Shown here: piece by piece, positions 1-64,000 of the stretch
Layout: every line of letters begins with the position of its first letter
Numbering within the stretch: the first letter of the stretch is position 1
Source of the DNA: Podarcis bocagei
Taxonomy: Eukaryota
DNA: 64,000 nucleotides
Assembly: GCA_964188305.1 (NCBI GenBank)
Contig: OZ076888.1
Strand: one strand, 5' to 3'
The notes under the pieces: generated by a model
The model's database searches: none
What the model was told of the DNA's origin: nothing
Seen by the model: only the letters and a program-made list of their open reading frames with translations
Translations under genes and position numbers: made by a program

Positions 1-266
1 AAAGTAGCACATGGAAGAAGCATGTATATGGAAGTGGACTGGTCTTTGGGGCCAGGAAGGAACCATCCCGATTGAGAGAAACTCTATCAGAACATTCTCA
101 TTATCGTTCAAGGCCTGGTTTACCTTTCCCTGCCTTATCCAACAGGCAAGTGGGTAAGAAAGGACCCCCCCTCCCCGCTTACAACTTTAATGCAAAGGAT
201 CACAGACATATCCCTAAATCCCCTCCCCACAAACATACAAAATTGGTCTGGTATATGGTGACTTAC

Positions 267-14207
<13,941 letters not shown>

Positions 14208-14328
14208 GGCAAGGCACTTCTTCCTCCTGCCTTTGTCCGACCTCTCTATCAGCCAGAGAGGCTGAGCAGGATGAAAGTCTCACAGGTTCAACGGAGGGGC
14301 GTTGGGCACAGCCTCTCAACAACAGATC

Positions 14329-14341
14329 ATTAATCGTTAAC
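14329..14341 (-). promoter_or_regulatory. HNF1 binding site in the ABCC2 proximal promoter
   Basis: Minus strand GTTAACGATTAAT, close to the HNF1 consensus GTTAATNATTAAC, about 120 bp upstream of the ABCC2 ATG. Fits a hepatocyte/enterocyte/kidney transporter. Confidence 0.6.
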
Positions 14342-15959
14342 TCCTGGTGTGTAGTCAGCCCCATGGATCAAATTCATGAACCTTGGATGGCATAGGCAGA
14401 GGAGCTGCCTGGGTATGGCCAGAGACACAGCAGGAGAGGTGGTGGCATGGATTCTGGTGGGCAGCAACATGTGCTGTCTTGGATGAGATCACTCAAGTTG
14501 ACTCACCACTAGTCTAAGACCCACTCCCCAGTGGTGATAAAGTTGAATAATGCCTGGGAAGAAAGCGTGGGAAGACAACCATCACCCCTTTTCCACACCA
14601 GGGAATTTCATATGCTACTCTCCACCTCAGCGGATTTCTAGGACAGTCTCGGTCTGATTCTGCCCCATTGTTCTTCTGCATCATGATTTCTGTGGGCAAG
14701 GGGTTTCTGAAAGTATGCAGCAGAGTCTTCCCCATTCCAGCAGCTAGGTATCCCCATTGTGTAATCCTACACAGCCAGTCAAGCGTCACAGAGTGTTCTA
14801 GTGTCCCATCAGATTGGTACTGCACTGGGGGATCCATAGATCTCAACTGGGAAGTACTGAATCACAAAAAGTGGTCTGAGAGTGAGCAAACCAGGTTGGA
14901 GGGGGGCGGGGGGGGGCGGGAACTATGAAAATACTACTCGGGATGAAAGACAAAAACTGAACCTGTCCCTAGCTACCAGCAGTAGTACTGACCTCATTGT
15001 GTCCCCCCCCCCTTGCCCAAAGTGCTCCTGAAACAAACTAAAAAAAGCTAAGAGAGATTCTGCTGTCTCATTCCTTATACAATCAATAAACCCAGAACCG
15101 ACTGTGATTCATAGTCCTGACTAAAGGGTCCAATGTCCACAGAACAAGCAATTTAAATCCCTCGTGGTTAATTATTAGATAGTTAATCAAATCTCATCAT
15201 ATTATAAACAATGTCCCAATCTGGATGGCAGCTGTCTGTTAAAATTCAGGAGCACACAACACAACCTTAGGAAATGGGAAGTGAAGACCACCTTTCCACA
15301 ATGGACAACTTTATAACTCCCAATTCTGCCTTACGCTGAGACACAGGGAAGGGCCAATGTGTGGTTCTACCACAGGGTGAACTAATTTCTTTCCTACAAA
15401 TTGGTGTTAATGGTAGGCTGTTGCAACGGTGTTCCCCTTTCTCAGGGTACTTTTATTTGTAAAGGTGGAGGGGGGCAGAGTTGAATTTCATAGATCAGTG
15501 CAGAAACACAGGTTCTCAGAATTCACATCTACTTTGCTTCTTCTGTAGTCCAGCTGCTGTAAAATAAGCCTAAGCTCATGGTTTGTCTTGCTTCAGACAT
15601 GGGCCCAGGCTTAGCTTGAAGCAGCAGGCCCAGAGGAGCAATCACAGTCTCTCCTCCTCTGTATGCCAGAGCATTTGTGCCAAGTCATTATTTGGCTTAG
15701 CTTTACTTGTGAGTCATTGTGTGAGATCCACAATGGCCTTTAGCAGCAGAAACCACATGACTATCTCTTACACAATCTCTGAATCTCTAAACTCCCCTTA
15801 CCACAGTCAGATAAAACATCAAACATTTTCTGAACTTCTCTGAACTTCTGCTCCTCCTCAAGATACTGATTATTCTGGAAGGTTAACTTACCTGAGGAGC
15901 TGCCCTGCTTGTCATGAAGCTATGCAAATAGAGGCAAATGCCATAAGGGCAAGAAAATG

Positions 15960-16375
15960 ATGCCTTTATGGCAACCTTGCAGCCTGGCTACTGTAGTCCA
16001 TGTGTTGATAAACGTGAGGTTGGATTACTGCAATGTGCTCTGTGTGGGGCTTCCCTTGGCCTCGTTCTGCCTGAACCCTTATATCCCAGCTCAGTCACTA
16101 AGATCATTTGCAGGAGCGTCGTTGGTCATTCCCCAAATTGGTGGAGATCTGACAATAAGCATCCAAGCCTTTAGCATCAACAGTCCAGCACTGTGGAATG
16201 TTCTGCCAATAAGGATTAACAGGTTCATGCAGGAAATCAAGAATACATCTTTCCGTAAAAGTTACCTCATTGCTGATTTTAACTTTTCAATATGGTTTTC
16301 GTTGTATGGTTTTATGTGTAATTGTTGCAAAACACTCTGGCATTTTTATGAAAAGTGATATATAATTTTTTTTTA
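15960..16375 (+). mobile_element. Decayed 3' fragment of an L2/CR1-clade LINE
   Basis: Translates as ATVVHVLINVRLDYCNVLCVGLP…AFSINSPALWNVLP, motifs typical of the C-terminus of L2-type ORF2, followed by an AT-rich tail. Confidence 0.65.
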
Positions 16376-17030
16376 TATAAATTACATAGAAACTTCACCC
16401 ACTCTAATGACTTCTGTAGGACAGGATCCAGAACCTGACAACAGTGAAATTTTTGCTGTCAGGTGTACGGAATTGCAGTGCTTGGTCACCTTGTGGTCGC
16501 TCTCTTAACCCCTGTTCTGAGAGATCCCTCCTCCCGCAATTGCAGTATTGCTTTACCACTTTCCTCTATGTACTTCAAAGAGGTAGTCTTCTACTCCAAT
16601 CAAACTGAGGTGGGGTGAAGGAAGCCTGCAACACCCAATGTGCTCTCCTCCCCCCCCCCCCGGCCCATTTCCTTTGGGAGCAGTTTAAAGTCTTGCCATA
16701 GCCTCTACAGGAAGAAGAGCCACAGTGATATGGAGTGGCTTCAGGGTTTATTTAAGAAGAGACCTTAACAGGGAGAGTGTTGCCCGATGGCGAGTGCCCC
16801 TTTAATTAAGCCCCTCCCCATCATTTGCTCCCCACAGACAAAACGGCATTACGACATCTGAGGAAAAAACGCTGTGGAGCAAGTGGGAATAGGAGAAAAA
16901 CAAGCAGAGGCTTCTTCGTTTGATTGGCCCATGTCCTTTAAGCGCTGGCAAGGATGCTGTTGAAATGTCTAAGTCTACGGATTGCGCAGGTCACAGGGCT
17001 CTGGGTCTTCCTGGCCCACAGTAGCTTGTT

Positions 17031-20000
17031 CTACAGGATATTCTTTGCAATTGCATTCAGGGTCCTCACTTTAGCCACATCGGCCACCTTGATGGAATAT
17101 TCAGGTGTGGAGAGGTAGGCCCCCATGGTAATGTAAGGGTTTCTAAAAGAATACCAACAAGTCTTTGGTTACTGTCTGGAACCTGGACCTAGAAGAGCCG
17201 GAATGAGAACCATCCTAAGTCCTACCCACTGGGCCATAATCTGCTGTCATATTGCCTTTTGGGTGCTACCTTAACCCATTGCATCTGCAACTATGAACTA
17301 CAGACCCAAGTCTATCCCTAATGCAACAATGCCTGGCTCCCAGCTAAATGCACCTGTCAGGTTCCAGTGCCCCAAATGTTCTTAGTCAAGTTACTACCCC
17401 AAACGGTGGAGCTGCATCGGGAGATGGAAGCAAGGCTTGGGCCCCTCAGTAAGTCAGGATAGAAACTTGCTCAGTTACCTGAACTTCATTCCTGAGTCTT
17501 TGAGTGAGCGCGCTGAGCAGTGAAACTCAGAGGCGCCAGAGCCTTCTAAGATTCTCTGCAGGTTTCTCTCGGTTATGCCTCCCCCTGGTGGAGAGAACCC
17601 ATCACTCAGTCACAAACATAAAGTTAAGCAGGAATAGACAGAGCTACATTCTGGGTCATTAAATAGATGGGGGAAATCCCTTTGCTCTGAACCAGAGGCT
17701 AATCTTTAGGGTCAATGCAGGCTGCACTTGCAGCTCTGAAGCAGGTAGAGCTCCTAAATATGCCTCTGGAAGGGAGCAGATGCCCATCATGTATTATCTT
17801 ATCAGTTTAGCTGCTGATTAGCACTGCTTTTGTTTTGCCTGACAGTTAGTGATCACTCAGGAACACGATAAGGAAACATTAGGTAATGTTCCTTGATGCC
17901 TGGAAATCTTTGCCTTCATAATGCCATACCTATAAGAGTTTGAGGAAGGGACAGATAGGTAGAAGCAAATTGAATTTGGATTGACAGAGGCAAAGAGTCT
18001 ACAGCAGCAAGTTAAGCAGGTAGGGGTTGTGTGTGGGTATCTACACTATTCCTTTAACCTAATGCAGTTTCAGCAGTTGTGCCATCCATCTATTTCTACT
18101 AAGCTCTGTCTGTTTTTATATCTGCAAATAAATAAATATTATAAAGTCTTTCGTGCACTCTCATCCAAAGGGAATTACACCCTAAAGCTCTGTTCCTGGA
18201 CTTCTTGCCACTTGGGCAAGTGTGGCTGCCTAACAACATGCTTGGTTGGTGCTAGAGTTCTGATCTATGCCAACAAGTGGTACTCACTGCAGAGTCTTAC
18301 CTGGCACTACAACAATCCTGCCCTTAGCCTGAAAAGGAAGACAAAATGGGTTTAGTGGTCTTGCTTATAGGAGAAAACACACCAAATGGGTAGCACAAAT
18401 ATTCTGTTAAGGAAGATGTAGAATGTATTTATTTGCAATATTTAATTTCATTTTTTAATGCTGCTTTTCAAATGGTTTGCTCCAAGTAATACTGTCACGT
18501 TGAGTTTCTTACATGCTCTAGGAAAGTATGCTCCCACACTTGTCTATCATTGTGTATATTTCACCTCTGCAAAGTCAAACAACTGAGGATCTACCAAGTT
18601 TCACCTCCATCCTCGGATGGTTGAACTTCAGAAACTATATGCTGCCATATCAGTATCAGCAGGACTGCTTCAACTTCACCCCAGTGTTAGAGACTGGAAG
18701 CAACTTTAAAATAACTAAGCGACTCCTGCGTTGTCTTTTGTCTGTTGTGCATTCTTCTGGACAGGTGTGAGATACGGGTGTGCCATGCGCATATTGTGTA
18801 CTTAACAGAGAAGAAGGGAGCTAATTTACTGCAGTAGCCTATGGGAATTAACACAATACTGAAAGAAGCTATTGTATCAGAAGGTGCAAGGCACAGTTTC
18901 TGTATATTCAATAGGGAGGCCAGTTTTCACCCTGAATCGTTGAAAAACCCTCACCCATCTGAAGACCATGAAAGACTGCTAGCTGACATTTCTCTGCTCC
19001 CACCACACTCTGTCCAGTTCCTTGGATAGCCCACTCTTAAGTAGGCAAGAAAAGTGTATCAGTAGAGTTACAAATTTGGGAGAGATGACACCTCACCTGT
19101 TCTGTCAGTCGTTTTATCAAGGGCAGCCCCTCTAGAACAGTGCTGTCACAGCCACTAGTCAGGACCCGTTCAAAGCCCATCGATATTAGCGTTTCCAAGG
19201 CTGCCAAAGGGTCATAGACCATATCAAAAGCTGCTGAGAAAAATGGAGCATGTCAGTCTTTACTGCCAAATGTTCTGGAAGGCAAATCTACTGACATATT
19301 CCAGGCTTTAGCCTAGTCCCAAATCCCTGGTAGGCAGTCCTAATATGTGCAATTCCCAGAGTACATTCTCATAGTGCCCCCCACCTCACCAAGGTAAGGC
19401 CATTGTGCCTGAGCCTACAGCCTGCAAGCAGGCAGTCCGGCTTTCATTCCCCACTCCAAGCTCTGTAAGAAGAGTCTGCTGGACCTGTCCAATGGCCTAT
19501 CCAGTCCAGCATCATGTTCTCACAGTGGCCAACCAGATGCCCGTGGGAAACCAGCAAGCAGAAACTCACCTCTGTGGAAGGTGACTGGCAGAGGGCGGGA
19601 AGCAGCTGCAAAAAGAACAGATCCCAGATGGTTAGTATACCTTTGCTTAGGGGTTGGCTTTGTGAAGGCAATGCTTCTGCTACTGGTCCTGGAAAGAAAG
19701 GAAACTTCTCCAGATGGTTCAACCAAGGTGGCTGTAGTCATCTGACACCATTTCTGCAATATGGATTCATCATCCTTTCTCATTTCCACTAAGACTGCCC
19801 ACTAGCTAGCTCTTTGTATGGCATTTCTTTTCACATTTTGTGTATCAAACCCCTCACACATGTTGGGCTTATGCACTTATTTTAAAAAGTAATCCTGGTG
19901 TAGACTATAGATGTATCCACTTGTTTCCCTAGGTAGCCTGTGGAATAATGAACCATGGAGTGAATGGATACTGGCTTCTGGTTAAAATAGTTTAGCTGCT

Positions 20001-23000
20001 GTATTTCAGCTTGCCTCACAGAACTTTCCCCACCTTTCCTCCTTCTGTGTGCTGTTCTGGGGGGGGGGGGACATGCAGGAAGAGGACAGGCTTCACCTAA
20101 AGGTAAAGGTAAAGGTACCCCTGCCCGAACGGGCCAGTCGTGTCCGACTCTGGGGTTGCGCGCCCATCTCGCTTAAGAGGCCGGGGGCCAGCGCTGTCCG
20201 AAGACACTTCCGGGTCACGTGGCCAGCGTGACAAGCTGCATCTGGCGAGCCAGCGCAGAACACGGAAATGCCGTTTACCTTCCCGCTAGTAAGGGGTCCC
20301 TATTTATCTACTTGCACCCGGGGGTGCTTTCAAACTGCTAGGTTGGCAGGCGCTGGGACCGAGCAACGGGAGCGCACCCTGCCGCGGGGATTCGAACCGC
20401 TGACCTGACGATCGGCAAGTCCTAGGCGCTGAGGTTTTACCCACAGCGCCACCCATAGGCTTCACCTAGCTAGAGCCAATTTTGGGGGGCATGCAGGGAG
20501 AGGACAGGCTTCCCCTAGCAAGACTAATTCTTCTTCAGAAGATATACTGTCAGTTTCAGTTAAATAGAGAAAATAGCTATTAATTATTTTCTTTGCATTT
20601 TTGAGGGTCCAGAAAAACCATAGTGTTATCATTCTTTCAAAAAAGTTTCCTATTCTTCTGGATAATTCTTCCTTCTGTACAGAACTTATGGCTGCCTAAC
20701 ACTCTCTCCATCAGAGCTGCACAGTGCCCCTTCTTACAAACAAAGGTCACTCATCCCAACCATTACAGCGTTTGGCTCCTGCTTTATCTGAATAATTCAT
20801 TCATTTATGGAATGACCTATGGAATGTCCTCCCTCTAGAGCAGCCTTTGTCAAATTAGCTGGGGCTAATGGGAGTTATAGCCCCAAACATCTGGAGGATA
20901 CCAGCTTGGTGTAGACTGCCCTAGGAGCACGACTGGTGCTAAAGCGCTGTTGTCATGGAATTATTAGCTGGTGGCACTGTATGACAATCACTACTCAAGT
21001 ACCAAATAAGCCCTTTGAAAAGTAAAGCCTGCTCACCCAGCAGTGCTGTGCAGAGCTCTGTATCCACACGTCCATCCTCAGTCAAGGCTCCAAACACCAA
21101 CCCATCAGCCCCATGTTGTTTGGCAAGTCGGATGTCTGCTTTCATCACCTCCACTTCTCGGTCAGAATAGAGGAAATCCCCCCCACGGGGGCGGATCATC
21201 ACAAATACAGGCACCCTTATACACTGCTTCACCACTTGCAAAAGGCCTGCAGACAAACATGTTTGGGACATGGTGTCAGTTTTGTACTGGATTGTTCTAT
21301 GAGTTGGACAAGAAGTGAAACCTAGAACATGGTACGGAGGAACTTAGGAACATAGCAAGATGCCTCATACAAAGGGAGACCACTGAGCCATCTAGGTCAG
21401 TTCTGCCTATGTCTGGAGTAGCCAACAAGATGCCCTCCAGATGTTGGTGAACTACAGCTCCAATCAACTGACCACTGACCGTTTAGGCTGAGGCGAGTTG
21501 GAGTCCAACAACATCTGGAGAGCCACACGTTCCCCATCCCAGAGCTAGACCATCAGCACTGGGTCTAAGAGAAGCAAGGGAGAAGAGAACAGGGCAGATG
21601 TCAAACCCTTTTTGCAGACTTTGGGAGAAGGGGCTGCTGAAGGAGGGAAGGTGAAATAGGGTGATTAAATAACAGCCTGTCTTGCAAAAAGACCAGGAGG
21701 TGCTGATGACACAGAAGAACACAAAAAGAGCAAGCAGAACAACAGGTATTTTCTTTCTGTTCCAGGAGCAGAGGGCCTGGAGGGCAGAGGTCCAAACATT
21801 TCTCCACATTGCTTGGCTGCTCAGTACTGCTACATCTTGCAGAGAAATGGTGGATTGGATCTTGCTTGTATGTGCCAACTCACCTATAGTAGGTGTTGTT
21901 CCTCCTTCCATGAGGTTGGCACACAGTTCAAGGCGGCCAGCACCTGCAACAGGGTCACACATTAAACCTCTGAATATAAGTGGTTTGCAAGATTTTAACG
22001 GAGATCTACATTATGAAGAAACCATGTGGTCCTTGCTATAATCCAACAAGGGAAGTTCGCCCAGCTCCATCATTATATGTCTTTAGCTGCTAGGCAAAAA
22101 CCTTCCTCTAAAAGCAGGCCTTTGGCCTTTAACTATCTGCGGCCATTTAGAAGTGGGTGGGATTTTTTTTAATTATTCCCTCCCTCCTCCCCTTGGTTTT
22201 AATGTATCTATGTTGGGTGTGTTAAGGTATGGGGGTGCTGTTTGTTTGTAAGTAGCAACTAACAAATTTAAGTAATAAATAAAATAAACCAATGGGTAGG
22301 AGTGCTGGAAATTTTCGAGCCAAGAGTGAGATTGGTCACCTGTATTTAGCTTATCCACATAGACTTCAACCCCTACTCATGCAGTAACTAAGAAAGAAAA
22401 TCAATTAATAGGTGATTTGAGTATCTCAGCCCATGTTTTATAATGCACTGCAGCAAAACAGAGCAGGACCACTTAAGTAGTTAAGGCAGCTGAAGACAAG
22501 GCAAGTTGACATTTATTCATTTATTCATTTAAATTTGCAGTTTACCCTACTCTCAAAGGCTAGAGTAATTGGGTTGCAGGCAATTAAAATACATAAATGC
22601 ATATCCTGAATCTATGTGTCACTAACCTAGATCAGAACTTTGGAAGTCTTTACTTATTGACCAGTTTATAACATTTAATATCCTACCTTTCAAGCCTAAA
22701 AGGGTTCATAAAACAGTTTCACACTGCTTGGGGAAGTGAGTGTGCCTCTCTTTTCAATACATATAGCATGTGTACCCAGAGGTGTCCTGGCCTAGAAAGA
22801 CCCCTCAATGATCCTTAAGTATTTTCATCTTCCATCTTTTTTATGGGATTACCTCCTCTCTCTGCATTCACAGCAGACTCCACAGAATCAACACATACTT
22901 CCATGAGAAAGCCATTGGCCATTCCTAGAAGAGAAACACAACCAGAGGTTATGGGGCAATCAGGCTCTGTCTCAGAGACAAGCTCCAGTGCTTTGTCTTT

Positions 23001-24944
23001 TAATTGGCTTCTTTCATCTTGCTCACCCAAGCACATCCACAGCTCTCAGAAACAGAAGCTTCATAGATTCCCCATCACCAGCAACCTTAAAAAGCCTTAA
23101 CCTGTCAGTAGCTGCTTTAAAGGGAACACACAATAAGAACAGAAAACTTGTATCACCATGCGAATTTAAAGAAGAAATCAAGCTTGATCTGTATCAGCTC
23201 AAAACAGGTACAGAAAAAACACATGGGAAGTTGAACACTACTTTTGCTGTAACTCCTGATCCCCTTGCCTTCTTGCTCTCCCTGGATCTTGTTCTCTGTG
23301 TTGCACTGTCTGAACAGATCTGTCTGTCTGTCTATCTATATGTTTATATGTTTGTTTATTTATTACCAAATAAGTCACTTTTCAGCCTGGTCTCCCAGAG
23401 TAGTATACAAAATTAAATAGTAAACATAGAATACCAAATAATTAACAAAAAAGCAACTGTGAAAGTGGCACATACAAAAATCAGCAGACTAAAAACCTGA
23501 AAATTCTAAAATATTTTAAAAGACCTGTGCAATTAAAAAATGTTTATCTGGCACCAAAAAAGAAAAAAAAGAGAAAAGAAAAAAAAGATCAGCACTAGGT
23601 GAACCTTCCAATGGAGAGAATTATAAACCTCCGCTATCCCAAGTCTTCATCAGCTTCATTACTTACAGGGGCACAGGAGAAATTACTTAAAGGGGCACAG
23701 GAGAAATTAATACACTGGCAAGTTTATTCAGTAAGTGGTCCTTAATGTAACTGCATCATTAAAAGAGACTCTTGAACCTGATTTCTGCAGATTAGCACAA
23801 ATCTAAAGTAGAATAAGGGTTTGAAGGGGGGGCTCCAATTTGGAGGATTCAAGGATATGTCACAGCTCCGCGGTAGTGCCTTGTATTCAGAAGGCCACAG
23901 GTTCATTTCCCAGTAAGTCCAAGTAGGGCTAGGTTGTTCCGTTTGAAACCCTGGAGAACTGCTGTCAAGTCAGTGCAAGCAATACTGAACTAGATGGCTC
24001 TATGGTCTGACTCACTTTAAAGTAGCGTTCTACATTCCGAATAAAAAGTCTGTGCTAGTGATCCAGATTTTTCCTCCTTTCAGAATACTAAATTGAGTAG
24101 GGCTGACTTCCCTTCCACCTTTCTCCATATATTTCAGAGGATTCAGGTTCTCCAGCAGGAAGATGAAGTTGAGATGCGTGGGAACAGCTGACAGCAAGGC
24201 CAGCCTGTAACTTGCAGAGTCTCCCTTAGGCAAATGCAGAACTTACTCTAGAAACTCCAACAACAGATGGAACTTTGGCCAGTAACATAGTGCATTAAAT
24301 GTGCATTCTGTTCTTGACGTCCTTTGTTATGCTTTGTTTTGAAATCTTTTAAGGTAATGTTTTAGTTTCCTATTAACTCTGTCGCTTTGAAGGTATACTT
24401 TATATTTGTTTTTATTCCATTATGTTTTATTCAGGATTGCTTTAATTGATGCTTCAATGTAGCTTGTAAAGCGCTTCAACTCCCCCCTTAAAAATATAGA
24501 AATTAAATAAATAAATACGCAAACAAGCAAGCAAGCCCCAGTGAGTGCAGGCAAGATTGCAGTCCTCAGGCCTATAGCTAGAACCCTGCAGACGCTCACC
24601 TGAGAATAAGGACCCCTTTGGACTCAATTGGGTTTTACGTTTTAAACACAAAGGCCTGATATGTAAAAATGCCAATAAAATCTATCCCACTTGGTTTTGT
24701 TGAATGCACATTGCGGTCGTGAGTGTGCACAGGGCACCCCCCCCCCCGCCCCAGAACAACAGTATTAAAATTTCTGGCTCCTCTTGCATCTGTGGAGGGG
24801 GAAAGGGAGGCCTTGAAGCCGCCCGGATTTCCGCCCCCGCCCAAGGGATTCCTCGGGATCCCCGGCGCTTCCTTCCGGCCGTCCCCCCGCCCACTCACCC
24901 TCACACCCTTCTGCCAGGCCCTGCTTCCGGTCCCATCTCCTCAT
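17031..24944 (-). CDS. CUTC: Copper homeostasis protein cutC homolog, 9 exons, about 267 aa
   Basis: Exons: 24899-24944, 22853-22924 (GFLMEVCVDSVESAVNAERG), 21884-21943 (RLELCANLMEGGTTP), 21037-21246 (VFVMIRPRGGDFLYSDRE), 19570-19605 (LPVTFHR), 19097-19230 (AFDMVYDP...RVLTSG), 18301-18328, 17479-17584 (GGGITERNLQRIL...EFHCSAR), 17031-17142 (…AIAKNIL*). The exon 1 start codon is the least certain part. Minus-strand AATAAA at 16747-16752. Confidence 0.95.
20100..20456 (-). mobile_element. Sauria SINE (reverse orientation) in CUTC intron 4
   Basis: Reverse-complement homolog of 2669-3036 with (AAAGGT)n tail. 12-bp TSD AGGCTTCACCTA at 20088-20099 and 20457-20468. Confidence 0.9.
23860..24030 (+). 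mobile_element. Decayed tRNA-derived squamate SINE
   Basis: Box-B-like GGTTCATTTCCC and GAAACCCTGGAGAACTGCTG…CAATACTGAACTAGATGG body. Related fragments at about 56980-57090 and 30055-30125. Confidence 0.5.
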
Positions 24945-25206
24945 TCCGCCTCGGGGCCGCTCTGGAGGCGCGGCGGATGTCGGCAGTTCTGCGCCAAACC
25001 AGCCCTGAGCTGAGGAGGAAGCCCCGCCCACCCCTGGGGCCTCGGCTCCCGCGCGGCGGCAGCGGCGCACAAGCAAGAGGAGGCGCCGTCCTACCTGTCA
25101 CGTGGCGTCGCGGTCACCGAGTGCGCGGTCGCGGCGTTTCCGGAAATAGCTCGGATTTCTTTCCGTGTCAAGAGCGAGTCGCTTCCGGGTTGCAGCTTGA
25201 GGAGCG
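24945..25206. promoter_or_regulatory. Bidirectional CpG-island promoter shared by CUTC and COX15
   Basis: Start codons are 262 bp apart, head-to-head, in GC/CpG-rich sequence. E-box GTCACGTG at about 25097-25104; ETS/GABP-type TTCCGGAA at about 25138-25145 and CTTCCGGG at about 25182. Confidence 0.85.
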
Positions 25207-28200
25207 ATGCTCTTGCGGGCGGCACTAAGAGGGTCTCGGTTCTTGCTGGCCCCACGAGGAACGGGGTCCCCCGGCCAGGTACTCCAGGGGCGGCGCTTGG
25301 TTTCCATAGCAACGGGGACCGGGTCAAAGATGCCTCTTTATCGGCCGAGGGTTGCAAAACGAAGCCACCCCCGGCGGCTCCTCGTTTCTTAGCCTTGCGA
25401 GCAGGCTGAGTACCTGCTATCACCCTCGCTAAGACACGCTGCTGGGGAAAATGCCAGGAGTTTCCGCCCTTATGCATCCTTTGCACTGTGGGAGGTGCTA
25501 ATCAATGCTACCTCATTTCTACGTGGGGACCTCTAATTATGGGGTGATATTCAAAAAAACTACAGACTCTATTGCCTGCACCTGTCACAACCAGACACGT
25601 TAAAGGGGGCAGACTGAAGACTAGGAGTTTCGGTGACTGCCAAAATATTTCACTTGTATAACCACAGCAAGCCCTCAACCTATGCAAGCCCTCAAACTAT
25701 GCGGGGTTACATTCCAGGAATCATGCCTAAATCAAAATTCACATATCATCAAAACACATTAGGTTCAATGGCAGGTGGGATTGCCAAAGTCTTTTTCCCT
25801 GGACGCTTGTCCTCTTTTTAATTATGTTTTAATTTGCCAAGCGCATATAGCTAAATGTGCACCAGTTAAATGTGTAAGTCTCTCTCTAATTTTAACAATA
25901 GGTGTAATGCTTCATAGTTTTAAGTATTTTAGTATAGGCTTTTTTTAAAAAAAGAGTAGTGTCTACATGTTTTAAACAAATAAAATAACAATTATGAATG
26001 TAACATCACATTTTATTACATGGTCACAGGCCCTGTAAAAACACGAACACTTTCCCCTCCATATGCTTTCAGCATTTAAATAGCATATGAAAACCCTACT
26101 GGATCACACTTAGAGTCCATGGAGTTCAACCTCTTTTTGCTAATGGTGGCCAGCCAAGTGCTTCTGAAGATTCCACAAGCAGAACGCTTAAGAACATATT
26201 GAAAATAAAAATAAGTTTTGCTGAGCATCTCAGTGAATAGCTGTTGACATTCCTGTTGTCCAGTTTTTTTGTGCTTGCACCATTGATGATCTGGTCCTTT
26301 ATCCTTGTCCTTGTATTTTGTAGAATAATGTCTGGCACTTAATACAACCTTTCTGATGTAGTGAACACAGGTGTGAACTCTTTACGGCAAAGAGAGTTCA
26401 TTCATCTTGAGTAATGCTCCTCTTCCATGTCATGAATTGCAAATGTATGTTTAGTGGGGTGGCATAATTATAAACAGCCTCCTCACTACCTTCTCTGTCC
26501 TCAGCAATGTCAACGGTGGTGGCAGCTCCCACAGAGACGGTCACAACACAGTGTAGTGTCAGAAGTTGCTTCCCATCCCAGAGTGGTGGTACCACCTGTC
26601 CCCAATGCTGTGACCAACCGGGCTGTAGGGCGCTGGCTTCTAATATGCAGTGGTACTGTGGCCGGAGCTGTGGTGTTGGGTGGTGTCACTAGGTAAGGAA
26701 AATTAGCACCTCCTCTTCAAGCCTTTGCTATATTTTATTTACCTTTGACACTATGGTTCTCCAACTGTCATAGATTGTATCTTTCTGCAACCAGCAGAGA
26801 TCTTCCTAGGGGCATTGCTTCCTCTTGGTCATGCCAGTGTGTGGGCCTAAACTAACTTCTGGTATCTCTCTGCCCTTTGAATGCCTGTGTCTACGCTTAT
26901 TTTATAAATGCATTGTAGATAAACAATGCAGGCAGTAAAAGAAAGGTGGGATTAAAGGGTAACAAATAAATACTTTTTGTACTTACAGTCATAACAACCT
27001 TTTGAGGTATGGTAGTTAATTTAGACTATTTCAGAATTTAAAAGGTGTGATTGCATATATATTTGCATCTAATTGATAACCGGTATGTTTGTGTGTAGTC
27101 AGACTTTGCATCTGCATTTGTGTCTGAATTTTCCCATTGTGGCTTCATTCTGCTTTTCTAGATAGATGGATACACATGCACACACCATTATATCCCACAT
27201 TGATAGCATCTTCCCTCAATGGTGTGTCATTGCTGTTCTTTCCTTCTCAGGCTGACAGAGTCTGGGCTTTCAATGGTTGACTGGCATCTTGTGCGGGAGA
27301 TGAAGCCTCCTCGGACACAGCAGGAGTGGGAAGCAGAATTCCAAAACTACCAGCAATTCCCAGAATTTAAAATGTATGCATGGGTTGAGCTAAAGTTCCT
27401 AGAGACTAAAATTAAATTTGGGGGGGGGGGGGAGAGCCTATTCTACTATCCCAGCAAAAGGGAAATGAGAAAAAAAGAGTATCTTGAATGCTACTTCTTG
27501 ATAGAACTTGTCATGGAAAGGGGAATGGGCAACTACACCTTACTGCAGGGTTTGTTGTTGTTTTGTAAACCTTCTCTCTGAATCTAACAGCCTGAACCAC
27601 AACATGACGCTGACAGAGTTCAAATTCATCTGGTACATGGAATATTCACACCGAATGTGGGGACGGCTTGTTGGACTGGCTTACATCCTTCCTGCAGCTT
27701 ACTTCTGGAGGAAGGGTTACCTCAACCGGTCCCTGAAGGGTCGTGTCGTTGCCCTCTGTGGACTTGTCTGTTTCCAGGTGGGAAAGATCACTGGGATCTT
27801 GTAATTGTTAAATGAATCATTAAATTACTCTGCCCAAGATAACTGAGATAGAACACGCTCCAGGAGCTGATTTGTATGTGATCGTAGGTCTCTGGTGCAC
27901 AGAAGCTTCAGATCATGGTGCTTGGAGTGTTGTTAGATCTTAGTTCCTTGAAAGAGAATGTACATGATATTGGCAAGAGCAAAAGTGGTCTTAGTTTCAT
28001 GCCTCTATGGTACTTTTTCTTTGTTTTGGCAGGGCCTATTGGGCTGGTATATGGTAAAAAGTGGATTAGAGGAAAAGCCAGACTCTCATGATATCCCACG
28101 GGTCAGTCAGTACCGTCTAGCCGCACACCTGGGCTCTGCACTTGTTCTTTACTGCTACAGCCTGTGGACTGGACTCTCATTACTGCTGCCGCAGCACAAG

Positions 28201-31200
28201 GTAAGCAAAAAGTGAGGCAGACTGGGGGCATGTATTGAGTCCCAGTTGGGCCAAGAAAGCCTGTACACCAATTGCGCCTTTGGAGGGAGGCACACTGCCA
28301 CTGTGCAGACCAAACTGCCACTGTATCCTACATGTGCTCAGCCTGGAAGAGGAAAATTACAAATCTTGGGAAATGTCAAAGAGATAACGTTCCTAGAAAC
28401 ACCACCAAAGCTTACCAGTCAAGAACTCTGTTAGCACTGACACTCCCATGCATAGAGGGAGCCAATGAACTTGCAGTGGGAGGCACACACTCCTGCATCA
28501 CATGCAAAACTAGCGCCTGTTGCCAATTCTCATATTAGGTAGGGTTTCACTTCTCAGGTAGGGTTTCCAATCCCTTTATGGTGATCACAGCCACTGCTTC
28601 GGAGCATCACATGAAAAGGGAAGAAAGGAGAGCCCACACAACACTGCACCCTCATAGTTCACTTGGTAGGATGGCCTCTTAAGAGGGTAGTTATTTAAGA
28701 AAGCATAGCAGGAGAAATGCAGACTGAGAAGAATTCAGCCTGGCATGAGCTATTCCATTTCTTACAGTGCAGTCTGCCACAACTTCCCCAGTTCTAGCAA
28801 GGCCGCATCCTTGCCACAGAAGATATTGCCATGCACTTTTGCCCTACACATCCAGGCAGTAGATGCTTCTGGGGCCTGTGGATCTGGTCTTGGGGATGGC
28901 GACTTGACAATAGGATTAAATCAAGCATGCAGATGCTATCTGGCTGCTTCCAAGAACGCCTGGTGATTTCTATAAAATTTGGTAGATTTGGGTTCATAGA
29001 TATAATTGGATGTAAGCCATGTCCATTAAGGGCTGTGCAGCATAACAGCTGAGTGAAAAGAGCAGAAGTCCTTGCTGCCTTAGCCATTGAGAGTGAAATA
29101 AATACGTTCCTCTTCTGTCAGGAGTCTTATTGGAAACGTGTATATATGCTGAGCCTATGGAACACTAGTTTCCTTTGTACATACTCCCTTTAGAATACCG
29201 TATCTTTTGCACCATAACACTCACTTTTTTCCTCCTAAAAAGTAAGGGGAAATGTCTGTGCGTGTTATGGAGGGAATGCCTACGGGTGGCATGCCTACAG
29301 ATTTTCCTCCTCTAAAAACTACGTGCGTGTTATGGTCGGGTGCGTGTTATAGAGCGAAAAATACGGTATATAAAAAGGCCATTGCATATTCTTGTGATCC
29401 TCCTGTTTTGACAGTTACCAGAAACCCGTCAACTCCTGCGCCTAAGAAGGTTTGCTCATGGAACATCAGGCCTGATCTTTCTCACTGCCCTCTCAGGTAA
29501 AAGTCCCTGTCACTTTTGCACCAATCTCTTTCTTTTGAGAAGCAATAGACAGCATGGTCATGGATATGTGTTTCTTGCTTCATTTCCCATTGGGAGGGTC
29601 TAGACTTTTTCAATTCCAGGTTACTGAAATGCTTCCTCTTCATGCTGGTCAGACAACATCACTGGGAACTGTTTTGTGGCCTTGAGGGAAGGACCTAAAA
29701 CTCTCACCATGATGGTTTTTAGGTGGCTTGTTCTATTACATTCATATTTACAAGTGTGACAGACTCTCTTCTCTGGAACTCTAGGGGCATTTGTGGCAGG
29801 ACTGGATGCTGGTCTTGTATACAATTCATTTCCCAAGATGGGGGAACGCTGGATCCCTGATGATCTCCTTGCCTTTTCCCCAAAGTTGAAGAACGTATTT
29901 GAGAATCCCACAACCGTGCAGTTTGATCACAGGATTCTGGTATGTTTCTTCCTCTTTATGCTCTTAGATAACACCTCTTTTTTAATTGGTTGCCGTTCTT
30001 GGGTTTGTGTTCATTCCAGGTGGCAGTGTAACTGGGAATGTGGGAATGCAGGCCCCTTAACTCAGAGTAGAGCACTTGTTTGCATGCCTAAAGTACTGGT
30101 TTCCATATCCGCTGTCTCTAATTAAAGGGTGCAAGTTACAAAGGGGGGGGGGGTTAGTCTAAACATTAAGGAGAACATCATGATGACATGAGTTTTTTGA
30201 AAGAGGAGCAGACTGTCCCAGAAGTGATGGACTCTTTTTCAGAGGCTGGATTGTCAGGGATGCTGTAGTAGTGAGGTTTGTGCATTGCCTTTGAACTAGA
30301 TGACCTTTTAAGATCCCTTCCAACTCCACTTCTAAGCCCTTTGTTGTCATTGCAAAGCTTCTCTGGTTCCCTCACTGGATATTTACTCTTTTCCCTTTAG
30401 GGAGTTTCCTCTGTTGCAGCCATTACAGGTCTGTACCTGTTTTCCAGGAAGATTCCTCTCCCACGGAGGACAAGGATGGCAGTTGCTTCCTTACTGGCTG
30501 TGGCATACCTCCAGGTATTAACTATGCCCTTTAAAACACCCTTTTAATTGTCACTTAGTAGTGTCCTCTGATGGCATAGCAGGTTTCCCCTTCCTTCCAG
30601 GTAGGTGCCTGCCTTCTCGTCACTGATAATGCTATCTTGGTTGCTGGTCTCAGGCATTTAAAACTGAAATTGGTGGGGACCAATTTTTATTAATTTATTT
30701 ATTTGGCTTTGACGAACAAAGGGGGGAAATAGAGCTGCAGTCGTGCTCTTCTGTGGAAATATTGCACAGTGCTATGGTCACTGCCCTTCTCTGCCTTCTG
30801 GGTTTAAACTGAGAAGGCAAAGGGGGAACATCAGTACAGTTTCATTAGCATTTTATCATGAAGCACTATGACAGCTACCTCATCCTGTAGCAGTGGGAGA
30901 GAGACAGAACATATAAAAATCCCCATACCAATTGCTTATGAAGCTTCTTGTGTATAATTCTGTGCTATAAGAATACGATGCAGATGTATTTGCACATACT
31001 TCTACATTTCAGGTATACTGGTAAGCAAACTTTGCTTACGTCTGTAACTTCATTTTATTCTTGCTCCTCTGCAGGTTACCCTGGGCATCAGCACACTTCT
31101 CCTATATGTCCCAACTCCTTTAGCAGCCACTCATCAATCAGGTTCCCTGGTACTGCTCAGTGTGGCGTTGTGGCTGATGCATGAACTGAAGCGGATCCCG

Positions 31201-31206
31201 AAATAA
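25207..31206 (+). CDS. COX15: Cytochrome c oxidase assembly protein COX15 (heme A synthase), 9 exons, about 406 aa
   Basis: Exons: 25207-25278 (Arg-rich mitochondrial presequence [17 protein letters not shown]), 26505-26692 ([10 protein letters not shown]), 27251-27373 ([11 protein letters not shown]), 27591-27777 ([17 protein letters not shown]), 28033-28200 ([13 protein letters not shown]), 29415-29496, 29785-29939 ([16 protein letters not shown]...VQFDHR), 30401-30514, 31075-31206 (ATHQSGS...KRIPK*). AATAAA at 32198-32203. Confidence 0.97.
29198..29366. mobile_element. Short Tc2/Kanga-like (TcMar) MITE
   Basis: Termini CCGTAT…ATACGG with a TA TSD. Both arms are homologous to the ends of the 45863-47051 element. 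Confidence 0.75.
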
Positions 31207-31282
31207 CCCTGCTTCCCTATTTAGCCAGCCTCTGCTAGTGCTGAAGGTTCACGGTTGCTGCCTTTGCCCCTCGTGTGGTATG

Positions 31283-31739
31283 TGTTAGGATATTAGATGT
31301 TAGGATATTTCCGTTCCACCTTAAAAGGGAGCAGGCTTTGTGGGCCCATAACCTTGTTGTTGGGAAACTGCCAGGGAGATATTGTCCATCATGGCCCCAA
31401 GCCGGCTGCCGGACGTCCATCGATCTCCCGTAGACAGGCAGAACCAGCAGCTAGCGACACGAAGCCTCAGAAATAGATTGGCTGCATTCCGGGGCTTGTG
31501 CACACTGATTATCAGCAGTGACCACAGCCAGAAAGCTTGCACCGCAGAAGAGCATATTTTACAGACTTTATTTAGCGTTGAACAGAACAAAAGAAAACAT
31601 GACCGTTCTGTGTCAGTGGCTCTGACCGACTGAAATCGAAAGGAACAGCAAGCATAAACATCCTGTGAACAGGACATGCGCAGACTCTGTAACTCACAAA
31701 GCCTGCTCCCTTTTAAGGTGGAACGGAAATATCCTAACA
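31283..31739 (-). mobile_element. Ty1/copia-type LTR plus primer-binding site fused to an inverted copy of its own terminus; 45-bp TIRs, 5-bp TSD
   Basis: TG…CA termini; TSD GTATG at 31278-31282 and 31740-31744; perfect inverted repeat 31298-31342 / 31695-31739. Minus-strand LTR about 31355-31739 with AATAAA at 31567-31572, followed by GGTTATGGGCCCA (31341-31353). Confidence 0.78.
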
Positions 31740-33559
31740 GTATGCTCCTCTTCCTGAAAGCCTTAATTTGAACAGAAGGCGAGGCTGAGCAGCACCTTGA
31801 TGTCATGAGTTGAAGTGCTTTGTTGCAAAACTTGGGGAACATGAATCACCATCCTTTGCTTAAGGTGTGATGTTGACAAGGTGGGCTCTGGCAAGAATGA
31901 TGGTTGCTTGAGGTGTGTCTCGCTTCCTGCTGAGCTATCTGTATGAGGCTACAGCCATGAGCCTTTTACATTCTTTGTAGGCTTGATATAGACAATGGAT
32001 TATGGGGTGAGTGGGCCTAGAAATTTGGATGAATAGCAAATGAAGGCATTTCAAAACTGTATTATAAGGGTGATGGGTGGCCTAGTTTGTGGATTTTCTT
32101 TAGCAGAATGGGGTTTGAGTGCAATTTTTTGCATTAGAATATTGAAATGTGCACTGTAATTTAACCATGCAGAAGACCCACAGTCCTTTCCTTATTTAAT
32201 AAAAAAAGTTTCTCAATATTTCTCAATATCTCAGTATTTTAAAACTGACTGTTCTTACAATGTCCCTATGCAATGTACCTTCATAAGAAACTGCTGCAGC
32301 AAACCAAAGGCTCCATTAAGTCCATCATCTTGTTCTCAGTGGCCAACCAGATGCCTGTGGTAGCTTTCAAACAGGCACATGAGTGGGTTGATTTGGAACA
32401 CGTTTCATTAACATCAATATCCACAAAGGATTTTTTCTGGGGAGGGTGGGGGGGAGTAAATGCTGCAAATGAGTAAATAAACATAACTAGCAGCAGAGAA
32501 CATATCTAACAATTCTGGTGGATCAGGTGACTTCCTAGACTTGGGTAGACCCCTGAGAAACTTGTATTACACATTTATCCCTTTCCTTCTCAGTGGGTTG
32601 ACCTGCTACAATGTGTAGATGGCTTTTCACTCAGTGCTGATTCTTTCCTGGGCAGTGCTGCTACACCCAACTTCACAGTCTCCCACTTTGCTTCATTTCC
32701 CTAAAAAGCCCTATCATGTACCCTACAATTCAGAGTTGTACTACACTACTGCGGTTCCCTACCGCTGCCTCCCAGCAAAATGAGCCTAACATGGAATCAG
32801 CCCCAGCCCAGCCTGCTTCAATATAGGTATAATTATGCAAGATTGGCAGCAGAGTATCCTTTAAAGTGTTTGCAGATGCTGGGAGGGACATTTTTTGCTA
32901 TGAAATGTGACTTTGAAAGATGATGGACTACTTACTGTCTTTGCTGCTACCTTTTTCTTTTATACATTACTTGCCAGTATTGGATATCTGACTTGTTTTC
33001 AGTGGGGTAGCATTCACTTCACTAGTAGTGAAGACCGGCATTAAAGGCTTTAAACCAAACCAAGAGCGGAGACACAGGTGTTTCACTCAAGTATTAAATT
33101 GGCTAGATCTAGTTTCCTTAATGTCATCCATTGCTTCATTCATTAGGTAGAAATTCATTAGGTAGAAATCAATGAATGCGCTTAGTGAGAGCCAGGATAC
33201 TGAGAGGGGATGGGTGTCAGAAGAAGGAACTGATACTGGTTTCTATGTAGTAGTAATGTTGCAGTAATGCAACATTTTTATACATAACATCATATTCGTA
33301 AAATTTTCTGATCAGCTTGTTTTCTGTACACCAGTTAGAGGAGTTTTTGTATTTTTTAAGAGTTATAGAAATGGCCTAAAATGGATAGAAACTCTGAAAG
33401 GTTGGAGGGGTAAGTCTTCTCACAAAATCAAGGTGGAGATTGGTGCCTGCACATTTTTGTTCATATCTGGGTCTACAAATTCTATAACCTTTCTGTAGAG
33501 CGGGGCGGGGGGAATAGAAACCTGTAAATCTGGTGATCATGGCTCATTAGAGGGAGCAA

Positions 33560-34070
33560 CTACCCCAACCCCGGCGGACGCCTATACGATGCCCTGGCCT
33601 GCAACGATTCGAGTAAGATTCGACCTGCCTTCTCCGCTCCTCACAATACACCCTCCGAGGCAGCAGGGGGCGGTACGACACAGGCAACTCCATTCGGAAC
33701 TGAGGCTCCAAAATACGGGGTCGCGAAGGGGGAAAAACACCGGGAGGGCGCACGGAATTCTGATTGGTTGCGGACCGGGCCAGAAGCGAAGGAAGCGACC
33801 GGCGGAGGGGCGGAGACTCACTCTTCTTGCGGTCTCGGCGGCGGCGGCTTCTTGTCCTTCATCCCGTCGGTCGCTCCCAACCTGCCTCGCTATGACGGCG
33901 CACAGCTTCGCGCTGCCGATCATCCTCTTCTCGGTCTTCTGGGGGCTCGTGGGAATCGCCGGGCCGTGGCTCGTGCCCAAGGGGCCCAACCGCGGGTGAG
34001 GCTCCCCGCCCGCGCAGCCACTGCCTTCCCGATCCATCGCAAGGTCTCACGGTCGCCATCGCCAAATAGA
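33560..34070 (+). promoter_or_regulatory. CpG island and promoter of ATP6V0E2
   Basis: CpG-dense stretch surrounding exon 1, with an inverted CCAAT (TGATTGG) at about 33761 and a GC box at about 33807. Confidence 0.75.
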
Positions 34071-34156
34071 TCAATATATGCATTGTGATCTATAATTGCG
34101 AGGGAAGGGTGGTGGTGGTCCCTGCTAAAGGCTTTGAGAATATCTGTATCTATATC

Positions 34157-34196
<40 letters not shown>

Positions 34197-35599
34197 GTGA
34201 GAATGACCTATATATCCAAAAAGATCACTATATAGAGATACTGATATATTGGGAGATGACATGACACACACAAAGACTTTAGCAGGCACCAGCACCCGCT
34301 TCCCCCGCAAGTGAGACACTCGCAGGCTTTCCTTCTCCGCAGCCGCCTTTGGCCTTGAAGGCGGCCTGATCCACGGATGCTGTGAATGGGACTCCGCATC
34401 GCTTCAGACTGCCAAGTGTGTGTGGGGGGGTCACATTTATGAATGCTCCCTCGCGTTGGAAACACCAACGACCCTGCAAATAGCAAACAAGTATAGCAGC
34501 CAAAGGGCTGGGCTAAGGTATTTTTCTCTTATGAACACGGTATATAGGAGTCGGGGTGTGGGAGCAGGGAGGAAGAGCGTTGAGGAGTGCCTGATCTGGG
34601 AATCCTTTCTCCTGTGTGACCCCCTTGATTGTTTCAGTAACAGCACAATCCTATCCATGTCTACTCAGAAGTAATTCCTAATATATTCAGTGGGGTTTAC
34701 TCCGAGGTAAGTAGGGTTAGGATTGCAGCTTTACTCAATCTTTTTCCTTTTTCATTTTTTCACTTCACAGAGTGATTATTACCATGCTGGTGACCACAGC
34801 CATTTCCTGCTATCTCTTGTGAGTATTGCGTAGGGGAGATAGGTTGTGGGTGTAGGGCTGGGTTGTACCCAGCAGGAAATCAACCACCCTCATAACTATC
34901 TAACTGGCTGCTTCCTGAATATTGGGAATCTAGGAAGGAATCCCAAATAGAAGAGGCTCTCCTGTATACACCACCTTGGAGATGCTCAAGCCAGGTCCTT
35001 ATTCTACACATAGGTGCATAAACAGCCTGCCTCTCTCTCATAAAATAAGCTTTTGGGTAATATTGGATCATGGTACACTGTATCTTCCAATATGTCCTAG
35101 CATCATTCATGCATGATGCTCCCGGGACCCCATATATGAACAAGGAGTGGATTTTGCATCCCATAACAAGCCTTAGACAATCTCTGATCATACACCAAAG
35201 CACTAGATTGTTCTAGCTGCCCTAACATCCTGTCTGGCTCAGCTGTTATGCTAAGCTAGACACTCTCAGGCATAATGCACCAGGGCAGATCTTATCTCCT
35301 TGTAGTACATTTAAATAACTACAAGACCTTGCTCCCTAGATTCTATATCCCTCCTACAGTGATACTGTCCTCTTTATAAAAATAACTGTTACTTGCAAAA
35401 ATGACCTAGCAGTTATTTGCAAAATATGACTTTTTGTATTTCAGCACTAGTGCAAAAGGAGTTGTGATCCGGTTTTTATGTCTCCTTCCTATCTTTCCCT
35501 TGCAGCTGGCTTATAGCGCTCCTGGCCCAGGCCAACCCACTGTTTGGACCCCAGCTGAAGAATGAGACCATCTGGTATGTGCGCTTCCTGTGGGAGTGA
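33892..35599 (+). CDS. ATP6V0E2: V-type proton ATPase subunit e2 (81 aa); 3 coding exons plus a non-coding 4th exon
   Basis: Exons 33892-33995, 34771-34818 and 35506-35599 give [81 protein letters not shown]. The N-terminal MTAHSFALP and C-terminal WYVRFLWE match e2 rather than e1. 3' UTR intron 35628-36108; AATAAA at 36610-36615. Confidence 0.92.
34157..34194. repeat. (GATA)n microsatellite
   Basis: TAGATAGATA… run in ATP6V0E2 intron 1. Confidence 0.9.
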
Positions 35600-37859
35600 A
35601 CTGGACCACTATCAACCAATTCAACAGGTACTTGCTCTATCCAGCGCTACCTAACCTACCTTACTAACACACAAATACATTAGATGCAACTCATTAATAG
35701 CTTGTAAGAAAAAGGAATCTATTTGCTTCCAGTTTACAAAGATTCCCTTCCTTGGTTCCTTGCCTGACTCACCTGTCAATGGCATAGCCCAGGGATGGGG
35801 AACTTATGGTTCTCTAGATGTTATTGGATTCTGACTCCTATTAGCCCAAGCCAAGGGATCATAGTCCAGCCACATGAGAATCATAGGTCCCATCCCTGGC
35901 TTAACCAATAGAACCAGAAAGGTACCTGTAATCTGTCTCCAATAGTGTTGCCACTCTGTGGTTCTATAGGACAGGTCACTTTCTCATTGTCTGTAAAAGG
36001 TAGCTATGGTAAATCTCACTGAAAGGGCAACAGGTTGATTGTTCCCAGATATCTTCTATCCTGCTGGGGTAAGGTGAATACTAAGAAATCTTTTTCTCTT
36101 TTTCCTAGGCTTCCTTCTGATGCTAGATAACAGCTCCACCCCTTGTCCTTTCCAGTACTAACTCAACGGATCTTTTGTTTGCACTCTAAATTTCCCCACA
36201 GCAGTAGGGCCAGGACCCAAACATATGAAGTGACCATATCACTTGTTTAGCCATCTCCCACCTGTTTTAATTGATGCATCTTGGTGGCATCTGCTCTTGG
36301 GTTTGATGTTGTAACTAAATGTCCCTCTCTTGGCAGTTAGGGAAAATGTTTGCATTTTGAAAGTCCTGTAATGAACGCTAAGACTGAATAATTGCTGATG
36401 GAGCTCTGGAACACCCTCTTGGGCAAGATACAAGACACCTTCCTTACTTTTACATGGTGATGTTCGCCCAATAGATCTGTTCTCTCCCTATCTTTGTCCA
36501 TTAGCAGTGAGGCTGCTGCACTAAGATGCATTTGCCTAGAATTCCCCCTTCCACTATTATTTATAATGTTGTGTATTTGTATTTATTGAGTGTAAACTGG
36601 TATCGTGAAAATAAATTTTTTTAGTATGTGAGCTTTCTTTGTCTTCTGTTAAAGAGATCTGATATGGGGCCCAGAAGTGCTTCAAAGTCAGCTAGGGTAA
36701 TACTCCAGCTTCCATCCGTAGCATCTAACTGGTATTGGGCTGGAATCAAAATTGGTGTGTGTTTCCTGACAAGGAGCACTTCAGTAAACTATCCCGGTGG
36801 TGTAAGCAACTAAGCCACTGCAAATTTCCAGACTAGGATTTATGATAGCAACCCTATTGTGTTCAGGACCATACAGCAATAAAGCAAGTTCTTTTCCTTA
36901 GGCCTACAATTGTAGATTGGTTCTCATTCTTGAGGACAGGTGAGAAATTATGGTTTTTACAGCTAGTAGTGATCTACACCAACCAACAAGCTTCCAGCAC
37001 AACCAGCATCAAGAAACTCTGCTTACACAGTTCAGCATAATTTATTGCTACAGTAACTGGAGTTCAAGTATGAAAACAAATTCATAATTTAACATAGCCC
37101 ATAGTTGATTGAGTTTATGGGCTAGGTGTTGTTAAAACAAGTACCAGGGACAGCGTTCCACAGTTCAAGGTGGTCTTCTGTGAAACTTGGAACTGCTGGA
37201 AGCCCCAGTGCCGGGACAACAGCACTGAGACACACTGAATGATGAGTAAATGTGGGATTTGAAAGGAGTGTGTGCAAAATGTATTTGTGGGGAGGAGTGT
37301 GAAGGAAGGCAGCAAATTATCTGCCTTGGTTTTTTTAAAAGGTTATTTCTTACCCTCAAGGAATCCTGTTTGCACGACTCCTTTTTTGGTCCTATCACAG
37401 ACATCAACAGAAGTAGGGGGGGGGGCGTGCTCATAGTAAAGCACCAGAAAGAACCACTTTCTTTCCTTTTGCGGGAGAGCTGTCCAGTTCTTGGCCACAC
37501 AAGGTCCTTCTCCCTCCCTTCCTGAGTAAATCAAGTTTCTTTGGTCACTTTCAGCTATGCTGCCTTTTGCCCACTGTCAAGGGTAACAGAGATCAGCTTC
37601 CCTTGCCTCACAGCACCTGCCGTGTGATTCTCCCCCAGTGGCTGGGGATTTCAGCCACGGAGGAAAATCTAGAGTCCATTAGGGTTGAGCGGCTTGGGTT
37701 AGGGGCAAGTCTGAGCAGACACTGTTTAGGCCCTGGGGTTGGGCTGGAGTCCTGCAGAATTCTGGACTAGCCCACAAGAGAATCACAGCTTCTGGCCCAT
37801 TAAAAGCCACTGCCAATAGGGCAGACATGGAGAGAGTTCACCGAGAGGTAGTTCTTTTG

Positions 37860-40800
37860 TCAGGAGGCTGCCTCCTGTGCTGGCAGCGGCACCACCTCTG
37901 CTAGCCACAGCAGGTCCAGCTGTGCCACGTGTAACTGCTTCTGGTGGATGCGGCGCAGACGGAAGAGGTAGAGTCCAATTGCAAGCATCACCACAAGAAT
38001 GCACACAAAGAAAAGATAGTGGTTATAAACAAAGGAGAGACGGAGCCAAGGGCTGCGAGGTTGGTGGATGCTCTCCTGGCGGAGATCCCTGAAAAACAAA
38101 GAAAAATCAGTCTGAAGTTGAAATGTGAAGCTGCGCTAAGCTTGAATCTCTTGCAACTAGCAGACAAAGAAGCATTCCAGATACTGCAGTAAGTATGATT
38201 CCCAAATACCTGGCTTTTCTCAGGCCTATGCCCTACAGGCCATCTGTAAATAGATGAGAGGTGTCAAAAACATAGGTTTTAGTTTTTTAACATTTAAGAC
38301 ACCATGTTGCCTACTGATAAAGGATCAATTTCCTTTTCATGCAGGCTCCGTGCTTCATTGAGAGTGCATTTGATGTCTCTCCCTTAGGTGCCTCTTAAAA
38401 ACATACCAGGTCTCTGCATGCGTCTGCTTTCTCCTTTTCTGTTTTTTCAGAAAAACAGTGCTGGCAGATCACTTGCTTTCTCAAGTTTAAAAAATGAAAC
38501 TTCAGACTTTAAACACAGAGTACTGAACTCTTCCATGTTTCAAGCTCAATTCTATGCATGCTTATTGAGAGTAAGCCCTCATGTTGAATTCTGTGAAGCT
38601 TACTCCCAAGTTCACATATTAAGATGACCGAGCACTCTAATTAGGGCTAGAAAACCGGCATTTTACTCCTAGGTCAAGCGCCATGGTCCAGTTCTTTACT
38701 GAAGACCTTGTTTGAAAGACTGATTCTGAAGTAACCAGAAGAACTCTACCACTCTTAAGATGAGAAAAGATGCAGTGGACAGCAATTTAGATTACCTGAG
38801 TGGCAGGAAGCGAGTTTTATAGAGAATGGCTCCCAGTGTCCATTGTACCTCACGATCATACACCAACTGGGCTGTGCGCAGACCAGAATAATCCTTGGGG
38901 AAATGAAAGCCTTCGTGCAGGACTTGGTGCATCCATGCTGATTTGAAGCACTGGTACCTGCAAGCAGAGAATAGAGACTCGATCACAAATATGCTGGGCT
39001 GAGGCTCATCAGTTGAGAAGACTGGTGGGGGGCAATCTTACCACCACCCCTTCACCGTCCATGGAAGAAGAGTTAAGGACCAAGCACATTCTCTGTGAAA
39101 GGGAAGAATGGATTCTTACTTGACACGGTGCAGATCTGCATGTGCTGAGTATAGGTGGTCTCGGAACCTCTGGGTCAGTACGGACCAGCTCAGGCTGCAA
39201 TAATCCTGGAAGGAGGCAAAAGACATGAGTGGGCACAGAAACAACACCCCCTATCCTGGCAAAGTGGTCACATATTCTAGAGTCACCTGGGCAGCGCGTG
39301 TGAACGTGGGCATGTGGTACAGTCCTCCCAGGCGCAGCACATCTTCGGTGCAGTAGTAGAATTCAGAGAACCCATAGAATTCGCTGTTAACAAAGTCAAT
39401 CGGTGCCTGATAGGTGTTGCGCAGAGAGACTGTGGTTCTGTTGTCTCCCGCCAGCAGGAGGCGCACTTGCTTCGCACACGACTGCCAGTCCCCCTGGCCC
39501 TTGATGTGCAGGGTCCGGCCGCCATGCTCCACAACATCCTCCAGTCCCACAGGAAGGCAGGGGTCCAAGACAGGCACCCCAGCATTTGCACCAAGCTGCT
39601 CACCATGCAACCTAAAACGAGAGCCTAAGCTTCAGGATTGGGAAAACACAGGCATCCCCAGCGGCATGTTATGATCGGTGAGTTCTTCTGTGCCACCCTG
39701 AAACAGGCTAGAGGTATGCATGTGGACCATCAAAAACTTCTCCCATTGATCTCATCACTCAGGAAGCTTGCCTTCTGCAAATAAACACACACCCTCTCCC
39801 AGGATGCCACACCTTGAACTTCTGGGGGCAGTGGAATCCAGAGCTGCCTTTAGCCAGGCCTTTTGAAACCTGGCAGCATGAGGACATCACCTGTTGTGGG
39901 TGATGGTCTGATTCAGCACCAGCTCTTCATAGCGCTGCCGGGCGTAGTTGCCCCCAAAGCCCAGGAAGGTGCTGACGTAGACTCGGTACACGTGCTTCGT
40001 GTGTTGCATGTCACAGCCAAGGTTGAAATCAGCAAGCAGGCTCTTGGCAGCTTCCTCCTGTCAGTAACAGAGGGGAGGGTGGCAGGGGGAGGGAGAGCGG
40101 GAGTAAGAAACAGGGCCCAACCTGGACCATAGCACATATTTCCTTCCCAAGCTACACACCTCCTGCGGGGAAGAGAAGGACGTGGAAGTCGGCACCTCAT
40201 AGGCGATTTGCAGAGAGGCACCTCCCATGTCCAGGATCCCAACGGTCCTCTTTCGCACCAGGGTTTCTTCCTGGCCAGCCAGGGTCACAGAAATCACTGC
40301 ATCTTCCTCTACAATCGCAGAGGGAGGGAGAGAAAGAGAAAGAGAGAGTTGCCAAAGCAATGGAAAATGGAGATGGAAGATGGCACATCCCCATACCTCT
40401 TGGGCTGAACACTAGAAATGTCTAGGGTTTGGGGGGCGGGGGGGGGGACAGAAGTTCAGGAAGAACTGGGGATCAGCTCTAGTCTCTCTTGCTCACCTTC
40501 ACTCCTGCTAAACTGCAGAATGGGAAGGGGCCTTAGTTCAGGTCATGTGGGAAAGCCAAATCTCCATTCCTGCTGGGAATCGACCAAACTGTGCTGGAGA
40601 TTCCCTCCCTCAAGAGGGAACTGAGCCAAAAAAGAAAACTTCTACCTACCCATTCAACTCCACTGTCCCTTTCCCGCAGTCTCACCTTCTTCGTGGTCAA
40701 ATCTTCCCAATACAAAGTTGATGCCTATCCAAGAATAGACTCCTGGGAAATTGGGGTTGGGGGAAGAAAGAGAATCAAGAGCAGCGTTGGGTTCCTGGAA

Positions 40801-40988
40801 GGTGCAGGACTTGAGTAGCACCCTGTGACGTTTGAGGGGAGGGAACAACCCCAGGGGACAGGCACCGCCAACAGCAGGTTAAGCTGGTGTAACAGCTAGC
40901 TAAGCCCCCAGATCCTGCGCAGTGCTGCCTCAACACCTACCTTCCCCCCTCTCTCCTTTCACCCTTTGCCAAACTCCCTAAGATGATG

Positions 40989-41038
<50 letters not shown>

Positions 41039-41971
41039 TTTTTTATTTATACCCGCCCGCCCAGCCAAGGCCGGGCTCAGGGCAGCTAACAAGCAATAAT
41101 AAAAACAAGTTGAATGAATACAACTTAAAAACAAGATTAAAATACAACATTAAAATATTGAAACATTAAACTATTAAAATGCAGCCTCATCACAGTGATG
41201 ATGGAGTGAGCGAGCCTTTCTGGCCCAACACCTACCTTCTTGCTTCCCAGAGATCACTTCTGCCTGTGATTCTGAGAAGAGGAAATCAAATTCCAAGGGC
41301 ACATCCCTCACCAGGTCCGCCAGGATGGCCGTCTGCTGCCTGCGAAGATCCACAAGCAGACAAACTGAGCAGCTCCCATTTCTTTCTACTGAAATATAAT
41401 GAACCCCCCTCTCCAGTGCTCCTTTGCCGAATGGTCAAGATGTCTAAACAGCAGGCTCCACCTCATTTCAAAAACCTGTCCTTTTGTCCCCCTGTGCAAG
41501 TCACCCTTCTCACTTGGTCTCTTTCCAGCCATGAATCCGCAAACACTCACACAACTTCATAAGCAGGACTTAATTTTTAGCTCCACTTGGGGTGGAGATG
41601 ACCCATTGCTCACTATCAAGTTAGGGAACCCTGTGTGGGAATGTTGTGGATAGTAGGAGAGGATATATTGATTAAATATTATCCTTCCTCAGTCACGTTA
41701 GTGAGCTAGTCTTCATCCCCATCGTTCAGCCCGGACACTGAGGTCCAGCGCCGAGGGCCTTCTGGCGGTTCCCTCACTGCAAGAAGTGAGGTTACAGGGA
41801 ACCAGGAAGAGGGCCTTCTCGGTAGTGGTGCCCGCCCTGTGGAACACCTTGACACCTGAAGGCAGCCCTGTTTAGGGAAGTTTTTAATGTTTGAAGTTTT
41901 ATTCTGTTTTTAATGTTCTGTTGAAAGCCACCCAGAGTGGGTGGGGAAACCCAGCCAGATGGGCGGGTAGA

Positions 41972-42032
<61 letters not shown>

Positions 42033-44511
42033 TACTAGTAGCAGAGCACATTCCCTTGCATTTGCTGGAAGCTAGTTGATGGATTTGTTAGAATCATTTG
42101 AATTGAGCAATCCAGTCTGGCTTGTCCAGATTGGATTGTTCCTGGTAAATTTCCCCTTTAGTTCCCTCTTAAAAACAATAATGACACGACAGTCTTCTTT
42201 TAAAAGTAATGATAAAGTTTACTTACATTCAGTTCACAGTGTTGTCCTGAAGGCAGGCTTTATTTTGTAGTCACAGTTACAGTTGTAGAGAAAAGAAGTC
42301 TGAGCTAGGCCTCAGACTTTCTACCTTGTGGCTTCCATCCTCTGTAAGGATGAGTCCATGTGCTGCTGGCTAAGAGCCAGCAGAGGAGTCGCAAAAGAGC
42401 AGTGAAAGAGGAAGATGGCTGCATGACTGGCCCTTTTATAGGGTCTGCTAGGGTCACACCCATCCACCTGGTCGCACACAGGGGGAGGATGCTCCAGAGC
42501 AGGTATGACAGGAAGTCTTCCCTGTCTGGAGCAACATTCCCCTGTGCGTCCACTCTAGGAAACAGGAAATGTTGTATTTGACTGCTACAGTGAAGATATA
42601 CCCCACACCCTGTCCCGTTCCACTTCAGGATGCAAGTCCACCTGTAGCTCCAAGAGGCCCAGCAGTTCCTGCTCCCCACTCCCAAGCCTACTCTGCTCAG
42701 GTCTTGGAAAAATATAGCTCACTCACCAGTCAGGCAGCAGCCTCATTCCTGCAGTGCACAAAATGTAGAGGGGAGTCTCCGTGTGCTTGGTACTGGGCAC
42801 AAAGGCAGCAGCAAAGCTGAGCAGCGGCCTGATGTAGTCACTAGCTTTGTCTGGAGTGGCTGCCAGAGTAGAGATCCCTGTACAATGAAAAGGGAATATT
42901 CCCTCAGCTGGCATCTCTACAGAACAACTCTGCCCACCTCCAGGTGCTTGGTGCTTGTGGGTTCACAGCCACCAACAAAAAAGGCATTTGGAAATCTCCA
43001 AACCTGGCTTGATCTTCTTGACAACAGGCTGGCCGTTACGGTCTCGCATCTGCCGGATGTCCAGCAGGTCGTGCGGATTCCCATTGTGTGGTGGCCAAAA
43101 GTATACAAAGACCCGGGACCCACTGCTCCCGCAATCAATAACCACCCCGTAATTCAGAGATGGGTTATTTGTGTCCGTTGCCTCCAAGGTATGAAACCGC
43201 TCCAGGTACCTGCAAGGGGAATGAGGAAGATTTGGAGTTAAGAGTTAGAGACCAGGCCAGTCTTCACACCCCTAAAATAAAAATAAAAAGGCAGATCCAG
43301 CATTCCATAGAACGCCTGCTCTGGTTTTTCAGAGGCTGTCTGTTATTGCACAACAGCAATAATAGGAATTACAGGAACACAAAATGCCTGTATCACTTCT
43401 CCATAAATGCTTCAAGCAATGCTGACCCAGCATGTGCATCTAGTCCCTGCGGAGGCTCTCGTTCCCCCTTCTAGAAACCAGATGAAAGTTATTGGAATCC
43501 CCCTAGGCACTGGATTCAGCTCCCCAGGAACCGGAGAACTGAAGCAGACATGCCAACGCACCCACTTTGTGCCATTTCATCGGTGCAATCAGAAAACAGG
43601 ACTGAGAGGCCACAGCATGTCCAGCCATTAAGAAGAAAGCTAACCAAATTAGTGGGTTTTGCAGATCCATTAGACAGAAAATTCATGCCACCTTAGTTCT
43701 TATTGATCCTGCTCCCCTTTCTTGTGCTGAAGGAAATTCTGGCTCAGTCAGCACAGCCTCAGCTGCTTCCCCCACCCAGCAGCAGCAGCAGTGGAACAAA
43801 GCAAGGGCTTGAAGAAGGCCATCCCACAGCCAACTGCCATAGGGCCAAATGTTCCAACATCCTGACTTTTGCAGAAGAGGGCTTAGATTCCCTGGGCACT
43901 CAGCTAGAGCAGCAGCTCTCACAAATGCCATGCACCATCCCAAGTATTCCAGTTGGATTTCCCCATGGACACAGGAACCAAGAGATGCATAAATACAATT
44001 GCATCTTATCCAAGAGGGAGGAGAAGCCAGACCTATCACAGACAGAAGGTCAGGTCACAAAAGTTAAGGCATAAGCTACTATATCAGTCTTTGTTTACAT
44101 CTGTTAATCAGCATTCATGGAAGGAGGAAAGGGCGAAGGAAGAGGAGAAGCAGGAAGACCCAAGGCCTGCCATGTGGTAGGACTACCATGGATGAGGCAG
44201 TGCCTGGCCCTCTAAACTGTGTCAGGTGGGACAAGAAGTTTATCAAAGTCTGAGTTCTAGAGGAGCCATTGAATGTCACATTATTTGAGTACAGTAACTG
44301 GTAGTCAGTCCCAACAAGAAAATTCTGTCCAGTCCACATCACATCAAAAAAATAAAAGCCATGCAGCTAAATGCTTCTTGTAGGATCAGCTCCGCTCTTG
44401 AAGGAAGAGGCACAAGCATTGGTCCCAGGTCCAGCAATGAACCTGCTGAAGGTAACCTGGTGTGCATCTGATGAGTGGCTGGGGCAACCCAGCCAGATGA
44501 GCAGGGTATTA

Positions 44512-44564
<53 letters not shown>

Positions 44565-47500
44565 GGATGGGCTCATCTGGGAATCCTATATATGCCACCT
44601 TGAGTTCCACAATGAAAGAAAAGCAGGATATACATTCCATATTTAATAAATATAATTACTGCAGGATGTTATGCAAATAAATGCTGGATATTATGCAAAC
44701 AAAAGCTGCAGCAGAAATGCCCTTTTAAAATAGTTGCTACCTGCCATAAGGGAAGCTGAGAGGATGTATACAATGTGAATGTATAGTTTAGAGGAAATGT
44801 GAATTTAAAAGTAATTACCAATCTCTCCTTTGGTCTGAAAATGACTTGTTTAAGGTGGTTGTCAAATGCAAATAGCTGGCTTTTGCAAAAACATTTACCC
44901 TACCTTTATCTTAATGGCCCATTTTTAAAGTGATAACATCAACAAGTCTAGACTTGTTAATCTTATAAAGAACCCGCAGCTGGAGAGACCCTCTTTAGCA
45001 TATCAAATAAAATTCTGGCTTCAGAGGAAGTACTGTCATTTTCCAGCAGACCATGAGAAGTCTGGTTCAGATTGAGGGATCCTAACTTAGAATCTTAAAA
45101 CTATCCCCTCATTTCTTAAGATACATCTGGGAGACAGGCAGTATTGCCTATGGAAAATCATCAGCTTTCATCCTTGACTTAAAGAACTGTTCTTTGTCAT
45201 CTTACGGACAGAAATGTAAATAATTACTTCCTAGTTTAGTAATTTTTAATTCTTAGTAATCTTCCCAGCATATTTAGCACCAATGAAGAACCAGTTAGTA
45301 ATGTTAAGAAGTTTTTTTTGTTTTTTGTTTTACCTTTTGTTTTCTTTATGAGTTGCTTGTTGTCTTTTATGCTTTCCTATCTCTCTGGTGTTATATCTAT
45401 TGACAACTTCCTTTCTTTAGGAACAGCAGACTGGTGTTAATACTTCAAGTCACACATCTAATCATTTTGAAATTTTACTCATCTTAAGAGGAGTGGGTAT
45501 AGGGAAAAGTGAGGTGTCTGAAGTGGGAAGCCTCTTCTCCTCATGGCAGTTCCTTGTGCAATTTAGAAGTCTGCTAAATCAGGACTTCACACACAGAGAG
45601 AGAAAGAGAGAGAGAGAGAAAAAGCTCTGAACTTTGTACAGATGATGCTGTGGAGAGGGTTTGGCAGCACAGTTCTCCAGCTTCTCCTCACATGTTTGCT
45701 TACATGTGAAGCCTGAATACCCAAACAGGGACTGTGTAAAAGAAAGTGGGCAAACCAGTTCAAGCAACTGCTTCTGTGCCAGATACCTCACACTTTCCAA
45801 TTGCAGAACACCAACTGGCAGCAGAATTGCCAGTCCCTGTGCAAACATACTGAAGAGCATTACCGTATTTTTCGCCCCATAGGACGCACTTTTTCCCCTC
45901 CAAAAATGAAGGGGAAATGTGTGTGCGTCCTATGGGGCGAATGCAGGCTTTCGCTGAAGCCTGGAGAGCGAGAGGCATCGGTGCGCACCGACCCCTCTCG
46001 CTCTCCAGGCTTCAGGAAGCTATCCGCAAGCCTTGCAAGCCCGGTGGGAGTACCCGCGGGCTCACAAGGCTTGCGGGCAGCAGCCTGCAGCCCCCGCGAG
46101 TGTCTGCAAGCCTCGCGCGCCCGGCAGGAGGTCCCACCGGGTGCGCGAGGCTTGGGGCGGCAGCCTGTCGCCCGAAGCACGGGGAGCCCTCCGGAGGGCT
46201 CCCCCTGCTTCGGGCGAGTGTCTGCAAGCCTCGCGTGCCCGGCAGGAGGTCCCACCGGGTGCGCGAGGCTTGGGGCGGCAGCCTGTCGCCTGAAGCACGG
46301 GGAGCCCTCCGGAGGGCTCCCCCTGCTTCGGGCGAGTGTCTGCAAGCCTCCCGCGCCCGGCAGGAGGTCCCACCGGGTGCGCGAGGCTTGGGGCGGCAGC
46401 CTGTCGCCCGAAGCACGGGGAGCCCTCCGGAGGGCTCCCCCTGCTTCGGGCGAGTGTCTGCAAGCCTCCCGCGCCCGGCAGGAGGTCCCACCGGGTGCGC
46501 GAGGCTTGGGGCGGCAGCCTGTCGCCCGAAGCACGGGGAGCCCTCCAGAGGGCTACCCCTGCTTCGGGCGAGTGTCTGCAAGCCTCCCACGCCCGGCAGG
46601 AGGTCCCGCCGGGTGTGCGAGGCTTGGGGCGGCAGCCTGTCGCCCAAAGCACGGGGAGCCCTCCGGAGGGCTCCCCCTGCTTCGGGCGAGTGTCTGCAAG
46701 CCTCCCGCGCCCGGCAGGAGGTCCCGCCGGGTGCGCGAGGCTTGGGGCAGCAGCCTGTCGCCCGAAGCACGGGAGCCCTCCGGAGGGCTCCCCCTGCTTC
46801 GGGCGAGTGTCTGCAAGCCTCCCACGCCCGGCTGTAGGTCCCACTGGGTGCGCGAGGCTTGGGGCGGCAGCCTGTCGCCCGAAGCACGGGGAGCCCTTCG
46901 GAGGGCTCCCCCTGCTTCGGGCAGGTGAGCGCAAGGCTTGGGGCGGCAGCCAGGGCTGGGGGGGGGGGAATAAATTTTTTTAATTCATTTTCCCCCACAA
47001 AAATGAGGTGCGTCCTATGGGCCGGTGCGCCTTATAGGACGAAAAATACGGTATATGCTTGGGTTGGGAATCATTTAAGGGCAAAATTTGGGACTTCCCA
47101 GCAGTTAAACCTTGGGTTCTTATGTTGACACGCTGACAGTCCTTCGTTCCCAACATTTCACTAAATGAAGAAAGCCAACAGCAGCCCTGTGAAAGCACTG
47201 CCCAGCAGGACTAGCGCAGCATCTTCCTCCTCCCCCTCCAGCTTAAAAGGGTTTCAGCCTTTGTTGGTGGGAAAATGCAGCTGAACTCAGTCCATGTGGC
47301 TTCTTCCCATCACTCCCATTTTGCTGTTAGATGGGAACTGTGAAATATGCCCTGCCATTTCCTCTGCAGTTTTTTCCATCAAGCATCTCCTTTTCTACTG
47401 CTATATTTGTGTTACACAAAAAATGCAGAAATATATGCCCAATTTTGCAATCCAAGACCAAGATCGTAGAAGAACAGAGAGGAAAGGAGGGGGATAGAAG

Positions 47501-49831
47501 GACTTTGTGTGCCACAGAAACTGCCGCCTTGTTTGGTGCCACTAACTCTCCCCTTCCCCCCAGTTTCTCCAGGAAACCAGATTCTACATTATGCATAGCA
47601 TGTATAGCAGGGGTGAGGAACCTGTGTCCCCCCCAGGTGGTGTTGGGACTCCCAGCTCCTGTTAGTAACAGTGACCATTGTCAATGGTCAGGAACAATGA
47701 GCCTTGTAGTCCAACAACATCTAGAGCAGGGGTAGCTACCCTTGGCTCTCCATATGTTGATGAACTTCAATTCCCATCATCACCAGCTATTGGTCATGTT
47801 AGCTAGGCATGATGGGATTTGGGAGTCCAACAACACCCAAAGTACAGAATAATCTTAGCTTTGATTAAAGGGCACACAGTACTTTCTGACCCTGAAGACA
47901 CCTAATATACACCATACAGCGCAGCACTTTCCTTTAGGGTTGGTTTCATTTCATGCATAAACTAATTTGTTTTGCTGGACAATTGCTTCCTTAAACCCAT
48001 TTCCTGCAGCTCTCCTCTATTTTAGAGCAGGAAAAAAATAATTATATCTGGCTTTATCTCACAAAGATGTGCAAAAAAGGTATTTTGTGCTGCTGTACCT
48101 TATTTTAGAATATACTTTTTTCAGAAGTCTGTTGGCTGCCCTAGCTGTCTCAGAGCAGTACTGTGCCATATTCTTAACTAATCTCTCTATGTGTTTTATA
48201 GGGTACAAAGTGGCCTTTTTGCCTATATGAACAAGCCATTTCAGAAGCAATTAATTTAGAATGCTTTGCTAAAGCTTAGCTAACTTGTAAATACAAGCAA
48301 TGGAAGTTGGCTGACTCCTTTGAAAGCATCTTTTTGCCTTATCTCAGCATGCTTCATGCCAGTGCCGTCACATTCACCCACCTTTCAGACTGCCAGTCCC
48401 GAGAACTAGTTTTCCAACGCCATAGATTTGTGATTCCCACAAGTAGAAAAATACTGGCTGCAAGTAAGAGGCCCAGCAGGCCCAGCCGCTGACGGAGACA
48501 AAGGCTCACTGAAGGCACTGTGAAGTGCCAAGATGCTGGACACAGGCAGGAAAAACTGATCCTGGAAGAAGGGGAAAATCAGATTAAACAGTTGTTAAAT
48601 GTCTAGCAAAGCCTCATCAGTCAGCCACAGGTACTTGCCAACAAAATGATCTTAGAAATCCAAGTGCTAAAGCTTCCAATGTACACAGCTAAACCAGCAT
48701 AGCCTACAGCTGGAAGTTTGGAACAGGAGGATCCTTCTTCCAAAGCAGCTGGGAATGTAACAAGGAGCAGACGGGACCCATGTGAGTACTGAGTGCTGCA
48801 GTCTTAAAAGGACATTTTAATGGCATTGGCAACCTTGCATCTAAACAAGCCAATTGAGTCAGCTAGCAATAGCTTGCAATTAATCATCAACAATGCAAGC
48901 CTATGCATGTTCATTCAGAAGTACATCCTACTATATTCATTGGGCTTACTCCCCGGGATTGCAGCCATAATCATTAACACAGATTTGTGGTATGGCACGC
49001 ATGACGTACATTGTACATTTTCAATCTTTCCTAACTTGCAGGTGAATCTCTGCTACTCTGTTCTTCGTTCCCACTTCCCCTTTCCCAACCATTCATTTGG
49101 GACTTGAATAATAATGGGGTTAAAGTGCTGGGAAACAATCACAGATACTCTGCAGAGACCACATTCGGGCTGCCCTTCTACCCTGCACCGATTAGCACCA
49201 AGCTGTGATCTTTGAACTTAAGTGGCTGCTAGCCAGGTTGGCTGTAACAGCAGAGCTTTTTAAGACATACCAGCCTCACAGAGGGAACAAGGGAAGAGGC
49301 CGACAGGGTCACTGTAACTAGGGTCAACCAGGGGCAGGGGAGCAGAAGAGAAGGGTAGATAACGCTGTGTGTATCCCAATCTCTGAGCGGCAAGAGAAGA
49401 TCGCGCCATGAGCACAAATCAAAAGGCAACTCCAAAGCTTTCAGGAAGAATCCCTGCAGCAAAGCTGTTCTAAATGCAAAACCCCTGTCCCAAAGCCATG
49501 CCAATCAACAAGCAATCTCGAACCCAGATCAGTGCTGGGCTATATCTGGTTTTCAGATCAAGAGATCTTTGTGGGATCCTTCCATTTCTTTGTTGGTCTC
49601 CCCCTGCGCTTGTGGGTCAGAGGTCTCAAACTCCAGCCCCTAAGGCTCCCACAGCGCACCTGCTCTTCCAGCGGCATCAAGGTTGCCACCGCCCTGCCTA
49701 GCAGCCGGTAAGCGACCCACGCCCACGGGTACAACGACGACGACGAGGAGGAGGAAGCCGGCAATGCCGGAAAGGAGACGGCGCGGGTAATCCGGGGGGG
49801 GACCCGCGATCCCATCGCCTCACCTGGCCAT
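37860..49831 (-). CDS. ENTPD7: Ectonucleoside triphosphate diphosphohydrolase 7 (LALP1), 12 coding exons, about 607 aa
   Basis: Coding exons: 49824-49831 (ATG GCC AG), 48382-48561 (ISFSCLCPASWHFTVP), 43004-43209 (ACR1 YGVVIDCGSSGSRVFVY), 42727-42877 (ACR2 LCTAGMRLL), 41236-41339 (ACR3 VISGKQE), 40686-40742, 40160-40308 (ACR4 GILDMGGASLQI), 39891-40057, 39287-39611, 39120-39205, 38796-38957 (ACR5 VQWTLGA), 37860-38088 (C-terminal TM). Probable non-coding exon 1 ends at 50192. Minus-strand AATAAA at 37041-37046. Confidence 0.96.
40985..41185 (-). mobile_element. Retroposon 3' end with (AAT)n tail, reverse orientation
   Basis: TTTATACCCGCCC…GGGCTCAGGGCAGCTAAC is the reverse of the LINE-like terminus also present at about 57765-57840. 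Confidence 0.55.
41725..42033 (+). mobile_element. LINE (L2-like) 3' end with (TAA)n tail
   Basis: GGGCCTTCTCGGTAGTGGTGCCCGCCCTGTGGAAC (RAFSVVVPALWN-like), then CCCAGAGTGG…CCAGATGGGCGGG and a long TAA microsatellite. Confidence 0.65.
44507..44561. repeat. (TAT)n microsatellite
   Basis: Trinucleotide run in an ENTPD7 intron. Confidence 0.9.
45863..47051. mobile_element. Tc2/Kanga-like non-autonomous DNA transposon carrying an internal tandem array
   Basis: TIRs CCGTATTTTTCG…CGAAAAATACGG, TA on both sides. Lies in an ENTPD7 intron. Confidence 0.82.
46098..46922. repeat. GC-rich tandem array, 7 units of 118 bp (one 117 bp), each with two hairpins
   Basis: GAGTGTCTGCAAGCCTC recurs at 46098, 46216, 46334, 46452, 46570, 46688 and 46805; the units are near-identical. 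Confidence 0.95.
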
Positions 49832-50191
49832 GTGCTCGCCCCGCAGTCTGTCAGCTTCCAGTGCGGGTCCCGGGAGGAAGTAGCATCTCTTTCGGCTCCT
49901 CCAAGTTGCGGGATGATCCTGGACCCTGAAAAAGAAAGGAAGAGACGGAGCGCTTAAACCAGGGATCAGCGCCGACCACCTTCCCGCCTCTATCCCCTGA
50001 AAGGGCCACAAAATCGGTCCGTTAATTAATGGTCCGCATTTCATCCCATGCTGACAGCAGCTTCACAGAGAGAGAGAGAGAGAGACGCGCCTCTGGCCGC
50101 AGAGGAGGCTCCTCCGCCCGGCAGTGCCGCGGTTCCCCTTCCACACAGGCAGCGCTCCTTTCCCCCCCGCTTCCCCGGGGAGCCGACTTAC

Positions 50192-51085
50192 CGCTTCCTT
50201 CGCCCCGCGCTCGCCGTCCGGCGCCACGACTTCGTCGGCCCTTTGCTCCAGCCACGTCCCCAGGACGACCGGGCTGGGCGGCAGCCAATGGCAGAGCCCG
50301 GGTAAGGTTGACGCAACGGAACCGAGTCGGCCTGGGCTCCGCCTCCCGCGGCGGGCAGCCAACCAGCTGCGCTTTCCGAAGGGCACGCCGCGCTGTCCAG
50401 GACGGGACCGATACTCTCCTCAAGTGTCATTCAGTAATTTCCAACACGTCACAAGCTCTGGGCCAACCCGGCGAGGGTCATTCGGGCGGGTTTTCGTTAC
50501 GTCATGCGTACATTGCCCAATTCGTAGGCCCAAGGGTGGCTTTTCAACGTACACCTTTTTTTGTGTGGGCCTCGTCTTCGCCGGAACGCGCAGGCGCCCT
50601 CTTGCCCATTCGCAGCCCCCAGTCAACTCTCACACTGCATGTTTGGTCCACCAATGTACAGGCATATTCTTCCCACGGCAACGTCATCACTGAAAGCAAG
50701 CCAACCAACATCCACAAACAAACCCCACGCACCATAGAAAACTGCGCAGCCTTATTACAAGCCTGTCACTTTGAACGGCAGGCATCGTAGCCAATAATTT
50801 TCTCCTTTTCCTCACGTATCTCGAATAAAGCGGAAAAGTAGCCAATCGGGTGAGGAACGAACAAAAGGTCAAAGAGGTATTGCCCAATATCCTCTCTGGA
50901 TGGGCGGGAGACAGGACGGACGTTAGCCAATGGAAGCCAGCGTGAGTCGCAGCCTACCAATGGACATTGGCTCGGGGCGGCGCGAAAACCGTCCGCGGCC
51001 AATGAGTGACATCCATGGGCGGGGCGGACAGAGCGGGAGCCGCAGGACCGAGTGTGCAGCCCGCAACGGACTCGACGGCGGTGCC
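50192..51085. promoter_or_regulatory. Head-to-head CpG-island promoter region of ENTPD7 and SLC25A28 with a CCAAT-box cluster
   Basis: The two genes diverge across less than 1 kb. CCAAT at 50791, 50842, 50884, 50927, 50957 and 50999; GC box GGGCGGGGCGG at about 51017. Confidence 0.8.
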
Positions 51086-54000
51086 ATGGAGCTCGGGGCG
51101 GGCGGCGCGGCGGGGCCCGGGCAGCGCGGTGGGGCAGAGCCGGGCCGCCAGCTCCTCCTGCTGCTGGGCGGGGGCGACGGTGGAGGGGCGGGTTGGGCGT
51201 GGCCCGCGGGGGGTGGCGGGGCGGGAGGGACTGGCACGGACACGGAGGCCGGCCCGGAGCCGGACTACGAGGCCCTCCCGCGGGGCTCCGCCGCCTCCAC
51301 CCACATGCTCGCAGGGGCTGTGGCGGGGGTGCTGGAGCACAGCCTCATGTACCCGGTGGACTGTGTCAAGGTGAGAACGGGCGCCGAGCTGCTCTCCGGG
51401 AGCAGGGCGGGTGCTGGCGGGGGGCGGGGGGCTGAGACGAGACGCGGGAGTCCCTGGGCAGGACCTGAGAGCGGTTAACCGGCACACGATCTTCATTAGT
51501 GTTGCACTTTAATCCGCATCACCGGACGGTCCGACTAGATCCGAATTTAGCAAAAAGGGAAAAAGCCCCAGAGTTGACAGAAAGGCGAAGGAGGTGCCCC
51601 CCGATGAATGCGATGGAGCTAACGACTTCGGGGAGGGATGGATCAAACACGTTCTCGGCTCTTTTGCTGGCTAATGGCAGAAGTGCCAACGAACGATCAC
51701 TTGACAGGAGAGTTATGTGTTGCCGCCACTAGTTGACAAGAAGCAAGATCGGTTTCCTTGATCACGTTTCAGGCCTTCACTTTTGCCGCCCAAGCGACCG
51801 ACCTGGTTCCAGAAATATTTGGTCTCAGTCATGGGGTTGGGAGGATGGGGTAAGGTGGTGGTGTTGTACAGACGGTAGAGTCCTGACGGGCGGGAAGCCC
51901 CCCTGGTGATCTGCAGACACCTGCAAAGGCTGCCTGCGAGCACTCATTTGTGTGCAGCCATCAAATGCAGCTGAATGGCTCTGAAAGGAAGGAGTGTCCT
52001 GGGTTGGGAGAGCTGGGTGTGGAGCGCTTACTAGGCTAAGTCCCTTGGCATATCTAACCTGCTCCCCTCCCTGCGCTGGCAGACAAGGATGCAGAGCCTG
52101 CAACCGGAACCTGCTGCTCGCTACCGGAATGTGCTGGAGGCCCTGTGGCGGATCGTGCGGACTGAAGGGATCTGGCGACCCATGCGTGGATTGAACATCA
52201 CAGCCACAGGGGCAGGCCCTGCTCATGCCTTGTATTTCGCCTGCTACGAAAAGTTGAAAAAGACACTTACCGACATTATCCATGCTGGGGGCAATAGTCA
52301 TGTGGCCAACGGTATTGTCCCTTCTTGACTCCTTGCCCCACCCTGAGGGTCCCTATGTTCCCAGCTAGGACTGTTAGTGAAATGAAGAACTGGATGCCTT
52401 GTTCTTTCTTACTGCTCTTATATTGCTAACTTCTGAATCCTGTTTACTATTGACATTCTTCCCTGATGCTGTGTTCTGCTTCACTCCAAGCATTATCTAA
52501 CCATGATCATTAGGAATGTAGGATTTGCCATTGACTTTTGAAAGGAATTTGTGAATGAGAAGGGATTGTGGGAATATGGGGCTGATAGCTGCAGTTTCCA
52601 CCAGAGCAGACAGAAACTTTTTTTTATTGTGAAGATAGTTTGAAATATGATAGAAGAATGGGTGTGTTGCTGTTGGTATTTCATTTTGACTTTATATAGT
52701 GCTCTTCCTTTGAAGCAGCTGTCCCAGATGTGTCCATGTTTGTATCTGCTCTTACATTTGTCCTTTTAGCATCCTCATTTTTGAGTGGGGAGAACCCCAA
52801 GCTTGCTGTAACGTATTGTAGAGTCTGGTCTGCTTACATTTACTTTTTCACACTAGCATGCTTCTGAGGCTCCTTCATCTCTGATAGTCTGGACAGATAA
52901 TAGGAAGACCCAATTAGCTGGAGATCCTAGAATTTTGGAACTAACTCGTCTCACTCTGAAGCTTGTTCGATGTGTTAGCAGGACGACAGCAGAATCCTAA
53001 ATAGCTGCAAGACAGTCTTGGCTCTTCTCTGCTCTAGGAATTAAAGATGATAGATAATTTACAGTGCAATCCTAACCATGTTTACTCAGAAGTAAGTCCT
53101 ATTTAATTCAGTGGACTTACTCCCAGGTAAGTGGAGTTAGGATTGCAGTCTTAGTCTTCTGATTCCCCCCCGCCCCCAATCCTTCCAATGTGGGTCGAGA
53201 TTAATATGATAAATATTGCCTGCACTGGAGCCTTGAATATTTCTGATATTCCCTTTCTGAAAACTGATGCTAATTTCTCAATGAACTTTCATTCTGTCTT
53301 TGGGAGGTGGGTGTCCCTATTTGCTGGCATACACTCCTCCGGTGGCACATTCTGAGAGCTCCTTAGGTCTTCTTCCCACTTTTCACATGTAATAGTCCTT
53401 GTTTTGCAGGCGCAGCAGGCTGTGTGGCAACATTGCTTCATGATGCAGCCATGAACCCAGCAGAAGGTAATGTTGCTTCCCAGCAGTCCTGCAACTTTCA
53501 TGCAGCTTGTGCTGCTCCCTTCTTGTCACCAGAGGGTGCTTTCATGTTGCTTGTGATACAGTTCAGACATGCAGCCTTACCTGCTACAAGGGTTCTTTGG
53601 ATGCAGCGGGTGGGTGGTGGACAAGACTTTGGCATAAGCAAAGAATGTATTTGTGTGTCTGCCCTTGCTCTTGGTGTTGATAAATGACAAAAACAATATT
53701 GAAACTTGTCTTTCATATTTGTGTTCCCTACATTGCGTAGGCAAAATCAGATCACATTTCAGTAACCCCCGTTTTTTACTTGGTGTCTCACAATTCCAGA
53801 ATTGGGGCATTACTGTTTCTTCATGAGTTGTAGAGTTCTGCAGGATTTGCTGGGTGGGTAGACAGATCACACTGAGGCAAGTTTAAGGGATGCAGGGGCC
53901 CCTGAATCTATTCAAGTGTTTACATAGAATGCACACTGTTCAGATTACTGCACTTACTTACTTATTTATTTTTTCTTTGCTCCTCCCTGCCCTTCTCTCA

Positions 54001-54556
54001 TCTCCATGACTGGGCTGCTGCTGTCATCTTGTGATCAGTGGTAAAGCAGAGAATGCAGATGTACAACTCTCCATACCAGCGAGCAACAGACTGTGTACGT
54101 GCTGTATGGTGCAATGAAGGGGCAGGAGCTTTCTACCGAAGCTACACCACTCAGCTGACTATGAACATCCCCTTCCAGGCCATCCACTTCATGGCATATG
54201 AATCTTTGCAGGAACACCTCAATCCTCACAGACAGTACAACCCTAGTTCCCATATGGTGGCAGGGGCCTGTGCAGGGGCCATTGCTGCTGCTGTCACCAC
54301 CCCATTGGACGTTTGCAAGACACTGCTGAATACCCAGGAGGCCCTGGCACTGAATACCAACATCAGTGGGCACATTACAGGCATGGCTCATGCATTCAGG
54401 ACGGTGTACCGCGTGGGTGGGCTGACTGCCTATTTTCGAGGGGTACAAGCACGTGTCATTTACCAGATGCCCTCCACAGCCATTGCCTGGTCTGTGTATG
54501 AGTTCTTCAAATACATCCTTACCAAGCGAAAGGAGGAACGTTTGGCTGGGAAGTGA
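51086..54556 (+). CDS. SLC25A28: Mitoferrin-2, mitochondrial iron carrier, 4 exons, about 362 aa
   Basis: Exons 51086-51370 (Gly-rich N-terminus; PDYEALP...MYPVDCVK), 52083-52311 ([21 protein letters not shown]), 53410-53466 and 54039-54556 (…[17 protein letters not shown]…LAGK*). Three Px[D/E]xx[K/R] carrier motifs. AATAAA at 54971-54976. Confidence 0.97.
53064..53150. repeat. Short palindromic interspersed repeat (MITE-like), multi-copy
   Basis: GCAATCCTAAC…TACTCAGAAGTAAGTCC…GGACTTACTCCCAGGTAAG…GTTAGGATTGC. Related copies at about 34645-34730, 38545-38625 and 4455-4545. Confidence 0.6.
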
Positions 54557-56720
54557 AATGTGACTCCACCCGCTGGATTGGCTGGTGCCAGACTCAGATG
54601 ACAAGCAAGCCTTTGGAATAACGATGCCGCCTCTTGCCTGCTGCTGCATTTTGCACAGCCCATCATCCTTCTCCCAAATGGATAGTACACAATGAGCAGC
54701 AGCTTGGCCTGCCCTTTTCTAGCCTGTCACCTAACAAGCATCTCCCTTGCCCCAAAAGTTGTATTCCCTTAAAAGAGGTGGAGACTACCATGAGCTACCG
54801 TGAGCACACTGGAACTTGGGGTGATGACCTGCATACCCTGAAAGGGTTGCTGTTACGACTATGTGGTGATGGAGGCAGGGGAAGTGTTAGCTGAGCTGTT
54901 GTCTAGTAGCACACACACAAACCTCATGCTCTCTGGGAAGGCTTTGATTGTTGTGGCCCTTGGCACCTCCAATAAAGTCTGCTTTATCGTCACAGCCCTT
55001 GTTTGCTCTTATTCTCCTTATCTCTTGCTCTCTTTTTAGCAGCTCTATAGGGCTTTGTTACAGGTAAGTTGGACCAACCTATAGCAGGGTGGTCTAAATT
55101 GTTTCCTCTTGTGGTAGGTGGGAGAGTAGAAGTGAGATTAGTATCATATAATGCCGCATCTTGTATGACTAATATTGATCCATGAAGAACCAGCTTCTAT
55201 TGTCATTAAACAGTATTTGGAGAGCATCTATGTTCCTACAGGATACCAGCACCAGGCAACTGACAGCTTTAGGTGATTCTTGTTCCTCCCATATATATTT
55301 CAGCAGTATTCTTACCTACCAACGCAGCTCAAACACACATTCTTATAGTAGCAGGGGAAAAGATGCAGTCTGCCTCAGTTGGGTGTTCTTTCAACTGGCT
55401 TGCAGTGTCCTCCAGTAATATATATACTGTGATGGAAAATACACAAGTGCATGTGTGCACATATGTAAAAAAAAAAATAGTTCTTGTTCCTATTATCCTC
55501 TGTTACACCAAACAGAGTAGCAATGTGAAAGAGTAGAGTCAGGCTGTAGTTTGAGAACAGGCAGACAGGTGATATTGGGGGATACCATTTATCCATCTGC
55601 AGTTATGAAGCATGCATTCTCTGCTTGCCTTTTCCTATGATGCTGGCCCATCCATGTTGCAGGAACTCCAAAAGTACGGCACTTAGGTTCCAGGTAACTT
55701 TTAACTTGGAATGGCCAAGTGGGCTTCATCTTACTTCTTAGGGGGGAAGTGTGGCAATCTTTCCTCCTACTCTTGATCCCAAGATTTGGAATGTGTCGTT
55801 TAGGAAGAGGAAGAATACACAAATGAGGCAAATATAAACCTCTGACTGAGCCAGTGTCTTACTGAACAGCCTGTCTGCTTCCTAAGTGTGCCCTTTGCAG
55901 CAAAGTGAAACCTCAAAACAATACATCTGTCTTCACTGGCTTATGATGGATGTAGCCAAATTTTAGATTTCCTAATGCATACTTTCTGTTGCATTAGGGT
56001 TATGTGAGTGATGGAGAGAGAACTGATGTTTTAGAGTTTTGAAGTTGAACCAAAAGGGCAAATATATCTTATGTTCAAAATGCCTGTTCATACATGGTTT
56101 TGCTAGCTGTGCTTCTTGCTGACTTGACCTGTCTTGGAAGGGTAGACTTTGACAGGAAATTATTGTCTTCCTGGGAAATAAAAGCTGACAAGAAGGCTCA
56201 CCTGTTGCAGCAATGCAGAGGAGAGCCTAGTGCTCCCCGACTGGCATTTTCCCCTCAATCTTTGAGGTGGTGTAAACATTAATTTTGAGAAAATTTTCTC
56301 CGTGGCCCAGTTCACATGTAATTCAAACCATGAATAAACAAGAATGCATAAGCATGCAGGTACAGGTGGGAAATCCTGCTGCCACACTCCTGAAACTAAG
56401 CCATGGTTTAGCTTAGTGTTTGTCTTCTGCAAGCAAACCACAATTGGTAAGCCAAGAACGACCCCTAGTTGCAGCTTGTGCATTGTTAGGAGCAAGACAA
56501 ACCATGAACCTCAGTATGGACATAATGCTAAGTCAAGCCATGGCTTAGATCTGGGTAGCAGGGCAACAGGAAAAACACAGAGTACCTGCACACTAGTGGA
56601 ATTCCTGGCATGTGGCTTTTGCCAATTCTTTCAGGAAAACTATGGATGTGGCTTGGAACTTGTACATAACTTCCAAGTTATCAATCCCTCTTCCTGCAGT
56701 AGTGACTTAACAGGCATAAA

Positions 56721-56852
56721 CAGAGGAGCCAACTCTCCCCCCCCCCCAGTTACTGGGCATTGTCATTCAAATGGTGTGTGTGCATCATGTCATGTTGATT
56801 ATGGGGCTGGCATACATGCCCACCCAGTATTTTATTCAAGTTGGCACCCCTG
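56721..56852. mobile_element. hAT-type MITE, copy 1
   Basis: Imperfect TIRs CAGAGGAGCCAACT / AGTTGGCACCCCTG. Degenerate 8-bp TSD GGCATAAA / GGCAGAAC. Confidence 0.6.
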
Positions 56853-57649
56853 GGCAGAACTTGGGCTGGCAATGGGAGTTTCTCTCCCCCCCCCCCTTTT
56901 CCTGGGACTAAGGTAAATGGTGGGGAGGACTTTACCTGTTTAATTACTGACAGGCTGCTGCAAAAGACAGAAGAGCAGTGCCAGTTAAAAGCTCCAGGTT
57001 CAGTCCTCAACATCTCTAGATAGGATTGAGGATGTCCCCCATCCAAAACTCCAGAGAGCAGCTGCAAGTCAGAGCAGTTCAAGACAGACAACATCTGGAG
57101 TGCAAAGTGGGGTATGATGTGTTCTGAGGACAGCGAGGCCCGGAGGGCTGCATTTGCCCCCTGGGTCTGAGGTTCCCTACCCTGCCTTAAAGCAGGAGAA
57201 TCAACTAGGCAGAAGAAATGAGCTGAATAGGATCTGTTATCTGGATCATATTCTATTATAATTAGTGCAGCCTTATTCCCCTTCCATTCTATTCCAGCTT
57301 TATGTATTATTAATAAACACAGTAGTAATCTTTTGTCTCATTTTCTGATTTCCTTCAACACCTCTTCTGATCCTTTCCCTTCAAGGAGAAACCTTCCTTC
57401 CTTCTGTCCCCTTCCTCCTTAAAATTTTATGTCTCCACACCAGGCTATGTTGGCTTGAGGCTGATGGGAGTTGGGAGTCGTGCCCAACAACGTAAACCTT
57501 AACCTGATCTTTTATTCCCCTTCCTTCCCTCCCACCCCCCTTTTTATGAAGATTACCCACACTGGGATCCCACAGCTAATTCTCCCCTGGTCTCCTCACT
57601 GGCCCAAATAGGACTAATTTAGCCAGCTAGCCCTGGTGATCATCTAATG

Positions 57650-57840
57650 TTTATTGGATGGATTTCCCCCTAAATTGATTTTGAATTCTGAATTTACTGT
57701 TATTCATGTTTTGTACTGTATTTTATGCTGTTTTGTTGCATCACTTAAGTGTTTTAAATTTTATTGTTAGCCGCCCTGAGCCCAGTTTTCTAAACCGGGA
57801 AGGGCGGGGTATAAATAAAAAAATTATTTATTTATTTAAT
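57650..57840 (+). mobile_element. Retroposon (L2-like) 3' end
   Basis: GTTAGCCGCCCTGAGCCC…GGGCGGGGTATAAATAAA terminus, homologous to 40985-41185. Confidence 0.55.
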
Positions 57841-58926
57841 AACGTCTTTAGCGGGTAGAATCATAGAATCATAGAATAGAGTTGGAAGGGATCCCGAGTG
57901 TCATCTAGTCCAACCCCCTGCAATGCAAGAATCTCACCCACAGCTGTTCCTGGGTTGGCTGGAACCACCAACTTCTGGTTAATAGCCAGATGCACTGATC
58001 AATTGCATCAAAGAGGTTTAAAATCTGGTCAAATGGATGTGTGTAATTTGCCAACTGCCTCACAGCACACTCAGACTGTGATTCAGGGTTATGGGAGTGG
58101 CAACTGCCTCTTTTCCCATCACCCCAACTTCCTCAGGATCGCCAAGACCTAAAGAAAGGAGGCAAAGCGACTCCTACAGTAACCCCACCACCAACAGAGT
58201 GATAAGCAGATCCATAAAAGTTTTCCCTCTGGTGGGCAGCAAGTGCAATCTCTTTCTACCCATTGGACTTTTTACCTCAGGATCCCTTCCAACTCTGTGA
58301 TTATATGGCTCCCCCCGCCCAGCCCCTTCATTCCTTCAGTTAATATTGTGGGCAGCATTACGCAAACTACTGGTACAGTATCCGGGAGGTCTATTTGGGT
58401 GCGCCCCCTGGTGGTTTCTTCCTTGTTCACCAAACTTACTGCACATTTTTTCATTCTGTTTTCCTGGCCAACTAATTCAGTGGCGGGCGGCTGGTGGTGC
58501 CCATCTGCAACAGGCAGGGAAGAAAGCAGGAAGCCCAGACAGTAGACTGAACCGAAGCAAAAACAAAACAAAACCTGTAGTTTTGTTCTCATCAGGCAGT
58601 GATACGCTCTGGATCGGTTGCAAGTGTGGAGGCAGCGCCCCATTGACCCTTAATAGAGCCGCCTCCTCTGGCTAACCTGACACCTTCGGCGCTAGGCTCT
58701 TGTTCCAGACCATTTTAACCGCCAAGGGCTCACCTCCGGCGGCTGCCGTTCGCTCGCGGACGGGGCTCCTCTCACAGTCCCCGCCGGGGCTACAATCTGC
58801 AGGGTCTCTTGCGGGGCAAGGCGGCCTAGCTCGCGCAGGCTCGAAGCAGCTCCCCTTTGCGCAGCAGCCAGCAGTTGCGTCCGGCTATTCTAAGCAGTAA
58901 GAAATCTCTTCGCGGCCATTCATGTG

Positions 58927-59109
58927 CATAGGAGCCAACTCCTAGGGGCCGAGGGGGTCTTGGCCCACCCCCAATAAAATATTTGAGGAGGCTCCCTCCC
59001 CCAATGGATGGGCATTGCCATTCAAATGTGTGCGTGCACCACATCATGTGATCGGTTATGCGGGGCGGGGCTTACTCCCCCCAATACTTTATTCAATGTG
59101 GCACCCCTG
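58927..59109. mobile_element. hAT-type MITE, copy 2 (same family as 56721-56852)
   Basis: Shared internal GGGCATTG(C/T)CATTCAAATG and similar ends. 8-bp TSD TTCATGTG / TTCACGTG. Confidence 0.65.
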
Positions 59110-61164
59110 TTCACGTGGGAAAAGACAACCCTGCTTTGAAGCAAGGAATGGGCGGACACACACTCCCCACGTGCCTTGCCCGTCCCAGTGAGCAGGGTCT
59201 CCAGCACAGGCAGATCCAGAGGGGAGGTCCTCGGCGATGCCTTTGGCGAAGGCTACCCCATCTATCTCGAGGGCATCCCGGAGGGGCGGGGCCGAAGCGC
59301 AAGTGACGGCGAGGCGTCTTTCAAGCATGTGCAGAGTACCTTTTCCCAACCACTAAGTAACCCAGGCACATTTCTTCGCGTCAGGCCTGAGTCACACAGC
59401 AGCGCTTTTCCTTTCCTGGGCACGGGGGGATATGCACTCTCTGTCTGCTTCTGCCCCGCTTCCCCACCTTCCTCCATCCTACTCAGGGCGGGGGCGGATC
59501 CGACATTGAACTGCGCCTCCTAATCCCCCGCTCGCCCCCCGGGATAAAAAAGGGGAACAAAACCGCAGCTCCCCCGCCCTCCCGGGCGCCGCGGGGGAGG
59601 CAGCGCGGGCCGTCAATCTCGCCCTTTGTCCGGGGCCCCCCTCGGCCCGCCTTTTGTCCCCCAATCCAATAAGCGCCGCTTCTCGGCCCCTTCCAGGCGC
59701 TTCCTTTCAGAGCCGGCCCGGCCGCCACAATGGGCCTCTCCGCGCCGCGCGCTGCCCCATTCAGCCCCTTGGCACCCTCTCCTCGCCCGGGACAAGGGGA
59801 TTACAGCGGCCGGCTGGCCACCTATTAAAGGCCCGAGGGAAGGAGGCACCTCCGGCCGCGGACAGGTACCCGTCTCGCGGCGCCTCCACAGCGGCATCCA
59901 AATGACAGGAGAGCCGAGGCCACAGGGAGGCGGAGGGGGGACTTTGGGCGGCCCTTCCAACGCCCGTCGACGGGCGTACGGGCCTACCTTCTCCCTTCAG
60001 GAACCGGGAGCCTGCGGGCCACTGAGGTTGCAGGACTCCAACTCCCATCGTGCTCGGAGTTGTAGTCTGGAGAGCCGCACGCTCCGCAGCCCTCGCGGCC
60101 TTCGAGCTACTGGAAGCAGCTCCGGGTCCTGACAGGGCGAGTTTCCTTTGGGCTTGCCTGCCCTCCGAAGGAACTGACTCCGGATTAAGTTACTCCGGAT
60201 TACACCCCCCACTTTTCGTGCCTCCAGATTGCTGGAGGCGGCATGAATCTACCTCGGCTGATGGGTTAGAATAACTGTCCCACAGCTAGAAGATGCATGG
60301 ATCTAAGGTGGACTCTAAGCAGGGGGAAACGGGTGCCGTCGCAGGAAGAGAGGAGGAAGGAGGGAGAAGCTTTAGAGACAGCCGTCTATGATGGCAAAGC
60401 GGCTCTGTGGCTTCGACTTTTCCTGCAACACTTGCGCATTTTAGGTGTGCAGCGTGGTTTGTTTAGAACCTGCGCAACAGGAGAGGAGCTCTACCTGGAA
60501 GGGACGCTTTTGCCAGAGGAGGAACCCAGAAGTCGCACACGCGCTCGCTCGTTCGCCTGCCTTTCCCGCCCCGCCAGCGCGAAGCCTGCGATGGATATTG
60601 CACCTGGTTTATTGGATCCTTTAACTTCCTCGCAGCGGTGGCTACATCGATACACTTTTAAGATACAACAACAACAACAAAAACGGGTGGCTCGCGGCGG
60701 CCTCCACCCCGGCTTTGGCTTTGTACAAGCGAAGCTGCTTTCTGGCAGAGCCAGGCCTCCCCCCGTTCCCGTCCCTGCTCGGCCTTGGCGCGGAGTCTCC
60801 CGCCGCGCCCCTTTCCCCAGGAGAGCTTTGGCCGCGGGCAGCTCCGCCGGGAGTGAGGGAAGAGAGTCTAAATGGGTAGAGTGTCCAGCAGAGCCAGTGC
60901 CGCCGCGTAGCGATCGAGGCCGTTTAGCTTAGCACCGTGGACTGCACCACGGCTGGCTGTCGGCTGGCAAGGTGCTGAGGGTGGAGGATGGAGTCGCGCC
61001 CTGTGCTAGCGCGGCGCACCTTCTTGCGTGGTCGGGTCTCCCCGTCGGGAGGAAGCGCCGCTTCTCCGGCTGCCCGCCTGCCTCGCCGGGCCCCAGCCAG
61101 CGACCGGGGACTGGGCTCGTGGCTCTGAACCGCGCTCGCTGCTCGATCTCTCCGTCGGCCGGGG

Positions 61165-63853
61165 CTACCAAGCTCGGATGCCCTGACTACAGGAAGGCCC
61201 CGCGGGACCCTGGTGCAGGGGCTGCGCGCCGCCCGCGAAGCCGCCCATGTTCATGTAGGGCCCCGCAGGCGGCGGCACCGACGGGCCCCCGCTGTTGGCC
61301 GCCGGGTAGCTGCAGCCGTAGCCGGCCCCGTAAGCAGCCGCGGGGGAACCGCCGTAGGCGTAGTTGGGGAAGCCATTATAAGGATAGGCGGCGGCGGCGT
61401 TGTAGGGCGCGCTGTAGGCCTGCGAGCCGCCCAGGCAGGGCTTGCCGTCCCTCACCAGCACGGGCACGGCCACCCTGCGCGGCGGAGGCGGAGGCTGCTG
61501 CGACGGCGGAGGCATCCCCGCCGTCGGGCCGCCCAGGTCCAGGGCCTTGTCCTGCCGCTGCCGCTTGCACTTGTAGCGTCGGTTCTGGAACCAGATCTTC
61601 ACCTGCGTGGACGTGAGCTTGAGGCTGCTGGCCAGCAACTCGCGCTCGGGGGCCGACAGGTAGCGCTGCTGCTGGAATCGCCGCTCCAGCTCGAAGACCT
61701 GCGCTTGCGAGAAGAGCACCCGAGGCTTCCTCCGGCCGCGCGCCTTGGGCCGCTCCGACGACTCCTCCGTGGGCTCCTTCCCTGCAGAAGACGGGGAACA
61801 ACAGAGAGAGATGCTCCAGTCAAGAACCGGGGAGCTGCGGGCTGCGCTCGCTCGCGATACAAGGGACCGGTGCAACACATTGACTCCCACACCCCCCCCT
61901 TATCACCTTGCAGCAACCTCTCATTTACGCATTTCTCAAGACAGATTAATACATTATTTAAAGGGAGAGGAGAGAACACGCTGCGCGGGCACCTGGAAGG
62001 GCCGACATCTGTTTTCGTTTTCTTTTTTAATGCACCGAATTCCAGGTCACAACATAATTCCGTCGGTGTCTTACAGGCCACTCCTAGGCAGGTTAACCCA
62101 GAAGTAAGTCAATGGGGCTTGCGCCCAGCCTTAAAGGGCATAAAGACACAGCTGCTGCAACAACAACCCCAAAACTATTCTTTCGCAAAATAAGCTTGCA
62201 GCAGAAAAGCGCGCCTGTAATTCTATAGGCGGAGCAAATTAGAAACACGGTTTGCAAAGTATTATTAATAGTAATAGTATTAATATTATTATATAGAAAG
62301 TTGAGTCTTCCGCAACGGAATATGGCCGCTGCTTCCCGGCCTTGCAAACGAAGGAGCCAGCGCCGCCTGGCATTCTGCAGGAGCTCAGCCAACTCGGGAA
62401 AAACTTGAGGGAGCGAAGTGTGTGTGTTTTCCCCCTGTGCCACCAGGACTGCTTACGGCAGCCGGAAGGAAGCAAGGACTTGGGAAATGGATTTATGCCC
62501 ATTTAGGAAGCAGACGGCAGTCTTTATGCCCCCCAAGATCCCGCAGTGCGAACACGATCTCCTTCCTTGCTGGGAGGGAGGGAGGCCAGGCCAGGCCAGG
62601 CCCGTTACTGACTTTGCTTGCCGCGCCTCGGACAAAACCTTGGCGCGAAGGACCCTCAACTAGATCCCCTCGCGCTTTGACCGCCCCTCGACCCACTCCG
62701 CTCCACCTCACCCCGGCTGCTTTCCTAGAGGGGGCTTGGAGCCAGCGGCACCATCATTCCACCAAGGCGGCTCTCCTTGCCGCCAGACCACCAAGGCTGC
62801 GAGGCTGGGCCTCAGAGCGGTTCCTTGCCTCTGTTTTAGGAGATGGATGGCTCGGCGTGGCCAAACGCGTCGTCCCCTTTCTGCCTAAGTCTCCAGCTGA
62901 ACCGAGCACGCTTACTCTCAAGTAAGGGGCACTGGGATGCACTCCGAGGCAAACTTCCATTGGGGAAGCGGGACTAACTGAGCTCTTACATCCGAGTCGA
63001 ACAGGGCTGCAGTGTGACCACCCAATCCGGTGCATTCTACCCAACGGCAAGTCCCGTTGTGTTCAGGGAGGCTTAGGCTCAGAGACGTGTAGAGCGGACA
63101 GCAGCCTAAGCACGGAAGTAAGTCCTTCAAAGTTCCAAGGGACTTAGCCTCTTATTCTCTGTGAGTTGGAGCCACAGATATTTTGCAGCGGAGGGAAGAG
63201 GCGTCCGCCTAAACGACTTGGGTTTGGAGGTGCCCAAGCAGTTCTGAGCAGCGCTGAACCGTTGCCGACGTGCTCCTAGAGACGCGGATGTCGCGTGTCC
63301 CACTTTCAGCATCTCATCTGGCTGGAGAAACGGTGGTTCCAAGCCACGCACGCGGAACCACGCTGCGATCCAGAAAGGGAAACTTTCGGAATTAGTTATC
63401 CTGGCAATGTGAAAGGTTGGGAATCGCTCCGCGTTCCGAGAGGGACTTGGGCGCCCGCCTGGCCCTACGATTCCCCAATAAAGCCTCCCTCTTGAGGTCC
63501 CGGTCCCGCTCTCGCTGGTACTCACCGGCTCCGGAATCCAGCGCCGGTTCTCCCTCTCCCGCCAGCGCCTTGGGCTCGCAGGTGCCCCGCAGCACCGCCT
63601 GCACGTAGCTCCCTGGAGAAAGCCCCCCATCCGCGGCGCTCTTCCCCGTCGCCGCCATGGAGCTGAGGAAGGGCAGCTTCTCGTCGTCTTCGTCGTCGTC
63701 CTCCCCGTCGGAGAAGCTGCGGCACCCCAGCAGGCAGGAGGCGGCGGCGACCGGGAAGGGCGACTCGAGGGAGCCCCCGAGACTCTGCTGCTCCAGTTTC
63801 AGAATATCCTTGACCGAGAAGGGGGTGGAGGTGGCGGGGCTGGGAAGCATCAT
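61165..63853 (-). CDS. NKX2-3: Homeobox protein NKX2-3, 2 exons, about 314 aa
   Basis: Exon 1 63526-63853 (TN domain [21 protein letters not shown]). Exon 2 61165-61781 (NK2 homeodomain [19 protein letters not shown]…[11 protein letters not shown] with Tyr54, NK2-[17 protein letters not shown], Tyr-rich region, terminal GIRAW). Located next to SLC25A28. Minus-strand AATAAA at 60608-60613. Confidence 0.95.
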
Positions 63854-64000
63854 TGGGAGGGGGGACGGGTGCGTGGGAAAGAGGGGAGCGAGCCGGCTTG
63901 GGTGCAGGAGCGCCGCGCCCTGCCAGCCAAGCCCGGCTAAGGGGCGTCCATGCGAAGGGAAGGCTGCCGCTCCGCCTTTGCAGTCGCAGCCTCTGCGCCG

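Follow-up and report, generated by a model that had tools for sequence, protein, structure and literature searches.

A Ty1/copia-derived insert with two U3 ends downstream of the COX15 stop codon in Podarcis bocagei, probably a by-product of reverse transcription

The 64-kb stretch of Podarcis bocagei DNA analyzed here (the window) contains a 457-bp insert (31283–31739) lying antisense to COX15, with TG as its first and CA as its last bases. It is bounded by a perfect 45-nt inverted repeat (31298–31342 and 31695–31739), and most of its length is a single long terminal repeat (LTR). This raises the question of how an LTR came to be framed by terminal inverted repeats (TIRs), and whether the resulting unit belongs to a mobile family or records a single event. 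A sequence-only reading of the window had described the 457-bp insert with its TG...CA ends, perfect GTATG duplication, 45-bp inverted repeat and 12-bp end copy, and all of these were confirmed.

Anatomy and site of the insert

The features of the insert and its surroundings are collected in Table 1. Neither the inverted repeats nor the target-site duplication contains a mismatch. One LTR is present, and the opposite end consists of a 45-nt inverted U3 fragment plus 15 nt, with neither a 3' R region nor a polypurine tract anywhere in the insert. Between the LTR and the left GTATG lie 75 extra bases, made up of a spacer, the primer-binding site, the inverted U3 arm, AGA and the 12-mer TGTTAGGATATT. 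This outer 12-mer would be the end actually used by integrase on the left side, and the AGA behind it may be left over from the last bases of the polypurine tract in the parent element.

Table 1. Features of the insert, its host gene and a related element (window positions unless a locus is named)
Feature	Position	Strand	Basis or remark
Last coding exon of COX15, stop TAA at 31204–31206	31078–31206	+	Translation, Pfam, tblastn
Left target-site duplication GTATG	31278–31282	none	Single GTATG at the orthologous site in five lacertids
Outer 12-nt U3 terminus TGTTAGGATATT	31283–31294	+	Identical to 31298–31309 and reverse complement of 31728–31739
3-nt all-purine spacer AGA	31295–31297	+	Separates the two TGTTAGGATATT copies
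Inverted copy of U3 nt 1–45, left inverted-repeat arm	31298–31342	+	100% complementary to 31695–31739
Primer-binding site GGTTATGGGCCCA	31353–31341	-	Complements initiator tRNA-Met nt 27–39 (anticodon stem-loop)
Spacer ACAA, LTR to primer-binding site	31354–31357	-	LTR end placed by P. raffonei 3' LTR homology
Complete copia-type LTR, 382 nt, TGTTAGG...CCCAACA	31358–31739	-	77% identical overall to the 393-nt LTRs of the P. raffonei element
Right target-site duplication GTATG	31740–31744	none	Perfect 5-bp copy of the left one
Intact Ty1/copia element, 5231 bp, COX15 intron	L002:13623–18853 (P. raffonei CM049754.1)	-	LTRs, ORF domains, duplication

The LTR most likely ends with ...TCCCAACA at 31358, as judged by homology to the 3' LTR of a relative in P. 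raffonei and by the duplication adjoining it. The sequence-only reading had called one minus-strand LTR of about 385 bp. The single LTR and its strand held, and its end was 3 nt off, giving 382 nt. The one base formerly placed between LTR and primer site (after ...AACAACA) gave way, on the relative's LTR end, to the 4-nt spacer ACAA. An AATAAA lies at LTR position 168 (31572–31567). Beyond the primer site the junction reads ...GGTTATGGGCC[CA]CAAAGCC..., in which CA is common to the 3' end expected of strong-stop DNA and to the inverted arm. The last two bases of the arm thus overlap the primer site as a CA/TG microhomology, in agreement with the earlier proposal of a switch via CA into the inverted U3 end directly after the primer site.

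Searches within the window returned the insert alone. Neither TGTTAGGATATT nor GGTTATGGGCCCA occurs elsewhere in the 64 kb, the remainder of the window has no significant blastn match to the insert, and Rfam and tRNA scans of the insert region found nothing. A scan of the 24-nt U3 terminus against metagenome contigs gave 0 matches. A chance ORF of 173 aa (31321–31842, minus strand) stays open through the entire LTR and was not considered a gene.

Orthologous loci were next compared. COX15 exons were searched singly, with no spliced model, and full-length lacertid COX15 proteins led to loci in Podarcis muralis (L001), P. raffonei (L002), Lacerta agilis (L003), P. lilfordi (L004) and Zootoca vivipara (L005). 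The sequence-only reading had suggested looking for unoccupied alleles with a single GTATG, and the site was empty, with one GTATG, in all five (in P. muralis, ...cacgtgttGTATGctcctcttcc...). In each locus the left flank (to 31282) and the right flank (from 31740) adjoin with a 5-bp overlap, and the flanks are collinear with the five relatives right up to the duplication. Because the flanks abut at the empty site in every relative, the entire 457 bp is a single insertion event with a 5-bp duplication.

Over the compared region (19000–34000), the window is 96.7% identical to P. muralis across about 14 kb, 93–94% identical to P. lilfordi and P. raffonei, and about 91% identical to L. agilis and Z. 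vivipara. Since the insert is missing from every relative compared, of which P. muralis is the closest, the insertion evidently postdates the split from the P. muralis lineage. When the exon-4 ORF of the window was used in a word search, nothing came up beyond short Logan contigs (the closest at most 2 kb), which stop short of the insertion site.

The host gene is well defined up to its stop codon. Its last exon carries a Pfam COX15-CtaA match at profile positions 292–321 of 322 and is ~96% identical to the C-terminus of Podarcis COX15 (tblastn). The insert starts 77 nt downstream of the stop. No AATAAA or ATTAAA lies between the stop and the insert, and the first plus-strand poly(A) signals after the stop are at 32198 (AATAAA) and 32476. 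Because no poly(A) signal intervenes, the insert likely lies within the COX15 3' UTR. The sequence-only reading had given this placement as a fact; the distance and the uninterrupted stretch bear it out, and the UTR itself is best called probable. The insert contributes no AATAAA or ATTAAA in the COX15 sense. Read in that sense, it would form a predicted 47-bp perfect RNA stem (MFE -183 kcal/mol, z = -9.3), which this housekeeping gene would then carry in its probable 3' UTR. Any effect of this stem on the editing or stability of the COX15 transcript is a matter of speculation.

Three further observations concern the window as a whole. Genes are ordered CUTC (-), COX15 (+), a small ATP_synt_H-family gene (+) and a GDA1_CD39 (ENTPD-like) gene (-), as in the annotation of the relatives. 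Positions 8300–8442 are 143 N, either a gap in the assembly or masked sequence. At 45.8–47.0 kb, numerous long ORFs overlap in every frame, a pattern that fits a repeat array.

Copia ancestry of the LTR and primer site

An intact element in a COX15 intron of P. raffonei provided the reference for the LTR of the insert. Its LTRs are 393 nt each and one base apart, and its 3' LTR ends ...CCCAACA, adjoining the target duplication CTTTT. At that site P. muralis, L. agilis and the window (28834–28840) have no insertion. The ORF of 1391 aa carries, in order, Retrotran_gag_2 (27–104), Pol_BBD, rve (516–616), SH3_retrovirus and RVT_2 (914–1156), the order typical of Ty1/copia. An exact look-up of the polyprotein in the protein collection returned no record. 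The element looks very young. COX15 has been struck independently by related copias in two Podarcis species.

The insert LTR matches both P. raffonei LTRs at 75–77% identity over about 400 nt (blastn E about 1e-68). The first 38 nt are identical, and conserved blocks farther along take in the AATAAA region as well as the U5 end. The polypurine tract of the relative ends ...GGGGGAGGA (..GGA) immediately before TGTTAGG. The insert spacer AGA is all purine and has its final GA in common with this tract, and the blastn match extends 2 nt (GA) into the spacer. The P. raffonei element represents a related family and is not itself the parent of the insert. No parent element, taken as one with an LTR >95% identical to that of the insert, was found among the loci compared (the window and the five lacertid loci).

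The primer site was equally informative. Its 13-mer GGTTATGGGCCCA is the exact reverse complement (13/13) of human initiator tRNA-Met nt 27–39 (UGGGCCCAUAACC), using the human sequence given in PMC12775451, and it also falls within the zebrafish anti-iMet probe printed in PMC11417395. The complementarity to the anticodon arm of initiator tRNA-Met predicted by the sequence-only reading thus held when 31341–31353 was aligned. The P. raffonei copia has GGTTATGGGCCCAG at the equivalent position, matching tRNAi-Met at 14/14 bases, with the site 3 nt past the LTR in the relative and 4 nt past it in the insert. Drosophila copia and yeast Ty5 are known to prime from a tRNA anticodon loop (PMC10886601). 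The insert accordingly carries what reads as a hemivirus-type (half-tRNA) priming signature.

Homology of the LTR to that of an intact copia, together with the primer site common to both, settles at the level of sequence comparison that the LTR and primer site of the insert are copia-type. The copia origin claimed earlier is thereby borne out, with the homologous LTR found on an intact gag-IN-RT element. The termini agree: the insert LTR, TGTTAGG...CCCAACA, conforms to the copia consensus TGTTRNR...YAACA (PMC3601003), and the 5-bp duplications of Ty1/copia elements are seen as GTATG at the insert and CTTTT at the relative. The insert has no second, direct LTR, no internal region and no polypurine tract. 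Because there is a single LTR and the other end is an inverted U3 fragment, the insert is a Ty1/copia derivative and not, structurally, an LTR retrotransposon. Nor is it a solo LTR, given the 75 bases beyond the LTR. A perfect 45-nt TIR (with 12 nt of it at the extreme left end) and a 5-bp duplication do give it the outline of a MITE.

That outline invites a cut-and-paste DNA transposon of Ginger2/TDD-like or Transib-like type, with no link to copia, as the source. The ends agree with TGTNR, the length of the TIRs is 45 bp, and TDD-4/5 make 5-bp duplications (PMC2836005). However, the interior consists throughout of a copia LTR and a tRNAi-Met primer site and has its homologue in an intact Ty1/copia element, and the inverted part spans only 45 nt and is itself the U3 end. 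Metazoan Ginger2 duplications are 4 bp at RTATAY targets, and within the Ginger2/TDD group 5-bp duplications are made only by the Dictyostelium TDD-4/5 (PMC2836005). The Ginger2 alternative, which the sequence-only reading had named as its own possible undoing, fails on both duplication length (5-bp GTATG) and TIR origin, and we regard a DNA transposon as scarcely credible here.

A second alternative takes the insert as a full-length copia insertion later rearranged by inversion and deletion, or takes the inverted junction as an assembly artefact. Related full-length copias do insert into COX15. Rearrangement would, however, need a breakpoint exactly at the boundary of element and flank, since the inverted U3 terminus abuts an intact duplication. 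A missed adapter would give long palindromes, not a 45-nt arm followed by a 12-nt re-copy, and both the precise ends and the collinear flanks described above speak against an artefact. Either version of this explanation is very unlikely.

A proposed origin in aberrant reverse transcription

The anatomy is best fitted by an error of copia replication. We consider it probable that the insert is a dead-end by-product of Ty1/copia reverse transcription that gained a second U3 terminus and was inserted by integrase. The earlier proposal, in which template switching gave a product with U3 at both ends that integrase then inserted, stands as the best-fitting account.

Among the normal intermediates, plus-strand strong-stop DNA alone runs from U3 nt 1 to the primer site, and a full U3 beside U5 and the primer site exists at the DNA stage only, no RNA form having U3 upstream of R-U5-primer site (PMC6894440, PMC7197481). 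The event would have started from such a strand, comprising a complete U3-R-U5, the short spacer and 13 tRNA-complementary nt. The normal second jump would have been missed, and the 3' end ...GGGCCCA would have paired through its last CA with TG at U3 positions 44–45. The putative template is the plus-sense U3 of another plus strand, possibly a short one with the last purines of its polypurine-tract primer still attached. Extension to the 5' end of U3 would add an inverted copy of U3 nt 45–1. Copying would then continue for 3 nt (TCT, the complement of AGA), either on a template with a remnant of the polypurine primer or on genomic RNA. One further jump would add U3 nt 12–1 and restore a clean ...CCTAACA-3' end. 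Were the partner a short nascent plus strand, mutual extension would give a blunt duplex directly.

The double-stranded product would carry TGTTAGGATATT at both ends. Read inward, the U5 terminus is TGTTGGGATACT in the P. raffonei relative and TGTTGGGAAACT in the insert; it agrees with the U3 terminus TGTTAGGATATT at 10/12 positions in the relative and at 9/12 in the insert's own LTR. Because the natural U5 terminus is this close to the U3 terminus, copia integrase would meet a near-normal pair of ends. It would then insert the U3/U3 molecule 77 nt past the COX15 stop with a 5-bp duplication.

Three other routes were considered and set aside. Autointegration links the U3 terminus to a site inside the molecule; here the terminus faces outward and the internal junction falls at U3 nt 45, positions that fit polymerase run-off and not autointegration. 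Intramolecular snap-back alone yields one duplex end, and a concerted 5-bp insertion requires two. A simple tandem duplication of the 12-mer is at odds with the bases after the two copies, which differ (AGA versus TCC).

An explanation that keeps the copia ancestry and dispenses with the accident is an amplifying, non-autonomous, LTR-derived TIR family of MITE-like type, repeatedly moved, for instance by copia integrase acting on U3 ends. Perfect TIRs ending TGT...ACA and a 5-bp duplication are what such a family would show. Against it, no second copy was found in the 64-kb window or in about 135 kb of the five lacertid loci. A protein word search with a 128-aa chance ORF across the LTR gave no hits, and none came up for the 173-aa ORF either, which counts as weak evidence. 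The extra TCT and 12-nt tail also resemble a one-time accident of the polymerase.

The mechanism raises a further difficulty. To our knowledge, retroviral-type integrases join cDNA ends and never excise integrated DNA. Without a 3' R and a polypurine tract, the insert would in addition have no normal route through reverse transcription. Because integrase cannot excise and these sequences are lacking, a MITE-like family is mechanistically unlikely, and overall we judge it improbable. We likewise find it very doubtful that the insert is an LTR-derived TIR element able to move again, a living intermediate between LTR retrotransposons and Ginger-type transposons. By our preferred account it would be unable to do so, and a single dead-end event is most likely.

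Aberrant strong-stop products are already known from yeast experiments and defective HIV proviruses. What the Podarcis locus adds is a rare, clean fossil of such a replication error in a vertebrate germ line, in which single-base detail survives for each of the two junctions, for the bases derived from the tRNA and for what may be a remnant of the polypurine tract. If the by-product account is right, copia integrase has acted in vivo on a substrate bearing U3 at both ends, and the insert marks a half-tRNA-primed copia lineage recently active in this Podarcis lineage. It would also mean that a single replication error suffices to make a TIR-bounded unit out of an LTR, a point relevant to the relationship between LTR elements and Ginger-type transposons.

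Comparison with known systems

Among known systems, the composite elements of yeast Ty1 are also products of the copia superfamily. In Ty1, strong-stop DNA that stops 2 nt beyond the primer site builds up as a dead-end product, and such molecules have turned up attached to foreign DNA through template switching, as 'composite elements' (PMC2939329). Any fragment with TG...CA ends can be inserted by Ty1 integrase, with duplications of 5 bp (PMC2939329). The dead-end strong-stop DNA and composite elements of yeast go back to Lauermann & Boeke 1997 and Kiechle et al. 2000. As in the account proposed here, an intermediate ending at the primer site with a few tRNA-complementary bases is joined elsewhere at 0–2 nt of homology, and TG...CA-ended DNA is inserted by integrase with 5-bp duplications. 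The Ty1 composites differ in coming from transformation experiments, often in repair mutants, with Ty joined to plasmid DNA. In the Podarcis insert, by contrast, the partner is the element's own inverted U3 end, two U3 termini result, and the product is fixed in a vertebrate germ line.

The insert has several features in common with Drosophila copia and yeast Ty5: a primer site for the anticodon stem-loop of initiator tRNA-Met, not for its 3' end (PMC10886601), TG...CA LTRs and a 5-bp duplication. Both of these are whole elements that have gag-pol and a pair of direct LTRs, whereas the insert has one LTR, is noncoding and has no polypurine tract.

Aberrant second-strand transfer is documented in defective HIV-1 proviruses, where plus-strand DNA that misses the jump guided by the primer site switches elsewhere and gives rise to defective integrated copies (PMC12657518). 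In contrast to the Podarcis insert, the outcomes there are deletions or tRNA read-through insertions within two-LTR proviruses, and none of the cases in that report is described as a single LTR with an inverted U3 end (PMC12657518). Aborted strong-stop products also occur in plant VLP DNA (PMC7197481).

Solo LTRs and the TRIM, LARD and SMART groups share with the insert an origin from LTR retrotransposons, a lack of coding capacity and flanking duplications. A solo LTR is the LTR alone, and a TRIM-type element has two direct LTRs with a primer site and polypurine tract. The Podarcis insert differs from both in consisting of an LTR, a primer site, an inverted 45-nt U3 end and a 12-nt re-copy.

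Ginger1 and Ginger2 come closest to the notion of a 'TIR element with LTR-type ends', having TIRs that begin TGTNR, an integrase-like transposase and short duplications (PMC2836005). Unlike the insert, they encode their own transposase, contain no LTR or primer site and make 4-bp duplications in metazoans (PMC2836005). No transposase or family is linked to the Podarcis insert, whose inverted ends are those of a copia U3.
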